Shown: positions 1 through 64,000, numbered from the stretch's first letter. The stretch is DNA of 64,000 nucleotides from an uncultured Thermotogae bacterium (GCA_964523545.1 CAZFZM010000010.1:1350-65349); one strand, 5' to 3'. Translations and numbers: made by a program. The notes: a model not told the origin generated them from the sequence alone.

Positions 1-3000
1 CGCGGGCCAGGTACCCCAGCTGGCTTAGGCACGACGCGCGGCCGAGGCGGTCGGCTTGTTCGAACAAGTCCAGGCTGCGGCGGTACCAGGCCTCGGCCTG
101 GTCGGGATCGCGCAGGGCGGGAACTTCGTCGTCAACGTACGCATTGCCCAGGCTGAATGCAGTCACGGCCGCGTGGGGCCGGTCGCCGATGCGCTCGGCA
201 ATCTCCAGCGCCTCGCGGTAGTGCGTGGCGCACTCCACCTCACCGCGCTTCCGCTGGACTTCCGCTAGGCCGTGCAGGCACGCCCCCAGCGAGCGCATGG
301 TAGCGCGGGCCGAGCCGTCGAGAGCTGCGGTGGGCTGGTCCAGGAATCGCGTGGCGCGGCGGCGAGCCCATTCCACGAGCAGGCGTTGCAGGCGCTCGGC
401 TTCGGACCAGTCGCGCGATTCCTTTACGAGCTGAACGCGGTATTCCGTTACGAGGCTCCAATCCTCTTCGCGGCCGGCCAGAGGACCGTCGGTCGCGGGG
501 TCCACGAAGTCAGGGACGATCTCCTCGACGAGCCGCGTCCATTCGGGCCGCCGGCCGGTATCGCCGTACAGAATCCGCAAACCCTGCATCGTGCCAGTAA
601 GGGCGTCGTGCCAGTCGTTCCCGCGGGCGATGCGATGGGCGTGGAGCAGGTTGGCCTCCTCCGCCGCGAGCGTAGCGATGACGTCGCGGTTGCCCTCTTC
701 GTACTCTCCGTGGTAGTAGCTTCCGAGTACGGCCATAGCCACGGCAAAGGCGCGAAGCGGGGCCTGCCCGTCGGGGTAGCGCTCTTCGAATAGAGATCTG
801 AAGAACCAGGGGAGGGCGGGGTGAATGGCGTAGTAGCCGCCGCCATGGGCGTCCACGAGCCCCACGTCCGCCGCCCGGTCGAGCAGGTCGATCCACGATT
901 CGCGGGGCAAGCCCTCGATCTCGGGAAGGCGCCAGTCAGTCTCCGAAAGGCCCATCGCACGTAGCACGTCCACGTCCACAAATCCTTGGAACAAGTGGAT
1001 CAAGGCAAGGCGCTGGCGATCCGCGTCGTCGAACGCGGCGTCGAAGCCATAACTCAGGGAAGCACCAAGGGACTTCGATCGGCCCTCTTCCGGCTCATCC
1101 TCGAACTCGACTTCGCCGGTCCGAACGCGCTCCACGTAGGACCTAATCTGGTCACGGGAGGTCAGCCCCTCTCGCAAGACTTGGCAGACGTTGACGGTGA
1201 TGGTCATCGGGTTTCCGCGGGTGTAAGCCAGCAAGGGCCGCCAGTCATCCACAGCCGTGAACTCGCGGCCGCGGCGCTCGACGAGGGCGCGAGCAAGCTG
1301 TACGCGCTCGGTCATCGGCATGGGCGGCACGGTCACTCGGTGGGGCAGCTCGCCAAGCCAATCGCCCTCGTCGCGACGGGACGTGATAAGGATCTTCGCC
1401 TTAGTCCCTCGCACGGCCCGCAGGAAGTCACGAAGCTCGTCCTGCTCGTCTTTCGACCAGCCCGACTCGCTGCCGCGCGGGAACCCGTGGACCGGCTCGA
1501 TGTTGTCCCAGATCCACAGCACCGGCACCTGTCGCATAACCTGCAGGGCAACGTCGCGTATCTTCTCGGTCTCGGTTAGGGCTGACCAGTTCACACCGAC
1601 GGCTTCGAGCGATGGCCCGAAGATCTCCCCGAAGTGGCCGAGGACGCTCCGCAGTGGGGTGTAGTGTTCGAAGCTGGTGAACAACACCGGTCCGCTGCTG
1701 CGCTGGCCGTCGCTCAAGCCGCCGGTTTCGTGGTACCAGCGGGCGAACTCCACGGCCGTGGCTGTCTTGCCGCTGCCGGCATAGGCGTGCAGCAGTACGA
1801 CGTTGTTCCGATCGAAGGCCCGATCCAGCGCGAGCAGCGTCTCGTCGCGCCCGAAGAACCCCGCGTCTGGCGCGGCCGGCAGCGCGCGGTCAATATCTCC
1901 TGCCTTCTCGACTCCCTTGGAATCGGCCCCCGCGGAGACGGAGATGCGCGGCGTACCGTCGTCCTCTGCCGCCTCGGGGAAAAGCCAAATCGGCGCGGCC
2001 TCGAAGACCACGGGCACTGACCAATCCTGTAAGGGAATGGGATCGTAGGCAATGGACCGCTCAAGACGGGCGGCAAGCTGCTTGCGCCCATCCGTCACCG
2101 CCTCCCCAAGCGACCTCCCCCGGGCCAACGCGCTGTACAAGTCAGCCACGAACTGGGCCGCCGTCACCACGTAGACGTTGTACCGCATGGCCACCACCCC
2201 AGCCACGCCCTGGTCAATGACTTCCTGGGCCAGCGACCCGAACGCCCTCACCTGCGCGTGCGGGTCGCTGGCCGTCGTCTCCTCAGGAGCACCCAGCGGC
2301 TCCGCATGAGCTGACCGGCAGGCGTTCAGTACAAGCACCGGCGTCTCGGTCTGATACAGCAAGTCGCCCAGGACTGTGCCGTCGACAAGCTCGACGTTGT
2401 TCTCTGTGTCCGCGTTCTCGAAGCAGAGGTAACCGTGCGAACCCTTGCGAGGAGCAGTGAGCGCGATTGCACCTAAGCGCTTCAGCCACTCGGCCACGTT
2501 CTGCTCGTCCGGCGTCTCCAGGTAGGCGCCGTGTCCGTCGAAATGGACCACGTGGTACGGCTGCCCTGACTCCCGAGCGCCGCGTAGCACCTCGCCCAGG
2601 CGTCCGAACGTGGGGGGGCGCAGAACGTCGAGCTGGTAATGCTGGTGGGTCTCTTCGGTCAGCCCCTTGATCAGCCGGCTGGCCACGGAGCGGAACGGCA
2701 CGTCCTCGCCCCCACCAGGTCGGCAGATGACGAGGAGAATACTGATCGGCTCGCCAGCACTCGCAGGCAGGTTGGGCAGGCGGACGTTGCGCGCGGTCCC
2801 GTGCTGCGTTCGCACGAATGCCGGTACGTGGAGGGCAAAGGTTGAGTCCGTCTTCGCGTCGCGCAGCAGCTCCCACGGAATCGCGGTCACATCCTGTACT
2901 GAAGCGCTGATTTCCACGCGCGTCTCATGGAGTCGTGGCCGCAACTGGGCCCACAGGTCACGGGCGTCGTCGCTCGAGTGGAAGACAGCCTTGAACAGCT

Positions 3001-3241
3001 TCGTGCCCAGCTCCGCGATCCGCCCCTCGATCCGCCGTGCAATCGTCGGCGCCGGTTCGTGCGGGTTCTGCAAGAAGTCCTCGAAGTACCAGCGCAGATC
3101 ACTCTGGTCGTTCTCCGCCAGCACAAACGAAAACTCGGAGACAGCCGAAAGGTCAGCCTCACCCTCGATGCCGGACAGCTCCACCTCCACCCGGTGTTGT
3201 CCGTTTGTATCGCTGTGCTGTCTCAACCGCAGTACTGGCAT
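1..3241 (-). CDS. CHAT (caspase-like) peptidase domain fused to STAND/NB-ARC-type P-loop NTPase and C-terminal TPR-like repeats; partial, C-terminus lies beyond the left window edge
   Basis: Absent from the supplied ORF track (no in-window stop). My own translation of the minus strand from ATG 3241-3239 (GGAGGG 5 nt upstream) stays open for ~1080 codons to position 1. None of the listed minus ORFs in 1-3241 is in this frame. Starts MPVLRLRQHSDTNGQHRVEVELSG. Caspase/CHAT-type dyad motifs PYHVVHFDGHGAY (~2528-2545) and PVLVLNACRSA (~2309-2329). Walker A LLHAYAGSGKTATAVEFA (~1760-1780), Walker B-like PVLWIWDNIEP. Helical TPR-like tail (AEAWYRRSLDLFEQADRLGRASCLSQLGYLA). Confidence 0.8.
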   Translation of the reverse strand, partial: MPVLRLRQHSDTNGQHRVEVELSGIEGEADLSAVSEFSFVLAENDQSDLRWYFEDFLQNPHEPAPTIARRIEGRIAELGTKLFKAVFHSSDDARDLWAQLRPRLHETRVEISASVQDVTAIPWELLRDAKTDSTFALHVPAFVRTQHGTARNVRLPNLPASAGEPISILLVICRPGGGEDVPFRSVASRLIKGLTEETHQHYQLDVLRPPTFGRLGEVLRGARESGQPYHVVHFDGHGAYLETPDEQNVAEWLKRLGAIALTAPRKGSHGYLCFENADTENNVELVDGTVLGDLLYQTETPVLVLNACRSAHAEPLGAPEETTASDPHAQVRAFGSLAQEVIDQGVAGVVAMRYNVYVVTAAQFVADLYSALARGRSLGEAVTDGRKQLAARLERSIAYDPIPLQDWSVPVVFEAAPIWLFPEAAEDDGTPRISVSAGADSKGVEKAGDIDRALPAAPDAGFFGRDETLLALDRAFDRNNVVLLHAYAGSGKTATAVEFARWYHETGGLSDGQRSSGPVLFTSFEHYTPLRSVLGHFGEIFGPSLEAVGVNWSALTETEKIRDVALQVMRQVPVLWIWDNIEPVHGFPRGSESGWSKDEQDELRDFLRAVRGTKAKILITSRRDEGDWLGELPHRVTVPPMPMTERVQLARALVERRGREFTAVDDWRPLLAYTRGNPMTITVNVCQVLREGLTSRDQIRSYVERVRTGEVEFEDEPEEGRSKSLGASLSYGFDAAFDDADRQRLALIHLFQGFVDVDVLRAMGLSETDWRLPEIEGLPRESWIDLLDRAADVGLVDAHGGGYYAIHPALPWFFRSLFEERYPDGQAPLRAFAVAMAVLGSYYHGEYEEGNRDVIATLAAEEANLLHAHRIARGNDWHDALTGTMQGLRILYGDTGRRPEWTRLVEEIVPDFVDPATDGPLAGREEDWSLVTEYRVQLVKESRDWSEAERLQRLLVEWARRRATRFLDQPTAALDGSARATMRSLGACLHGLAEVQRKRGEVECATHYREALEIAERIGDRPHAAVTAFSLGNAYVDDEVPALRDPDQAEAWYRRSLDLFEQADRLGRASCLSQLGYLAR

Positions 3242-3583
3242 GAGACCCTCCAGATCACGGGCAAAGGTAGAGTTCGCCTACGAAGTGTCAGTCCGTCATA
3301 GGGCTGCTTCTCAAGTCACATCGGGCTAGTGGTCATCGCTCTTTCGGTGACATCAATGTAGTTGCACTCCCACGGAGACTCCTGCATTCTATCCTACGGA
3401 GACGGACCAGTTCAATCAGTACTCGCGCTTGCACCACAGTTCTGCGCTTCCTCCTACCTCTTCATCGCCGCCTTGACCAAGTACTGGCCCATGTCCTACA
3501 GGCCGCCGCGGAGACGGTGCGCCTTCTCCAGCGTCACCCGGTCTAGCCTTCACGGCCCGCCGCCATCGGGTATCCTTCGTCCC

Positions 3584-4465
3584 ATGTCCGGTCCGAGGGG
3601 GATCGCCATCCGATCCGTGTGCGCGAACGTCTTCTTCCTGGCCGCGGTCCTCACGGTTGCCGGTCCGACCGCACACGCCGAGGAACCGGACGTCGCCACG
3701 CTCCTCGCCGAAGCCGACGCGCTCTTCGACCGGTGGAGCCGACCGTTCGACCTCGATGCCTACGAAGCGTCCCTCCGGACCGCGATCGACCACTGGGAGG
3801 AGGCCCTTCCGCTTCTCCCCACAGAGGACGTCGAGAGCCGCGTCCTCGTGCTCAACCGGCTCTCTCAGGCGTACTACGAGCTCGCCTTCGCGTACCTCGA
3901 GACGTCAAGGGACAAGGAAGCGACGTACGAGGAGGGAAAGGACGCCGCACTCGCAGCACTCGAACTCGACCCAACGTTCGTCGCGGCCCGGAAGCGGGAC
4001 GGCTTCCGCGCCGCCCTTCGCGCGGCCACCGACGTCACCTCGATCTTCTGGTACGGGAACAACCTCGGTCAGTGGCTCGACTACCACCACTTCACGGCGC
4101 TCTTCGGCGGCGTGCGCGACTTGGAGGCCTCGTTCGCGCGGGCGATCGAACTCGACGAGACGTACGGCGGCGGCGGCCCACATCGCTCGATGGCGGCGTT
4201 CCTCGCCCAAGCGTACTTTGCCGTCGGGCGGAGCCGCGCCGACGCGGTCTCCCACTTCGAGCGGTCGATCGAGATCGACCCGACCTACCTCGAGAACCAC
4301 GTCAACTACGCCGAGTACTACGCTCGAGCGGTCGGCGACGACGAGCTGCTCGACAATCTCATCGCGACGGTTCTGGAAGCCGCCGAGGATCCGGACGTCG
4401 TCGCGGCCCACCCGTTCTACAACGCGCTCGCGATCGACCGGGCGCGAAGCCTCACCCGCCCGTAG
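3584..4465 (+). CDS. Secreted helical-repeat (TPR-like) protein
   Basis: In-frame part of track ORF 3362..4465. ATG 3584 gives MSGPRGIAIRSVCANVFFLAAVLTVAGPTAHA/EEPD, a signal peptide. The rest is helical repeats (NRLSQAYYELAFAYLE, RSIEIDPTYLENHVNYAEYYA). It resembles TPR/TatT-like periplasmic proteins, unverified. Confidence 0.55.
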   Translation: MSGPRGIAIRSVCANVFFLAAVLTVAGPTAHAEEPDVATLLAEADALFDRWSRPFDLDAYEASLRTAIDHWEEALPLLPTEDVESRVLVLNRLSQAYYELAFAYLETSRDKEATYEEGKDAALAALELDPTFVAARKRDGFRAALRAATDVTSIFWYGNNLGQWLDYHHFTALFGGVRDLEASFARAIELDETYGGGGPHRSMAAFLAQAYFAVGRSRADAVSHFERSIEIDPTYLENHVNYAEYYARAVGDDELLDNLIATVLEAAEDPDVVAAHPFYNALAIDRARSLTRP

Positions 4466-5192
4466 AGCGTTCCTCCGACGTGACCGTGGGAGGCACGCCC
4501 TGATCCCCGCGTTCGAGGCGAGTGATCGCGTCGTAAGCCACCATGTAGCTCGTAGCGTGCAGCGGACCGAGGAACAGCGTCCCGCTCAACAGGGAGAAGA
4601 GCTGGATCGCCCAGAGCGGAATCCGGATCTCGGGCCAAGCCGCCGAAATGGCCACGGCGACGACAATGGCGATCGTCGGAAGACTCAGCAGCAGGCTGAT
4701 CCCGAACAACGTCCCGCGGTATCCGGCGGTGAGCTCCTTGCTGCGGCGCATCGCCTCCACGGCTCCGATCGTCGGTCGGGACCCGCCGCCCGCCGGCCGA
4801 TCGAGAACGACGATCGGCGCGAACGCGAACATGATCGCCCAGACGATTCCAGGAACGATGAACAGGAAGAAGCCAACGACGACCGCCAGCGACGTGAGAA
4901 GATAAACGAGAGCGAGGGTCCCCCACTGCGAGAAGCCCCGAAACAGGTCACGAAACGCGGCCGGCTCGCCCCGCACGACCCGCACCGCGAGGAGGTACTG
5001 CCCGGCGTACAGCGGCGCAAGTAGCAGGACGTACAGCACCAGGTTGAGCCAGACCCACGACCCCAAGTCGGGGAAGGCCAGGTCGATCGCCTGCTGCACC
5101 GCCAGGATGACGAGCCACGCACCGACGAGAAGCGGAAACCGCCGCACGAGCACGTCGATTCCCTCGCGAAGGCAGGACCACGTTGAAATCAT
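4452..5192 (-). CDS. Integral membrane protein of unknown function (about 5-6 TM)
   Basis: Track ORF 4452..5219 trimmed to ATG 5192 (MISTWSCLREGIDVLVRRFPLLVGAWLVILAV). Alternating hydrophobic segments throughout. The 3' end overlaps the convergent gene by 14 nt. Confidence 0.55.
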   Translation of the reverse strand: MISTWSCLREGIDVLVRRFPLLVGAWLVILAVQQAIDLAFPDLGSWVWLNLVLYVLLLAPLYAGQYLLAVRVVRGEPAAFRDLFRGFSQWGTLALVYLLTSLAVVVGFFLFIVPGIVWAIMFAFAPIVVLDRPAGGGSRPTIGAVEAMRRSKELTAGYRGTLFGISLLLSLPTIAIVVAVAISAAWPEIRIPLWAIQLFSLLSGTLFLGPLHATSYMVAYDAITRLERGDQGVPPTVTSEERSTGG

Positions 5193-5273
5193 CGAATACC
5201 CCCAGCGCATGGAGCGCAATCAGCGTAGCGTGTCCCTCCGAGACGGACAAGGACCGTGGGCCTCTCTTCGCCG

Positions 5274-5837
5274 TCAGCTGAGCCGGAGGCGCATCTCGGG
5301 CAGCGCGTCTCGGACCTCGAAACCAAGATCCTCGTACAGGCTCCGCCCGTCGGACGACGCGTGGAGGCTGGCGATTGGAACCCCTTCGGATCGGAGCACC
5401 TCCACGACGTGCTCGAACAGCGCGCGGGCGATGCCGCGCCGCCGCCAGGGAGGAAGCGTCACGAGGTTCATGATGTAGCCGACCTTCCCGATCGAGTTCG
5501 ACGGGCCCGGCGGAACGGAGTGGACGACGAGTCCGATCGACGCGATCGGCTCCCCTTCGCCGGGTTCGATCGGCGCAATGGACTCGCCCTCGCAGGTTCC
5601 GGTCTGACCGGAACCTGTCACGCCTCCGGTGTCAGCACCGGAGGCGACGGCCACCCAGACGCGGAAGACGCCGGCCGGGATCTGCTCCTTGAAGTACTCG
5701 AGGCTCGCGTCGGCGACTCGATCGAGCGTCTTCGGGTCGTCGATTCCCATCCCCTCGAACATCGCGCGACGCAACGCGACGAGCCGCTCGACTTCCTCGA
5801 CCCGTCCTTCCCGGATCGTCCACTCGACCGTGCTCAC
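5274..5837 (-). CDS. GNAT-family N-acetyltransferase
   Basis: C-terminal 187 codons of track ORF 5274..6128. GTG 5837 overlaps the upstream stop (GTGA). Acetyl-CoA motif PPWRRRGIARALFEHVV. The N-terminal part of the track ORF is an Arg/Pro-rich shadow overlapping the upstream gene. Confidence 0.75.
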   Translation of the reverse strand: MSTVEWTIREGRVEEVERLVALRRAMFEGMGIDDPKTLDRVADASLEYFKEQIPAGVFRVWVAVASGADTGGVTGSGQTGTCEGESIAPIEPGEGEPIASIGLVVHSVPPGPSNSIGKVGYIMNLVTLPPWRRRGIARALFEHVVEVLRSEGVPIASLHASSDGRSLYEDLGFEVRDALPEMRLRLS

Positions 5838-6535
5838 GGCTTCCTCGCGACGTAGAGGCCCCGGCCGGTGAGCCCTTCCGGATCGTAGCGGACGTCGAGT
5901 CCGACCGCCGAGAACGCACCGGTCATCTCGTCGACCGTGTACAGGCCGAGCTCGTGGTGCTCGACGACGTGCTCCGTTTTCTCCGGCGTGCCGATCAGGT
6001 GGTGGAGGTCGAAGACCGACACGCGCCCCTCGGTGAAGCTGGTGTTGACCCGGGCGATCTTCAGCTGCGGCTCGTCGATGAACAGCCCGTGGACGGTGTT
6101 CGACCTCCACGCGTCCGGCGTCAGCCACGGCTCGACGATCAGGAATCCGCCGGGGACGAGGTGGGCGGCCATCCGCTCGATCGCGCGGTGAAGATCGTCG
6201 GCCGTCGTCATGTAGCCGATCGAACTGAACAGACAGGTGACGACGTCGAAGCGGGCGTCCAGCTCGAACGTCCGCATGTCGGCGGTGTGGTGCGTCAGCT
6301 TCGGGTTCCGCTCGCGAGAGATCTCGAGGAGCTCCGGCGAGAGATCGAGACCCTCGGCGTCGAAGTGCGCCTTGAGCTGCTCCAGATGGAGACCGGTCCC
6401 GCAGGCGACGTCGAGGAGCCGCCGCCCGCCGGTGCGGAGCTCTTCCTCGACGATCACGCGGATCTTCGAGGCCTCGGCCGCGTAGTCCTTGAACGCGTAG
6501 ATCCGGTCGTAGTACCGCGCGGTCTCCTTGAACAC
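5834..6535 (-). CDS. Class I SAM-dependent methyltransferase
   Basis: Track ORF 5834..6631 trimmed to GTG 6535 (GGGAGG 4 nt upstream). SAM motif I LLDVACGTGLHLEQL, post-I DVVTCLFSSIGY. The C-terminal part resembles sugar N,N-dimethyltransferase-like MTases, from memory. Confidence 0.75.
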   Translation of the reverse strand: MFKETARYYDRIYAFKDYAAEASKIRVIVEEELRTGGRRLLDVACGTGLHLEQLKAHFDAEGLDLSPELLEISRERNPKLTHHTADMRTFELDARFDVVTCLFSSIGYMTTADDLHRAIERMAAHLVPGGFLIVEPWLTPDAWRSNTVHGLFIDEPQLKIARVNTSFTEGRVSVFDLHHLIGTPEKTEHVVEHHELGLYTVDEMTGAFSAVGLDVRYDPEGLTGRGLYVARKP

Positions 6536-6681
6536 GCCGCCTCCCTTCCGCTGCCGGCGATCGTACCGGCGCGTCGACGGGCCGTCCAGATCCCGGCCGC
6601 TGCCGGTCCGTTCGTACGGCAACCCCCCCAACGCTACACTCGAATCGAAGACGGCGAAGGGAGGTCCTCTACAAGACGACG

Positions 6682-7656
6682 ATGGATCGGCTCGAACGCA
6701 TCCCGGACTCGGAGAGGTTCGATCAGTACGCCCGGCTCGCGCGCAAGGCGCTTTCGGCGTACGGCCTGGACGAAGCGCGGCTGACCCATCTCGGAGACGC
6801 CGAGAACGTGACGTTCGAGGTCGCGACCGGCGATCCCTCCCGACACTACGCCCTGCGCATCTGCGGGTCCGAGCACGACCCCGACGCCCTACGGCGCGAG
6901 ATCCTCTGGTTGACCGCCATCCGCCGCGACACGGATCTCGTCGTCCCCGAGCCGATCCTCACCATGGAAGGGGAGCTGGTCCGAAGGGTTTCGATCGCCG
7001 GGGTCTCCGGATTCCACTCCTGCGTCCTCCTCCGCTGGGTCGACGGCGAGTCTCGCGACCGGGAACTCGCTCCGGCCCACCTCCACGCCGTGGGTCGCCT
7101 CATGGCGACGCTCCATACCTACGCCGAGACGTTCCGATGGCCGGAGGAAATCACGCCGCCCCGACGGAACGCGACGCTGATGTCGGAGGTCCTCGACGAA
7201 GGCCTCCTGCGAACCCGGTACTCCGTTGACGAGTTGGAGGTCTTCCGGCGCGCGATCGAGTCGATCTCGGTGGCGATGTCGACCCTTCGGGACGGACCGA
7301 GGATCGCGGGCGTCATCCACGGACGGCTGGGCCCTTGCCATCTCCTCTTCCACGGTGGCGAGGCCCGCGCGATCGGCTTCGACCGATGTCGCTGGGGCTA
7401 CTACGCCTACGACCTCGCGACGATCCGGAGCTACGTCGAGGGCCGGGAGACCGGAGACGAGTTGGTCGCGGCGCTGCTCGAAGGGTATCGGTCGCTCCGA
7501 GACCTCCTGAAGGACGTCGAGCGCCACGTCCCCCTCTTCGGCGCCCTTCGGTCGATCGATCGGATTCAGTCGATCCTCGCCGCACCCGCGGGACGGGGCG
7601 AACGAAACCTCGGCAACGAGTACGAAACGCTCCGGCGCGTCGTCGAAGCAAACTGA
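6682..7656 (+). CDS. Aminoglycoside/choline-kinase-like phosphotransferase fold protein with a degenerate catalytic loop
   Basis: APH-fold landmarks: N-lobe (YALRICG), C-lobe VIHGRLGPCHLLF and IGFDRCRWGYYAYDLA. The Brenner motif HxDxxxxN reads H-G-R-L-G-P-C-H at 7318-7341. Confidence 0.7.
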   Translation: MDRLERIPDSERFDQYARLARKALSAYGLDEARLTHLGDAENVTFEVATGDPSRHYALRICGSEHDPDALRREILWLTAIRRDTDLVVPEPILTMEGELVRRVSIAGVSGFHSCVLLRWVDGESRDRELAPAHLHAVGRLMATLHTYAETFRWPEEITPPRRNATLMSEVLDEGLLRTRYSVDELEVFRRAIESISVAMSTLRDGPRIAGVIHGRLGPCHLLFHGGEARAIGFDRCRWGYYAYDLATIRSYVEGRETGDELVAALLEGYRSLRDLLKDVERHVPLFGALRSIDRIQSILAAPAGRGERNLGNEYETLRRVVEAN

Positions 7657-7662
7657 GCCTTC

Positions 7663-7703
7663 GGAAAACGAAACGGGGCGCCGCCTGTGCGAAGCGGCGC
7701 CCC
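7663..7703 (-). terminator. Intrinsic terminator of the MMPL/LolA-like operon
   Basis: Minus-strand RNA: GGGGCGCCGC-(9 nt loop)-GCGGCGCCCC (10-bp perfect stem, 7675-7684/7694-7703) followed by GUUUCGUUUUCC. It lies 23 nt after the stop at 7727. Confidence 0.65.
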
Positions 7704-7726
7704 CGCTGTGAACCTCGTCTCGACTC

Positions 7727-8542
7727 CTAGAAGCCCCACACGGCCGGATCGAACGTCGTCAGGTTGTCCGGGGAGAACACCTCGTCGGCGATCTCGGCGT
7801 CCGGCCGACGCCGCTCGATCACGGTGATCAGCGTCGAGCTCTCATCGAGCACGTCGGTACTCAGCATCTCCGAGAACGTCAGCATCCCCTCGAACTCGGT
7901 CAGGGAGACGACCTCAATCGTCGCCGAGAGGTTCCCCAGGTCGTTGTACGACTCGGCCTTCAGCATGATGAACGCTTCGGTATCGACCCAGAGGATCGAG
8001 CGTGGCGTGTCGGTATCGACGCCGTCCTTCGCGATCGACTCGATCACGTAGGCCATCCGCGTCTCGTCACCGATCACCAGCTCCTCTTCGCGGAGGAGCT
8101 TCGCCTCGAAGTCGTTTCGATCGTTCTCGCCCCCAAGCTCGTCGTACGACATCGAGCTCCCGGCGAAGCTGCCGCCGCGCTCTTCGTCCGAGACAAGCTC
8201 CTTCGGGATCCCAAGCAGCGGGAGGTAGAGCCAGAGGCGCGAGTCACTCCCGTCGTTAATCTCGTGCGTCAGGAAGATCGTCCCGGCCACGTCGGCAGGC
8301 TCGATGAAGTAGAGCAGCGCGAAGTTCGGCTTCGAGAGCATACCGAACACGTTGCTCGCGGTCGTCTCATCGCGGTACGTGTTGTCGAACCGCATCGTGC
8401 CGACCATGCTCCCCTCGGCCAGCTTGTCACCTTCCTCTTCCATCCGGTCGAGGATCTCGTCGGCGGTCAGTGCAACGGCCGCGAATCCCGCCAGGAGCAC
8501 CATCGCTGCCGTGATCGTCCAAACCATCGTCTTCTTCAACAT
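7727..8542 (-). CDS. LolA-like outer-membrane lipoprotein-sorting/carrier-fold protein (secreted)
   Basis: Track ORF 7727..8683 trimmed to ATG 8542 (GGAGGAGG upstream). Signal peptide MLKKTMVWTITAAMVLLAGFAAVALTA. The beta-rich body resembles LolA-like proteins that accompany RND/MMPL exporters (memory-based call). Confidence 0.6.
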   Translation of the reverse strand: MLKKTMVWTITAAMVLLAGFAAVALTADEILDRMEEEGDKLAEGSMVGTMRFDNTYRDETTASNVFGMLSKPNFALLYFIEPADVAGTIFLTHEINDGSDSRLWLYLPLLGIPKELVSDEERGGSFAGSSMSYDELGGENDRNDFEAKLLREEELVIGDETRMAYVIESIAKDGVDTDTPRSILWVDTEAFIMLKAESYNDLGNLSATIEVVSLTEFEGMLTFSEMLSTDVLDESSTLITVIERRRPDAEIADEVFSPDNLTTFDPAVWGF

Positions 8543-8561
8543 GGAATCCTCCTCCGGGGAC

Positions 8562-10886
8562 TTACCCGGGTTTCTTGGTTTCGTTCGCAGCTTGCCCACG
8601 CTTCCACAAGGGAACACGCGACAGGAACTTCGGCTGCCACTGCACGAGGATCGCCGGGATGATCGATATCGCCGACAAGGCACTGATCCCCATCGTCAGC
8701 GCGATCTGCCACCCGAACGTCCGGATCCCCTTGAACGAGGCGAAGATCAGGATGAAGAACCCGAGCGCCACGGTCAGCGCGTTGTAAGTGATGCCGCGCC
8801 CGGTCGTTTGGATTGTCGCCTGCAGCGACCGATTCGCGTCCTCGTCCTTCCGATACTCCGCCCGGAAGCGGGAGATGAAGTGGATCGAGTAGTCGACCCC
8901 GATCCCGATGGCGACCACCGACACCATCAGCGTCATGATGTCGAGCGGCTGTCCGGTGTACGCCATGATTCCCATCGAGAACGTAACCGTCAGGATCAGC
9001 GGGATCGCCGCGATCAACCCGGCGACGATCGAACCCATCAGCAGCATGACCAAGAGTGCGACGGCGAAGATCGTCGTCGCCAGACCGATCAGCTGGCTGT
9101 TCGTCATCTGGGTGAACATCCGGTCCATCAGCGTCGTTCCGCCGATCATCCGGACCCGCATCTCCCCGCCTTCCGGGAAGTGCTCGTCGAGGTAATCCTG
9201 CACGAGCCTCGCGAGGCGCGAGACGTTTCCGGACGATTCCATCTGGTACATCCCGGTCACCGTACCGGCTGAGAAGTCGCCGACAGCCATGTCGCCGAGC
9301 GTCCCGCCCTGGAACGTGTAGAGGAGCAGGAGCTGCGAGATCATCTCCCGGCTGTCAGGAATGACGTAGAACGCGGGATCGTCGGCGTTGAACTTCTCGT
9401 TCATCTGGCGGACGAGTGTCGTCAGCGAGAAGGTCTTCCCGACGCCGTTGTCGAGGAGGAAATCCTCCAGGCCGAGCATCGCGTTCAGTACCGCCGGATC
9501 CTTCAACCCGTCGCGCCGCCCGGTTTCAAACTCGACCATCAGGCTCATGTCGCCGGAGAAGTACTCGGACGTGAAGTCGAGGATTTTGACCGCCTCGTAC
9601 TCCTTGCCGAGGAACTCCTCGTTCGACGTCTCGACGCGCAGCCGGGGAATCCCCGCGACCATCACGCCGAAGATGATCAGGGCCACGAGAAGGACGATCT
9701 TCCGGTGCCCGGCGATGACTTTCTCGAACGCGAGCAGCACCCGCGTCAGCGGCCGGAGCCCCTTCGTGAGATCCCGCACCCGCGGCTTCTTCAGCAGCGA
9801 GAAGACAGCAGGAATCAACACGAGCGAGAAGAGCATCGCCGCCAGTACGCCGATTGCGGTGACGATACCGAAGTGGCGCTGCGGAACGAGGAACGACGAG
9901 AGCAACGAAAGGAATCCGACCGCAGTCGTCAGCGACGTCATCACGACCGGCCCCTTCATCTCCCGCATCGTGTTGAAGATCGCCTCGCGCTTCTCGACCC
10001 CCTTGGCGATCTCCTCGTTGTACCGGTTCAGCACATGGATCGCGTCGGCGATTCCGATCGCCAAAAGAAGGATCGGAGCGATGAAGGACATGCTCGTCAT
10101 CGGGAAGCCGAGAAGGACCATCGCCCCCATCGCTACGATGATTGACAACAGGACGATCGCGATCGGCAGAAGGATGCCGCGGATCGTCACGAACGACGCG
10201 AACAGGAGCGCGACCATCACCACGATCGCTAATGGGAAGAGGAGCGACGTGTCCTTGTTCATCTCCTCGGACATGACGGTGTCGAAGTACGCGTCGCCGT
10301 AGATGTACAGGGTGTCGCCGTCGCCGCGATTCGCATCGACGATCTCCACGATGTCCGGCGTGATTGCGTACTCGTCCGCCCCGACCTCGAGCTCGATGTT
10401 GATCAATGCCGCTTGCCCGTTTTCGCTGACCACACCTCCGATCAGGTTCTCGTCGGCCATCAGCCGCTCGCGGAAGATCTCCATGTCCTCGGTCGTCTTC
10501 GGCGCGACGCCGTCGGGTGCTGCCCTCCGGACGGAAAGCGCCGTCTCGGTTCCAACGATCGTCTGGGAGTTGAGTGGTGTGCTCACCGACTTGATTCCCG
10601 GGATCGCCTCGATCTCGTCGGCCATCCGCTCGATCTTGTCGAGCGTCGCCTCATTGAAGATGCCGTCCTCGTTGAACAGCATCACCATGATCCCCCACGA
10701 CCTGCCGTAGCGTGCCTCCGCCTCGTCCATCAGGACGATGATCGGATCGTCATCGGCCATGAACTCGCGGAAGTCTGTCTCCTGGGTCATGAACTGGATC
10801 GGGTACGCAAATCCCACGGCCAGCAACAGCGTCACGGCGATCGTCCAGATCGGGTGGTCTACAGCGAATCGAATCAGTCGGTTCAT
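8562..10886 (-). CDS. MMPL/RND-superfamily exporter (two 6-TM bundles with large extracytoplasmic loops)
   Basis: Track ORF 8562..10928. ATG 10886 overlaps the upstream stop (ATGA). Duplicated architecture with LLLAIGIADAIHVLNRYNEE in half 1 and VVAIGIGVDYSIHFISRFRAEY in half 2. Paralogous to the partial gene at 62765-64000. Confidence 0.85.
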   Translation of the reverse strand: MNRLIRFAVDHPIWTIAVTLLLAVGFAYPIQFMTQETDFREFMADDDPIIVLMDEAEARYGRSWGIMVMLFNEDGIFNEATLDKIERMADEIEAIPGIKSVSTPLNSQTIVGTETALSVRRAAPDGVAPKTTEDMEIFRERLMADENLIGGVVSENGQAALINIELEVGADEYAITPDIVEIVDANRGDGDTLYIYGDAYFDTVMSEEMNKDTSLLFPLAIVVMVALLFASFVTIRGILLPIAIVLLSIIVAMGAMVLLGFPMTSMSFIAPILLLAIGIADAIHVLNRYNEEIAKGVEKREAIFNTMREMKGPVVMTSLTTAVGFLSLLSSFLVPQRHFGIVTAIGVLAAMLFSLVLIPAVFSLLKKPRVRDLTKGLRPLTRVLLAFEKVIAGHRKIVLLVALIIFGVMVAGIPRLRVETSNEEFLGKEYEAVKILDFTSEYFSGDMSLMVEFETGRRDGLKDPAVLNAMLGLEDFLLDNGVGKTFSLTTLVRQMNEKFNADDPAFYVIPDSREMISQLLLLYTFQGGTLGDMAVGDFSAGTVTGMYQMESSGNVSRLARLVQDYLDEHFPEGGEMRVRMIGGTTLMDRMFTQMTNSQLIGLATTIFAVALLVMLLMGSIVAGLIAAIPLILTVTFSMGIMAYTGQPLDIMTLMVSVVAIGIGVDYSIHFISRFRAEYRKDEDANRSLQATIQTTGRGITYNALTVALGFFILIFASFKGIRTFGWQIALTMGISALSAISIIPAILVQWQPKFLSRVPLWKRGQAANETKKPG

Positions 10887-11383
10887 CGGATCCATCCCTT
10901 CGTTGAATAGACCGCCCAGAGGAGGCACGGCCAGAGGTCCTCGGAGACGTCAATCGCCTCGGCAATCTCGGCAAAGACGAGTTCGACGGTGCCGGCAAGA
11001 ACGCCGAGCGCAGCAGTCACGGCCGGCGGCAGATCGCTCAACCCGGCGCTGACGATCCATATATGGCTTATCGATCCGTCGTCGAGCCCCCTCGGAAGGA
11101 TCACGATCAAGTCGTACGGGCCTTCCCCTGCTTCGGGAAGACGGCCCGCGAGCGGATCGTCGTAGTTCGTCGTCACGTCACCGAGCGTTACTCCCACCTC
11201 GAACACTCCGACGGCACGCAGTGCGCCGACGAGCCCGGCGACCCGCATCGTCGAGTTGAACGTCTTCGTCTCGTCGACGACCAGAACGCGAATCGGCTCC
11301 GCCCCGGCTTGCGCGGACGCCATGAGCGCCGTCGCAACGACCAGAACGCACGTCCAACCAACGACCATCGATCGTCTGCTCAT
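10883..11383 (-). CDS. Secreted protein of unknown function, translationally coupled to the MMPL gene
   Basis: Signal peptide MSRRSMVVGWTCVLVVATALMASAQA. No recognisable family. The stop overlaps the MMPL start. Confidence 0.5.
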   Translation of the reverse strand: MSRRSMVVGWTCVLVVATALMASAQAGAEPIRVLVVDETKTFNSTMRVAGLVGALRAVGVFEVGVTLGDVTTNYDDPLAGRLPEAGEGPYDLIVILPRGLDDGSISHIWIVSAGLSDLPPAVTAALGVLAGTVELVFAEIAEAIDVSEDLWPCLLWAVYSTKGWIR

Positions 11384-11396
11384 CGTCTCTCCTTGT

Positions 11397-11888
11397 CTAC
11401 GTCGTCTCTTCCATGCGCCGGCGGATCAACTCGTCTCGCCGGTTCCGCCATCGCTCGCTCAGTCCGGGAAGCTCTTCCGCGAAGAAGTCGAGATACGCCT
11501 GCAATTCGATCAGTCGCGATTTGACCTCCATCGGTTCATCGCGAAGGAGCTGCGTGCCGGCCTCGAACAACCGCCGATGCCGCAGGATGTGTTCCGATCG
11601 CTCCAGCGTCATGTCCTCGAGGAAGTTCGGGCGCAGTCGGTAGTAGTGGCGGCGCTCGCCGGGCAGGCTGATCCGTTCGATGAACCCGAGCCGGAGCAGA
11701 AGCTGCGTGGCCATGCTGATCGCGCCCTTGCTCGCCTGCACGTCCTCCGCGAGCTCGGCGAGCGACATGTACGGCGGCACACAGACCAGCAGCGCTCCGA
11801 TCACGCGCCCGGCCATGTGCGGCAGTCCGTCTTCGTCCATCACGTCTGCCGCCTGCTCGATGAACCGCTTGTACTCCTCCCTGTCCAT
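11397..11888 (-). CDS. GbsR/MarR-type winged-helix transcriptional regulator
   Basis: wHTH segment MSLAELAEDVQASKGAISMATQLLLRLGFIERISLPGERRHYYRL. First gene of the operon. GGGAGGAG RBS. Confidence 0.7.
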   Translation of the reverse strand: MDREEYKRFIEQAADVMDEDGLPHMAGRVIGALLVCVPPYMSLAELAEDVQASKGAISMATQLLLRLGFIERISLPGERRHYYRLRPNFLEDMTLERSEHILRHRRLFEAGTQLLRDEPMEVKSRLIELQAYLDFFAEELPGLSERWRNRRDELIRRRMEETT

Positions 11889-11909
11889 GGCTCCTCCCGT
11901 GAAGGGCGG

Positions 11910-11938
11910 AGTATAACGAGTTCAGTTGGTTCAATCAA
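11910..11938 (-). promoter_or_regulatory. Sigma70-like promoter of the regulator-MMPL operon
   Basis: Minus strand TTGATT(11938-11933)-17 nt-TATACT(11915-11910), about 22 nt upstream of ATG 11888. Confidence 0.5.
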
Positions 11939-11983
11939 GAGTGAAACTTATGACCGAATCGGGTCTCGTTCGCAGCACGGTCT

Positions 11984-12769
11984 TCACCGCGGGCGGGTGA
12001 GGAACAGCGTGGCGACCTGCGGGCGGTCGATCGTCCCTCCGAACCGATCGATCGTCGAGCGAACGTTGTCGAGGAGTCGATCGAGATCCTCTGGATCGAG
12101 CGCGAGGTGATCGGAGAACGTCCGCAGCAGCTTCAGGTACTCCGCGGTCGCGTACGTCCTCGTCCACGGATACCGGCGGACGTCCGGGGCGTCGAACAGA
12201 CCGGACGCGGCGATCTCGCGCACGGTTCGCTCGACGCGCGCCTCCAACGAGCGCCTTTCAGAGGCCCCGACCAGCCGTGGGGCGCACGCCCGATAGACCT
12301 CGTCGAGCGCGCGGTGGACCGGCGCGTCGCACCCCGGGTAGAGGTTCCAGATCAGCGCCAGGCAACCGCCGGGACAAAGCGCCGAGTGGACCTTCGGATA
12401 CCCGATCGCCGGCTCGATCCAATGGAACGCCTGCGCCGCGACGACCAGATCGTAGGTGCCCGGCTCGACGTCCCATCGCTCGAAGTCGGCGCAGACGACC
12501 GCCGCGTTCGGGAACGACGCGAGGTTCGCCGCTGCGAGACGGCTCAGTTCGCGCCCGAGCTCGACCGCAGTGATCTCGTAGCCCCGTTCGGCCAACGGAA
12601 CGGTCAGCTGGCCGGTCCCGCACCCGATCTCGAGAATCGCTCCGCCGTCCGGAACTCCGGACGCATCGATCAACTCTTCGATCAGCTCGTCCGGATAGCC
12701 GGGCCGAACCTCGCCGTACGCCTCCGCAGATCGGTCGAACAGAACTCGGTCGTTGCGGTCGAACGCCAT
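11984..12769 (-). CDS. Class I SAM-dependent methyltransferase
   Basis: Motif I ILEIGCGTGQLTVPLAERG, then DLVVAAQAFHWI. Full-length track ORF. Confidence 0.75.
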   Translation of the reverse strand: MAFDRNDRVLFDRSAEAYGEVRPGYPDELIEELIDASGVPDGGAILEIGCGTGQLTVPLAERGYEITAVELGRELSRLAAANLASFPNAAVVCADFERWDVEPGTYDLVVAAQAFHWIEPAIGYPKVHSALCPGGCLALIWNLYPGCDAPVHRALDEVYRACAPRLVGASERRSLEARVERTVREIAASGLFDAPDVRRYPWTRTYATAEYLKLLRTFSDHLALDPEDLDRLLDNVRSTIDRFGGTIDRPQVATLFLTRPR

Positions 12770-12887
12770 CGTCGGCTCCTTCGGTCAAGGTCCTGCTGCG
12801 GACGCAGGACCGGTCGAGGGGGATTGTAGGCGACCACAACGGGAACTACAGTAGAACGCCGTACCGAAAACGTCGGGCGGTGACGCG

Positions 12888-13565
12888 ATGGTGCCCCGTC
12901 GATTGCACAAATGGGATCTGAGTCCGAAGGAGGCGATCCGGATCCAGCGTGAGCTAGCCCGTTGTCTCGTCCTGTCCTGGGACGGCCGGAAGGTCTCGTC
13001 GGTCGCCGGGGTCGATGTCTCCGTCAAGGCCGCGCGTGCGCGCGCGGCGATCGTCGTCCTGCACTACCCCGACCTCGAACCGATCGAGGGCGTGACCGCC
13101 GAAGCGGACGCCGCCTATCCGTACGTCCCCGGCCTGCTGACGTTCCGCGAGGGACCGGTGATCCTCGCCGCGTGGGAGAGACTGACATCCAAACCGGATC
13201 TTCTCGTGTTTGACGGGCAGGGGATCGCCCACCCACGCCGGATGGGCCTCGCGGCGCACGTGGGGCTGTGGCTCGACCGGCCGAGCGTCGGCGTCGCCAA
13301 ATCGCGACTCTACGGAACGTACGAGCCGCCCGGACCGAACCGTGGAGATTCAACCTGCCTGCGCGACGAGAGAAACCCCGAGCGGATCATCGGCTCGGTC
13401 CTCCGAACGCGCTCCGGCGTGAAGCCGGTCTTCGTCTCCCCCGGTCACCGGATCGACGTCGAGCACGCGTCCGAGTTCGCCCTCGCCTGCTGCACCCGAT
13501 ACCGACTCCCCGAGACGACCCGATGGGCCCACCGCGTCGCGGGCGGCGCGCCGCTTCCCAGGTAG
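12888..13565 (+). CDS. nfi: Endonuclease V (deoxyinosine 3' endonuclease)
   Basis: Signature segments AGVDVS, YPYVPGLLTFREGP, LLVFDGQGIAHPRRMGLAAHVGL, PVFVSPGHRI. Confidence 0.9.
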   Translation: MVPRRLHKWDLSPKEAIRIQRELARCLVLSWDGRKVSSVAGVDVSVKAARARAAIVVLHYPDLEPIEGVTAEADAAYPYVPGLLTFREGPVILAAWERLTSKPDLLVFDGQGIAHPRRMGLAAHVGLWLDRPSVGVAKSRLYGTYEPPGPNRGDSTCLRDERNPERIIGSVLRTRSGVKPVFVSPGHRIDVEHASEFALACCTRYRLPETTRWAHRVAGGAPLPR

Positions 13566-13673
13566 GTCACGACGTCTCCCTCTTCCTCGGTACCGCGGAG
13601 ACGGTGGCGAGACGATTCCGGGGACGCTCGCCGTGTATTCTTCGAGCAACACGAGCCACGAAAGGAGCCCACG

Positions 13674-14786
13674 ATGAGCCCGATCGATGTGCGTGCGAAG
13701 TGGGTGGAGCCTCAGACCGTCGTCGGCGTTCGGTGCTTCGTCAAGGACCAGCACGAAGTCCAGGCGGCGATCGAAGGGCTGCGAGAGACGGCCCGCGACG
13801 TAGCGAGCGGCCCGCCGGTGTGCCTGTTCCTCGGGCACGATCCGGAGAAGGGGTTCCAGGTCGAGATCGGGCTTCCCGTGGCAGAGAGCGCGACGATCGA
13901 GGGGGCAGAAATCAAGACACTCGCCGGGGATCACGTCCTCTGGGCCACCCACAAAGGGCCGTACACAAAGTCCGACGGCGCGCCGGGTCTTCGCGAGACG
14001 GCCGAGCGGATGTGGGGGTTCATCGTGGAGAGGAACCTCCTCGCCGGAGACAACCCGACGCGCTACGTCTACCTGGAGGGTCCGGAGACGCACGGGAATC
14101 GGGCCGAGCACTACGTCACCGAGATCCAGATCTCCTACCACTTCCCGACCTGGATCGAATCGCTCGAACGCGGGCTGAAGGAGCGCATCGACGAGAAGAC
14201 GGCCACGGCGGTCACGGCCGGCTCGAACGAGGTCCGACACGACTTCGATTCGGAGAAGCTCCGCGCGTGGGTCCTCGGCGCACTCGACCGCCTCGACGAA
14301 TCGGTCCCGTCCGAACGGACGCGCGCGTGCGTCCTCAACGGCTGCGCCCATCGCTACCCGAAGGCCCAGCTCCTCCGGATGAAGGCGGCGTACGAGGAGG
14401 AGGGCGACGTCGTTCGGTTCATCGAGCGACTGAACCGGGACGACGACCTGTTCCCGTCGAGGATCTTCTGGGTGGAAGGAGAGCCGAGACACGTCGTCTA
14501 CACCGAGAAGCTCGTCCCGCCGTGGAATCGGGAGGCGTACGATCGGGCAACGGACCCGGCCGAGAAGCGCTACTACGGCTGCTTCTGCTCCCTGGTCAAG
14601 GAAGTCATCCGAACCGGCGAGGAGCTGTCGACGTCGTTCTGCAACTGCTCCGCCGGCTGGTACGTCCAGATGTGGGAGACGATCCTCGATCGAAGACCGA
14701 TCCGCGTCGACGTCGTACAGTCGATCCTCCGCGGCGACGATCGCTGCCGCTTCGCCATCCACCTGCCCGAGGACCTCGTTTCGTAG
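13674..14786 (+). CDS. Fusion of an N-terminal GyrI-like (SOUL/AraC-effector-binding fold) domain and a C-terminal Cys-rich domain
   Basis: GAAAGGAG RBS. The N-terminal ~160 aa look GyrI-like (VEPQTVVGVRCFV, HVLWATHKGPY, TEIQISY). The C-terminal part carries CVLNGCAH, YYGCFCSLV, FCNCSAGWY and GDDRCRFAIH. Confidence 0.6.
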   Translation: MSPIDVRAKWVEPQTVVGVRCFVKDQHEVQAAIEGLRETARDVASGPPVCLFLGHDPEKGFQVEIGLPVAESATIEGAEIKTLAGDHVLWATHKGPYTKSDGAPGLRETAERMWGFIVERNLLAGDNPTRYVYLEGPETHGNRAEHYVTEIQISYHFPTWIESLERGLKERIDEKTATAVTAGSNEVRHDFDSEKLRAWVLGALDRLDESVPSERTRACVLNGCAHRYPKAQLLRMKAAYEEEGDVVRFIERLNRDDDLFPSRIFWVEGEPRHVVYTEKLVPPWNREAYDRATDPAEKRYYGCFCSLVKEVIRTGEELSTSFCNCSAGWYVQMWETILDRRPIRVDVVQSILRGDDRCRFAIHLPEDLVS

Positions 14787-14808
14787 ACGCTGGCGCACCC
14801 ACGAGCCG

Positions 14809-16044
14809 TCAGCCGATCTCCAGGTCGTCGCTCGCCATGAAGAAGCCGCCGACGTGCTGGGGAATCGGGCGCACGAGCAGCGAGGTCCCCAACCGGACGG
14901 ACCCGTCGCCGAAGCGATCCCGAATCCGATCGACGGCTTGATTCAACCGTTCGCGCCGCCGATCCGTCTCCAACAGCGCGTACGACGTCCGGTCAGTCGG
15001 CACGAGGTTGCCGACGGAGACGCCGACGTTGGAGACCCGGTCGGGCTTCACCGGGATCTTCCCGAGGACGACGAGGCACGCTTCGTAGAACGTCTCCCCG
15101 TCGTCGGACGGGAGATCGAGCGTCGCCTGCTTGCCGTAGTGCGGCCCGATCGATCCGACCCGGAATCCGCAATGGACGGTCCGGCCCATGTAGCCAAGCC
15201 GGCGCATCCGCCGCGCCACCTTGTCACAGAGGTCGCGCAGGACGATCAACGCGAGAGGGAAGTGCCGGAGATCCGAGGGCAACGATTTGGAGTGTCCGAC
15301 CGATTTTGGAGGAGGGGCGTCCGTGTGGGGGACGAGCGGCGTCGAATCGCGTCCCTGACCGATCTCGTGAAGGTGAAGTCCGTACACCCCGAACTCGCGC
15401 TTCAGGAACCGCTCCGACGCGTTCCCGAGATCCCGCAGCGTGCGGATTCCGACCCGCTTCAACCGCGTCTCGATTCGCGGTCCGATCCCACAAACGTCGC
15501 CGACCGGCGTCGACTCCAGCAGCTCCGGGATCTCCTCGTCGTCGAGCAGGCCGACCCCGTCCGGCTTGTGGCGGGATCCGATCAGCTTGGCGAACGTCTT
15601 CCCCGACGCGATCCCGATCGTCGCGGTGATGCATTCGCCGAGGGCTTCACGAAAGTCCGCTTTGATCCCATGCGCCATCGGGATCGGCCCGCCGTGTTTC
15701 GGGGCCTCCTGCGTCACGTCCAGGAACGCCTCGTCGACGGAGTACACCTCCAGCAGCGCGGTGTATTCCTTGAGGATCTCGACGAATCGCTTGGTGATCG
15801 AGAGATACCGCTCCGGGTTGCCGGAGACGAGGACGAGGTCCGGGCACGCCTTCAGCGCTTCCCAGACCGGCATTCCCGTCCACACCTTGTACCGTTTCGC
15901 CTCGCGTGAAGCGGCGACGACGATCGACCGTTCCGTCGGGCGGCCGGTGACGCCGATCGGTCTTCCGCGCAGGGAGGGACGCGCCTGCTGTTCCACCGAG
16001 GCGAAGTACGAGTCCATGTCGACGTGCAGGATCACGCGTCGCAT
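14809..16044 (-). CDS. dinB: Y-family DNA polymerase IV
   Basis: MRRVILHVDMDSYFASVEQQ, YSVDEAFLDVT, plus a little-finger domain. GGGGAG RBS just after the upstream stop. Confidence 0.9.
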   Translation of the reverse strand: MRRVILHVDMDSYFASVEQQARPSLRGRPIGVTGRPTERSIVVAASREAKRYKVWTGMPVWEALKACPDLVLVSGNPERYLSITKRFVEILKEYTALLEVYSVDEAFLDVTQEAPKHGGPIPMAHGIKADFREALGECITATIGIASGKTFAKLIGSRHKPDGVGLLDDEEIPELLESTPVGDVCGIGPRIETRLKRVGIRTLRDLGNASERFLKREFGVYGLHLHEIGQGRDSTPLVPHTDAPPPKSVGHSKSLPSDLRHFPLALIVLRDLCDKVARRMRRLGYMGRTVHCGFRVGSIGPHYGKQATLDLPSDDGETFYEACLVVLGKIPVKPDRVSNVGVSVGNLVPTDRTSYALLETDRRRERLNQAVDRIRDRFGDGSVRLGTSLLVRPIPQHVGGFFMASDDLEIG

Positions 16045-16059
16045 TCGACCACGCTCCCC

Positions 16060-16314
16060 TCACCCGTCCGCTTCGAGCGCTTCGAGCGTCCATCGCCCAC
16101 GTCCCGTATCGAGACGGAGGACGTACGTATCGCCGCTGCAATCGACCGAGTACACCAGATACGCCGTCTCGCCCTCCCGCTCCCGGTGGACGAGGTGCGT
16201 CGAGGTCACGTCGTACCGGCGGTTCTTCCACCGAAAGGCGCGCAAGAGGGGGTGCGGGGCCCCGCTGCGGTAGACAACCAGTGCATCGACGAGTTCGTTC
16301 ACCGGGTAGAACAT
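16060..16314 (-). CDS. Small conserved-looking protein (84 aa) immediately upstream of dinB
   Basis: Track ORF 16060..16332 (TTG). ATG 16314 gives MFYPVNELVDALVVYRSGAPHPLLRAFRWKNRRYDVTSTHLVHRE. High GC3. The stop is 15 nt before dinB. Start uncertain (16314 or 16332). Confidence 0.5.
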   Translation of the reverse strand: MFYPVNELVDALVVYRSGAPHPLLRAFRWKNRRYDVTSTHLVHREREGETAYLVYSVDCSGDTYVLRLDTGRGRWTLEALEADG

Positions 16315-16348
16315 GTTCGTACACTTAGTCAAGTGTACAACGTGTACG
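16309..16348. promoter_or_regulatory. Cluster of nested palindromes (candidate operator) in the gap before the small-protein/dinB pair
   Basis: GAACATGTTC (16309-16318). GTACACTT-AGTC-AAGTGTAC (16319-16338, perfect 8-bp arms). CGTACAC (16318-16324) paired with GTGTACG (16342-16348). Confidence 0.4.
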
Positions 16349-16356
16349 TCGGTCTG

Positions 16357-16917
16357 TCAACCGCTCAGGATGGAGTGGAGTTCGTAAACGTCCTGCGGAC
16401 CCTTCATCCCGATCTTGCGGCGACGGATCAAGCGGAGATCGGCGAGGCGGGCGACGCGGTTGACGCACGCGCTCATCTGCAGGCCGAGCTCCTCGGCCAA
16501 CTCCCTCGCCGTCGTCCGCTTCTTCTCGACGATCCGCTCCAGCGTCTCGAAGAGCGCCGGGGTGTGGAATCCCACGAGCCGCCATCGCCCGTCGTGAAGA
16601 CAGATCATCGCCAGGCGGCGTTGGGCGAGCTTCACGTCGATCCCTTCCGTCAGTTCGAGGGAGGGCGTGTCGAGGACCATCGTCCGGTCGCCGAACTCCC
16701 CGTCCACGACGTGTTGGCACGCCTTACCGACGAGCTCGTCGGCAAACGACGTGCTGAGGACTTCGAGCCCGTCGAGACGGATCCGAACCTGTCCCTCGTC
16801 CGGAAGAGACCGTAGCAGCGACTCGAGCTTTTCCCGGGCGCGCTCGCCCTCCAGGCGCGTTCCAAGGCGCTCGCCGAACTGCGCGACGCGAAACTCCGCA
16901 ACATCCATGGGCGTCAT
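16357..16917 (-). CDS. STAS-like (DUF4325-type) domain protein with C-terminal winged-helix
   Basis: N-terminal half VRIRLDGLEVLSTSFADELVGKA, matching my memory of the STAS-like DUF4325 'SFADE' signature. C-terminal wHTH RTTARELAEELGLQMSACVNRVARLADLRLIRRR. ATGA overlap with the upstream gene. Confidence 0.55.
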   Translation of the reverse strand: MTPMDVAEFRVAQFGERLGTRLEGERAREKLESLLRSLPDEGQVRIRLDGLEVLSTSFADELVGKACQHVVDGEFGDRTMVLDTPSLELTEGIDVKLAQRRLAMICLHDGRWRLVGFHTPALFETLERIVEKKRTTARELAEELGLQMSACVNRVARLADLRLIRRRKIGMKGPQDVYELHSILSG

Positions 16918-17777
16918 TGAACCGGAAAGCTCCCCGGGGGATCAACCGCCTCCGCTTCGAACAGGCGGAGGGGGATGCGGATCGCCAGCTGGACGCCGGG
17001 AAAGTCGGGAACGTCGTAGACGTCGCCGCCCCGTTCGTCGAAGTAGAGGAGGGCCGAGCCGCTCCGAAGGGCGAACGCGCCGTCCCAGGAGCGAACGACG
17101 CCGACGATCCGCTGCAACTCGCCCCCGCGTCCGGCGTCCGCGAACCGGCTGAGCCCGTCGCGGAGGATCGAATCCAGCGCCTGCGAATCGGTGATCCCCT
17201 CGTAACCCTCTCGGAGGCCGAGGCTCCCGCGCAGGCCGATCCCCTTGTCGGCGACCGCCAGGAAGATCGAATCCTCGTAGTCCTGCATCGCGGCGATCCC
17301 GTGCGGGTCGGCGACGTCCCCCGTTGCGTTGCTGTGGTGCGGGATGTTCTGGAACAGCTCGATCATCATCGCCGTCAACGTCCGTCGCGACGACTCGGTC
17401 AGCGGATACCGCTCGACGAGCCGACGATGGAAGCCGTCGACGACACGCCCGATCCTCGTCTCGTCCGAGATCTCCGTGATCGGCTGCAGGGCGCTGCGAA
17501 CGTCCCTCGCCGAAGGTGGGGTCGTCTCCCCGATCTCGGCGAAGAACCCCATCGCGCGCATCCACCGCCGGACGACCGGTGCCTCGGGCCAGTTGATTCG
17601 AAGTCGCGTTCCACGAGATTCCGTCTCGAGGACGAGCAGATCGAGCAGCAGGAGGGCGTACGGGTCGACGAAGCGCACGCTCCGGAGATCGAACGATTCG
17701 ACCTCGTCCTCGAGGATTCCCTCGAGGACGCCGTCGATCGTTTCGACCGTCAATCGGGGCATTCCTCCGGTCGACAT
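16914..17777 (-). CDS. STAS-like N-terminal domain fused to a GHKL (SpoIIAB/RsbW-like) ATPase/kinase domain
   Basis: N-terminal part FDLRSVRFVDPYALLLLDLLVLE. N-box MMIELFQNIPHHSN, G1 box VADKGIGLRGSLG, G2-like AGRGGELQ. Confidence 0.6.
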   Translation of the reverse strand: MSTGGMPRLTVETIDGVLEGILEDEVESFDLRSVRFVDPYALLLLDLLVLETESRGTRLRINWPEAPVVRRWMRAMGFFAEIGETTPPSARDVRSALQPITEISDETRIGRVVDGFHRRLVERYPLTESSRRTLTAMMIELFQNIPHHSNATGDVADPHGIAAMQDYEDSIFLAVADKGIGLRGSLGLREGYEGITDSQALDSILRDGLSRFADAGRGGELQRIVGVVRSWDGAFALRSGSALLYFDERGGDVYDVPDFPGVQLAIRIPLRLFEAEAVDPPGSFPVQ

Positions 17778-17839
17778 GGCTCAGATCATACTGCGAAGAC
17801 GAACAATGCCGGGACGCGAAGCCGTCTTCGTCGGTGCCC

Positions 17840-17881
17840 TTGACGAAAGATCTTCCAAGGTGTATCGTACAGAGTACTCTG
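17840..17881 (+). promoter_or_regulatory. Promoter plus 12-bp palindromic operator candidate for the triplicated membrane-protein operon
   Basis: TTGACG(17840-45)-17 nt-TATCGT(17863-68). The perfect palindrome CAGAGTACTCTG (17870-17881) covers the expected start site. ATG at 17911 with GGGAGAG RBS. Confidence 0.45.
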
Positions 17882-17910
17882 CAACACAAAGTACTTGACG
17901 GGAGAGAACG

Positions 17911-18579
17911 ATGAACGCGCTGAACCTTCGCAACATCGAATCCAGAAGTTGGAAGACGATGCAGCAGAACGGCCTGTTCGACTTGTTCTTCGGCGTCGTC
18001 CTCTCGGCCAACGCGCTGTCGAACCTTCTCGATGAAGTCGACGTCGCCTCGGCAATCCGAATCGGCGCGACGCTTGCGTTGTACGCCGGAGGCGTCCTCG
18101 GATTCTGGCTCGCACGAAAGAGGTACGTCGCCCCACGGATCGGCGCCGTGAAGTTCGGACCCCAGCGACGTCACAGGATCCGTCAGGCGCGCATTGTCCT
18201 CGCTGTCAGCGTCACTCTGACACTGTCGCTCGCCGCTTTGGCGATGATCTCCCGACTCCCGCTGTCCGCCGGATTCGCCGCGCTAGGGAGCTACGCTCCC
18301 TCCGCGCTCATCGGAATCATGGTCTTGACCCCGTTGTCCGCGCTTGCCTATGCACTCGACTACCCCCGCATGGTGGTCCACGGAATGCTCTTCGTCGGTG
18401 CCGAGTTTGCCACCGTCGCGCTCGGGCAGTTGGCTCGGATGCCGGTGCCCGGGACGATCGCGTTCGGATCCGCCGCCACGGTCAGCCTGTCGATCGGGTT
18501 TGTCGTCTTCTCGAGGTTCCTTCGAACCGTCCCTCGTGTCCGAGGTCTCCCCGCTGAGGCGAACGTCCATGACCAATAA
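17911..18579 (+). CDS. Uncharacterised 6-TM membrane protein, paralog A
   Basis: MNALNLRNIESRSWKTMQQNGLFDLFFG, RKRYVAPRIGAVKFG, LDYPRMVVHG. Shares these motifs with the next two genes. Confidence 0.65.
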   Translation: MNALNLRNIESRSWKTMQQNGLFDLFFGVVLSANALSNLLDEVDVASAIRIGATLALYAGGVLGFWLARKRYVAPRIGAVKFGPQRRHRIRQARIVLAVSVTLTLSLAALAMISRLPLSAGFAALGSYAPSALIGIMVLTPLSALAYALDYPRMVVHGMLFVGAEFATVALGQLARMPVPGTIAFGSAATVSLSIGFVVFSRFLRTVPRVRGLPAEANVHDQ

Positions 18580-18621
18580 ACAGTGTTCGGTATCCATCCC
18601 CGTTTCCCTCGAGGAGTAATC

Positions 18622-19278
18622 ATGCAAGAACTCAATTTACGCACCATCGAAGCTCGAAGCTGGAAGGTCCGCCAGCAGGACGGCCTGTTCGACATCTACT
18701 TCGGGGCTCTGATGCTGGCGATCGCGGTCTCCGCGTTGACCGAGGTCCTCGGGGCAACCTCTCTCGTCCGCCTGCTCACCCTGATGGTTCTCCAGTTCTC
18801 GGCCGTCGGTGGATTCGCCCTCGCCAAGCGGCGATACGCAACGCCCCGCGTCGGAGCGGTGAAGTTCGGCGCCGCGCGCGTCCGGCGATCGCGCGCGTCG
18901 AGGATCGCTCTGCTCGTCTGCGTGCTCGCGACCGTCGCACTCGTCGTCCTGACAGCCGTCGGCCGGTCCCCCGTTGATCCCTTCGATCGACTCGGCCGCT
19001 TCGCCCTGCCGACGGTTGTGACGCTGATCGTTGGGATTCCGCTGACGGCCCTCGCGATCTTCCTCCAATTCGAACGAATTCTCCTTCACGCCGCTCTCTT
19101 CGCGGCCGCTGCCTTCGCACTCGCTGCGTCCGGGAAGAGCTTCATGGCTCCGATTCCCGGCGCGATCGCGTTCGGTGCCTCCGGCTTGATCAGTGTCGGG
19201 ATCGGCCTCGTCCTGTTCGTTCGCTTCGTGCGCCGGACCCCGCGCGAAAGGGAAGCGGTGCTTTCTGATGAAGGATAG
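18622..19278 (+). CDS. Uncharacterised 6-TM membrane protein, paralog B
   Basis: Track ORF 18583..19278 trimmed to ATG 18622 (GAGGAG 5 nt upstream). MQELNLRTIEARSWKVRQQDGLFDIYFG, KRRYATPRVGAVKFG, LQFERILLHA. Confidence 0.65.
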   Translation: MQELNLRTIEARSWKVRQQDGLFDIYFGALMLAIAVSALTEVLGATSLVRLLTLMVLQFSAVGGFALAKRRYATPRVGAVKFGAARVRRSRASRIALLVCVLATVALVVLTAVGRSPVDPFDRLGRFALPTVVTLIVGIPLTALAIFLQFERILLHAALFAAAAFALAASGKSFMAPIPGAIAFGASGLISVGIGLVLFVRFVRRTPREREAVLSDEG

Positions 19279-19897
19279 GGCCGGCCTGCGAGAGATCGAG
19301 AGGAAGGTCTGGCTCCGAACCTTCGAACACGGCCTGTGGGACCTTCTGATCGGTCTGTTTCTCGCCTCCTTCGGCGCATCGATCCTCACCGGCTTCTACG
19401 CGCTGTCGCCGATCTGGATCGCCGTTCTCTTCCCGCTCATGCAGCAGACCGGGCGACGGATTATCGCTCCGCGGATTGGCCACGCGACGTTCCGCGGACG
19501 TCGGAAGCGCAGCCTAGTTCACGTGCAGCTGATTCTCACCGCACTCGCGCTTGCCGGCGGCGGCATGTTCGCATTCACCGCCTTCGCGACGCGGGAGACG
19601 GCGCCCGACTGGGCGACCTGGGTGCGGTCGCACTTCATCGTGGTCATCGGGCTGATCTGGGGTGGAGCGCTCGCCGTCGCCGGCTGGGCCGTCGACTATC
19701 CACGCCTCTACGCGTACGGAGGGCTCCTGTTTGGGGCACTTCTCGCCGTCGATCTCGTGCCGACCGGCTACCACCTCGGGCACGCGCTGATCGGCGTCGG
19801 CGGACTGATCACGCTCGTCGGAGCCGGTCTGTTCTTCCGCTTTCTGCGGCGCTACCCGCGGCATCCCGAGCCCGTCGACGGAGTGGACGATGCCTAG
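19268..19897 (+). CDS. Uncharacterised 6-TM membrane protein, paralog C (most divergent)
   Basis: Track ORF 19193..19897 trimmed to ATG 19268 (overlaps the end of paralog B by 11 nt). MKDRAGLREIERKVWLRTFEHGLWDLLIG, RRIIAPRIGHATFRG, VDYPRLYAYG. Confidence 0.6.
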   Translation: MKDRAGLREIERKVWLRTFEHGLWDLLIGLFLASFGASILTGFYALSPIWIAVLFPLMQQTGRRIIAPRIGHATFRGRRKRSLVHVQLILTALALAGGGMFAFTAFATRETAPDWATWVRSHFIVVIGLIWGGALAVAGWAVDYPRLYAYGGLLFGALLAVDLVPTGYHLGHALIGVGGLITLVGAGLFFRFLRRYPRHPEPVDGVDDA

Positions 19898-20207
19898 AGA
19901 GCAAGGAGAGGGGGCCGGTTTCGAGATCGACCGAGCGATCCACGAGCCGGCGCGGCTGCTGATCACCGCACATCTCTACGTGGTCGAGTCCGCCGACTAC
20001 GTCTTTCTGATGCAGAACACCGGGCTGACGTGGGGAAACCTGTCGTCGCACCTCTCCAGGCTCGAGGCGGCCGGCTACGTCGAGATCACCAAGGAGTTCG
20101 TCGAACGGAAGCCGCACACCATGGTCAAGCTGACGGACGAAGGACGGTCCGCGTTCGACGCCTACCGGCGGCAGATGAAGGCACTGTTCGAAGATCTACC
20201 CGGTTGA
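19890..20207 (+). CDS. Small winged-helix transcriptional regulator (HTH_34-like)
   Basis: IHEPARLLITAHLYVV, TWGNLSSHLSRLEAAGYVEITKEFVERKPHTMVKLTDEGRSAF. The start overlaps the stop of paralog C (ATGCCTAG). Confidence 0.7.
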   Translation: MPREQGEGAGFEIDRAIHEPARLLITAHLYVVESADYVFLMQNTGLTWGNLSSHLSRLEAAGYVEITKEFVERKPHTMVKLTDEGRSAFDAYRRQMKALFEDLPG

Positions 20208-20240
20208 GGCAAGGCATCCCCGTTGACAAGGAGGTGAGCC

Positions 20241-20324
20241 ATGGAAGGAACGACCTGGATCCTGATCGCACTCGGCATCCTCGCCGTGATCGGAGCCATC
20301 GTGCTTCTGACGCAGGCGAAGTGA
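20241..20324 (+). CDS. 27-codon single-TM micropeptide candidate
   Basis: Below the track length cut-off. AAGGAGGTGA (20228-37) lies 3 nt before ATG 20241. MEGTTWILIALGILAVIGAIVLLTQAK*, stop TGA 20322-24. Followed by a terminator-like hairpin. Confidence 0.4.
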   Translation: MEGTTWILIALGILAVIGAIVLLTQAK

Positions 20325-20339
20325 TTCCAGACCGTGACG

Positions 20340-20377
20340 CCGCCCGGTCCACGCACTGACCGGGCGGTTCGTCCTGT
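20340..20377 (+). terminator. Terminator-like hairpin closing the plus-strand operon
   Basis: CCGCCCGGTC-(8 nt)-GACCGGGCGG (20340-49/20358-67) followed by TTCGTCCTGT, a weak U tract. It lies between convergent genes. Confidence 0.45.
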
Positions 20378-20419
20378 ACGCCACGTAGATCGGCCTCCTG
20401 TGCATCCACCGAAACTTCG

Positions 20420-21184
20420 CTATTCGCTCGGCGGCTCCTCAGGCGATTCCTCGGCTTCGCTCTCGGGAAGGGGCAGGTCCTCCTCGTTCTCCGTCGGAGC
20501 GGCGTCCCCGTCGTTCCCTCCGTGCGCACCGAACTGCACCGTCAGCGATGCGACCAGCCCGGTCAGCGTCCGTGGAGGGCCGGAGAACTCGACCTCTTCG
20601 AACGCCCACGGGTCGGTCAGCGCCCACAGGAATCCCACCTGGAATCGAGCGGCCATCCAGCTGAGCGGCCTCGCCTCGAACGCAACGTACGGCTGCAGCG
20701 CGTAGAACCCCTTGGTCATCGACGCGACGTACGGTGCGCCGACGGCGTCCTCGAACGAGTCCGGGAACCGATCGATCAGCCGGAGATCGAGGCTCCCTCC
20801 TCCCAGGACGGTGCCGAGGACGATCGTCAATCCGGAGTCGCTCGCGGCGACCTTCTCGACCAAGAGCCCGTAGGTTTCGATTCCGAAGCGAACGCTTCGC
20901 TCGCCGTCGATCGAAGTCGTCGTACCACTTCCGCCCATTCCTCCGAATCGGACGCCGTCGGACCGCCCGCCGTAGCCGCTTCCCCCCATCGTGAACAGTA
21001 CCTCGCTGATGCGGGGGTAGCCGGCGGCTGTCACCGCCGCGTTCAGTCCACTGAGATCCAGGAACAGGATCGACGGCATCGGTCCGCCGCCGCCGCCGGC
21101 TCCGTCGTGCGGGCCGTTCGCCCCGACCGCGCACGAAACCGCCAACAGCATCGCCATCGCCAGGATCAAACGTGAAGCTCGCAT
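20420..21184 (-). CDS. Putative lipoprotein / secreted Gly-rich protein with acidic C-terminal tail
   Basis: Track ORF 20420..21391 trimmed to ATG 21184 (GGAGGTG RBS). MRASRLILAMAMLLAVSC is lipobox-like. Gly-rich beta-type body. Tail EEDLPLPESEAEESPEEPPSE. Confidence 0.55.
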   Translation of the reverse strand: MRASRLILAMAMLLAVSCAVGANGPHDGAGGGGGPMPSILFLDLSGLNAAVTAAGYPRISEVLFTMGGSGYGGRSDGVRFGGMGGSGTTTSIDGERSVRFGIETYGLLVEKVAASDSGLTIVLGTVLGGGSLDLRLIDRFPDSFEDAVGAPYVASMTKGFYALQPYVAFEARPLSWMAARFQVGFLWALTDPWAFEEVEFSGPPRTLTGLVASLTVQFGAHGGNDGDAAPTENEEDLPLPESEAEESPEEPPSE

Positions 21185-21408
21185 CGGGACCACCTCCGTG
21201 TCTGCCGGGAGCGTAGCGACCCGATTCCGCCGAGACAAGACGACGAGCCGATTGAACCTCCCACAGCCTGCGCGGTGGCCTCTCGTACGACGTCCCCAGA
21301 ATGCGCCGCTGCCGGGTTGTGGGAGTTCCGGTCGGACGGTACGATCCGCGCCGCCGAGGCACGGGCGCGCGAAGAGCACGCCGAAGGGCACATCAAGGAG
21401 GTGCTGCC

Positions 21409-21756
21409 ATGGACGAACTCCGCCGTATTTCCCGGAAGAGGAAAGAAGCCTACACTTGGTTCCTCGCTCACAAGTCGAAGGGCTACCGTGCGATCGTGGA
21501 CATGGAAGCGGCCGTCTATCCCGACGGGGCCGTCAGCCGCAAGCACAAGGAGATGATGGCTACGGCAATCGCGGTGGTCATCAACTGCGAGTCGTGCATG
21601 CAATGGCACATCGAGAAGGCGGCCGAGGCCGGAGCAACGGTGGAAGAGCTCATCGAGACGATCGACGTCGCGATCGAGTTCGGCGCCGGTCCGGCGACCG
21701 TGGCGGCGCGCTTCGCGATGGACGTGATCAAGGACGTCTACGAAGAGGCCGCGTAG
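21409..21756 (+). CDS. Carboxymuconolactone decarboxylase/AhpD-like family protein
   Basis: Track ORF 21301..21756 trimmed to ATG 21409 (AAGGAGGTG RBS). KHKEMMATAIAVVINCESCMQWHIEKA contains the CxxC motif of AhpD-like proteins. Confidence 0.75.
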   Translation: MDELRRISRKRKEAYTWFLAHKSKGYRAIVDMEAAVYPDGAVSRKHKEMMATAIAVVINCESCMQWHIEKAAEAGATVEELIETIDVAIEFGAGPATVAARFAMDVIKDVYEEAA

Positions 21757-22105
21757 CCCCGGCGCTTCGGACCGGATTTCGGGCCGCCGGATGGAATCGA
21801 CTGCCCAGCCGGACCTACCGGAAGGAGAGCTTCACCGGTCCAAGGTCGACCCGGATGCTCCAGCCCGTCGGTTCTCTCGTGATCTGCAGGACGATGTTCA
21901 TGTTCCTCCTTCGTACGGAAGCAACGCTTGAGAGCCGGACACCTCTCGAACGGAGGCTGCCCGCCCCACGTCTCGGCTTCGTCTCACGACATCGATGAAT
22001 CTTCCTCCAAGCGCTCCGATCTTAGCGAAAAACCAAAGACAGCGCCGTTGCTCGAACGGCCGTGGTGTCGTCCGGCCGCTCGACGAGCGACCGAGCGACT
22101 CCTCC

Positions 22106-23053
22106 CTACCTGTACCGTATCCGCGGGTTGACGGCGGCGTACAGCAGGTCGGCGCCGAGGTTCGCGAAGACGACGCCGATCACCACAACGATCGCGATCG
22201 CCTGCATCAGCGGGACGTCGCGCCGGTCGATCGCGAACAGGAGCAGCCGGCCAAGTCCGGGGTAGTTGAACACGTTCTCGATCACGATGATCCCGCCGAT
22301 CAGCCAGCCGAAGCTGATCGCGACCACGGTGATCGTCGGCAGTAGGGCGTTCCGCAGGACGTGCTTGAACACGACGGTCCACCGCGGCAGCCCTTTCAGC
22401 ACCGCCGTACGGACGTACGGCCGACGCATCTGCTCGGCGACCTCGGCGCGGGTCAATCGGGCGATGTAGGCGAGGAGGACGAGCGTCGCCGTCAGCGCAG
22501 GCAGAATCAACGACGGCAGCGCCTCCCAGAAGCCGGTCCCCGGCGCGATCGGCGAGCTCGCCGGCAGGAGGTCCCAACGGTGGGCGAGCAGCTCGATCAG
22601 CAGGACGCCGGTGACGAACTCGGGCAGTCCGACGACGGCGAGACTCGCGAGGCTGATCGCGGAGTCGGCGAACCCGTGCTCCCGCAGCCCGGCCCAGACG
22701 CCGAGGAGGATCGAGAACGGAACCGCAAAGACGAGCGCCACGACCGCGAGCATCAGCGAGTTGCGGAGCCGCTCAACCACGAGGGGCCGGACGGGCAGGC
22801 CGGTCCCGAACGACTTCCCCCAGTCGCCCCGGACGAACCGGCCGAGCCACGATCCGTACTGCACGATCGCCGGCCGGTCGAGTCCGAGCTCGTCGCGCAG
22901 CGCGGCGACCGCCTCCTCGCCGGCCTCCCGTCCGAGGATCACCCGCGCCACGTCGCCGGGGAGGAACTGCGTCGCCGAGAAGATCAGCGCCGAGGTCAGC
23001 AGCAGGGTCAGGAAGAGGAAGCCGAGCCGCCGGAGGAGGATCCGCCCCATCAT
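22106..23053 (-). CDS. ABC peptide/nickel-type permease (DppB/OppB-like)
   Basis: Track ORF 22106..23146 trimmed to ATG 23053 (ATGA overlap with the upstream stop). MMGRILLRRLGFLFLTLLLTSALIFSATQFLPGDVARVILG. BPD-type permease core. Confidence 0.85.
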   Translation of the reverse strand: MMGRILLRRLGFLFLTLLLTSALIFSATQFLPGDVARVILGREAGEEAVAALRDELGLDRPAIVQYGSWLGRFVRGDWGKSFGTGLPVRPLVVERLRNSLMLAVVALVFAVPFSILLGVWAGLREHGFADSAISLASLAVVGLPEFVTGVLLIELLAHRWDLLPASSPIAPGTGFWEALPSLILPALTATLVLLAYIARLTRAEVAEQMRRPYVRTAVLKGLPRWTVVFKHVLRNALLPTITVVAISFGWLIGGIIVIENVFNYPGLGRLLLFAIDRRDVPLMQAIAIVVVIGVVFANLGADLLYAAVNPRIRYR

Positions 23054-26016
23054 GCATCGCCTCCGAGCACCGGCTCTTGGATGCGGCGAAGCTCCTCGAG
23101 CGGAATGTGGCAGGTTATCGCGTGTCCGGTCTCGGTTCGACGCCACGGCGGTTCCCGCTCGACGCAGATCGCCCCCAGCGTCCGTGGGCAGCGGGTGTGG
23201 AACGGACAGCCGCTCGGTCGGTCGATCGGACTCGGGATCTCCCCCTCGAGTCGAACGCGCGCGTGTGTCTCCGTCCGCCCGAGGGACGGAAACGCCGACA
23301 GGAGCGCCTCGGTGTACGGGTGGTACGGCGGCGCGAGCACCTCGCCGGTCGATCCGATCTCCATCAGCCGACCGAGATACAGGACGCCGATGCCGTCGGA
23401 GAGGTGCGAGACGACGGCCAGATCGTGGGTGATGAACAGATACGCCCCAACGCCGCCGGACTGCAGCTCGGCGAGCAGGTTGAGGATCCGCGCCTGGACC
23501 GACACGTCGAGAGAGGACGTCGCTTCGTCGAAGAGGACGAGTTCGGGGTCCGCGGCGACGGCCCTCGCGATCGCGACCCGCTGCTTCTCTCCGCCGGAGA
23601 GCTGAGCCGGGAGGCGCGAAGCGTACGACGCGGAAAGCCCGACCCGCTCGAGCATCCGGAGGACCTCGGACCGCGCCTCGGACCGGCGGAGTCCGCCCAG
23701 GGTGATCAGCGGGCGCGCCAGCGCGGCGCCGACGGACGAGTGCGGGTTGAGCGCCTGGTCCGGGTCCTGCGAGACCGCCTGGAGCCGTTTGAGCGTTCCG
23801 CGCTTTCGGCCCCGGAGCGTCGGCGGAAGCTCTTCGCCGTCGAGTCGGATCGACCCCGCACGGCGCGCCTCGAGGCCGAGGATCGTCCTGGCGAGCGTCG
23901 TCTTTCCGCTCCCGCTCTCCCCAACCAGTCCGAGCGTTTGACCTTCATCGATCGACAGGGTGACGCCGTCGACGGCGCGGACGACGAGCCGGCCTCTCCG
24001 CCGGAGGATCTCGATCAACGACCGCGGGATCGGGAAGACCGTCTCGACGTCCTCGGCACTGACCACGACCCTTCGCTTCCAACCGCGGTCCTCAGCCGCG
24101 GCGTCCACGCTCCGCGGCGCGGCCTGCGGCGCCCCGATCTCGGTCCATCGATGGCAACGGATCGTGCGATCCCCCTCGATCACCTCGATCGGCGGCCTCT
24201 CTTCGCAGGCCTCGGCCGTCCACGGACAGCGGGGCCGGAAGACGCAGCCGGTCGGGATCGCGTCGAGGGCGGGGATCGAGCCGTCCATCGACGTGAGCGC
24301 TCCCCTTCTCGCCTCCAGCCTCGGCAGGCTGGCCAACAGACCGCGCGTGTACGGGTGGCGCGGAGCATGAAGGAGCCCGTCCGTCGGGCCGGTCTCGACG
24401 AGCTCCCCGGCGTAGAGGACGGCGACCCGGGTGGCGACGCGCGAGACGACGCCGAGGTCGTGGGTGATGTAGAGACTCGCCCGATCCCCCGACTCGAGGA
24501 GCTCGGAGACGAGATCGAGGATCGCCGCCTCCGTCGTCACATCGAGACCGGTCGTCGGCTCGTCGAAGAGGAGGAACCGCGGCGACGTCGACAGACCCAT
24601 CGCGATCATGACGCGCTGCTGCATCCCCCCCGAGAGTTGATGCGGATATCGACGAGCGACCCGCTCCGGATCCGCGATCCGGACGCGACGGAAGAGCTCG
24701 ATCGCGGAGGCCCGCGCCGTGCCGGTCGACTCCCCGGCGTGTCGCCGGACGATCTCGGCGACCTGCTCTCCGACCCGGATCGACGGGTTGAGCGAGGCGA
24801 GCGGATCCTGCGGGACGAGCGCGATCTGCACGCCGCGGATCTCCTGCAGGTCCCGGGGCGAAAGGCCGAGCAGGTCTCTCCCGTCAAAGCGGATCCACCC
24901 GGTGCGGACCGCCCCGTTGGCGGCCAGGTACTGGGCGACGGCGAGGGCGAGCGTCGATTTCCCCGACCCGGACTCGCCGACCAGGCCGAGCGTCTCGCCA
25001 GGAAGGGCCTCGAGGGAGACGTCGCGGACCGCGTCGAGCCATCGACCGTCCTGAAAATAGGAGACGGTCACGCCGTCGAGCGAGACGAGCGCGCCCTCGG
25101 AACCTCCGTGCGCTCCGGCCGTTCCTTGGGCCGTCCTCCGAGCGCGGACGATCCGGCGACGGGCGCGCGGAGACAGCTCCTCGGTCGACGGGCGAAGCGC
25201 CCGCTTCAGGCCGTCGGCGGTCAGGTTGACTCCGATGACGAGCAGCGAGATCGCACCGACCGGGAAGTAGAGCGACCACGGGGTGAGCCGGATGTAGGTC
25301 CTCGCCTCCTTGACCATCAGCCCCCAGTCCGGGCTCGGCGGCTGCACCCCGACGCCGAGGAAGCCGAGCGACGCAACGAGGAAGATCCCGTACGAGAATC
25401 GGAGCGCCGCTTCGACCGACAGCGCCGGCAGGACCGAGGGGAGGATCTCGCGAAGGAGGATCCGGGGAAGACGCTCTCCCTGGAGGCGCGCGGTCTCGAC
25501 GAACCCCTGCGACTTGATCGCCAGGGTTTCGCTCCGCACGACGCGGGCGACGATCGGCGTGTAGACGACCGCGATGACCGCGAGGACGGACGTGCGGGAC
25601 GGCCCAACGGTCCCGAGAAGGACGAGGGCGAGCAACAGGGCGGGGATCGCGAGGACGGAGTCGAAGACGCGCATCAACAGCTCGTCGAACCACCCGCCGA
25701 GATACCCGGAGAGCAGCCCGAAAAGGGTCCCGGCTCCCACGGCCAAGAGGGCGCCGAGGCCGGTCAGCGAGAGGATGCTGCGGGCGCCGTGGACGATCCG
25801 GCTGAAGACGTCGCGCCCGAGGTGATCGGTGCCGAACCAGTGCGCCGTCGACGGCGGCTGTCGCGCGTCCGCGTAGATCTGCTCGGTCGGCCCGTAGGGG
25901 GCGATCCACGGGGCGAGGATCGCCAGGAGGATGAAAAGGAGGACGACCGTCGTCCCGAACGCCGGGGCCGGCCGTCGAAACAAGTCACGAACCGTCGATG
26001 GAACCCGTCGGTTCAC
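23050..26016 (-). CDS. Triple fusion: DppC/OppC-like permease + two ABC ATPase domains (DppD- and DppF-like)
   Basis: One uninterrupted frame. Permease (WFGTDHLGRDVFSR, NLTADGLKRAL). ATPase 1 (GLVGESGSGKSTLA, LSGGMQQRV, LLFDEPTTGLD). ATPase 2 (GLVGESGSGKTTLA, LSGGEKQRV, VLFDEATSSLD). Start uncertain: GTG 26016 (VNRRVPSTVRDLF) or GTG 26136. Confidence 0.8.
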   Translation of the reverse strand: MNRRVPSTVRDLFRRPAPAFGTTVVLLFILLAILAPWIAPYGPTEQIYADARQPPSTAHWFGTDHLGRDVFSRIVHGARSILSLTGLGALLAVGAGTLFGLLSGYLGGWFDELLMRVFDSVLAIPALLLALVLLGTVGPSRTSVLAVIAVVYTPIVARVVRSETLAIKSQGFVETARLQGERLPRILLREILPSVLPALSVEAALRFSYGIFLVASLGFLGVGVQPPSPDWGLMVKEARTYIRLTPWSLYFPVGAISLLVIGVNLTADGLKRALRPSTEELSPRARRRIVRARRTAQGTAGAHGGSEGALVSLDGVTVSYFQDGRWLDAVRDVSLEALPGETLGLVGESGSGKSTLALAVAQYLAANGAVRTGWIRFDGRDLLGLSPRDLQEIRGVQIALVPQDPLASLNPSIRVGEQVAEIVRRHAGESTGTARASAIELFRRVRIADPERVARRYPHQLSGGMQQRVMIAMGLSTSPRFLLFDEPTTGLDVTTEAAILDLVSELLESGDRASLYITHDLGVVSRVATRVAVLYAGELVETGPTDGLLHAPRHPYTRGLLASLPRLEARRGALTSMDGSIPALDAIPTGCVFRPRCPWTAEACEERPPIEVIEGDRTIRCHRWTEIGAPQAAPRSVDAAAEDRGWKRRVVVSAEDVETVFPIPRSLIEILRRRGRLVVRAVDGVTLSIDEGQTLGLVGESGSGKTTLARTILGLEARRAGSIRLDGEELPPTLRGRKRGTLKRLQAVSQDPDQALNPHSSVGAALARPLITLGGLRRSEARSEVLRMLERVGLSASYASRLPAQLSGGEKQRVAIARAVAADPELVLFDEATSSLDVSVQARILNLLAELQSGGVGAYLFITHDLAVVSHLSDGIGVLYLGRLMEIGSTGEVLAPPYHPYTEALLSAFPSLGRTETHARVRLEGEIPSPIDRPSGCPFHTRCPRTLGAICVEREPPWRRTETGHAITCHIPLEELRRIQEPVLGGDA

Positions 26017-26137
26017 CGTACACCAGTCCACGCAACTCTCGTCCGCACGAAGAAAAGTATAGACGGATCTCCTCGGTCTCGTTCGTTTGGTCAGCCGAAA
26101 CGGTACAACACCGGATGTCGCCGGCAACCCAACCACA

Positions 26138-26166
26138 CGAAGGAGGAGGTCAACCCTCCTCCTTCG
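26138..26166 (-). promoter_or_regulatory. Intercistronic 12-bp perfect hairpin between the SBP gene and the permease/ATPase gene
   Basis: CGAAGGAGGAGG-TCAAC-CCTCCTCCTTCG (26138-49/26155-66). No clear U tract. A candidate mRNA-stabilising or attenuating element of the kind often found after SBP genes. Confidence 0.5.
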
Positions 26167-26306
26167 AGTTCGCGCCGAAGAGCCAGCGGCTCACCCGTAC
26201 ACGAGGCGGCATCAGACCCCGCCGGCTCGCATCCCGGACGAAGCAAGAGGCTCTGCCTCCTGCTTCGTGTACGCGAAGGACGGTCTGTAACCGTCCTTCG
26301 CGCTGC

Positions 26307-27800
26307 CTACTTCTCGTAGACCAGCCGGAAGTCGGTCCGACCCGGGAACGCCTTCAATTCCAGCCCGTCGAACCGATCGGAGTACGCGGCGACCGCGGCG
26401 AAGAAGTACGGGATGATAACCGGCCCGCGCTCGATCAGGATCCGCTGGATCTCGGAGTAGGCGGCGACCCGCTCCGCCTCGTCGAGCGTCGTCCCGGCGG
26501 TCTGGGCGAGCGCGTCGAACTCGGCGTCGCAGAAGCGCGACTCGTTCCACGCCGCGTCGCAGGTCAGCATCGAGTTCATGTAGAACTGCGGATACGGGCG
26601 CGACCCCCAGCCGGTGATTCCCAGTTCCTCGTCCATCCAGTGGTTCTCGCCGTAGTAGACGGACTCCGGCTCGACGATGACGTTGACGGTGATCCCGGCG
26701 TCGGCCCACTGTTCCTTCAGGACGACCGCGAGATCGGGTCGGCCGCCGGTGTCCGGTGTGTAGAGGTCGATCGTCAGCCCGTCCGGATAGCCGGCGTTGG
26801 TCAGGATGTCACGCGCTGCGTCCGGGTCCCGTGCCAGGATGGGCGTCGATTCGTCGTAGTAGTCGGCGTACAGCGGGCCGATCGGACTGTCCCGCCCGAC
26901 GGCGCCGAGACCGAGCTGGACGATCTGGAAGATCGCCTCCCGGTCGGTCGCCAGCTTCATCGCCTCGAGGACGGCCGGGTCGTTCCCGGGCGGCATGTCG
27001 GAGCGGAGGCGGACGAGATCGAACCCGTTCGTCGGGACGTCGACGGCGACGATTCCCGGCTCGCCCTGCAGCGTCAGAAAGAGCGCCGAGGACATACGCC
27101 ACGCCATGTCGACCTGTCCGCCGCGCAGCGCGTCGACGGCCGCGACCTGGTCGCCGAAGAAGATGAACTCCAGGCGATCGAGCGCAGGCAGCCCTTCGAG
27201 GAAGTAGTCCGGGTTCGCTCGCATGACGATCCGATCCTCAGGACGGTAGTCCTCGACGATGAACGGCCCGGTCCCGTTGAACGTCGAGAAGTCGGTCGTT
27301 CCGCGCTTCACAACGAGCGCGTGATTGTCGCTCAGGTCGTAGAGGAAGAACGGGTTCGGCTCCGCCAGGCGGAACGTCACCTCGTTCGGACCGGTGACGT
27401 CGATCCGCTCGATGTTCGCGTAGACGGACTCCGTCGCGAAGCCGTTGGCCGGGTCGCGGAGCCGATCGAACGTCCAGACCACGTCACCGGGAACGAAGGC
27501 GCTCCCGTCGTGGAACCGAATCCCCTCGGCAAGGACGAACGTGTACTCCGTCCCATCGGTGCTAACCAGCCAAGACTGGGCCAGTCGCGGAACGACGCGA
27601 CTGCCGGCGTCGACGTCGACGAGGTAGTCGTAGACCGCGTTCGCCACGGCGACCTCGGCGTCCGACGAGATCAGCGCCGGATCGATCTGCACGATCGGCT
27701 GCATCGCGGCGCGGAAGACCGACTGGCCGAGCGTCGCTCCCGAAGCCGTCGCCAGGAGCGCGGCAGCCAGAAGCAACACCAAAACAGATTTTTCGCGCAT
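26307..27800 (-). CDS. ABC substrate-binding protein, family 5 (oligopeptide/dipeptide/nickel type)
   Basis: Signal peptide MREKSVLVLLLAAALLATASGATLG. Family-5 SBP body (WLVSTDGTEYTFVLAEGIRFHDG). GGAGGAG RBS. Confidence 0.85.
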   Translation of the reverse strand: MREKSVLVLLLAAALLATASGATLGQSVFRAAMQPIVQIDPALISSDAEVAVANAVYDYLVDVDAGSRVVPRLAQSWLVSTDGTEYTFVLAEGIRFHDGSAFVPGDVVWTFDRLRDPANGFATESVYANIERIDVTGPNEVTFRLAEPNPFFLYDLSDNHALVVKRGTTDFSTFNGTGPFIVEDYRPEDRIVMRANPDYFLEGLPALDRLEFIFFGDQVAAVDALRGGQVDMAWRMSSALFLTLQGEPGIVAVDVPTNGFDLVRLRSDMPPGNDPAVLEAMKLATDREAIFQIVQLGLGAVGRDSPIGPLYADYYDESTPILARDPDAARDILTNAGYPDGLTIDLYTPDTGGRPDLAVVLKEQWADAGITVNVIVEPESVYYGENHWMDEELGITGWGSRPYPQFYMNSMLTCDAAWNESRFCDAEFDALAQTAGTTLDEAERVAAYSEIQRILIERGPVIIPYFFAAVAAYSDRFDGLELKAFPGRTDFRLVYEK

Positions 27801-28029
27801 GCTGACTCCTCCTTCGATGCGTGTTCGCCGTCCACGCGAGACGGCAGCTAAACTTGATTCGACAGTCTTCTCTACGCTCAGCCTAACAGAGTCCCGCCGA
27901 TTCGATCAAGGTCGCGGCCGAACCGTCCACACATCGAACGGTCATCGGACGGGTCGAGAATCGGTTTCGATCACGGAGGCAGAGGATCCCATGGAATCGA
28001 AGCGAGCGCCGAGGAATCGAGCGTCGTCT

Positions 28030-29466
28030 TCAGATTCGATGGACCTTGATGAAGTTCGTCGTTCCTTCGTTTCCGGCCGGGATCCCGCCGGTAACGACGA
28101 CCGCGTCGCCGGGGCGGGCCTCGCCGCGCTCGACGAGGAGCCTTCCGACCGTCTCCAGCATCTCGTCGGTCGAACGGTGGGGGGGGACGAGGACCGGGGT
28201 GATCCCCCAGACGAGGGCGAGTCGGCGGAGCGTCGACTCCCGCGGCGTGAACGCGACGATCGGGCGCATCGGGCGCTCCCGCGCGACCTGTCGCGCCGTG
28301 TAGCCGCTCCACGTCGACGTGACGATCAGCGACGCGTCGATCTCGCGGGCGACGCGTACGGTCGCCCGACCGATGGCGTCGGTGACCGGGTGCGTGTGCT
28401 CGATCGGGTCGGAGGGCCCGTCCTCCTCCCGGTGGATCATCTCCCGCTCGACGATCGCCGAGATCTCCCGGACCATCGCCACGGCCTCGACCGGGTACCG
28501 CCCCACGGCCGTCTCGGCCGAGAGCATCACCGCATCGGAGCCGTCGAGGATCGCGTTCGCCACGTCGCTCGCCTCGGCGCGCGTCGGCCGCGGGCTCTCG
28601 ACCATCGACTGGAGCATCTGCGTCGCGGTGATCACCGGGATCCCCAGCCGGTTGCAGCGCCGGATGATTTCTTTCTGAAGGATCGGGACCCGCTGCGGCG
28701 AGGTCTCCACGCCGAGGTCGCCACGGGCGACCATCACCGCGTCGGAGGCGCGGAGGATCCCCGGCAGGTGATCGAGTGCCTCGCGCTTCTCGATCTTGGC
28801 CACGATCCCGACGTCGCCGCCCAACGCGCACTCGTCGAGCAGCTCTCGAAGCTCGCGGAGGTCCTCGGCGGTGCGGACGAACGAGAGGGCGACGAAATCG
28901 GCTCCCGCCTCGACGGCGAATCGCGCGTCCTCTCGGTCCTTCTCCGTCAGAACGGCGACCTTCGACGTCCCGCCCGGCGCGGCGATTCCCTTTCGGGACT
29001 GCAGATCGCCACCGACGATAACCCGCCCGATCAGCACGTCCGGCCGGACTTCGCGAATCTCGACCTCGATCGTGCCGTCGTCGAGGAGGACGCGATCGGC
29101 CGTGTGTGCCCCGGCGATCAGCTCCGCATGCGGAAGGGGGACGACGTGATCGGTCCCGTCGGACTCCAGCGTCGAGAGTGCGATCCAGTCGCCGGGAGAG
29201 AGGTCGATCGGGGCGGCCAGCCGGCCGATTCGAAGCTTCGGTCCCTGGAGGTCGGCCATCACCGCGACAACGGCGTCTTCTTCCTCCGCGACCTCGCGGA
29301 CGACGCGGATCGCCTCCTCGTGAGCCTCCCGCGTTCCGTGCGAGAGGTTGATCCGCGCCACGTCCATCCCGGCGCGGATCAGCGCGCGAACGGTCGCTCG
29401 ATCGCTCGATGCGGGGCCGATCGTGCAGACGATCTTCGTCTTCGTCTCCGACGCGCGGCTGACCAT
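28030..29466 (-). CDS. pyk: Pyruvate kinase
   Basis: TKIVCTIGPAS, MDVARINLSHG, QGPKLRIG, MVARGDLGVE. Full length, 478 aa. Confidence 0.95.
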   Translation of the reverse strand: MVSRASETKTKIVCTIGPASSDRATVRALIRAGMDVARINLSHGTREAHEEAIRVVREVAEEEDAVVAVMADLQGPKLRIGRLAAPIDLSPGDWIALSTLESDGTDHVVPLPHAELIAGAHTADRVLLDDGTIEVEIREVRPDVLIGRVIVGGDLQSRKGIAAPGGTSKVAVLTEKDREDARFAVEAGADFVALSFVRTAEDLRELRELLDECALGGDVGIVAKIEKREALDHLPGILRASDAVMVARGDLGVETSPQRVPILQKEIIRRCNRLGIPVITATQMLQSMVESPRPTRAEASDVANAILDGSDAVMLSAETAVGRYPVEAVAMVREISAIVEREMIHREEDGPSDPIEHTHPVTDAIGRATVRVAREIDASLIVTSTWSGYTARQVARERPMRPIVAFTPRESTLRRLALVWGITPVLVPPHRSTDEMLETVGRLLVERGEARPGDAVVVTGGIPAGNEGTTNFIKVHRI

Positions 29467-29468
29467 CC

Positions 29469-30326
29469 CTACGTCCCCGCTCCGGGGGTGAACCGGTAGA
29501 ACGCCGCGTCGGCCACGGGGCGAAACCCGATCCGCTGGTAGATCTTGTTCGACGTGGGGTTCGCCAGATCGGCATACAGGGTGCAGAACGCGTTCCCCTC
29601 ATCGAGCAGCTTCTGGCAGAGCGCCGCGACGCAGGCCGAAGCGTACCCTTTCCCTCGATGCTCCGGCGGCGTGTAGACCGCGCTGACCGTGGCGCCGTTC
29701 TCCGTTCCCCGCGAACTGCCGGCCATAGACACCGGGCCGTCGTGGTCCCAGACGGTCATCGTCCCCGACTCCATGAACCGAAGTGCGTTCTCGCGGGGAT
29801 CGCTCGGCGGATCGCCGGGGGCCGCTTCTTCGTGGAATCCGAGCATCCACTCCGAGACGAGGTCCACGTCCTCGTCTCGAGCCAAACGCATCCGACCGGG
29901 AACGTCGCTCGGCGGATCGACCTCGCGCAATACGTAGACGCGCATTCGCATCCCGACCTCCGCCCGTCCGGTCGACCGGTCCGTCCACCGGTCCGCGAAC
30001 GCGGCGGCCGCCCGGGCCTCCCCGTTCACCCCGGGAAGCTGGGGGTCTGCGTTCAGGAGGTAATCGACGAGCGGGTCGAGTGCGTCGAGGCGGTCTTCGG
30101 CGCAGGTTACGACCAGAGGAAACGGAGGCGTCCGGATGGCTGCCGCGACGAGCGTCCCGCCCTCTTCGACGGTCAGGAAATACGGCGGTTCGTCCCCGTA
30201 GGAGCGGCCGCGCCGCACCCGATCCGCGACGCCGAGTATCAGGTTGTTCTTCGCCTCGTCTTTCAGCAACGGTTTCTCGGCCACATCGAGAAACCCGCTC
30301 GCGTTTGCGTAGGCTGTCACCTTCAT
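29469..30326 (-). CDS. GNAT-family acetyltransferase (two-domain)
   Basis: C-terminal GNAT motif PPEHRGKGYASACVAALCQKLL. The N-terminal domain is of the kind seen in Eis/YitH-like GNATs. ATGA overlap with the upstream CYTH gene. Confidence 0.65.
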   Translation of the reverse strand: MKVTAYANASGFLDVAEKPLLKDEAKNNLILGVADRVRRGRSYGDEPPYFLTVEEGGTLVAAAIRTPPFPLVVTCAEDRLDALDPLVDYLLNADPQLPGVNGEARAAAAFADRWTDRSTGRAEVGMRMRVYVLREVDPPSDVPGRMRLARDEDVDLVSEWMLGFHEEAAPGDPPSDPRENALRFMESGTMTVWDHDGPVSMAGSSRGTENGATVSAVYTPPEHRGKGYASACVAALCQKLLDEGNAFCTLYADLANPTSNKIYQRIGFRPVADAAFYRFTPGAGT

Positions 30327-30841
30327 GATCGGACTCCCTCCAGCAGGTCGATGTACGCGCCGCGCACGCGATCATCGTTCTCGACCCCCAACTTGGCCAA
30401 CAGCCTCTCCGCGACGGCCCGCCCCTCCTCGGGCGATTCGCCCTCGTCGAGGACGACCTCCAGCTCCATGAACGTGCCGAGTCCCTCGACCTCGTCGAGG
30501 TGAACGCGCGTACGACCGACACGGTAGAGGAACCGGCGCTTGCCGACCACCCCCCGCACCTTCAGGACGGCCGAGAGAAGCTCCAGAAACGCCTCGGGAT
30601 CGGAGGAACGGACGACGAAGTACTCGGACAACTTTGCCTCCGCGTCGTCCGGTCGCTCGTAGTAGATCAGCTCGCAATCATCGGCTCCGAGAACGCGGAG
30701 CTTCAGCCGGCCGCGCGGGACGACGAAGAACGTGTCCCTTTGATCGAGGACCTCCACGGCCGTGTCGCTCATCGACTCGACGCGCCGGCGAAACGTGCCG
30801 GTGTCCCGAACCCGTGCCTTGACCTCAATGTTCCGCGCCAT
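30323..30841 (-). CDS. CYTH-domain protein (class IV adenylate cyclase / triphosphate tunnel metalloenzyme)
   Basis: Track ORF 30323..31195 trimmed to ATG 30841. MARNIEVKARV (ExExK), RLKLRV, VHLDEVEGLGTFMELEV. Confidence 0.75.
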   Translation of the reverse strand: MARNIEVKARVRDTGTFRRRVESMSDTAVEVLDQRDTFFVVPRGRLKLRVLGADDCELIYYERPDDAEAKLSEYFVVRSSDPEAFLELLSAVLKVRGVVGKRRFLYRVGRTRVHLDEVEGLGTFMELEVVLDEGESPEEGRAVAERLLAKLGVENDDRVRGAYIDLLEGVRS

Positions 30842-31574
30842 CGAACGCCTCCCACCCCGCGAGGACTCGGTCGAACGCCGCACGGAGTGGGGGTGCGACC
30901 GCCTCGCGCTCCGGGTCCTCTCGCCAATGGAGCCCCAGGGGGGGTTCCGTCCCGTACGGCGTGAACCGTAACGCGGTGTGCTCGAGGTAGAACCGCGCTT
31001 CGTTCTGCCGCGGAGCCGCGCCGTACAGCCAATCGCCGACCAACGGCACGCCGAGATGCGCCATCGTCGCGCGGATCTGATGATACCGTCCGGTGTGGAG
31101 CCGGAGGAGGGCGTGTGCCTCGTTGTCTCGACCCGTAGCGGGAGCCACGGCGAGGACCTCGGTGATCGCCCGTTTCCCGCCGCTTCGGACGACACTCGCC
31201 CGGCCGTCCCGCGTACGAAGATGAACCACGTGCAGCCCGACGAGTTCCTCTACAAGTGACCCGTGCAGCCGCGCCAGATAGATCTTTTCCCACGCGCCGG
31301 CCCGAAGCCGCTCGTTGTGGAATCGGATCGCGTCGTCTGAGAGGGCGAGGACGACGATCCCGCGGGTCACCCGGTCGAGCCGGTGTGGAAGCTTCGGCGT
31401 CACGCCGCTCGGGGCGACGGCTCGAACACGGGAGACCAGCGAAGCTCCCTTTGGATCGCTGGTCAGCTCGGTCGCCATTCCGGCCGGCTTGACCACGGCG
31501 AGCTCGTGGTCGCTGGCGTACAAAACCGGCAGTCCGAGCCGCTCCCAACCCGCGACAGGTCCATCGATTCTCAC
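30825..31574 (-). CDS. RluA-family pseudouridine synthase
   Basis: Catalytic motif HRLDRVTRGIVVLA. LRLHTGRYHQIRA. Confidence 0.85.
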   Translation of the reverse strand: MRIDGPVAGWERLGLPVLYASDHELAVVKPAGMATELTSDPKGASLVSRVRAVAPSGVTPKLPHRLDRVTRGIVVLALSDDAIRFHNERLRAGAWEKIYLARLHGSLVEELVGLHVVHLRTRDGRASVVRSGGKRAITEVLAVAPATGRDNEAHALLRLHTGRYHQIRATMAHLGVPLVGDWLYGAAPRQNEARFYLEHTALRFTPYGTEPPLGLHWREDPEREAVAPPLRAAFDRVLAGWEAFDGAEH

Positions 31575-31710
31575 GTACGTTGCACCTCCGGACGTGGTGT
31601 TGCACGCAAGTCTACCGCGCGATTCCTGGCGGGGTCGCGTAGACGAAGGAGCTGCGGCTCCTGTGCCGGCTTATGACGATTCCGCAAAGGACGGTGGTTC
31701 CTCGTCCACC

Positions 31711-31736
31711 GAGAGAAGCAGCTCGCTGCTTCTCTT
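31711..31736 (-). terminator. Stem-loop 12 nt after the metal-ABC operon (no U tract)
   Basis: GAGAGAAGCAG-CTCG-CTGCTTCTCTT, 11-bp stem with a tetraloop. The function as a terminator is inferred only from position. Confidence 0.35.
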
Positions 31737-31747
31737 CCGTGGCCCCG

Positions 31748-32578
31748 TCAGGAGCCACGCGAGGCGCGCCGCCGGCGCTTCGGAGAAAGGGCGATCGAGC
31801 CGAAGAAGACCGCCGCGCAGCAGAGCGCGATCGACGCCCCGATCGGCAGATCCACCCCCAGCGAGAGGAGAAACCCCGACAACGAAGCGAGAACCCCCAA
31901 CAGCGGCGCGATCAGGAAGACCTTCTTGATGTCGTACGCCCACTGGAACGCCGCGGAGGCCGGAAGGATCATCAACGCGTAGATCAGGAGTCCGCCGGTC
32001 ACACGGAGGGAGACGGCGACGACGATCGCGACGAGAAACAGCAGAACGTAGAACGCTCGCGTCGTGTTGACACCCGAGGCCGCGGCGAGCTTCCGATCGA
32101 GCAGCAACGCGAAGAATGCCCTGCCGAACAGGACGAGGACGCCGAGCGTCGCCACGAAGACCCCCGCGAGGACGTACACCTGCTCCGTCGTAATGCCGAG
32201 CACGCTCCCCCACAGCAGGGACAGGGCGCCGCTCCCGATCCCCGCGCTCGGCGCCTTGCTGATGAAGATCAGCCCGAGGGCCATCGTCAGGGGGAAGGTC
32301 GCTCCGACGACGGTGTCGACCTGGAGCCTGGAGAGATCCGCGACCGGGCCGAGGACGGCCGCCATCAGCACGGCGAACAGGATCGCCGTCCAGATCGGAT
32401 CCATCGCGGAGATCATCAGGCCGAGCGCGGCGCCGGCGAACGCGGCGTGAGACATCGCGAAGCCGAGCGACGAGAGCTTCATCCGCACGACGAACGTCCC
32501 GATCGAGCTGCACATCGCTCCGACGAGGAGGCTCCCCAGCAGGGTCGGCAGGACGATGTGCCAAGGGAGTCCGAACAT
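31748..32578 (-). CDS. Metal ABC transporter permease (ZnuB/TroD/MntB family)
   Basis: Track ORF 31748..32836 trimmed to ATG 32578 (AGGAG RBS). MFGLPWHIVLPTLLGSLLVGAMCSSIGTFVVRMKLSSLGFAMSHAAFAG. Confidence 0.85.
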   Translation of the reverse strand: MFGLPWHIVLPTLLGSLLVGAMCSSIGTFVVRMKLSSLGFAMSHAAFAGAALGLMISAMDPIWTAILFAVLMAAVLGPVADLSRLQVDTVVGATFPLTMALGLIFISKAPSAGIGSGALSLLWGSVLGITTEQVYVLAGVFVATLGVLVLFGRAFFALLLDRKLAAASGVNTTRAFYVLLFLVAIVVAVSLRVTGGLLIYALMILPASAAFQWAYDIKKVFLIAPLLGVLASLSGFLLSLGVDLPIGASIALCCAAVFFGSIALSPKRRRRASRGS

Positions 32579-32588
32579 CGCGAGGCTC

Positions 32589-33302
32589 CTAACGGGACAA
32601 GGTGGAAACCGGGACACCGAGTCGCGTCTCCGCGACGATCCGCCCCGCCGCGACGGTGACGGCTCGATCCGACGCGTCGAGCAACGGTCCCGTTTCGTGG
32701 CTGACGACGACGGACGTCGCTCCGAGCTCGCGCCGAACCGACGCGACCAAGGCGGCCACGTCATCCTTCGCCTCGGGGTCGAGGTTCGCCGTCGGTTCGT
32801 CGAGCAGTAGGAGCTTCGCCTCTTGTGCCAAGGCACGGGCCAACAGCGCCTTCCGCTGCTGACCGCCCGAAAGACGTCCCACGGGCCTTCCCTTCAGGTC
32901 CGCAATCCCGACGGCCACGAGCGCGTCCTCGACGCGCCGGCTCTCCGACGCCGCGAAGTGGCTCCACACACTCGTCCTTCCGAACCGCGCCGTGAAGACG
33001 ACGTCCCGTACGAGGAACGGCGTATCCGCGGGAAAAAAGAGGTTCTGGGGGACGTACGCGATCCGCGAGCGGAGCCCGTGGCTTGCGGGCGTCACCTTGT
33101 CGCCCAGGACGCGAACCGTCCCGGACGCAACCGGCAGCAAACCGTTGATCACCTCGAGGATCGTCGTCTTCCCCGCCCCGTTCGGGCCGGTGATCGCGAG
33201 CTGTTCCCGTGGGGCCACCGAAAGGGTGACTCCGGCGAGCGCCGCGTGCCGCTCCCCTTCGTACGACGCCCGAACGTCGATCAGCGAGACGACGTCGTCC
33301 AT
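32589..33302 (-). CDS. Metal ABC transporter ATP-binding protein
   Basis: Track ORF trimmed to ATG 33302 (GGAGGA RBS). ITGPNGAGKTT, LSGGQQRKALLARAL, LLLLDEPTANLD. Confidence 0.85.
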   Translation of the reverse strand: MDDVVSLIDVRASYEGERHAALAGVTLSVAPREQLAITGPNGAGKTTILEVINGLLPVASGTVRVLGDKVTPASHGLRSRIAYVPQNLFFPADTPFLVRDVVFTARFGRTSVWSHFAASESRRVEDALVAVGIADLKGRPVGRLSGGQQRKALLARALAQEAKLLLLDEPTANLDPEAKDDVAALVASVRRELGATSVVVSHETGPLLDASDRAVTVAAGRIVAETRLGVPVSTLSR

Positions 33303-33718
33303 TCGAACAGTTCCTCCTCTGGGATCGTCTCGATCTCCCGCGCCCTGACGATCGGGTTCGGGCCGCGGAAGGAGTTCGCGATTTCTGGTCGAAGCTCGAT
33401 CGTGATCCAGCGCCCGTCCTCGCTCGTGAAGCGGACGCGCGGCTTCTCCTCCCCGACGACTCGCAGGTTCCCCTTCCCGGCGGTGCAACCCGAGCCGATC
33501 TGCACGCCGTCGTTGAGGCACGAAAGCGGCGGTGTCCGACCGGCCTCCGACTCGGCCCGAAGTCCGAAATAGCCCGGGTTGTTCAGCAGACGAAGGGCGA
33601 GGAGCCCCATTCGGATTCCGGCCACGAGGTACGGACCGAGATGGCCGTGCAGCAGCGTCCCGCGTTTGACCATCGCCCGAAGGTCGGCGTTGTTCGGATC
33701 GATCGTCAGCGTTTCCAC
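33281..33718 (-). CDS. FmdE-domain protein embedded in the metal-ABC operon
   Basis: Track ORF trimmed to GTG 33718 (GGAGG overlapping the upstream TAG). LLHGHLGPYLVAGIRMG and SCLNDGVQIGSGCTAGKGNL match my memory of the FmdE-domain signature. The 3' end overlaps the ATPase start by 22 nt. Confidence 0.6.
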   Translation of the reverse strand: METLTIDPNNADLRAMVKRGTLLHGHLGPYLVAGIRMGLLALRLLNNPGYFGLRAESEAGRTPPLSCLNDGVQIGSGCTAGKGNLRVVGEEKPRVRFTSEDGRWITIELRPEIANSFRGPNPIVRAREIETIPEEELFEWTTSSR

Positions 33719-33726
33719 TCGACCTC

Positions 33727-34530
33727 CTACTCGATCGGCTCGATCGCCGAGAAGAGCGCCTCGGCGTTTCGGGCAAGCAGATCGGGGACCGTCGAGGTGA
33801 ACGGCATCGCTCCGGGGAAGTTCGACAGAACGACGTGAACCGCTCCGATCTCGCGCGCCAGCTTCGCCCCGAAGTCGACGCCGCTTTGAAGGTTGTCGAT
33901 CACGAGCTGCGCGCCGGCCGTTCTGCCTGCGTCCGCCAGCACCACGAGGTCCTGCAAAGAAAGTCCCTCCGGGATCCCGTAGCTGACCGCCACGTCGAAG
34001 CCGAGCCAGGAGACGAAGCTCGCCTGCCATTCCATGCAGACCACGGCGACTCCGGAGACGCCGGCGGCCTCGGCCCTCTCCCTCAGCTCGACTCCAAGCG
34101 ACCGGAGCTGCTCGATGTAGGCGGACGCGTTGGCCGCGAAGTCGGCCGCCGCGTCCGGGAAGCGCTCCGCGAGGAGGTCCCGAATCGCCTCCACCTTCTC
34201 CACAGCAGCCTCCGGTGTGTTCCACAAACCCGGGAGCTGAACCGCCGCGTCGGCGCTCCCGGTTGCATCGGCCAACGTTTCGATCCACGGCTCGAAGCCC
34301 GAGTACAGGATCACCGAGGCGCCCAACACGGCCCTCAGATCGCTCGGGCGCAAGTCGTAGTGCGAGGGGCAGAAGCCGGACGGAATGATCGTCACCACCT
34401 CGATCGCATCTCCCCCGACGATCTGCGCAAACTCGCCGAGCACGGCGTGCGTCGACACGACCGTCGCGGCTCCGACCGCCGCACCGAGCAGCAGGACTCC
34501 GATCCCGACAAGCAGTGCGATACGCTTCAT
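33727..34530 (-). CDS. Metal ABC substrate-binding protein (TroA/ZnuA cluster-9 type) with a Cys next to the second metal-ligand His
   Basis: Signal/anchor MKRIALLVGIGVLLLGAAVGAA. STHAVLGEFAQIVGG. IPSGFCPSHYDLRPSD, where relatives usually have D-P-H. Confidence 0.75.
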   Translation of the reverse strand: MKRIALLVGIGVLLLGAAVGAATVVSTHAVLGEFAQIVGGDAIEVVTIIPSGFCPSHYDLRPSDLRAVLGASVILYSGFEPWIETLADATGSADAAVQLPGLWNTPEAAVEKVEAIRDLLAERFPDAAADFAANASAYIEQLRSLGVELRERAEAAGVSGVAVVCMEWQASFVSWLGFDVAVSYGIPEGLSLQDLVVLADAGRTAGAQLVIDNLQSGVDFGAKLAREIGAVHVVLSNFPGAMPFTSTVPDLLARNAEALFSAIEPIE

Positions 34531-34553
34531 GCTTCTCCTCCCCTTTCTGCTCT

Positions 34554-34970
34554 TTACCGGATCTTTTTTCCCGTCGACGTCCCGGTCAGCTCTCCGTGCT
34601 TGACCCCCTTGAGACCGATCAGCCGATGGGCGAGCCGCTCGATCGCTCTCGCCTCACCGCGCACCGCGAGGAATTCGAGGCAGTTTTCATCGTCGATGTG
34701 GACGTGCGTCGTGGAGATGACGGCGTCGAGCGCGTGATGCTGGATCGCGGTCAGCTTCTCCGCCAATCCGGACTTGTGGTGGTCGTACAGAAGCGTGATC
34801 ACACCGACGACTTCCTCGCCGGCGTCCCACTCGTGCTCGACCAGCTGACGTCGGATCGCGTCGCGGATCGCTTCGGACCGGTTGGTCCAGCCCCGTCGCC
34901 TACAGAGCGCATCGAACGCTTCGATGAGATCGTCTTCGATCGACACGCTGAAGCGGATCGTCTTGGCCAT
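34554..34970 (-). CDS. nikR: Nickel-responsive regulator NikR
   Basis: Track ORF trimmed to ATG 34970 (AAGGAG RBS). RHH domain RFSVSIEDDLIEAFDALCRRRGWTNRSEAIRDAIR. Nickel-site pattern QHH...THVHIDDENCLE (H-x-H-x5-C as in E. coli NikR). Confidence 0.85.
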   Translation of the reverse strand: MAKTIRFSVSIEDDLIEAFDALCRRRGWTNRSEAIRDAIRRQLVEHEWDAGEEVVGVITLLYDHHKSGLAEKLTAIQHHALDAVISTTHVHIDDENCLEFLAVRGEARAIERLAHRLIGLKGVKHGELTGTSTGKKIR

Positions 34971-35121
34971 CGGGTAATACTCCTTGCGATTTCGTAACAC
35001 CGGAAGAATACACTCCTACGCTTCCGAACGCAAGGGCGCGGTCGCCGGAACGAGAGGAAAACGGCTGAGGACTCAAAGCGCACCGACTCTCCTCCGTTGT
35101 GTCCGGTGATGCATCGAAGGT

Positions 35122-35158
35122 GAGGGCCCGGGTCGCAAGGTGCGGGTCCCGGGCCCTC
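35122..35158. repeat. Perfect 11-bp GC-rich inverted repeat, GAGGGCCCGGG-N15-CCCGGGCCCTC
   Basis: Read directly from the sequence. It lies in the divergent intergenic region between nikR and the aromatic-leader promoter. No U tract on either strand. Confidence 0.5.
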
Positions 35159-35235
35159 GTGACTCCTCAGCGTGGTAATACCGTAGCAAAGCGAGGTGGA
35201 GACGCAGTGAACCGACGATGACGCGCTTGTGGGGG

Positions 35236-35264
35236 TTGACAAGCCTCGGGTGCCGTTCTATAGT
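35236..35264 (+). promoter_or_regulatory. Near-consensus sigma70-type promoter
   Basis: TTGACA(35236-41)-17 nt-TATAGT(35259-64). Confidence 0.6.
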
Positions 35265-35273
35265 GGCCGCGTC

Positions 35274-35372
35274 ATGATAGAAGCAGCTAGTTGCCGAACC
35301 TGTCTGTTAAGATCGAACGGCGCCTGCTTCTATTACTTTTGGTACGAGCCCGGCTTCTCCGCTGCGCGCTAG
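35274..35372 (+). CDS. Candidate leader peptide (32 aa) with six consecutive aromatic codons
   Basis: The ATG lies 10 nt after the -10 box, so the mRNA is leaderless or near-leaderless. MIEAASCRTCLLRSNGACFYYFWYEPGFSAAR*. TTC TAT TAC TTT TGG TAC at 35328-35345. Below the track cut-off and in a different frame from track ORF 35291..35482. Confidence 0.5.
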   Translation: MIEAASCRTCLLRSNGACFYYFWYEPGFSAAR

Positions 35373-35410
35373 GCACGACTAGCGATCGAACAAGCAGCGA
35401 GAGGCCGGGA

Positions 35411-35444
35411 AGACGACTGCGGGAAACCGCGGTCGTTTTCTTTT
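35411..35444 (+). terminator. Intrinsic terminator inside the 5' leader (attenuator)
   Basis: ACGACTGCGG-GAAA-CCGCGGTCGT (35413-22/35427-36, one G-U pair) followed by TTTTCTTTT. It lies 165 nt upstream of the SBP start codon. Confidence 0.7.
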
Positions 35445-35608
35445 GCGGGGAGGTGACAGGAAGCGGTGCAAGAGTCGGGTAAGAGGCCCGCCCGCGAGCG
35501 CACGTCGACGGCGAGCTTCTCGCGAGCGGGCACGATCGGACGATCGGGGTCGATCGTCCAAGTTCGGTCCAAGCGGACCACCGCAAGGATAACGCGGAAG
35601 GAGAAAAA

Positions 35609-36610
35609 GTGAAACGGTTCATTGCGGTTACATTGCTAGCATTGGTTGTCGTCGGCATCGGCTTTGCGGCGGCTTCGGAGCCGCTCAAGATAGGGATCAC
35701 GAAGATCGTTGAGCATCCGGCACTCGACGCGGTCGAACAAGGGGTCATCGATACCCTGACTGCCGCCGGATACGAGGAGGGCGTCGACGTCGAGTACCTG
35801 ATCGCCAGCGCACAGGGTGACTTCGGTACGGCGATCTCGATCGCTCAGAACTTCCTGGCACAGAACGTCGACCTCGTCGTCGCCATTGCGACGCCTACGG
35901 CACAGGCGGCGGTCGAGGTCTTCCGTGGAACCGACACACCGATCATCTACGGCGCCGTGACGGATCCGGTCGGGGCCGAGCTTGTACCGAGCGCCACCGA
36001 CCCGAGCGGGAACGAAAACGTGACCGGGGTCTCGGACATGATCCCCGTCGCGGCGCACCTCCGGCTCTTGAAGGAGCTGTCGCCGGAGATCATCACGATC
36101 GGAATCGTCTTCAACCCGGGCGAAGCGAACTCGGCCATCCTGACGGACATGGCCCTCGCCGCCGCACCGAGCGTCGGCGTCGCCATCGTCACGGCAACGG
36201 CCGACTCGACGGCGAACGTGCCGCTCGCCGCCCAATCGTTGATCGGGCGGGTCGACGCGTTCTACGTGACCACGGACAACACGGTCGTTTCGGCGATCGA
36301 TTCCGTCCTCGCGGCGTCCGAGGAGGCGGGCGTTCCGTTCCTGATGGCAGACCCGACGAGCCTCGCGCAGGCGACGCTCGCGGCCGGATTCGACTACTAC
36401 GAGCACGGCTTGACCGTCGGACAGGTCGTCCTCGACGTCCTCTCCGGGGTGGGCACGGACGAGATCCCGGTCATGTTCCAGGCAACCGCCGAGGTCCACC
36501 TGAACCTCGACGCCGCCGCGCGGATCGGGTTCACCTTCCCGACGGCCGTGATCGAGCAGGCGTCGGCTATTCTGTACGGCGGAATCGTCTGGGAGCGGCA
36601 GGCGCCCTAG
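35609..36610 (+). CDS. ABC substrate-binding protein of the ABC_sub_bind family (database label: putative tryptophan/tyrosine transport system)
   Basis: GTG start with GGAAGGAG RBS. Signal peptide MKRFIAVTLLALVVVGIGFAAA. KIGITKIVEHPALDAV is typical of this family (memory-based). Confidence 0.75.
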   Translation: MKRFIAVTLLALVVVGIGFAAASEPLKIGITKIVEHPALDAVEQGVIDTLTAAGYEEGVDVEYLIASAQGDFGTAISIAQNFLAQNVDLVVAIATPTAQAAVEVFRGTDTPIIYGAVTDPVGAELVPSATDPSGNENVTGVSDMIPVAAHLRLLKELSPEIITIGIVFNPGEANSAILTDMALAAAPSVGVAIVTATADSTANVPLAAQSLIGRVDAFYVTTDNTVVSAIDSVLAASEEAGVPFLMADPTSLAQATLAAGFDYYEHGLTVGQVVLDVLSGVGTDEIPVMFQATAEVHLNLDAAARIGFTFPTAVIEQASAILYGGIVWERQAP

Positions 36611-36638
36611 GCCCGAGGCAACCGACGGAGGAGCCACG

Positions 36639-37538
36639 ATGGCTGCCCTATGGATTCACGCGCTCGAACAGGGACTCGCGTACGGCATCGCCGCGCTCGG
36701 GGTCTTCCTGACGTATCGCGTCCTGAAGTTCCCGGACCTGACGGTCGACGGGAGCTTCGTGACCGGGGCGGCCATCGCTTCCGTCCTCCTCGTCCAGTAC
36801 GGAGTCGATCCGTTCACAGTCCTCTTGGTAGCGTTCGTCGCCGGAGGGATCGCCGGCCTGATCACCGGGCTTCTGAACACGCGGCTCGGGATCACGAACC
36901 TCCTCGCCGGTGTGCTGACGATGATCATGCTCTACTCGATCAACCTGAGGATCATGGGCCGGCCGAACCTGTCGCTCCTCCGCGTCTCGACGGCGACGCG
37001 GGTGGTCGACGCCGCTTGGTCGCCGCTCGGGTCGTTCTCCGTCCTCGCGTTCATCGGGATCCTCACGATCGCGATCAAACTCCTCCTCGACGCGTTCCTC
37101 CGGACGGAGATCGGATTCGCCCTCCGGGCGACCGGCGACAGCGAGCGGATGATCACCGCGCAGGGGGTCAACACCAAGACGATGAAGATCCTCGGACTGG
37201 CCCTCTCCAACGGGCTGGTCGCCCTCTCCGGTGCGCTGGTCGCGCAGTACTCCGGATTCGCCGACGTGGGAATGGGGCTCGGCACGATCGTCACCGGGCT
37301 GGCCGCCGTGATCATCGGCGGGACGCTGATCCGGTCGAGCCGCGTCGGATGGATGACGGCGAGCGTCCTTCTCGGTTCCCTCGTCTACCGGGTCGCGGTC
37401 ATCCTGGCGCTCCGCTACGGATACGTGATCGGATTCCAGGCGAGCGATCTGAAGCTGATCACCTCGCTGCTCGTGATCCTCGCGCTCGTCGTCCCGTACC
37501 TCCGGGAGCGCCGGATGAGGAAGGTCAGCGCATGCTGA
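36639..37538 (+). CDS. ABC permease partner of the preceding SBP
   Basis: MAALWIHALEQGLAYGIAALGVFLTYRVLKFPDLTVDGSFVTG. Multi-TM. The stop overlaps the ATPase start. Confidence 0.8.
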   Translation: MAALWIHALEQGLAYGIAALGVFLTYRVLKFPDLTVDGSFVTGAAIASVLLVQYGVDPFTVLLVAFVAGGIAGLITGLLNTRLGITNLLAGVLTMIMLYSINLRIMGRPNLSLLRVSTATRVVDAAWSPLGSFSVLAFIGILTIAIKLLLDAFLRTEIGFALRATGDSERMITAQGVNTKTMKILGLALSNGLVALSGALVAQYSGFADVGMGLGTIVTGLAAVIIGGTLIRSSRVGWMTASVLLGSLVYRVAVILALRYGYVIGFQASDLKLITSLLVILALVVPYLRERRMRKVSAC

Positions 37539-38320
37539 GACTCGAGCGCGTCTCGAAGAGCTTCCACACCGGCGCCGACCGAGTCGTCGCGATCCGGGAG
37601 ACCGACCTGTCCCTCGACGAGGGAGACTTCCTGACGATCATCGGCTCGAACGGTGCCGGGAAGAGCACGTTGCTCAACCTGATCGCCGGGACGTACCCAC
37701 CGACCTCCGGGCTGATCCTGCTGAAGGGCGTCAACCTGACCGGCGTCCCCGCGCATCGACGGGCCCGGCGGATCGGTCGGATCGTCCAGGATCCCCTGGC
37801 CGGGACGGCGCCGTCGATGACGGTGGCCGAGAACCTCGCGCTGGCGATGAAGCGCGGACGGCGCGGTCTTCGCTCGGCGCTTCCGCGACGGCTACGCCGG
37901 AGGTTTCGCGAGCAGCTCGCAGCGCTGAACGTCGGCCTGGAGGATCGCCTCCGATGCCGCGTCGATCTCCTCTCCGGCGGGGAGCGCCAAGCGCTGGCGG
38001 TGCTGATGGTGACCCTCGTCCCGCCCGAGATCCTCCTCCTCGACGAGCACACCGCGGCGCTGGATCCGAGCAACGCCGCGATGATCGTTCGCCTGACCCG
38101 ATCGTTCGTCGAGCGGCTCGGCCTGACGACGCTGATGGTCACCCACAACATGGAACAGGCGATCGAGGTCGGAACGCGGCTGATCATGATGCACAAAGGC
38201 GAGATCATCGAAGAGCTGCGCGGCGAGGAGAAGGCCCGGGCGACCGTCCCCCAGCTCGTCAACCTCTTCTCGCGCCACCACGTCGTCGACGACGAGCTCC
38301 TGCTCGAGCGGGTGGTGTGA
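37532..38320 (+). CDS. ABC ATP-binding protein of the same importer
   Basis: In-frame tail of track ORF 36650..38320 from ATG 37532. IIGSNGAGKSTLLNLIAG, LSGGERQALAV, LLLDEHTAALD. Confidence 0.85.
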   Translation: MLRLERVSKSFHTGADRVVAIRETDLSLDEGDFLTIIGSNGAGKSTLLNLIAGTYPPTSGLILLKGVNLTGVPAHRRARRIGRIVQDPLAGTAPSMTVAENLALAMKRGRRGLRSALPRRLRRRFREQLAALNVGLEDRLRCRVDLLSGGERQALAVLMVTLVPPEILLLDEHTAALDPSNAAMIVRLTRSFVERLGLTTLMVTHNMEQAIEVGTRLIMMHKGEIIEELRGEEKARATVPQLVNLFSRHHVVDDELLLERVV

Positions 38321-38432
38321 CCCGCCAGCGCGCCACCAGCAGCACGACCATCTCCGTCCAGGCAGCGTCTGTCCACGTTCGTCCAAGCTTCCCTTCCGTA
38401 ATCTCGTAGGCGAGTTCGGTACCGAATTGGAG

Positions 38433-38462
38433 TTGAGACGCCGGTCGTGGACAACCTATACT
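38433..38462 (+). promoter_or_regulatory. Promoter giving a near-leaderless response-regulator mRNA
   Basis: TTGAGA(38433-38)-18 nt-TATACT(38457-62). The ATG at 38475 has no SD. Confidence 0.4.
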
Positions 38463-38474
38463 GCCCCAAAGGCC

Positions 38475-39158
38475 ATGGCAACGAAGATCTTGGTGGTCGA
38501 CGACGAACCCTGGGTCGTTCAGGCGATACGGAGCTACCTCGAGGAAGCCCACTTCGAGGTGGTCAGTGCGTACGACGGCGCGGAGGCGCTTGCGCAGTTC
38601 AGCCAACACCAGCCGGATCTGGTCATCCTCGACTGGATGCTCCCCGAGATGGACGGCCTCTCCGTAACGCACCGAATTCGAGAGATCTCGAGCGTCCCGA
38701 TCATCATGCTGACCGCGAAGGTCGACGAGGAGGACCGGATCGAGGGTCTGGAGACCGGCGCCGACGACTACGTCATCAAGCCATTTTCCGCTAGGGAGCT
38801 GGAGGCCCGCGTCCGCGCCGTCCTCCGCCGCTCGACGGGGAAGACGCCGCCCGTTCTGGAGGTCGGAGACCTCCGACTGGATCAGTCACAGCGACGGCTG
38901 TGGGTCTTCGGGGACCCGGTCGAGCTGACGGCGATGGAGTTCGACCTTCTCGCGTTTCTGATGACGTACCCCGGCCGCGTGTTCACCCGGCTCGAACTCC
39001 TCGAGGCGGTCCGTGGCGAGACCTACGAGAGCTTCGAGCGATCGGTCGACTCGCACATCAAGCGGCTCCGTCAGAAGATCGAACCGGATCCGCGGAACCC
39101 TCGCTTCGTTCTGACGGTCTTCGGCATCGGCTACAAGCTGGCGAGGGAGGAGGGCTGA
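38475..39158 (+). CDS. OmpR-family response regulator
   Basis: KILVVDDEPW, DLVILDWMLPEMDG. C-terminal wHTH (LTAMEFDLLAFLM, GIGYKL). Confidence 0.85.
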   Translation: MATKILVVDDEPWVVQAIRSYLEEAHFEVVSAYDGAEALAQFSQHQPDLVILDWMLPEMDGLSVTHRIREISSVPIIMLTAKVDEEDRIEGLETGADDYVIKPFSARELEARVRAVLRRSTGKTPPVLEVGDLRLDQSQRRLWVFGDPVELTAMEFDLLAFLMTYPGRVFTRLELLEAVRGETYESFERSVDSHIKRLRQKIEPDPRNPRFVLTVFGIGYKLAREEG

Positions 39159-40495
39159 TGCGGTTCCTGGGGCGGATGTCCTTCCAGGCGAAGCTCCTCG
39201 TCGCGTTCGTCCTGATCGTCTTCTTGACGTCGTTGGCCGGGTATCTGTTCATCAACCAGTCGGTGAAGCGGGCCTTCTCCGAGTTCACGGTAACCACGTA
39301 CACGCCGCAGGAGCGGGCCGTCCTTCAGCTCGTCCGCGCGTTCTACGAGCAGACGGGGAGCCTCGACGCCGTCATCGCGTTCCTCGAGAGGGGGCGGCGT
39401 GAGGTCCCGGTCCTTCTCGTCGATTCGGATCGCACCGTCGTCTATGCCCCGGATCCTCGAATCGTCGGTCGCCGTCTGTCGGTGGACCAGCTGGAAGAAG
39501 GGGTGACGATCGAGCTGGCCGACGGGGAGATCTGGACGGTGATCCCGTCCCGTGTCGTCCTCGGTCAGGCGATCCTCGAAGAGGGATTCCTCCGGACCAC
39601 CCGCCGATCGCTCTGGCTCTCCGGTCTCGTCGCGATGGTCGTCGCGATCCTCCTCTCGGTCCTCCTCCTTCGACAGGTCACCCGGCCGCTTCGGCGCCTC
39701 GACACAGCGACCCGTCGGATCGCTCGGGGGGAGTTCGACGAACGGGTCGGGGTCCACACGTCCGACGAGATCGGGCGCCTCGCCCAGTCGTTCAACGAGA
39801 TGGCCGAGAGCCTCGATCGGGCCGAACGGACGAAGAAGCGGATGATCGCCGACGTCTCCCACGAGCTTCGAACCCCGCTCGCCGCCGTTCGCAGCGCTCT
39901 CGAAGGCCTCCGGGACGGGCTGATCGAACCGACGCCGGAGACCCTCGCCTCCCTGCACGACAAGATCCTTCTGACGACCCGGTTGGTTCGCGATCTACAC
40001 CAGCTGACGCTCGCCGACGCCGGACGGCTGTCGGTCCATCCGGCCCCGTGCCGAATCGACGCGGTCGTCGACACGATCGTCGAAACGATCGGCGTCCAGC
40101 TCGAGGATTCGAGCCTCCGACTCGACAAGAGGATCGCCGCCAACCTGCCTCCGGTCCTCGTCGACCGCCAGCGGATCGAGCAGGTCTTTCTCAACCTCCT
40201 CGCCAACGCGATCCGCCACACGCCCGAGGGAGGCACGATTACGATCTCCGCCGCCGAACACGACGGAGGGATCCTGACGAGCATCTGCGACACCGGTCCC
40301 GGTCTGACGGAGTCCGATCTCGCCCACGTCTTCGATCGGTTCTACCGGGCCGACGACGCGCGAACGAGCGACGGTGGAGCGGGACTCGGGCTCTCGATCG
40401 CCAAGGCGCTCGTCGAAGCGCAGGGAGGGAGAATCTGGGCGGAGAACCAACCGTCCGGCGGGGCGTGCTTCCACGTCCTCCTGCCGACGGAGTAG
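39158..40495 (+). CDS. Sensor histidine kinase (2 TM, HAMP, HisKA, HATPase_c)
   Basis: The start overlaps the RR stop (TGATG). H-box ADVSHELRTPLAAV. NLLANAIRHTPEGG, DTGPGL, GGAGLGLSIAK. Confidence 0.85.
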   Translation: MRFLGRMSFQAKLLVAFVLIVFLTSLAGYLFINQSVKRAFSEFTVTTYTPQERAVLQLVRAFYEQTGSLDAVIAFLERGRREVPVLLVDSDRTVVYAPDPRIVGRRLSVDQLEEGVTIELADGEIWTVIPSRVVLGQAILEEGFLRTTRRSLWLSGLVAMVVAILLSVLLLRQVTRPLRRLDTATRRIARGEFDERVGVHTSDEIGRLAQSFNEMAESLDRAERTKKRMIADVSHELRTPLAAVRSALEGLRDGLIEPTPETLASLHDKILLTTRLVRDLHQLTLADAGRLSVHPAPCRIDAVVDTIVETIGVQLEDSSLRLDKRIAANLPPVLVDRQRIEQVFLNLLANAIRHTPEGGTITISAAEHDGGILTSICDTGPGLTESDLAHVFDRFYRADDARTSDGGAGLGLSIAKALVEAQGGRIWAENQPSGGACFHVLLPTE

Positions 40496-40599
40496 CCCGG
40501 CCTTGCATCAACGGCCCGCTCGTTCGAAGAAGGGTGTGCCGCCGTCCCGAAGGACGACGGCACGGACTACACCGGTGACCAAGAGGGCCGGTTCATTCG

Positions 40600-41415
40600 C
40601 TACTCGATCGCCTCCAGCTTCAGCTCGAGGACTTCGACCAGCTGCTCGATCCAATCGAGGCCTCGGTGGGTCATCCCGCGACCGATTTGAATCCGTCCGG
40701 TCGTCCCGCCGAGGTACCGAAGACCCTGGCTTGCCTGACTGCGGTTCCCGAAGCCTTGCGTCATTCCCTCGGCCCGTCCTCCGAACGGCATCCCGAAACC
40801 TCCGCGCGAGGTGTCGCCGCCGAGCCGTTCCTGTAGCCGCTCGAGAACCTCGGGGTACTCACCGAGCCGCTCTTCCAGCTGCCCGAGAATCTCCTCGCGA
40901 AGAGACGAGGTCGCTCCCGTACCGCGCTGCCCGAGGATCCCTCCGACGCCTCCCTGCGGCAGAAAAGTCGCGCCGCGATCCCCCAGGACTCCAGGGAAGA
41001 ACTCGGCGAGAATCTCGCCCTGCTTCAGCGTCAGGATCTCCTTGATCCGATCGATCACGTCCTCCGCGTGCTCGTACGCCGCTTGAACCTGCTCTTCGGT
41101 CTCGGCCCGGAACGCCTCGAGGACCTCGTCGAGCTCCTCTGCCGTACCGTTGAACGCGATCATTTCCTGCTCGAACTCCGCTCTACGAAGCTCGAGCGAT
41201 TCACGCTCCTCGAGAAGCTCCATGAGAAGCCCGTGGATCTCTTCCATCTGCTCGGGCGTCATCTCCATGCGGTTGACGAGCACGAGGAGCGGGAGATGGG
41301 TCCCCTCGACCTCGTCGTCTCCCGACCCGAACAGGACTTGCGTGCTCGCAGGGATCGCCGCGATCAATCCCAACAGGACCACCACCGATGCGATCCGTAG
41401 TCGTTTTCCTCTCAT
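40600..41415 (-). CDS. Secreted helical protein with LTXXQ-type motifs (CpxP/Spy-like)
   Basis: Signal peptide MRGKRLRIASVVVLLGLIAAIPAST. MTPEQMEEI and LTLKQGEIL motifs. Gly/Arg-rich C-terminal part. Confidence 0.5.
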   Translation of the reverse strand: MRGKRLRIASVVVLLGLIAAIPASTQVLFGSGDDEVEGTHLPLLVLVNRMEMTPEQMEEIHGLLMELLEERESLELRRAEFEQEMIAFNGTAEELDEVLEAFRAETEEQVQAAYEHAEDVIDRIKEILTLKQGEILAEFFPGVLGDRGATFLPQGGVGGILGQRGTGATSSLREEILGQLEERLGEYPEVLERLQERLGGDTSRGGFGMPFGGRAEGMTQGFGNRSQASQGLRYLGGTTGRIQIGRGMTHRGLDWIEQLVEVLELKLEAIE

Positions 41416-41579
41416 GTCCGATTCCTCCTTTTCGTCACGCGGTGCCCGTACGGTACGAGGCGGCGGTGAACGCTTCGGGCCAAACCTGTGGCGGGATTGT
41501 GAAGAGACCGACCGGTTGAAGGAAACGACGCGGCTGTGACAAACTTGTACCTCGGCTTCGCCGATGAAAGGAAGCGGGA

Positions 41580-42488
41580 ATGAAGAAGGCCGGATGGCTG
41601 GCTCTCGCCTTGATCGCTGCGTGCTCGTGGTCCGCGATGTCTCTCCGGATCGTCTGTACGACGACGATCGTGGGGGACGTCGTCGCTCGGATCGCCGGGG
41701 ATGGGAACGAAGTGACGGTCCTCCTTCCGGTCGATGCCGATCCCCACGCGTTCGAGCCGACGCCGCAGGATCTCGTCACGATTGCGCGTGCGGACGTCGT
41801 CTTCCTGAGCGGAGCCGGCTTGGAACGGAACCTCGAGCCGATCCTGTCGGCCGCCACGGGGCTCGTCGTGGCCCTTTCCGACGGACTCGATCTCATCGGA
41901 CCTGCCGGCTCGGACCACGAAGGCGCGGAACGCGACGAGCACGACCACGAGGGAGCCGACCCGCACGTCTGGTTCGATCCGTTCAACGTCGGCGCTTGGG
42001 TCGACCGTATTGCCGCCGTACTGAGCGATCTGGACCCCTCGGGTGAGTCCGAATACCGCGCGCGCGGCTCGGCGTACCGCTCAGAACTGGCCGAACTCGA
42101 CGCGTGGATGGACGAGGAGGTGGGACGCCTTCCGGAAGAGAAGCGTCTGCTCGTCACCGATCACGCCGTCTTCAGCTACTTCGCGGCGCGGTACGGATTC
42201 GACCAAGTCGGGACGATCTTCCCCGGGCTGAGCAGCCTCTCCGAGCCGTCGGCCCGGGACATCGCGGCGTTGGAGGAGGCGATCACGTCGCTCGGCGTCC
42301 CCGTCCTCTTCGTCGGGACCACGGTCAATCGATCGTTGGCCGAGCGGGTCGCGGCCGACACTGGAACGCGGATCGTCGTCCTCTACACCGGCTCGCTGAG
42401 CGACCCGGACGGGCCGGCCGCCAGCTACCTCGACCTGATGCGCTACGATGTACGGGCGATCGTGGACGGGCTGTCGGAGGGACCGTGA
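41580..42488 (+). CDS. znuA: Metal ABC substrate-binding lipoprotein with His/acid-rich loop (ZnuA-like)
   Basis: Lipobox LALIAAC. DADPHAFEPTPQD. Loop SDHEGAERDEHDHEGADPHVW, typical of zinc-specific ZnuA. Confidence 0.7.
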   Translation: MKKAGWLALALIAACSWSAMSLRIVCTTTIVGDVVARIAGDGNEVTVLLPVDADPHAFEPTPQDLVTIARADVVFLSGAGLERNLEPILSAATGLVVALSDGLDLIGPAGSDHEGAERDEHDHEGADPHVWFDPFNVGAWVDRIAAVLSDLDPSGESEYRARGSAYRSELAELDAWMDEEVGRLPEEKRLLVTDHAVFSYFAARYGFDQVGTIFPGLSSLSEPSARDIAALEEAITSLGVPVLFVGTTVNRSLAERVAADTGTRIVVLYTGSLSDPDGPAASYLDLMRYDVRAIVDGLSEGP

Positions 42489-43354
42489 AAAGTCGTGAAT
42501 CCCGACCCAAGCAGAGCGGATCGCGCCGGCTTCCCTTCGGGAGGCGCGCGCACGCCGTCCATCTGGCCGACGCGCCGGCCGTCGCGGTCTCGGGCATTTC
42601 TGCGACCCTCGGCGGGCGACCGGCGTTGACCGACGTCACCTTCGAGCTGGCCGTCGGAATGCAGCTGGCCGTCGTCGGACCGAACGGTGCCGGGAAGACG
42701 ACGCTCCTGCGGGTCCTCGCCGGGCTCCTCCCGCCTTCGCACGGTGAGGTCCGCGTCCACGGGCACGGTCCCTGCGGCCACATCTGCATCGCCTACGTCC
42801 CGCAGAGAAGCGGGATCGACTGGCGGTTCCCGGTGACGGTTCACGACGTCGTCATGATGGGGCGGATCCAGCGGATCGGCCCATTCCGCCGTGCCGGTGC
42901 GAACGATCGCAGGATCGTTCGGGAGGCCCTCGCCGCGGTCGGGCTCTCCGACCTGGCGCGTCGACAGATCGAGGAGCTCTCCGGTGGCCAGCAACAGCGG
43001 ATGTTCCTCGCGCGGGCTCTCGCGCAAGAAGCGGACCTCGCCCTGCTCGACGAGCCGCTCGCCGGACTCGACCTTCATTCGCGAAACGAGGTCCTCGAAC
43101 GGATCGCGGGCCTACGAGACCGAAGCGTGAGCGTGATCGTTGCGCTCCACGACCTGGGGATCGCTGCCGCGTCGTTCGATGAAGTCCTTCTCCTCAACCG
43201 GAGGTTGATCGGCCACGGGCCGGCACGCGCGGTGTTCTCTGAGGTGAACCTGCGCGAGGCGTACGGAAGCTGCCTCCACTTGGCCGAGGGGAAATCGGGG
43301 ACGGTCGTCGTCCACGACACGGCCTGCACAGGGGGTGACGATGAGCTTCGTTGA
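42485..43354 (+). CDS. znuC: Metal ABC ATP-binding protein
   Basis: GTG 42485 overlaps the znuA stop (GTGA). VVGPNGAGKTTLL, LSGGQQQRMFLARAL, ALLDEPLAGLD. Confidence 0.75.
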   Translation: MKSRESRPKQSGSRRLPFGRRAHAVHLADAPAVAVSGISATLGGRPALTDVTFELAVGMQLAVVGPNGAGKTTLLRVLAGLLPPSHGEVRVHGHGPCGHICIAYVPQRSGIDWRFPVTVHDVVMMGRIQRIGPFRRAGANDRRIVREALAAVGLSDLARRQIEELSGGQQQRMFLARALAQEADLALLDEPLAGLDLHSRNEVLERIAGLRDRSVSVIVALHDLGIAAASFDEVLLLNRRLIGHGPARAVFSEVNLREAYGSCLHLAEGKSGTVVVHDTACTGGDDELR

Positions 43355-44201
43355 AGCGATCGTCGAACCTCTCCGCTACCCGTTCATGGTCCGAGGACTG
43401 ATCGCCGCCATGTCGGTCGGAGGGCTCTGCGCCGTCGTCGGCTCGTTCGTCGTCCTCCGAGGAATGACGTTCATGGGGGACGCGATCGCCCACTCGATTC
43501 TTCCCGGACTGGCCGGCGGTGTCCTGACCGTAGGCCGTGGGGATCGCCGGGTGCTCTTCTGGTGGGCCCTCGGAACGGCGATCCTCGTCGCCCTCGGAAT
43601 GGGATGGATCAGCGAACGGGAGCGCGTTCGCGAGGACACCGCGATCGGCATCGTCTTCGCCGGGATGTTCGCCCTCGGAATCGCTCTCATCTCGACCGTT
43701 CGCGGGTTCGCCGTCGACCTCGTCCACTTCCTGTTCGGCAACGTACTCGGTGTTTCGAACGCCGATCTGGTCCTGATCGGCGCGTTCGGCGGTGCCGTCC
43801 TCGTCTTGCTGCTGGTCTTCTACAAGGAGCTGGTCGCCGTCTCGTTCGATCCGACGCTGGCGCGAACGCTCCGCCTGCCGACGACCGCGTACCGATACCT
43901 TCTCTTCGTGCTCGTCGCGGTCACCGTCGTTGTCTCACTGCAGACGGTGGGAGTCGGTCTGATGCTCGCCATGTTGATCGTCCCCGCGTCGACGGCGTTC
44001 CTGATCGCGCGCCGCCTCCCTCGGATGATGGCGATCGGAGCACTCCTTGGGATCCTCTCCGGCGCGATCGGTCTCTACCTCTCGTTCTATTGGAGCGTCG
44101 CATCGGGAGCTTCGATCGTCCTCGTCGCGATCGCGTTCTTCTTCTTCGCTCTTCTCTTGTCGCCGCGTCGCGGACTCTTCGGCCGGCTTCGGGGCCGCTA
44201 G
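43335..44201 (+). CDS. znuB: Metal ABC permease
   Basis: MSFVEAIVEPLRYPFMVRGLIAAMSVGGLCAVVGSFVVLRGMTFMGDAIAHS. Start GTG 43335 or ATG 43341. Confidence 0.75.
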   Translation: MTMSFVEAIVEPLRYPFMVRGLIAAMSVGGLCAVVGSFVVLRGMTFMGDAIAHSILPGLAGGVLTVGRGDRRVLFWWALGTAILVALGMGWISERERVREDTAIGIVFAGMFALGIALISTVRGFAVDLVHFLFGNVLGVSNADLVLIGAFGGAVLVLLLVFYKELVAVSFDPTLARTLRLPTTAYRYLLFVLVAVTVVVSLQTVGVGLMLAMLIVPASTAFLIARRLPRMMAIGALLGILSGAIGLYLSFYWSVASGASIVLVAIAFFFFALLLSPRRGLFGRLRGR

Positions 44202-44348
44202 TTACGTCCCCGAACGCGCCTCACCGAAAACGCACGGTCCGCTCACCGGACCTCCACCGAGACGCTCTACGACTGACGGTGATGAGAACAGAATCGCTTC
44301 ACAGGAACGAAACTCCGTCGAAAGGCGGAAGAACGAGAGGAGGCCGTC

Positions 44349-44930
44349 ATGAACCGTAAGGCACTCAGAATTGCTCTGTCGCTGGCGACAGCGGTGGCCT
44401 TGGGCCTGTCGCTGTTCTTCGCCGTCGACCTGATCTCGGCGAGGACCGGAATGGCGCAAGAATCGGAAGAAGGAGAGGCGGACGAGGCGATCCTGCTGCC
44501 CGAGTGGGCGAGCATCGAACTCGTCGACGCGGTCACCGGCGAGTCGTTCACGATCGCCGACTTCGCCGGCAAACCGATCCTCGTCGAGAGCTTCGCCGTC
44601 TGGTGCCCGATCTGCCTCCGCCAGCAGAGGGAGATGGCGAGGCTGCTCGAACTCAAAGGCGATTCGATCGTCCACGTCTCACTCGACACCGATCCGAACG
44701 AGGACGTCGTCGCGGTGAGGCTGCACGCCGAGGGACACGGATTCACGTGGCTCTTCGCCGTGGCGCCGGTCGAGATGACGCAGAGGCTGATCGATGAATT
44801 TGGGCTGATCGTGGCCAACCCCCCGAGCGCTCCGGTCATCTTCATCGACGTCGACGGTTCCGCACGGCTGCTTCCACGCGGGGTGAAATCGGCCGAGGAG
44901 CTGCTCGAGGAGATCGCGGGGAGCGGCTGA
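44349..44930 (+). CDS. Membrane-anchored thioredoxin-fold thiol:disulfide oxidoreductase (TlpA/ResA-like)
   Basis: N-terminal anchor, active site FAVWCPIC. GAGAGGAGG RBS. Confidence 0.75.
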   Translation: MNRKALRIALSLATAVALGLSLFFAVDLISARTGMAQESEEGEADEAILLPEWASIELVDAVTGESFTIADFAGKPILVESFAVWCPICLRQQREMARLLELKGDSIVHVSLDTDPNEDVVAVRLHAEGHGFTWLFAVAPVEMTQRLIDEFGLIVANPPSAPVIFIDVDGSARLLPRGVKSAEELLEEIAGSG

Positions 44931-45625
44931 TGCCTCTCCTCGCCGACCTGGCCGAATCGTTCGTCCTCGGCGTTCTCACGCCGCTCGGCGCGGTCTGCGT
45001 CCTTCCACTCTATCCCGGGTTTCTCGCCTACCTGTCCAACCGACTCGCCGGGAGGGAGGCGAAGCGGGGGACGATCCTCCTCTTCGCCGTGAACGTGACC
45101 GGCGGCGTGGTCGCGTTCATGTTTCTCCTCGGGCTGATCTTCACGACGATCCTGCAGGTCTCGCTCACCCGCGTGATCGGCGTCGTCTCGCCGATCGCGT
45201 TCGGGATCCTCCTCGTCCTCAGCATCCTGCTCCTGTTCGACGTCGACGTCGGCCGGCTGCTCCCCAAGGCGAAGGCGAAGGCCCCGAAATCGAAGAGCCC
45301 GTGGTGGACCGCGTTCCTGTACGGGTTCTTCTTCGGAGCGATCGTCATCCCGTGCAACCCCCTGTTCATCGCCATCTTCTTCACACGCTCGGTCTCGGTC
45401 CTTGGATTCGGAGCGAACGTTCTCCGGTTCCTCGCGTTCGGGGTCGGGATCGCCGCGCCGTTGCTCGCCCTCGCCGCCGTGTCGACCGCCGCGTCCGGCG
45501 CCGTCATCCGGTTCCTGACGCGCTACAAGTCCGTGATCAACCGGATCGCCGGGCTAGCAATGCTCGGCATCTCGATCTACTACCTCGTCTTCGTCTTTCG
45601 GATCTTCGACACCCTGTTCGGCTAG
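44930..45625 (+). CDS. CcdA/DsbD-type transmembrane electron transporter
   Basis: TM Cys motifs GAVCVLPLYPG and IVIPCNPLF. TGATG overlap with the thioredoxin gene. Confidence 0.75.
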   Translation: MPLLADLAESFVLGVLTPLGAVCVLPLYPGFLAYLSNRLAGREAKRGTILLFAVNVTGGVVAFMFLLGLIFTTILQVSLTRVIGVVSPIAFGILLVLSILLLFDVDVGRLLPKAKAKAPKSKSPWWTAFLYGFFFGAIVIPCNPLFIAIFFTRSVSVLGFGANVLRFLAFGVGIAAPLLALAAVSTAASGAVIRFLTRYKSVINRIAGLAMLGISIYYLVFVFRIFDTLFG

Positions 45626-45685
45626 ACGGTCTTCCGTGCGGTCTCACCGCCGAAGCCCGGCCGATGCAGGGCCCGTCATCCGCGC

Positions 45686-46621
45686 TTGAGCGCCGGACGA
45701 TCGGCCGCTACCGTCTGCAGCGTGGACATCGGACTGCGGCCCGTCACGCCCGAGGATCGACCGCGAATCGTCGAGATCTCGTCGCAGATCTGGGACGGCC
45801 ACGACTACGTTCCCGAACTGCTCGACGAGTGGTTCGCCGACGCGGACGGCGAGGTCGTCGGTGCTGAGACCGGCGGCGAGCTCGTCGGCTTCGCTCGGCG
45901 GACGTGGCTCGCGCCCCGCCTTGCGTGGTTCGAGGGGATCCGGACCGATCCGGCCTACCGCGGCCGGGGCGTCGGCCGAGCCATCACGGAGCACCTGATC
46001 GACCAGGCTCGCGCGGCCGGGGCCGCACGGATCAGTCTCTCGACGTACGTCGACAACGAAGCGTCGATCCACATCATCGAGTCCTACGGCTTCGAGCGTG
46101 TCGCAACGTTCGTCTATCGCGAGCGGCCCGCGGCCGCGCCGCCAATCGAGGCGAGCCCCGAGGTCGATCCCCACATCACGGCCGCCACGGAGGATGAGAC
46201 AATCGACTTCGTCGCCGACTCCCCGTTCCTGCGATTGGCCAACCGGCGCTTCCCCCGCGGGTGGCGGTTCTTCCCGTTCGATCACGATCCCGCCGCGGCC
46301 GTCGCGCGGATGAGCGTGCGCCTCGGATGGCGGAGCGGCAGCCGCCTCGAGGCCCTTCTCTGCTCACGGTGGCCTCCCGGGGCTCCGAAGACCGTCATCA
46401 ACTTCCTCGACGGCGCCCCCGATGCGATGCGGGAACTCCTCCGACGCGCGCGCTCCCTCTATCCGAGCGCGGAGATCGCGTTCATGGTCCCGGCAATCGA
46501 GGGGCAGATCGCCGCAGTCGATCCCTTCTTGGACGAACACGGGTTTGCGCTGTGGGCGAACGGCGCGCCCGACGTCTTCCTCTACGAACTCCCATTGAAA
46601 GAGCCAAGAGACGGAGGCTGA
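45686..46621 (+). CDS. GNAT acetyltransferase with an uncharacterised C-terminal domain
   Basis: IRTDPAYRGRGVGRAITEHLI. Start uncertain (a GTG near 45722 gives VDIGLRPVTPEDR). Confidence 0.6.
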   Translation: MSAGRSAATVCSVDIGLRPVTPEDRPRIVEISSQIWDGHDYVPELLDEWFADADGEVVGAETGGELVGFARRTWLAPRLAWFEGIRTDPAYRGRGVGRAITEHLIDQARAAGAARISLSTYVDNEASIHIIESYGFERVATFVYRERPAAAPPIEASPEVDPHITAATEDETIDFVADSPFLRLANRRFPRGWRFFPFDHDPAAAVARMSVRLGWRSGSRLEALLCSRWPPGAPKTVINFLDGAPDAMRELLRRARSLYPSAEIAFMVPAIEGQIAAVDPFLDEHGFALWANGAPDVFLYELPLKEPRDGG

Positions 46622-46669
46622 CCGATCGACTATGATGAGGCCGGAGGCCTCTCACCAGGACGGAACCCG

Positions 46670-47458
46670 ATGAACGACCCACGGCCGGACCTCACGGAAC
46701 AGGAGCGTGCGCGATACGCGCGCCATCTCGTCCTTCCCCAGATCGGCGAGGAGGGGCAAAGGAAGTTGAAGGCGGCTCGCGCCCTGATCGTCGGGCTCGG
46801 TGGGCTTGGCAGCGCCGCCGCGCTCTACCTCGCGGGAGCCGGTGTCGGCCGGATCGGCATCGTCGACGACGACGTCGTCTCCTTCTCCAACCTCCAGCGC
46901 CAGGTCCTCCACGGAGAAAAGATGCTCGACCGCCCGAAGGTCGAGAGCGCCGCGTCACGCCTCGCCGATCTGAACCGGGACGTCGCCGTCGAGACGTTCC
47001 CCGTCCGTTTCGAAACCGAAAGCGGCCGGCGGATCGCCCGCGGGTACGACCTGATCGTTGACGGGACCGACAACTTCGAGACACGCTACGCGATCAACGA
47101 CGTCTGCCTCACCCTCGGAATCCCCTACGTCTACGGCGCCATCTTCCGCCTCGAGGGTCAAGTGAGCCTGTTGTGCACCCACGAGGGCCCGTGCTATCGC
47201 TGCCTCTTCCCCGAGCCTCCGGCGCCGGAAACCATCATGACCGGCGAGCGTGCCGGGATCCTCGGCGCCGTCCCAGGGACGATCGGAACGCTCCAGGCGA
47301 CCGAGGCGATCAAGTGGGTCGTCGGCACCGGCACGCCGCTCGTCGGCCGGCTCCTCGTCTACGACGCGGCCGGGATGCGATTCGAGGAGATCTCGATCGA
47401 AAGGCATCCCGGCTGCGTTTCGTGCGGCACCCTTCGCCCGGATACCGCGGGAACGTAG
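46670..47458 (+). CDS. MoeB/ThiF/HesA-family E1-like adenylyltransferase
   Basis: IVGLGGLGSAAALYLAGAGVGRIGIVDDD, SNLQRQ, GPCYRCLFPEPP. C-terminal CVSCG. Confidence 0.8.
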   Translation: MNDPRPDLTEQERARYARHLVLPQIGEEGQRKLKAARALIVGLGGLGSAAALYLAGAGVGRIGIVDDDVVSFSNLQRQVLHGEKMLDRPKVESAASRLADLNRDVAVETFPVRFETESGRRIARGYDLIVDGTDNFETRYAINDVCLTLGIPYVYGAIFRLEGQVSLLCTHEGPCYRCLFPEPPAPETIMTGERAGILGAVPGTIGTLQATEAIKWVVGTGTPLVGRLLVYDAAGMRFEEISIERHPGCVSCGTLRPDTAGT

Positions 47459-47484
47459 AGGCGTCGACTACGTGGAGAGCCCCA

Positions 47485-47760
47485 TCAAGCCCTCACTCCG
47501 ACCTCTACGCGGGGCGACACCATGAGGTCCGTCACATGGCGCCCACGACGGTCGCACCACTCGGTCCACCGACCCGCCGTGAAGACTTCCAGGCCGTACT
47601 CGCTCGTCAGAACCGTGGGGTCCTCCTCCCGCCTCGCCTGGAGGAGTCGAATCACCACACACGCTTCGCTCGGCGAACGGACCGAGAACAAGAGACGACG
47701 CGCCTCTCTCGCCCTGGTACCGAGCGGCCGATTGACAACGCTCCAAACTCGGTAGAGCAT
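47485..47760 (-). CDS. Small protein (91 aa), paralog of 48158-48436
   Basis: Track ORF trimmed to ATG 47760 (GGGGAGGG RBS). MLYRVWSVVNRP, PTVLTSEYGLEVFTAGRWTEWCD. Confidence 0.55.
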   Translation of the reverse strand: MLYRVWSVVNRPLGTRAREARRLLFSVRSPSEACVVIRLLQARREEDPTVLTSEYGLEVFTAGRWTEWCDRRGRHVTDLMVSPRVEVGVRA

Positions 47761-47853
47761 CGTTCCCTCCCCGTTCGCCTGTGAGCACGTGAAGACCGGC
47801 TTCACGCAGTCAGCGAATCCGGAAGAACGGCGCCACGACCGTACCGCGGCGTT

Positions 47854-48093
47854 TCACACGGGCACACCGCATTCCTCCGGGTTCTCGACCGCGGATTCGG
47901 ATCGTGCCTCGCGTTTCTCCAGGACAGAGGAGCTGAACCCTCTCGAAGTCGCGTCGTGGGAAGGGCCGCGGTTGGCCGCGGGATCGACCGAAATCCCGAG
48001 CCTTCCAAGGACTCTCTCATCAGCGCACGCCGCCCGGAAGAGTCTGGCGATCCAGACTTGCTCCGGGGTGAGCCGCCTAGTGACGTCGCGCAT
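47854..48093 (-). CDS. Small ORF (79 aa) with an HTH-like N-terminus between the two paralogs
   Basis: In-frame part of track ORF 47854..48222. ATG 48093 is preceded by GGAGGTGA + 5 nt. MRDVTRRLTPEQVWIARLFRAACADERVLGRLGISVD. High GC3. The C-terminal half is low-complexity. Confidence 0.4.
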   Translation of the reverse strand: MRDVTRRLTPEQVWIARLFRAACADERVLGRLGISVDPAANRGPSHDATSRGFSSSVLEKREARSESAVENPEECGVPV

Positions 48094-48157
48094 TCCGATC
48101 ACCTCCATACGGGAAGTCGCGTCTACTCTTGAGTGCATCCGCCGGCTCCGTGGGTCC

Positions 48158-48436
48158 TTACACCGGAACGAGTTCCCGTTCGCGAGACTTCGTCCCGAAA
48201 CGTTCCAACACGTCGAATCCACCGTCGTCGTACCACTCCCTCCAGCCGTCGATGGAGAAGTACTCGAGCCCGAACTCGCTCGTCATGACAGAGGCGTCCG
48301 TCGCTTGCTGAGATCGCAGAATCGTGATGACCTCGTACCCGGAGGCCGGCGAATACACCGAGATGTAATGCCGATGCCAATCCTCCAACTCCGTGTCCGG
48401 CGAGCGATTGACCGCGTTCCACACTCGGTACTTCAT
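48158..48436 (-). CDS. Small protein (92 aa) directly coupled to gdh, paralog of 47485-47760
   Basis: GAGGAGG RBS overlapping the gdh stop. MKYRVWNAVNRS, ASVMTSEFGLEYFSIDGWREWYD. Confidence 0.6.
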   Translation of the reverse strand: MKYRVWNAVNRSPDTELEDWHRHYISVYSPASGYEVITILRSQQATDASVMTSEFGLEYFSIDGWREWYDDGGFDVLERFGTKSRERELVPV

Positions 48437-48447
48437 CGGAACCTCCT

Positions 48448-49746
48448 CTACGGAAAGATGCCCCGTTGCTCGTAGACCGCTTCCAGTCGCTTGAGGGCCA
48501 CGATGTGCGCCGCCGTTCTGGAATCAACACCGTACTCTCGTCGCGCCTGTTCCACGCGGTCGTAGCCGGTCAGCAACTTGCATCGCAGCTTCCGATCGAC
48601 CTCTTCGAGTTCCCAGGATTCGCTTCGCTTGTTCTGGAGCCACTCGAAGTAACTGACGACGACACCTCCCGCGTTGCACAGGATGTCCGGGATGACATCG
48701 ATCCCGTGCTCCCGGAGGCGCCGATCGCCCTCCGGCGTCGTGGGCCCGTTCGCACCTTCCGCGACGAGGTCGACGGAAAGAAGCGGAGCGGTCTCTTCCG
48801 TGATCTGTGCCTCCAGCGCCGCCAGGACGAAGACGTTCGCCCCCGTTGCGAGGAACTCCTCGTGCGTGATGGGAACCGCCAGTTCATACCCGGCAACGCT
48901 CCCGTGCGTGCGAACGTGCGAGAGCAGGATGTCCGCATCGATGGCGTCGGCCGCAATCGCTCCTCCGGCGTCTTCGACCGCGATCAGCGTCGCGCCCAAT
49001 CCCTGAAGGAGCCTCGCGGTCCAGGACCCCACGTTGCCGAACCCCTGCACCATGAAGGACTTGCCGAGAACCGACGAATCGTGCTCCTTCATCCAACGCT
49101 CGATACAGTGGACGACTCCCTGTCCGGTCGCCTTGTCCCGACCGACGGATCCGCCGGCTTCGAGCGGTTTCCCCGTGACCACGTGAAGGCTGCGGTTGCG
49201 CTCCAGCGGCGACATCATGGACAGGAAGGTGTCGAGGATCCACGCCATGACCTGCGGGGAGGTGTTCACGTCCGGAGCGGGGATGTCGTACTCCGGGCCG
49301 ATGTTTCCGTTGAGCGCGAAGGTGAAACGCCGCGTGATCCGCTCGAGTTCCTTGCGCGAGTAGAAGGACGGTTCGAGCTGGATTCCCCCTTTGGCCCCTC
49401 CGAATGGAATGTCGACGATCGCGGACTTCCACGTCATCCAGGTCGCGAGCGCTCTGACCTCGTCCAAATCGACGGACGGGTGAAATCGCAGTCCTCCCTT
49501 GAACGGACCGAGAACGTTGTTGTGCTGAACCCGATATCCGGTGAGAACCTCGATCCGGCCGTCGTCCATCTGCACGGGAAAATGCACGGTGATCTCGTTG
49601 GTCGTGTTACCCAGGATTCGCGCGATGGCTGGATCGAGCCTCATGACCTCGGCGGCGTGCCGGAACTGTGTGAGACACATCTCGTACAGGCTCTGTCTGG
49701 ACGTTCCGGTCCTCGAGAGGACCGCGCTCTCGGCCCGTCGTGTCAT
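48448..49746 (-). CDS. gdhA: Glutamate dehydrogenase (Glu/Leu/Phe/Val dehydrogenase family)
   Basis: GPFKGGLRFHPSV, IPFGGAKGGIQL, Rossmann VQGFGNVGS. GGAGGAGG RBS. Confidence 0.9.
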   Translation of the reverse strand: MTRRAESAVLSRTGTSRQSLYEMCLTQFRHAAEVMRLDPAIARILGNTTNEITVHFPVQMDDGRIEVLTGYRVQHNNVLGPFKGGLRFHPSVDLDEVRALATWMTWKSAIVDIPFGGAKGGIQLEPSFYSRKELERITRRFTFALNGNIGPEYDIPAPDVNTSPQVMAWILDTFLSMMSPLERNRSLHVVTGKPLEAGGSVGRDKATGQGVVHCIERWMKEHDSSVLGKSFMVQGFGNVGSWTARLLQGLGATLIAVEDAGGAIAADAIDADILLSHVRTHGSVAGYELAVPITHEEFLATGANVFVLAALEAQITEETAPLLSVDLVAEGANGPTTPEGDRRLREHGIDVIPDILCNAGGVVVSYFEWLQNKRSESWELEEVDRKLRCKLLTGYDRVEQARREYGVDSRTAAHIVALKRLEAVYEQRGIFP

Positions 49747-50056
49747 CCCTCCTCCTTCACGATCCGATCCCCGGCTTCGGGCGTCGATACGACTGCGTCG
49801 AACCTTCGATCAGGGCAACTGTAGGACCACAAATCGCCGTTCCCTAGGGCTTTTGATCAGATGGGGAATGCCATCAGAAGTGCACCGGGAATCCATTCCG
49901 CAATCGCTCGGGTGGCAGGATGTGCGCCGCGGTCTGTCCTTCCTTGAGGAAGACGCGGTCAAATGACAGCGGCCAAGAAGTCAGGCGAGTGGGGGACGGC
50001 GCTCCGTCGATGAACGGTCCCGTGGAGATCGAAGGTAACGCAGATTCGAAGGTCGG

Positions 50057-50800
50057 TTAGAGGGTCTCTTCGATGATGGAGAGGTAGAACGGGGTGATTC
50101 GCGCGCGCTCCTTCAGGCTTTCGAAATCGGTGATCGTTACGCGCCTTCCGGAGGTCTCGAGGAGCTTTCGATCCCGGAAGCGCTTCAGGGCGCGCATGAG
50201 GGATTCCACGGACACGCCGAGCATCTCGGCGAGGGTCCTTCGGGGAACGGGCAGGTCGAGGACAACACCTTCGTCGGTCGTTTCCCCGTAGTTGTGTGCC
50301 AGGGCCAACAGCAGAAGGGCGAGGTTCCGGTCGACCGATTCGACGGCGTCTCGCGTCAACTTGAGTTCGAGCATCACCACGTCGCGCGCGAGCCATCGGG
50401 TGAAGTCGGTGCACAACTCCGGATGCTTCTTCCGAAATGCGAGGAGGTTGCGCCGCTCGATGAACAGAAGGCTCGTCTCCATGAGGGTCTTGGCGTACTG
50501 CACGTGGGTGGAGTGATCCAGGACCACGGCCTCTAGACCGAACAGCTCGCCGACTCCGAGAAACCGAAGAACCCGCTTTTCGGCGCCCGAGCTTCCGTAC
50601 TTTCCGATCTTGACCAGCCCGGATCGAACGATGTACACGCCCGACGCGTAAGATTCTTCCTGCGCGATCAGCTCCCCGGCGTCGTGGTGGACTTCGAGGC
50701 ACATCGCGGCGAGTTCTTCGATCGCTGCGGAATCGAGAGACGAAAAGATGTGGGCGAGGAGTTCCGGTTTCTCCGACGATTCCAGTGACCTCGCTGTCAC
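50057..50800 (-). CDS. Crp/Fnr-family transcriptional regulator
   Basis: Track ORF 50057..50866. GTG 50800 has a GGGGAG RBS. cNMP-binding roll (RFLGVGELFGLEAV). HTH (RRTLAEMLGVSVESLMRALKRFRD). Confidence 0.8.
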   Translation of the reverse strand: MTARSLESSEKPELLAHIFSSLDSAAIEELAAMCLEVHHDAGELIAQEESYASGVYIVRSGLVKIGKYGSSGAEKRVLRFLGVGELFGLEAVVLDHSTHVQYAKTLMETSLLFIERRNLLAFRKKHPELCTDFTRWLARDVVMLELKLTRDAVESVDRNLALLLLALAHNYGETTDEGVVLDLPVPRRTLAEMLGVSVESLMRALKRFRDRKLLETSGRRVTITDFESLKERARITPFYLSIIEETL

Positions 50801-50911
50801 GATCTCCCCTTGCTGAAGCGGCCTATCATACCTTGGCGTTACTGCTTTCAGCAACCCACGTCGCATGCGGTCACCCGATCGAGAGAGAAAGCGACCAAGG
50901 AGAACTACCGT

Positions 50912-51715
50912 CTATGCAAACCGCTGCTTCAGATCCTCCAGCCCGCGCCGTATCCCTTCCTCCACACGGACTCCCTCCGGGTGCACTTCCAGGACGGCGG
51001 TTCCGTCGAAGCCGATTCGTTTGAGCGTATCGAAGGCGCGCCGCCAATCGATCGTTCCGTCCCCGGGAAGGAGGTGCTCGTCCGACGCGGCGTGGTTGTC
51101 GTGGAGATGAACGTGCTCGAGCTGGCCGGCGTACCGTTCGAGATAGTTCGTCACCGGCTCGCGACCGGCGTCGTGCGACATGTGCGCGTGTCCCGTGTCG
51201 ATGCAGATCCCGAGGTTCGTCTCCGCCGGATCGTCTCCGATCTCCTCCAGCGCGCGGTCGAGCAGCCAGATTGCGTCCTCCGAGTTCTCCAGCACGAGGC
51301 GGACGCCGCGCGCGGCGGCGTACTCGGCCAGGCGTCGGATCTCGGGGACGTCCAGTCGGTCGCTCGGCCGGATCAGCCCGAGGCAGACCGGATGGAGAAC
51401 GAGGACGGTGCCGCCGATTCGCTCGGAGAAGTCGATCTCGTGCCGGAGGCCCGTCGGGTCCCATCCCATGTGCACCCCTCGGACGTGGACCGTGACGAAA
51501 GCCGCCACTCGGCAGACTCCCACCAGCTCGGTCAATTCCGCCTCGGGTGCCGCCGGGACGTCGAGGGACTTCGATCCCCACACCTCGACGCCCAGCCCCG
51601 GATCGATTGCCAAGATCGCCCGGACGGCGTCGGGGAGCGTCGGCCAATCCGCCGGAGGCTTGCGCCCGTAGAACCCCCAGAGGCTCGCTCCGAGTCGGAA
51701 GCCAAGCGCGGTCAT
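50912..51715 (-). CDS. Xylose-isomerase-like TIM-barrel protein (sugar phosphate isomerase/epimerase family)
   Basis: Track ORF trimmed to ATG 51715. LVLENSEDA, CIDTGHAHM, VHLHDN. Confidence 0.7.
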   Translation of the reverse strand: MTALGFRLGASLWGFYGRKPPADWPTLPDAVRAILAIDPGLGVEVWGSKSLDVPAAPEAELTELVGVCRVAAFVTVHVRGVHMGWDPTGLRHEIDFSERIGGTVLVLHPVCLGLIRPSDRLDVPEIRRLAEYAAARGVRLVLENSEDAIWLLDRALEEIGDDPAETNLGICIDTGHAHMSHDAGREPVTNYLERYAGQLEHVHLHDNHAASDEHLLPGDGTIDWRRAFDTLKRIGFDGTAVLEVHPEGVRVEEGIRRGLEDLKQRFA

Positions 51716-51732
51716 CGGAACGGTCCCACGCG

Positions 51733-53052
51733 CTAGACCGTCTCGACCGTCTCGCGGAACGAGACGCCGAGCGCGTCCAGTTCGTCGAGAACCGGCTCGT
51801 AGATCTCCGGGATCACCGGAGTGCGAACGCCGGTCAGCACGATCTCCCCCTGGAGAACCAACCGTGAGGCGATCGCCGCCGGGAGACCGACCAACCGCGA
51901 CATCGCCGAGTCGCCGTTCGGGATCCCGTAGTCGACTATCGTCGAGGTGATCCGCTCCTTCCGATCGGGGCGCTCGACGACGAACTCGTGTTGCATCACG
52001 AGCATGTCCCGCTCGCCCGGCGCGTATTCCATCTTCGACAGCATCCGCTGGGCCACGACGTCGAGGTACGTGTTCGCTTTCGCAGGGACTGGCTCGTCGC
52101 TGAACAGACCGAGCCACTCGAGGGCGGCAATCGGTTTGGCGTCGGCAGGAATTCCGAGGTGATTCGCGAGATCCGACTTCAGATCTGCGCCGTCCGAGCC
52201 GATCAGCCTCGCGGTCAGTCGAGCGAACGTCAGCCCCCCAAGATCGCCGCGCTTTGATTCGTCGAGGAGGCCGAGATCGACGATCGCCTTCAGCGTGTCG
52301 CACCAACCGGGGTAGCGGAGCGTCCCGCGGAACATGCTCCGAACCGTCTGAATGCCGTACGCCTCGATGTACGGAAGAGAGTCCCGGTTCGGATACACCT
52401 CCAGCTCGCCGAAGCCCTTCACCTCACACGGCCAGTGGTGGGCGAACAGCTCCGGACCGGGAACCTCGACGGTCTTCCCGTCCGCGAGGTACCTCGCCGG
52501 GTTCTTGCCGGCCAGGATCACGCCGCGCGGCGCCCACGAGAACTTGTACCCGAACGGATTGTCGTTCGCGTCCGGTGCCGGAAGGCCTCCTGTGTTCGAC
52601 GTGAACGAGACGAGTCGACCGCCCGTCTTGGCTATCCTGTCGATGACCCGCATCGCCGACATGTGATCGATCCCGGGATCGACACCGATCTCATTGAGCA
52701 GGATCACACCGGCCTCGCGGGCCGCACCGTCGAGCGCACGCATCTCGTCCTTCACGTACGACGTCGTCACCATCTGCTTCCGGTGCTTCACGCAGAGCCG
52801 GGCGACGAGCGGGTGATGGACGTACGGCAGGAGGCTGATCGACAGGTCGTGATCGGCGATCACCGCCTCGAGCGCGCCTTCGTCTCCAACGTCCAGAGAC
52901 AGCGCCGTGCCGTTCGACGCCTCCCCGATCAGCCGTTGCGCCTTCTCCACGGTCCGGCTGGCAACGGTGACGTGGAATCCCTCGACGTTCAGCAGATAGC
53001 GGACGAGCGGCCCGGCGACGAGGCCGGCTCCGAGAACGAGCACACGTTTCAT
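51733..53052 (-). CDS. Saccharopine dehydrogenase (L-glutamate-forming, LYS9/AASS C-terminal-half type)
   Basis: MKRVLVLGAGLVAGPLVRYL Rossmann fold. Length and body resemble eukaryotic SDH halves (memory-based). Confidence 0.75.
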   Translation of the reverse strand: MKRVLVLGAGLVAGPLVRYLLNVEGFHVTVASRTVEKAQRLIGEASNGTALSLDVGDEGALEAVIADHDLSISLLPYVHHPLVARLCVKHRKQMVTTSYVKDEMRALDGAAREAGVILLNEIGVDPGIDHMSAMRVIDRIAKTGGRLVSFTSNTGGLPAPDANDNPFGYKFSWAPRGVILAGKNPARYLADGKTVEVPGPELFAHHWPCEVKGFGELEVYPNRDSLPYIEAYGIQTVRSMFRGTLRYPGWCDTLKAIVDLGLLDESKRGDLGGLTFARLTARLIGSDGADLKSDLANHLGIPADAKPIAALEWLGLFSDEPVPAKANTYLDVVAQRMLSKMEYAPGERDMLVMQHEFVVERPDRKERITSTIVDYGIPNGDSAMSRLVGLPAAIASRLVLQGEIVLTGVRTPVIPEIYEPVLDELDALGVSFRETVETV

Positions 53053-53077
53053 GGTTCGCTCCTTTGTGGCGGCCGAG

Positions 53078-54406
53078 TTACGCAGCAGCGGCCTTCGCGA
53101 GGTGTTCTTCGAGGTACCGGTAGCCGGGCACCAACTCGCCGCGGTAGCAGATGACGGCGCGCTTCAGCTCGGGAGGGAGCGCGAGGGCGTCGAAGGTCGC
53201 GTCGTAGTCGGCCGCAGCGATCCCGGGGACGAACCGCTTCAGGATCTCGCTGAAGTAGATCGATGCCTCGCGCGGAAGCTCGGTCGGCAGGATCTCGACC
53301 GCCATCATCACCGGGCCGCTCCCCTCGACGCCGGAACGGGTCGAGCCGGTCTCCGGATCGTAGACGTACACCGGATCGTCCGGTTCGGTCGATTTGACCG
53401 TGACCTCGATCGAGCCCTCCACGTCGCACGAGATGTCGCCGATGACCCGCAGCGTCGGTTGGCCCTCCGCGTAGAGCGTCCGAACCGCCTCCGCGGTCAC
53501 GAGGCGAGGATACTTCGGTTCCCAGTAGACGCAGTTGATCAGCGCGTGGAGCCTCGGCAGATACCGCTCGAAGCCGGCACGGTACCGCTCCGGGTGGGCG
53601 TAGTACTCCTGAAGGTCGAACGCCTTTCCTTCGACGAGCGGGAGGACCGTGTCCTCCTCGCGGAAGACGACCTTCATGATTGGACCGCGATTCGGGGCAC
53701 GAAGCGATTCCGAATCGCCGAGGAGATCCGCAGCGCGGATCTCCTCCATCGGCAGAAGATCGAGGATCTCCTGCACGCCCCTCGAGACGTTCCCGTACCC
53801 GGCGATCCCGATGACCAGGGGGGAGATCTGCGCCGGCAAGCCGTCGGAGGCGATCCGCTCGCCGACCGCCGCGATGGCCGCCTTCGCCGCCGTGAGGTCG
53901 GCGTACGTCGACGCCTGGCTGATCTCCGCGAGCGGGGTGGGGATCCCTTCCCACGAGAGCCGTCGACCGAGCGTCCAGAGCGTGTCGATCGCGCCGGCGA
54001 GCCCGGCGTAGTTGCCGAAGAAGATCAGGCGCCGTCCGTCGTCGTCGACGATCCGCTCGTAGTCGATGATCGTGCAGCCGAGATCGAGGCATCGCCGGAG
54101 CATCGGCATGTTCGCCGGCTGTCCCTTGATCGTGTGGGAGAAGAAGACGTACACCGTGCCCTGTGCCAGGGCATGAAGCGGGATCTCCTTCAGTCCGATC
54201 ACGATCGAACAGTCGGTCAGGGATTCGACGACGGCCAGCCCGGCGGCGCGGTACGCGTCGTCGGAGAAGGCACGCTTGTCCGAGGGCTGGATCGAGAAGG
54301 TCAGGCCGTGACCATCGACCAGCTCGCGAAGATCTTCGGGGACGAGGGGAACACGCCGCTCCCAGTGGTACATGTCTTCGCGCCGAACCCCGATCCGATC
54401 GACCAT
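53078..54406 (-). CDS. Lysine-ketoglutarate reductase-like (saccharopine dehydrogenase, L-lysine-forming; AASS N-terminal-half type)
   Basis: Track ORF trimmed to ATG 54406 (GGGAGGG RBS). IGVRREDMYHWERRVPLVPEDL parallels the AASS N-terminus (RREDxxxWERRxPLxP). Confidence 0.75.
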   Translation of the reverse strand: MVDRIGVRREDMYHWERRVPLVPEDLRELVDGHGLTFSIQPSDKRAFSDDAYRAAGLAVVESLTDCSIVIGLKEIPLHALAQGTVYVFFSHTIKGQPANMPMLRRCLDLGCTIIDYERIVDDDGRRLIFFGNYAGLAGAIDTLWTLGRRLSWEGIPTPLAEISQASTYADLTAAKAAIAAVGERIASDGLPAQISPLVIGIAGYGNVSRGVQEILDLLPMEEIRAADLLGDSESLRAPNRGPIMKVVFREEDTVLPLVEGKAFDLQEYYAHPERYRAGFERYLPRLHALINCVYWEPKYPRLVTAEAVRTLYAEGQPTLRVIGDISCDVEGSIEVTVKSTEPDDPVYVYDPETGSTRSGVEGSGPVMMAVEILPTELPREASIYFSEILKRFVPGIAAADYDATFDALALPPELKRAVICYRGELVPGYRYLEEHLAKAAAA

Positions 54407-54539
54407 CCGCTTCGCCCTCCCGCTCCGCACACGGCCGGACACCGGCCGTGCGCGCAGTATACCGAACCTCATCCGGAGCGGCAAAAGCCTGTTCCTGACT
54501 GCGATAGGGGAAAGAGCAGTAGAGAGCCGCTGCGGCCCG

Positions 54540-55337
54540 CTAGCGCAGACCCCAGCGCTCGAATGCCCGCTTTCCCTCTTCCGTGAAGAAGAGCCACCGC
54601 TGGATCCCGTCCATGTCGTGGTGGAAGGTCTCGCCACACTCGTCGAGGAACGCACGGACCGCCTCGACGAGGGCCTTTGCCTCTTCCGGCTTTGGAACGC
54701 CTCGCAGGCGGCTCGCGCGAGCGAGGAGGTCCTCCGGGACCCCGAGGAGCCGGAGCTCCTCCTCGCTCCAGTGCTTCGTCGCCGCCCACGAGCCCTTGGC
54801 CAAGAACAGGAGCTTGACGAGGGCGGAGAGCGCGTCGCCGTAGAGAAGGCGCAGGTTGATCGCCGGGTCGCTCCCATCCGTTCGGGTCGCCGTCTTCCGC
54901 GCCCGGCCCATGCGATAGAGGAACTCGAGGAAGTGAACCGTCATCCGCTCGCGGCGTACCTCCTCCGGCAACTGCGCGAGACGCTCGATGATCGGAGCAA
55001 TCCGTCCCTCCGGATCGTGGAGGACCACCGCGTGCTGGTACGGCTGGTGGAACAGGTCGTGCGTCGACTCGGTCAGCCGGGCGAAGTCCGACCAGGGAAT
55101 GAGGTAGAACTCGTAGTCGACGACTCGCGGTCCGCCTTCCTTGCCGTCGTCCTTGAAGACGAAGACTTGGCGCTCCTCGTCCGGCGTCGCCTCGTAGACG
55201 GCGTCCTCGACGATCACCTCGATGTCGTAGTCGGACAGGCCGTCCCGATACGGGCGGGTCACCGAGCCGAGGAGGTAGATCCCGATAACGCCTTCCATCT
55301 CGAGGTACGGCTTGATCAGTTCACGCGCGCGTTCCAC
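54540..55337 (-). CDS. Pol-beta-superfamily nucleotidyltransferase with helical C-terminal domain (KNTase-like architecture)
   Basis: YLLGSVTRPYRDGLSDYDIEV (GS-x10-DxD). Confidence 0.55.
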   Translation of the reverse strand: MERARELIKPYLEMEGVIGIYLLGSVTRPYRDGLSDYDIEVIVEDAVYEATPDEERQVFVFKDDGKEGGPRVVDYEFYLIPWSDFARLTESTHDLFHQPYQHAVVLHDPEGRIAPIIERLAQLPEEVRRERMTVHFLEFLYRMGRARKTATRTDGSDPAINLRLLYGDALSALVKLLFLAKGSWAATKHWSEEELRLLGVPEDLLARASRLRGVPKPEEAKALVEAVRAFLDECGETFHHDMDGIQRWLFFTEEGKRAFERWGLR

Positions 55338-55389
55338 GATCGACCTCCGGGATGCCGAAAGAATGAGACCCGCGAGCGGCCTCGCGGGC

Positions 55390-55465
55390 TGGTGGGTGGT
55401 ACAGGGCTCGAACCTGTGACCTCATGCACGTCAAGCATGCGCTCTCCCAGCTGAGCTAACCACCC
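55390..55465 (-). tRNA. tRNA-Val (anticodon GAC), CCA encoded
   Basis: Minus strand GGGUGGUUAGCUCAGCUGGGAGAGCGCAUGCUUGACGUGCAUGAGGUCACAGGUUCGAGCCCUGUACCACCCACCA folds as a canonical 76-nt cloverleaf. Anticodon loop UUGACGU. Confidence 0.95.
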
Positions 55466-55476
55466 ATCTGTCTCTC

Positions 55477-55551
55477 TGGAGGCGGCGACCGGATTCGAAC
55501 CGGTGAATCAGGGATTTGCAGTCCCTTGCCTTACCACTTGGCTACGCCGCC
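55477..55551 (-). tRNA. tRNA-Cys (anticodon GCA), CCA encoded
   Basis: Minus strand GGCGGCGUAGCCAAGUGGUAAGGCAAGGGACUGCAAAUCCCUGAUUCACCGGUUCGAAUCCGGUCGCCGCCUCCA. 75-nt cloverleaf. Anticodon loop CUGCAAA. Confidence 0.95.
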
Positions 55552-55586
55552 GAGGCCACCGATTATACGGTCCCCGCAAAGCGGGA

Positions 55587-57098
<1,512 letters not shown>

Positions 57099-57953
57099 TC
57101 AGGCCGTGCGAAGCGCCTCCGCTCCGCCGATGATGTCGGCGATCTCTCGCGTGATCGCCTGTTGCCTCGCCTTGTTGTACGCGCGAGTCAGTCCCTTCAG
57201 CAGATCCTCGGCGTTGTCCGTCGCGTTCTTCATCGCCTGCCGACGGATCGCGTCCTCGCTCGTCTTCGTCTCTAGGAGCGCGGCGTACAGCCTCCCCTGC
57301 AGGCTCAACCGAAGAGAGACATCGAGCATCTCCTCCACGCTCGGCTCGACGAGGACGTCGTTCGCCTCCGGTTCGATCGAGACCGGAAGGAACTCCTCCA
57401 CGACCAGGACCTGCTTCAGGTCGGAGACGAACCGCATGTAGACGAGAACGATCCTCCCGACCTGTCCATCGAGGTACAGGTCGATCAGATCACCCGCCAT
57501 CCTTCGCGCCGTCTCGGCGGTCGGCTGATCGTAGGTATGCGCGTAGCTTCGCAGCGGCTCGATCCCCCGCCGGGCGAAGAAGACGCGAGCCTTTTCCCCG
57601 CCGGCGAGGAGCCGGGCCTCTCCCCCGGACTCCAGAAGAAGCTCCTCGCCCCGTCGGTTGATGTCCCCCTTGTAGCGCCCACACAGCCCTCGATCCGAGT
57701 TCAGCACCATCACGCCGATGGCCCCCGTCCCGTTCGGCGCCAGCAGCGGATGCGGATCGACCTCCGGCGGGATCCGACCGATCAGCTGGGCGATGTAACC
57801 GTCGAGTTCCTCGAGGAAGGGTCGAACCTCGGCGAGCCTCCGCTTCATGCGGGTCACCTTGGTCATCGCGATCGCGTTCATCGCGCGGGTAATCTGGGCG
57901 ATGTTTTCGATGTTCCCAATACGACCTTTGATGGCCCGCACATGCTGCGCCAT
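57099..57953 (-). CDS. atpG: F1 ATP synthase gamma subunit
   Basis: MAQHVRAIKGRIGNIENIAQITRAMNAIAMTK. C-terminal ITREIADIIGGAEAL. Confidence 0.95.
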   Translation of the reverse strand: MAQHVRAIKGRIGNIENIAQITRAMNAIAMTKVTRMKRRLAEVRPFLEELDGYIAQLIGRIPPEVDPHPLLAPNGTGAIGVMVLNSDRGLCGRYKGDINRRGEELLLESGGEARLLAGGEKARVFFARRGIEPLRSYAHTYDQPTAETARRMAGDLIDLYLDGQVGRIVLVYMRFVSDLKQVLVVEEFLPVSIEPEANDVLVEPSVEEMLDVSLRLSLQGRLYAALLETKTSEDAIRRQAMKNATDNAEDLLKGLTRAYNKARQQAITREIADIIGGAEALRTA

Positions 57954-58039
57954 GTCCTAGCTCCTTTGCCCGTCAACCAGGAGAGCAGCGCCCCGCGCTG
58001 TTCTCCTCCGCAATGAGGCGATTGCCTGCGCCCGCCTCA

Positions 58040-59548
58040 TCACGCGAAACGCTCCTTGAATCTGGCCACGGCACCGTCGAGCTGCGCCCGCAGCTCATCG
58101 GTGAGTCGCTTCTGGTCACGGAGCGCTTCGAAGATCCCCTCGTGCTCCTCGTGGACGAAGCGGAGCCATTCCCGCTCGAACCGACGGACCTCGCCAACCT
58201 CGATGTCCGCGACGTGGTTCTCCACGCCGATGAACAGCGAGACGACCTGCTCCTCGACCGGCATCGGCTGGTACTGCTCCTGCTTGAGGATCTCCATCAA
58301 CCGATCGCCGCGCGCCAGCTGCGCCTTCGATTCGTCGTCGAGGTCGGCCGAGAACTCCGCAAAAGCCTCCAGCTCACGATACTGCGACAGCTCTAGCCGC
58401 AGCTCGCCGGCGATCTGCGACATCGCCTTGATCTGGGCCTCGCCGCCGACGCGCGACACCGAGTAGCCGACGTTGATCGCCGGGCGGAATCCCTGGTTGA
58501 ACAGGTCGGTCTCGAGGTAGATCTGACCGTCTGTGATACTGATTACGTTCGTCGGGATGTAGGCGGTGATGTCGCCGGCCTTCGTCTCGATGATCGGGAA
58601 GGCGGTCAGCGAGCCGCCGCCGTGCTCGTCGGAGAGCCGGACCGCCCGCTCGAGCAGCCTGGAGTGCGTGTAGAAGATGTCGCCCGGATACGCCTCGCGC
58701 CCCGGCGGACGTCGGAGGAGGAGCGAAAGCTCCCGGTAGGCGACGGCGTGCTTCGACAGGTCGTCGTAGACGATGAACGCGTCGCGTCCGCTGTACGTGA
58801 AGTACTCGGCCATCGCGCAGCCTGCGTAGGGAGCGAGATACTGCATCGGCGTCGGCGCGTTGGCGTCGGCGGCGACGACGATCGTGTACTCCATCGCCCC
58901 GTGCCGCGTTAGGGTGTCGATGATCCGCGCGACCGTCGACGCCTTCTGACCGATCGCCACGTAGACACAGACGACGTCCCCGCCTTTCTGGTTGATGATC
59001 GTGTCGAGGACGATCGCCGTCTTTCCGGTCCTCCGATCGCCAATGATCAGCTCGCGCTGTCCCCGGCCAATCGGCGTCAGCGCGTCGATCGACTTCAGGC
59101 CCGTCTGAAGCGGTGTGTTGACCGGCTGACGCTTGACGACGCCCGGGGCGATGATCTCGGCCTTCCGCGTCTCCGCCGCCTCGATCGGATCTCCTCCATC
59201 GAGCGGGCGGCCGAGCGGGTCGACGACCCGGCCGAGCATCCCCTCTCCGGCCAGCGTCTCGAGGACCCGGCCGGTCCGGCGGACCTCGTCCCCCTCCTGG
59301 ACCCGCTCGCTGTCGCCGAACAGCGCCACGCCGACCGACTCTTCCTCGAGGTTGAGGACGAGCCCGTACAGCTCGCCGGGCAGTTCGACGATCTCGGAGG
59401 CCATCGCCCGCTCCAGCCCGTAGATCCGGGCGATTCCGTCTCCGATCTCGACGACCACCCCGACCTCCTGCATCTCGAGGTCGTACTCGAGCCCCTTCAG
59501 CTGCTCCTTCAGGATGGCCGTGATCTCATCTTTTCGGGTTGTCGCCAC
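58040..59548 (-). CDS. atpA: F1 ATP synthase alpha subunit
   Basis: [10 protein letters not shown]-loop. Full length, 502 aa. Confidence 0.95.
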
Positions 59549-59556
59549 GTCTCCCC

Positions 59557-60090
59557 CTATGTCTCCAGTCGGGCCCGCAGCCCCTCCAACCGTGCCCGAA
59601 GCGAGCCGTCGATCACTCGTCCTTCCGTCTCGATTCGCGCCCCTCCGAGGAGCCCTTCGTCGATTCGCTCCTCCAGTCGGACGCGTCGTTTCAGCACGTT
59701 CTCCAGGTTCGCGGTCAGCCGTTCCCGCTCGTCATCGCTCAGCGGACGCGCCGTCGTCACGCAGACGGGAACGAGCCCTTCAGCCTCCGCCCGCGCTGCG
59801 AGGAACTCGTCGCAGATCAGATCGAGGTACGACTCCCGCCGGTTGCGGATCAGCAGTCCGAACAGGTTGTGCATCCGCCCCGAAAGATCCGGAAAGACCT
59901 TCGCGACAAACTCGGTCTTCCGCTCGCGCGACACGAGCGGGTGCGCCAGGTAACGCGCGATCTCGCGGATCCGCCTTGTCTCGTCGACCACCGCGCGAAG
60001 TTCTTCCTCCGTCGCTTCGACCGCCTCCTGTTCGGCGGCCAGCTGATACAGCGCGATGGCGTAGCGACGCGCGACCTCCTGCGACCTCAC
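59557..60090 (-). CDS. atpH: F1 ATP synthase delta (OSCP) subunit
   Basis: [14 protein letters not shown]-terminal [20 protein letters not shown]. Confidence 0.9.
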
Positions 60091-60611
60091 GACTCGATCC
60101 TCAGCCTTTCCTCGTCGATCTCCTCCAGAAGCTGATCGAGCAGCCTCCGGTGGTCCTCGATCCGGATCTCACGGTCGAGGACGCGCTCGGCACCGAGGAC
60201 GGTGATCTCGGCGTACGCCTCCCGCAGCTCGGCGATCATCCGATCCCGCTCCTGCGTCAGTTGGCGCTTCCCGTCCTCGAGGATCCGCTCGGCCGCCCTC
60301 CTCGCCTCGGCTTTGGCGACGGCGATTGCCGCCTCGGCTTCCCGCTGCGCCGCCTCGGCGATCCCCTCCGCGCGCTTCCGTGCCTCGGCGAGCTCTTCCT
60401 TCTGCTCGGCGACGAGCTGCGCCGCGCGCTCCTCGTCCGCCTGCGCCGCCTGCATCCGGCCGTGGATCGTCTCCCGCCGCTTGTCGAGGTACTTGATCGC
60501 CGGCTTGAAGAGGAGCCGCTGCAGCAGGTAGAGGAGGATCGCGAAGTTGATCAGGTTGAAGACGAGCGTCCAGTTGATGCTCTTGACGATCGTTCCCCAC
60601 TCGAACGACAC
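60087..60611 (-). CDS. atpF: Fo ATP synthase b subunit
   Basis: A single N-terminal TM followed by a long charged helix. ATGA-type overlap with atpH. Confidence 0.9.
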   Translation of the reverse strand: MSFEWGTIVKSINWTLVFNLINFAILLYLLQRLLFKPAIKYLDKRRETIHGRMQAAQADEERAAQLVAEQKEELAEARKRAEGIAEAAQREAEAAIAVAKAEARRAAERILEDGKRQLTQERDRMIAELREAYAEITVLGAERVLDREIRIEDHRRLLDQLLEEIDEERLRIES

Positions 60612-60620
60612 GACCCCTCC

Positions 60621-60896
60621 TTAGATGACGAACAACAGGACGATCGCGATCAGAAGCGAATAGATGCCGGTCGTCTCCGTGATCGCTTGTCCGAGGACCA
60701 TCGTCCGCAATAGGGCGCCCTGCATCTCCGGTTGGCGCGCCATCCCGTCGAGCGCGTGCGCCGCGGCGATCCCCTCTCCGATCGCCGACCCGATCGCACC
60801 GATCCCCATGCAGAGTCCCGCGGCGATGTACTTCGCCGCCTCGGCGATGTCGGCGCCGCTGATCCCGCTTGCCACGGTCTGTGCTTCCTGCAACAT
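60621..60896 (-). CDS. atpE: Fo ATP synthase c subunit with Na+-type ion-site residues
   Basis: Helical hairpin around ARQPE. GSAIGEGIAAA and LGQAITETTGIYSLL. Confidence 0.95.
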   Translation of the reverse strand: MLQEAQTVASGISGADIAEAAKYIAAGLCMGIGAIGSAIGEGIAAAHALDGMARQPEMQGALLRTMVLGQAITETTGIYSLLIAIVLLFVI

Positions 60897-60906
60897 GATC
60901 CCTCCT

Positions 60907-61632
60907 CTATTCCTCTACCGCCACGTTGATGTACGCCACCGCGAGGATGGCGAAGACGAATGCCTGGATGGCCCCGAAGAACAGCCCGAAGATGATGCTC
61001 AGTACCGAAGGAACAACGATCGGCATGAATTTGGCCATGATGACCGACACGAGGAACGTTCCCGCGAGGATGTTGCCGAACAGACGGAACGAGTGCGAAA
61101 GCGGCTTCGCGATCTCTCCGACGAGGTTGATCGGCAGCATGAACGCGTACGGCTCGGCGAAGCCCTTGAGCCATCGCCGGGCACCCTTGAACCGGACGGC
61201 CAAGACGTGCGACAGGACGAGAACGAGAAGCGCCAACCCGAACGTCACGTTGAGGTCCTGGGTCGGCGAGCTCAGATAAGGGACGACACCGATCCAGTTC
61301 GACAGCAACACGTACAGGAAGAGCGTCGAGACGAACGGGAACATCATGATCGCCAGCCGCTCGGAGGCGAAGTTGTCGGAGAGCTGACTCTTGAGAAGGT
61401 CGACCAACGCGTCGAGCGTCGCCTGGATCCGGTTCGGCTTCTCCTCCACCGGCTGGCGCAGGCCCCGCCTGAGCCAAAGCGCCAACAGGACGAGGAGGAA
61501 GATGACGACCCACGACATGATGATCGCCGTGACGTCGAACCGGATCTCGGTTCCGAACAACGAGAGAACCGCGATGCGCTTCTCGCCCAGGTGCTCGAGC
61601 AACCCGCTGAGCTGCCTGAAGATTTCCCCCAT
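60907..61632 (-). CDS. atpB: Fo ATP synthase a subunit
   Basis: LSHSFRLFGNILAG, containing the conserved stator Arg. Confidence 0.95.
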   Translation of the reverse strand: MGEIFRQLSGLLEHLGEKRIAVLSLFGTEIRFDVTAIIMSWVVIFLLVLLALWLRRGLRQPVEEKPNRIQATLDALVDLLKSQLSDNFASERLAIMMFPFVSTLFLYVLLSNWIGVVPYLSSPTQDLNVTFGLALLVLVLSHVLAVRFKGARRWLKGFAEPYAFMLPINLVGEIAKPLSHSFRLFGNILAGTFLVSVIMAKFMPIVVPSVLSIIFGLFFGAIQAFVFAILAVAYINVAVEE

Positions 61633-61634
61633 CG

Positions 61635-62018
61635 TCAGACCGCCTCCGTGGACCTCCTCGCTGGGAGGTTCAAGTTTACCTGAGTGAGCAACAGCCCTCC
61701 ACAGGCGCCGAGGAGCACCTCGCGACCGAGATAAACGCCGACGAGCGCGAGAAGGATTCCAAGCAGGAGCAACCGCCCGAGACTCGAGCCGAGCGCCATC
61801 GAGCGACCCATCCGGGGGCCGCGGGCCGCAAGCAGCGACCGCGCGATCTCATGAACAAGCACGAGATTCCCGACGGACAGAGCGACCCCGATCCACACCC
61901 CGAGCGCGGCCCGCGGATAGCCAAGGAGTCCGACGACGAGCGCCAGAACCGCGGCCATCAGAAAAGACCTCCCCAGCCGGAACCGTCGGATCGCCCGTCT
62001 CAGGGAAGGGAAAAACAT
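61635..62018 (-). CDS. atpI: ATP synthase protein I-like small membrane protein
   Basis: Four hydrophobic segments, located directly upstream of atpB. Confidence 0.7.
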   Translation of the reverse strand: MFFPSLRRAIRRFRLGRSFLMAAVLALVVGLLGYPRAALGVWIGVALSVGNLVLVHEIARSLLAARGPRMGRSMALGSSLGRLLLLGILLALVGVYLGREVLLGACGGLLLTQVNLNLPARRSTEAV

Positions 62019-62034
62019 CGGATGGCGTCCAGAC

Positions 62035-62592
62035 TCAGATCGTCTGGATCTGTTGTCCTTTCTCCTCGATCAGCCCGTCGACCTGCTCGGAGTACTCGTG
62101 GATCGCGTCGTCGTTCTTCTCTCGATACCGGTGGTGCTCGTCCTCCGAGATCTCCGAGTCCTTCTTCATCTGGTCGAGCTTCTCGTTGGCGTCGCGCCGG
62201 ATGTTTCGCAAGGCGACCTTCGTCTCCTCGCCCCGTGCCTTGATGAGCTTGGTCAGCTCGTTCCGACGTTCCTCTGAGAGCTTGGGAACCCGAACCCGGA
62301 TGACGTTTCCGTCGCTCTCCGGATTCAGACCGAGATCGGCGCCGAGGATCGCCTTGACGAACTCGTCCATCTGGGTCTTGTCGTACGGCTGAACGACGAG
62401 AAGGTTCGGGTCCGGGGCCGCGATCGTCGCCAATTGCTTCAGGGGGGTCGACGTCCCGTAGTAGTCGACGACGACGTCTTCGATCATCGCCGGGTTGGCG
62501 CGTCCTGTTTGAACCTTCGCCAGGTTCGACTTCAGCACGTCGAGGCTCTGCTTCATGTGCTCGATCATCTCACGGCGAACCTGTTCTGGCAT
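62035..62592 (-). CDS. frr: Ribosome recycling factor
   Basis: Track ORF trimmed to ATG 62592 (GAGGTG RBS). GRANPAMIEDVVVDYYG, IRVRVPKLSEERR, LRNIRRDANEKL. Confidence 0.95.
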   Translation of the reverse strand: MPEQVRREMIEHMKQSLDVLKSNLAKVQTGRANPAMIEDVVVDYYGTSTPLKQLATIAAPDPNLLVVQPYDKTQMDEFVKAILGADLGLNPESDGNVIRVRVPKLSEERRNELTKLIKARGEETKVALRNIRRDANEKLDQMKKDSEISEDEHHRYREKNDDAIHEYSEQVDGLIEEKGQQIQTI

Positions 62593-62610
62593 GACAACAC
62601 CTCGAACGAA

Positions 62611-62639
62611 ATTGTAGGGCCAAACGGGGTTTTCGACAA
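62611..62639 (-). promoter_or_regulatory. Promoter of the frr-atp transcription unit
   Basis: Minus strand TTGTCG(62639-34)-17 nt-TACAAT(62616-11), about 19 nt upstream of the frr ATG. Confidence 0.5.
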
Positions 62640-62764
62640 ACCGCGGCGGGCCAAGAAACGTACCCTTGACATCGGCCCCACGAATAACGTACATTGGAGT
62701 AACCGTCGCGTGCGCGACGGTCTTTCGTTTGGAGGTCCGTCGCATACGCGGCGGCTTCGTCTTT

Positions 62765-64000
62765 CTACTCCTCCGTCGATCGCCCGAGAAACCCGACGCG
62801 AAACAGCCTCAGGATCGCGGGAATAACGACCAGAGCCCCCGCGGCGGAGATCAACATCGTCATCGTGATCAACAGGCCGAAGTTTCGCATCCCGCGAAAC
62901 GCCGAGAGGAGGAGGATGGAGAATCCGCCGGCGAGCGCGAGGGCGTTGTAGACGATCCCGCGCCCCGCGGTCTGCGCCGCTCGGACAAGAGCGACTGTGC
63001 GCTCTCCTCCAAGCCGCATCTCTTCTCGCGTCCGCTCGATGTAGTGAATCCCGTAGTCGATCCCGATTCCGATCGTGATCGACGAGATCATCAGCGTCGC
63101 GATGTCGAGCGACATCCCAGCGTAGGCCATGACGCCAAAGGAGACGACGATCGTGAACAGAAGCGGCACCAGGCTGATCAGGCCGGCGAGAATCGACGCC
63201 ATCAGAGCGACGACGATGATCCCGGCGGCGCCGATCGACGTGAACAGGCTGGTGATCTGGCTTCGAGCGATGGCGGTGAACATGCTCGCCACAATCCGCG
63301 TCGGGCCGACGAGCCGGGCGTTCTCGAAGTGCTCGCCGAGGTACGCGGTCACGTCGCGAACGAGGCCGACCCTCTCCTTCCCCGTCTTCGACGCATAGAA
63401 GCCGATCATCTCTCCGGCCGAGGAATCCCCGAGTGCCATGGAGCCGAGCGTCCCCCCTTGGAACGTGAACAGGAGCAGAAGCTGCGCGACCAGCCGGGGG
63501 TCGTCGGGGATCGCGTAGAAGGCCGGATCCTCGGCGTGGAACCGCTGGTTCATCTCGCGAACGATGTTCGCGAGGGAGATCGTCTTGTGGACGCCGTTTT
63601 CCGCGAGGAACCCCTCCAGCGCGACCATCTCGTTCAGAATCGAGGGATCCTTCAGTCCGTCCGGACGCCCGGTGTCGATCTCGACGACGATCTGGTCGCC
63701 GCCGGAGAAGAGCTCGTCCATCCGGTCGAGCGACTCGACCGCCGGGTGATCCTCGCCGAGGTAGGCACGCTGCGACGTCTCGATGTCGATCGTCGAGATC
63801 CCCCCGGCGAAGACCGCGGCCACCGCGACGGTCCCGGCCAGGACGAACCATCGATACCGGATCACGCCCCGGACGACGGCGCCGAGTCCCGAAGAGATCG
63901 GGCTTCGTCGCGCAGCATTCCGGGCGGTGGGCGCCGGGGCCTTCACCAATCGAAGAACCGCCGGGATCAGGACCAGCGAAAGGATCATCGCAAAGAGGAT
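62765..64000 (-). CDS. MMPL/RND-superfamily exporter, C-terminal half only (5' end beyond the right window edge)
   Basis: Track ORF 62765..63988 continues in frame to 64000 (..ILFA-MILSLVLIPAVLRLV). It aligns residue by residue with the second half of 8562-10886 (GRPDGLKDPSILNEMVALEGFL vs GRRDGLKDPAVLNAMLGLEDFL; ITIGIGIDYGIHYIERTRE). Confidence 0.85.
   Translation of the reverse strand: MLFAMILSLVLIPAVLRLVKAPAPTARNAARRSPISSGLGAVVRGVIRYRWFVLAGTVAVAAVFAGGISTIDIETSQRAYLGEDHPAVESLDRMDELFSGGDQIVVEIDTGRPDGLKDPSILNEMVALEGFLAENGVHKTISLANIVREMNQRFHAEDPAFYAIPDDPRLVAQLLLLFTFQGGTLGSMALGDSSAGEMIGFYASKTGKERVGLVRDVTAYLGEHFENARLVGPTRIVASMFTAIARSQITSLFTSIGAAGIIVVALMASILAGLISLVPLLFTIVVSFGVMAYAGMSLDIATLMISSITIGIGIDYGIHYIERTREEMRLGGERTVALVRAAQTAGRGIVYNALALAGGFSILLLSAFRGMRNFGLLITMTMLISAAGALVVIPAILRLFRVGFLGRSTEE

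Follow-up and report, generated by a model that had tools for sequence, protein, structure and literature searches.

A conserved aromatic leader ORF and a hairpin abutting an intrinsic terminator precede a predicted aromatic amino acid importer operon in Candidatus Bipolaricaulota: a candidate ribosome-mediated attenuator

Results

A three-gene ABC importer operon lies behind a promoter, a short ORF and an intrinsic terminator

The DNA analysed here, referred to as the window, is a 64 kb stretch from a genome of Candidatus Bipolaricaulota (Acetothermia); the closest genomes are metagenome-assembled Candidatus Bipolaricaulota. The region of interest carries the following features, given in window coordinates.

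35236–35264, + strand: sigma-70-type promoter, TTGACA (35236–41), 17 nt spacer, TATAGT (35259–64); score 11/12
35274–35372, + strand: leader ORF of 32 codons plus stop (35370–72), encoding MIEAASCRTCLLRSNGACFYYFWYEPGFSAAR; conserved in 43/43 orthologous loci
35275–35335, + strand: hairpin A, in which the 5′ end (35275–86, with the UG of the AUG) pairs with the first aromatic codons (35324–35)
35328–35345, + strand: aromatic run TTC TAT TAC TTT TGG TAC (F Y Y F W Y); family core F-[Y/F]-W-[Y/F]-W
35349–35409, + strand: hairpin B, with the last 8 codons as its 5′ arm (35349–65) and a 3′ arm at 35394–409
35410–35444, + strand: intrinsic terminator T, hairpin 35410–35441, stem ACGACTGCGG (35413–22) / CCGCGGTCGT (35427–36), GAAA loop
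35445–35608, + strand: conserved, structured non-coding spacer between terminator and operon
35609–36610, + strand: substrate-binding protein, PF04392 (ABC_sub_bind; Pfam E-value 2.4e-68), a family that binds aromatic amino acids
36639–37538, + strand: ABC permease, PF02653 (BPD_transp_2), by gene call and Pfam match on the identical contig L001
about 37532–38320, + strand: ABC ATPase, PF00005, by Pfam match and gene call

Judging from the family of its binding protein, the operon is predicted to act on aromatic amino acids, as an importer. Solved relatives of the window protein are PDB entries 3LKV, 6HNI and 3LFT, which hold Phe, Tyr and Trp, respectively, two residues setting the preference (PMC6816091). 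The PF04392 match and these three structures are in line with the 'Trp/Tyr-type' importer assignment of an earlier note on this DNA, which had proposed an aromatic ribosome-stalling attenuator upstream of the operon. The same three-gene system imports tryptophan in Streptococcus suis, where Trp limitation induces it via a T-box (PMC9382623), and CD0873 of Clostridioides difficile, a relative of the binding protein, serves tyrosine import for fermentation (PMC6816091). A 556 aa ORF at 36650–38320 was rejected as a frame artefact. Downstream of the importer operon lie genes for an OmpR-type response regulator and a histidine kinase, with a promoter-like site of their own; upstream of the leader, on the opposite strand, are nikR and a ZnuA-like gene.

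The leader promoter is one of only two promoter-like sites within 34000–39500. Between the terminator and the operon there is no conserved ORF and no promoter-like site, so read-through of the terminator would be required. The spacer in this interval contains a Shine–Dalgarno-like GGAGGTGA (35449–56), a near-invariant helix (CCCGCYCG/CGRGCGGG) and CAAGGATA before the true Shine–Dalgarno sequence.

The leader is conserved upstream of the importer operon in two clades

Orthologous loci were drawn from genome and metagenome collections. Enough upstream DNA was available for 43 of them, representing 39 distinct leader RNAs; many of the orthologues are closely related, and the counts given here are therefore not independent events. 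Binding proteins of the 43 loci are 65–96% identical, and every locus has the TTGACA-17-TATAGT promoter, the ATG, an ORF with an aromatic run, and hairpins A, B and T. Across 35 orthologous promoters the −35 and −10 hexamers are the best-conserved columns, with the consensus kept.

A second clade (clade 2, the first being clade 1) was found in AT-rich Acetothermia genomes, in which the binding protein is about 45% identical and the leader sequences are unrelated to those of clade 1. Clade-2 leaders have a 30–40 nt 5′ UTR with a Shine–Dalgarno sequence and contain Tyr/Trp runs, their ORFs ending in GYTAGYTYYWYIN, SYTYYRYE, SYTYYYWHK, HYSWYYWYL, GYIYSYWYRRF or DYAYTYWYHSF before the stop codon. 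The order A-B-T is that of clade 1: the run pairs with upstream ORF sequence, the stop codon lies at the 5′ base of B, and the terminator follows 1–5 nt after B. The long spacer between terminator and operon is absent from clade 2, yet A-B-T is kept. In both clades the element always lies directly 5′ of the PF04392 importer operon. No such leader ORF was seen upstream of proteobacterial homologues (37–45% identical), nor was such a leader found at two more distant relatives.

An alignment of orthologous upstream regions and an Rfam search were both proposed in the earlier note. The first upholds the short aromatic ORF plus terminator in 43/43 loci and, in addition, in clade 2. The second gave no match at gathering score in the window, and within 35000–35700, spacer included, nothing relevant at E-values up to 10; no T-box, Trp_leader, Phe_leader or other leader-family match was among the results.

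The start codon in the window (35274) lies 9 nt after the −10 hexamer, and in the orthologous loci this distance is 6–9 nt, mostly 9. Such spacing leaves no room for a Shine–Dalgarno sequence and would limit the leader to at most about 0–3 nt. The sequence thus leaves room for a clade-1 mRNA that is leaderless or has a 0–3 nt leader. Given the 30–40 nt leader with a Shine–Dalgarno sequence in clade 2, leaderlessness is not essential to the element; the run plus A-B-T is. The leaderless translation that had been proposed for the window is in this way compatible with clade 1, but is no defining property.

The leader ORF is read as codons

The aromatic run of the window is the only run of at least five aromatic codons in the six frames of the 64 kb. 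Its codon usage is also unusual. Of the Phe codons, TTT accounts for 10.5% in the window's long ORFs versus 37% in leaders; for TAT among Tyr codons the figures are 15.7% and 66%, a 3–4-fold enrichment of rare codons in the leaders.

The ORF spans 25–35 codons, 25–34 in the 43 orthologous loci, and includes 4–6 consecutive aromatic codons, with F or Y as the usual next residue after the core F-[Y/F]-W-[Y/F]-W. Trp occupies two fixed positions of the run in 32 of 39 leaders. Between the ATG and TGGNNNTGG the spacing takes the values 54, 57, 60 and 63 nt, each divisible by 3, and the alignment gaps within the ORF are triplets. Aromatic residues interchange between leaders (TAC for TGG, TAT for TTT), and the aromatic class is kept even through two-base changes such as TAC to TGG. 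Conservation of the peptide is limited to the run, which is followed by the stop codon after a variable 2 to 9 codons; the N-terminal half varies freely, and where N-terminal codons are conserved the RNA pairing described below explains it. The frame kept across indels, the class-preserving changes and the rare-codon enrichment together indicate that the ORF is read as codons. Clade-1 peptides are absent from a collection of 15 billion proteins, in which clade-2 peptides are present, unnamed.

Three covarying hairpins, one of them a terminator

All folding was thermodynamic. The minimum-energy fold of 35270–35450 consists of hairpins A, B and T, with a z-score of −6.2, and none of 200 shuffled sequences was as stable. 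Hairpin A, with the U-rich run behind it, sequesters the start codon; its pairing is common to every orthologue and to clade 2, and 8 of its 12 pairs change on both sides. Within hairpin B, for which the corresponding figure is 13/14, the window stop codon lies inside an apical hairpin (35367–84). The T helix is 95.8% paired across leaders, with compensatory changes.

Covariation was assessed on a sequence-only alignment of 36 leaders, with slid partners and 500 shuffles as controls. Paired cells amounted to 85%, compared with at most 59% when partners were slid; 26 of 40 pairs changed on both sides; and compensatory cells numbered 106 versus 37.8±6.4 in the shuffles, none of which (0/500) reached 106. 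Helices A, B and T are each supported by covariation.

Terminator T has an energy of −20 to −28 kcal/mol and comprises, across orthologues, 9–14 pairs followed by U4–5 C U4–5; in the window its T tract is TTTTCTTTT (35436–44), and a purine-rich 5′ flank is able to extend the stem into this tract. On the opposite strand the conserved U-G pairs of T would turn into C-A mismatches, which shows that the element works as + strand RNA. A simple terminator scan did not list T, probably because the stem reaches into the T tract and leaves too few unpaired T residues for the rule.

These analyses substantiate most of what the earlier note had described in the window by eye: the near-consensus promoter, which scores 11/12 and is conserved in orthologues; the six aromatic codons, whose coordinates are exact and which form a unique run; the rarity of TAT and TTT in its long ORFs; the pairing of the 5′ end, start codon included, with the first aromatic codons; the long hairpin that takes in the last 8 codons and the stop and carries an apical hairpin; and the terminator immediately 3′ of it (35413–44). 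Both hairpins are present in the minimum-energy fold and supported by covariation, and the terminator by the fold and by compensatory changes.

No antiterminator sharing a strand with the terminator was found

The earlier note had also suggested a trp-like switch, in which the decamer ACGACTAGCG (35375–84) would compete for the 3′ arm of the terminator. The decamer is present, but it forms only ~6 pairs with that arm and is conserved only in the closest relatives, and was rejected as a competitor. Folding with masked ribosome footprints, suggested in the same note as a check, did not reveal a switch either: in equilibrium folds T formed at 90–100% wherever the ribosome sat. The terminator of the Escherichia coli trpL control (sequence entered by hand) was equally flat, at 98% throughout, which means that the equilibrium footprint test has no power, and for this reason transcripts cut just before the 3′ arm of the terminator were used instead, with the pairing probability of the T 5′ arm as readout.

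In this cut-transcript test the trpL control responded as expected of an antiterminator, pairing of the 5′ arm rising from 0.08 to 0.66–0.74 only with the A site on the Trp codons or the next codon. The 39 leaders gave 0.49 with no ribosome, 0.63 with the ribosome on N-terminal codons, 0.56 on the aromatic run, 0.50 after the run and 0.51 at the stop codon. A test that detects the trpL antiterminator thus gave no stall-specific signal for the T 5′ arm in the 39 leaders, and clade 2 was equally flat despite an AT-richness that lowers the background. The T 5′ arm pairs with any free strand, be it the linker when no ribosome is present (0.43) or the 5′ tail during a stall (0.48).

Several specific partners were considered and rejected. 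Pairing of the freed 5′ tail with the T 5′ arm during a stall was 0.49 versus 0.48 in shuffled sequences (p=0.59), and pairing of the linker (the second half of the run) with the T 5′ arm around B was 0.44 versus 0.50. The fold of the whole UTR hinted at pairing of the aromatic region with the conserved GGAGGTG after the terminator, but this was no better than in shuffles, and the gain from extending T with the freed 3′ strand of B was the same as with shuffled strands. A duplex scan of the T 5′ arm against all upstream windows found best sites no stronger than those of shuffled arms, and an all-against-all search of column pairs in the sequence alignment for extra helices gave only chance helices of 4 pairs. 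The longest common substring of the A 5′ strand and the B 3′ strand was 5.97 versus 5.05 (p=0.003, with kinship ignored), which did not amount to a coherent switch. With the decamer unconserved and no stall-specific partner for the T 5′ arm in either clade, the folding models provide no evidence for a mutually exclusive antiterminator that draws on a strand of the terminator, and the trp-like switch is not supported.

A completing ribosome would open hairpin B, and a stalled one would leave it intact

We next consider the geometry of ribosome and hairpins in 43 leaders from both clades, each with ~20 pairs in B, on the assumption, from established footprint and helicase data, that the ribosome opens the mRNA to 13 nt beyond the first P-site base. 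The number of B pairs opened was 0 of ~20 with the A site at the first aromatic codon, 0.3 at the middle one, 3.7 at the last one and 18.3 at the stop codon. With the ribosome held at the first four aromatic codons, hairpin A is open and B intact. The distance from run to B is 0–7 nt in most leaders. B and T adjoin directly (0 nt) in 30 of the 39 clade-1 leaders, and the gap between them does not exceed 5 nt in any of these. Among lineages, the stop codon shifts between the base and the apex of B; its exact place is therefore unimportant, provided that the completing ribosome enters B. According to this geometry, B thus sits where a classical antiterminator would, intact on stalling and destroyed on completion, without sharing nucleotides with the terminator core.

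Discussion

On balance we favour, with modest confidence, a ribosome-mediated attenuator with starvation-induced read-through, through which importer expression would follow how much charged Phe-, Tyr- and Trp-tRNA is available. The aromatic ribosome-stalling attenuator of the earlier note would then be right as to the conserved ORF, run and terminator, and unsupported as to the trp-like switch. In such a model, transcription would begin at the strong promoter, the first 100 nt would be translated at once without a Shine–Dalgarno sequence, and the importer operon, which has no other recognisable promoter, would be expressed solely via read-through of T. With aromatic amino acids in plenty, the ribosome would enter B, free the RNA just 5′ of T and allow T to terminate efficiently. 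Under aromatic starvation it would stall, B would persist, termination at T would be weakened and the importer would be made.

Hairpin B would here replace the classical antiterminator without sharing nucleotides of the terminator core. The step by which an intact B would lower termination is the weakest of the model. Our best guess is that B, as a rigid helix joined directly to T, makes it harder for the lowest terminator pairs to close in the exit channel of RNA polymerase; B may also keep back the final purines by which T would be lengthened into the U tract. According to a preprint, purines directly 5′ of a terminator stem that are able to pair with the U tract raise termination efficiency. 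Our literature searches found no publication showing a steric effect of an abutting helix on a terminator.

Two further points bear on the model. T looks strong on its own (−20 to −28 kcal/mol; 90–100% formed at equilibrium), which counts against it. In addition, untranslated transcripts would also keep B, and this is a difficulty, since they would then be read through unless hairpin A handles them; such read-through would be the opposite of classical superattenuation. We speculate that hairpin A may act as a pause site for the polymerase, or may silence those transcripts on which no ribosome has ever loaded.

It is possible, though we regard it as doubtful, that the element represents a new attenuation logic, in which a hairpin preserved by the stall disables the terminator by fusion to its base, sterically or in a put-like manner, and not by competition for nucleotides. 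The ribosome would then turn termination on by unwinding B, and this design would have been kept in two sequence-unrelated clades of Bipolaricaulota.

An unlikely alternative explanation is that the promoter serves an independent small transcript, an RNA of ~170 nt and/or an aromatic-tailed peptide acting in trans. T would then be constitutive, leaky read-through would account for importer expression, and any control would come from the structured spacer 3′ of T. A strong T for which no ribosome-dependent alternative fold was found is consistent with this, as is the separate conserved structured region between T and the operon, and trans-acting attenuator-derived RNAs and leader peptides are reported from Sinorhizobium. 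However, an independent transcript gives no role to the conserved placement, with respect to B, of the run and the stop codon. Only the aromatic run of the peptide is conserved, and conservation elsewhere is explained by RNA pairing; the element always lies directly 5′ of one operon in two clades; and clade 2 has A-B-T without the long spacer.

The geometry described above is equally compatible with a B that helps T, and the logic of the attenuator could in principle be inverted. Abundance of aromatic amino acids would lead to unwinding of B and a weakened T, the importer would be induced by its substrate for catabolism or fermentation, and stalling would shut it off; the import of tyrosine for fermentation by the relative CD0873 fits this scheme. 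We nevertheless consider the inversion quite improbable. Leaders with runs of regulatory codons are known as sensors of shortage, which counts against it. Once the ribosome is at the stop, the 3′ strand released from B does not compete with T, which forms with a probability of 94–100%, freed purines beside the terminator are expected to strengthen T rather than weaken it, and the one characterised regulator of the transporter family induces on Trp limitation.

As noted above, the residue order of the run is conserved, with Trp fixed at two positions in 32/39 leaders, which is more than codon counting needs. The nascent F-[Y/F]-W-[Y/F]-W might therefore be an arrest peptide that stalls the ribosome from the exit tunnel, possibly in answer to a free aromatic amino acid, as TnaC does, and not by way of tRNA charging. 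This explanation is improbable, however, because the pattern is broken by FYYFWY in the window, by FYSFWY in leader L119 and by clade 2 (for example SYTYYRYE, with no Trp), and the enrichment of rare codons points to decoding speed. The distance from run to stop, at 2 to 9 codons, is too variable for a TnaC-type stall at termination to fit. Least probable of all, and very unlikely in our judgement, is a purely RNA-level regulator (a leader that binds a ligand or protein, or a put-like RNA that modifies RNA polymerase) with an incidental ORF: three well-conserved, covarying helices and the failure to find a ribosome-dependent RNA alternative would suit it, but the frame is kept across four different ORF lengths, the start codon is fixed near the promoter and has a proper Shine–Dalgarno sequence in clade 2, two-base substitutions preserve the aromatic class, and Rfam gave no match.

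The favoured reading, a ribosome-mediated attenuator, invites comparison with known leaders. Like E. coli trpL, pheL and hisL, the element combines an intrinsic terminator before the operon with a short ORF in which codons for the presumed regulating amino acids follow one another, and the position of its stop codon means that the next hairpin would be covered by a completing ribosome but not by a stalled one. Unlike them, it shows no antiterminator that shares a strand of the terminator, has its regulatory codons in a 3′ hairpin arm whose partner is the extreme 5′ end of the mRNA, mixes three amino acids, precedes an importer operon and not a biosynthetic one, and has no Rfam leader match. 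Since it has four of the defining features of a leader-peptide attenuator and gave a negative outcome in the antiterminator test, we do not place it within the trp-type family.

Leaderless leader peptides are known from Streptomyces and Corynebacterium, one of them before the metNIQ importer and an F-Y-F one before aroF (PMC8079986, PMC4046766). The clade-1 leaders resemble this set (trpL1, leuL, ilvL and metL-metNIQ of S. lividans; aroF of C. glutamicum) in that they would be translated without a Shine–Dalgarno sequence, and within the set metL-metNIQ likewise precedes an ABC importer and aroF likewise mixes aromatic codons. Several of the actinobacterial leaders have no clear terminator. The present element differs in phylum, sequence and operon family, in a layout kept over more than 40 loci in two clades, and in its three hairpins, one abutting the terminator.

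The Trp T-box before trpXYZ of S. suis controls a transporter of the same family (PF04392 binding protein, permease and ATPase) and, as proposed here, senses tRNA charging and acts on a terminator in the 5′ leader. However, a T-box recognises uncharged tRNA by direct binding, independently of translation, and the leaders described here have no T-box features or Rfam match. TnaC of the tna operon is likewise a Trp-containing leader peptide; it governs transcription into its operon, which includes an aromatic amino acid transporter. TnaC senses free Trp, blocks Rho and causes its stall at the stop codon, whereas here there are an intrinsic terminator, variable stop spacing and several aromatic codons in the run. 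Literature searches found no such leader in Bipolaricaulota or before the PF04392 transporter family, in agreement with the earlier note, which knew of no leader-peptide attenuator for these transporters; the general concept is already known from Actinobacteria.

If the favoured interpretation is correct, leader-peptide attenuation would extend to an uncultured phylum and to an importer family that is under T-boxes in Firmicutes, and the same transporter would offer a clear example of regulatory convergence. The 'putative ABC transport' operons behind such leaders would be predicted importers of Phe, Tyr and Trp independently of protein homology, with a bearing on amino acid dependence in Bipolaricaulota. 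The abutting-hairpin layout without an overlapping antiterminator also poses the question of how a ribosome might modulate an intrinsic terminator that it never reaches. As for the substrate, alignment of the window's binding protein places Asp at the position of CD0873 Glu-263 and Tyr at that of Tyr-279, the two selectivity positions, a weak hint that Tyr or Phe may be the ligand.

The spacer downstream of the terminator

The ~160 nt that separate the terminator from the start of the binding-protein gene (35445-35608) are non-coding and conserved, and contain the following features.

35449-56: SD-like GGAGGTGA, a perfect match, immediately 3' of the T tract
Within 35445-35608: helix CCCGCYCG/CGRGCGGG, almost invariant
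Within 35445-35608: two hairpins, lineage-specific
Within 35445-35608: CAAGGATA, invariant, ~20 nt 5' of the real Shine-Dalgarno sequence

The spacer returned no Rfam match, and clade 2, the AT-rich Acetothermia genomes, has no counterpart of it. It is possible that this spacer constitutes a second regulatory element.

Every clade-2 leader ORF (L016, at ~2810-2820 of that locus, and loci L161-L165) carries an in-frame GAGGTGAT, which encodes the peptide E-V-I; this sequence is a perfect complement of the anti-SD sequence and lies 13-18 codons ahead of the stop. In clade 1, which comprises the window and its close Bipolaricaulota orthologues, this motif is placed 3' of the terminator instead of inside the leader ORF.

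Shared sequence between hairpins A and B

The 5' strand of hairpin A and the 3' strand of hairpin B share k-mers above the level of shuffled sequences, both in the window (35279-35286 versus 35391-35398) and in orthologues. The window, for example, has AAGCAGC in both strands, orthologous leader L006 has AGCGCGAAG and L009 has GCGAGAAG. The two strands had a longest common substring of 5.97, compared with 5.05 after shuffling (p = 0.003, uncorrected for relatedness among the leaders). These shared k-mers suggest that hairpins A and B may cross-pair.

Genes flanking the leader

The leader and the importer genes lie among the following features.

32589-35000, - strand: divergent gene cluster
35122-35158: GC-rich hairpin of 11 pairs, GAGGGCCCGGG / CCCGGGCCCTC, between divergent nikR and the leader promoter
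36639-37538: permease
From ~37532: ATPase
38427-40495: OmpR-type response regulator and HAMP/HisKA histidine kinase, immediately 3' of the transporter

The divergent cluster, probably a unit for nickel or metal uptake, encodes NikR (RHH plus NikR C-terminal domain), an ABC ATPase, a ZnuA-like binding protein and an FmdE-domain protein, the last identified on the identical contig L001. The upstream hairpin lacks a T tract and gave only weak, chance-level Rfam matches.

A 556-aa ORF at 36650-38320 was rejected as a frame artefact, the real genes being the permease and ATPase. The promoter-like site at 38433-62 belongs to the response regulator/histidine kinase pair. Elsewhere in the window, two adjacent tRNA genes lie at 55393-55551 (- strand).
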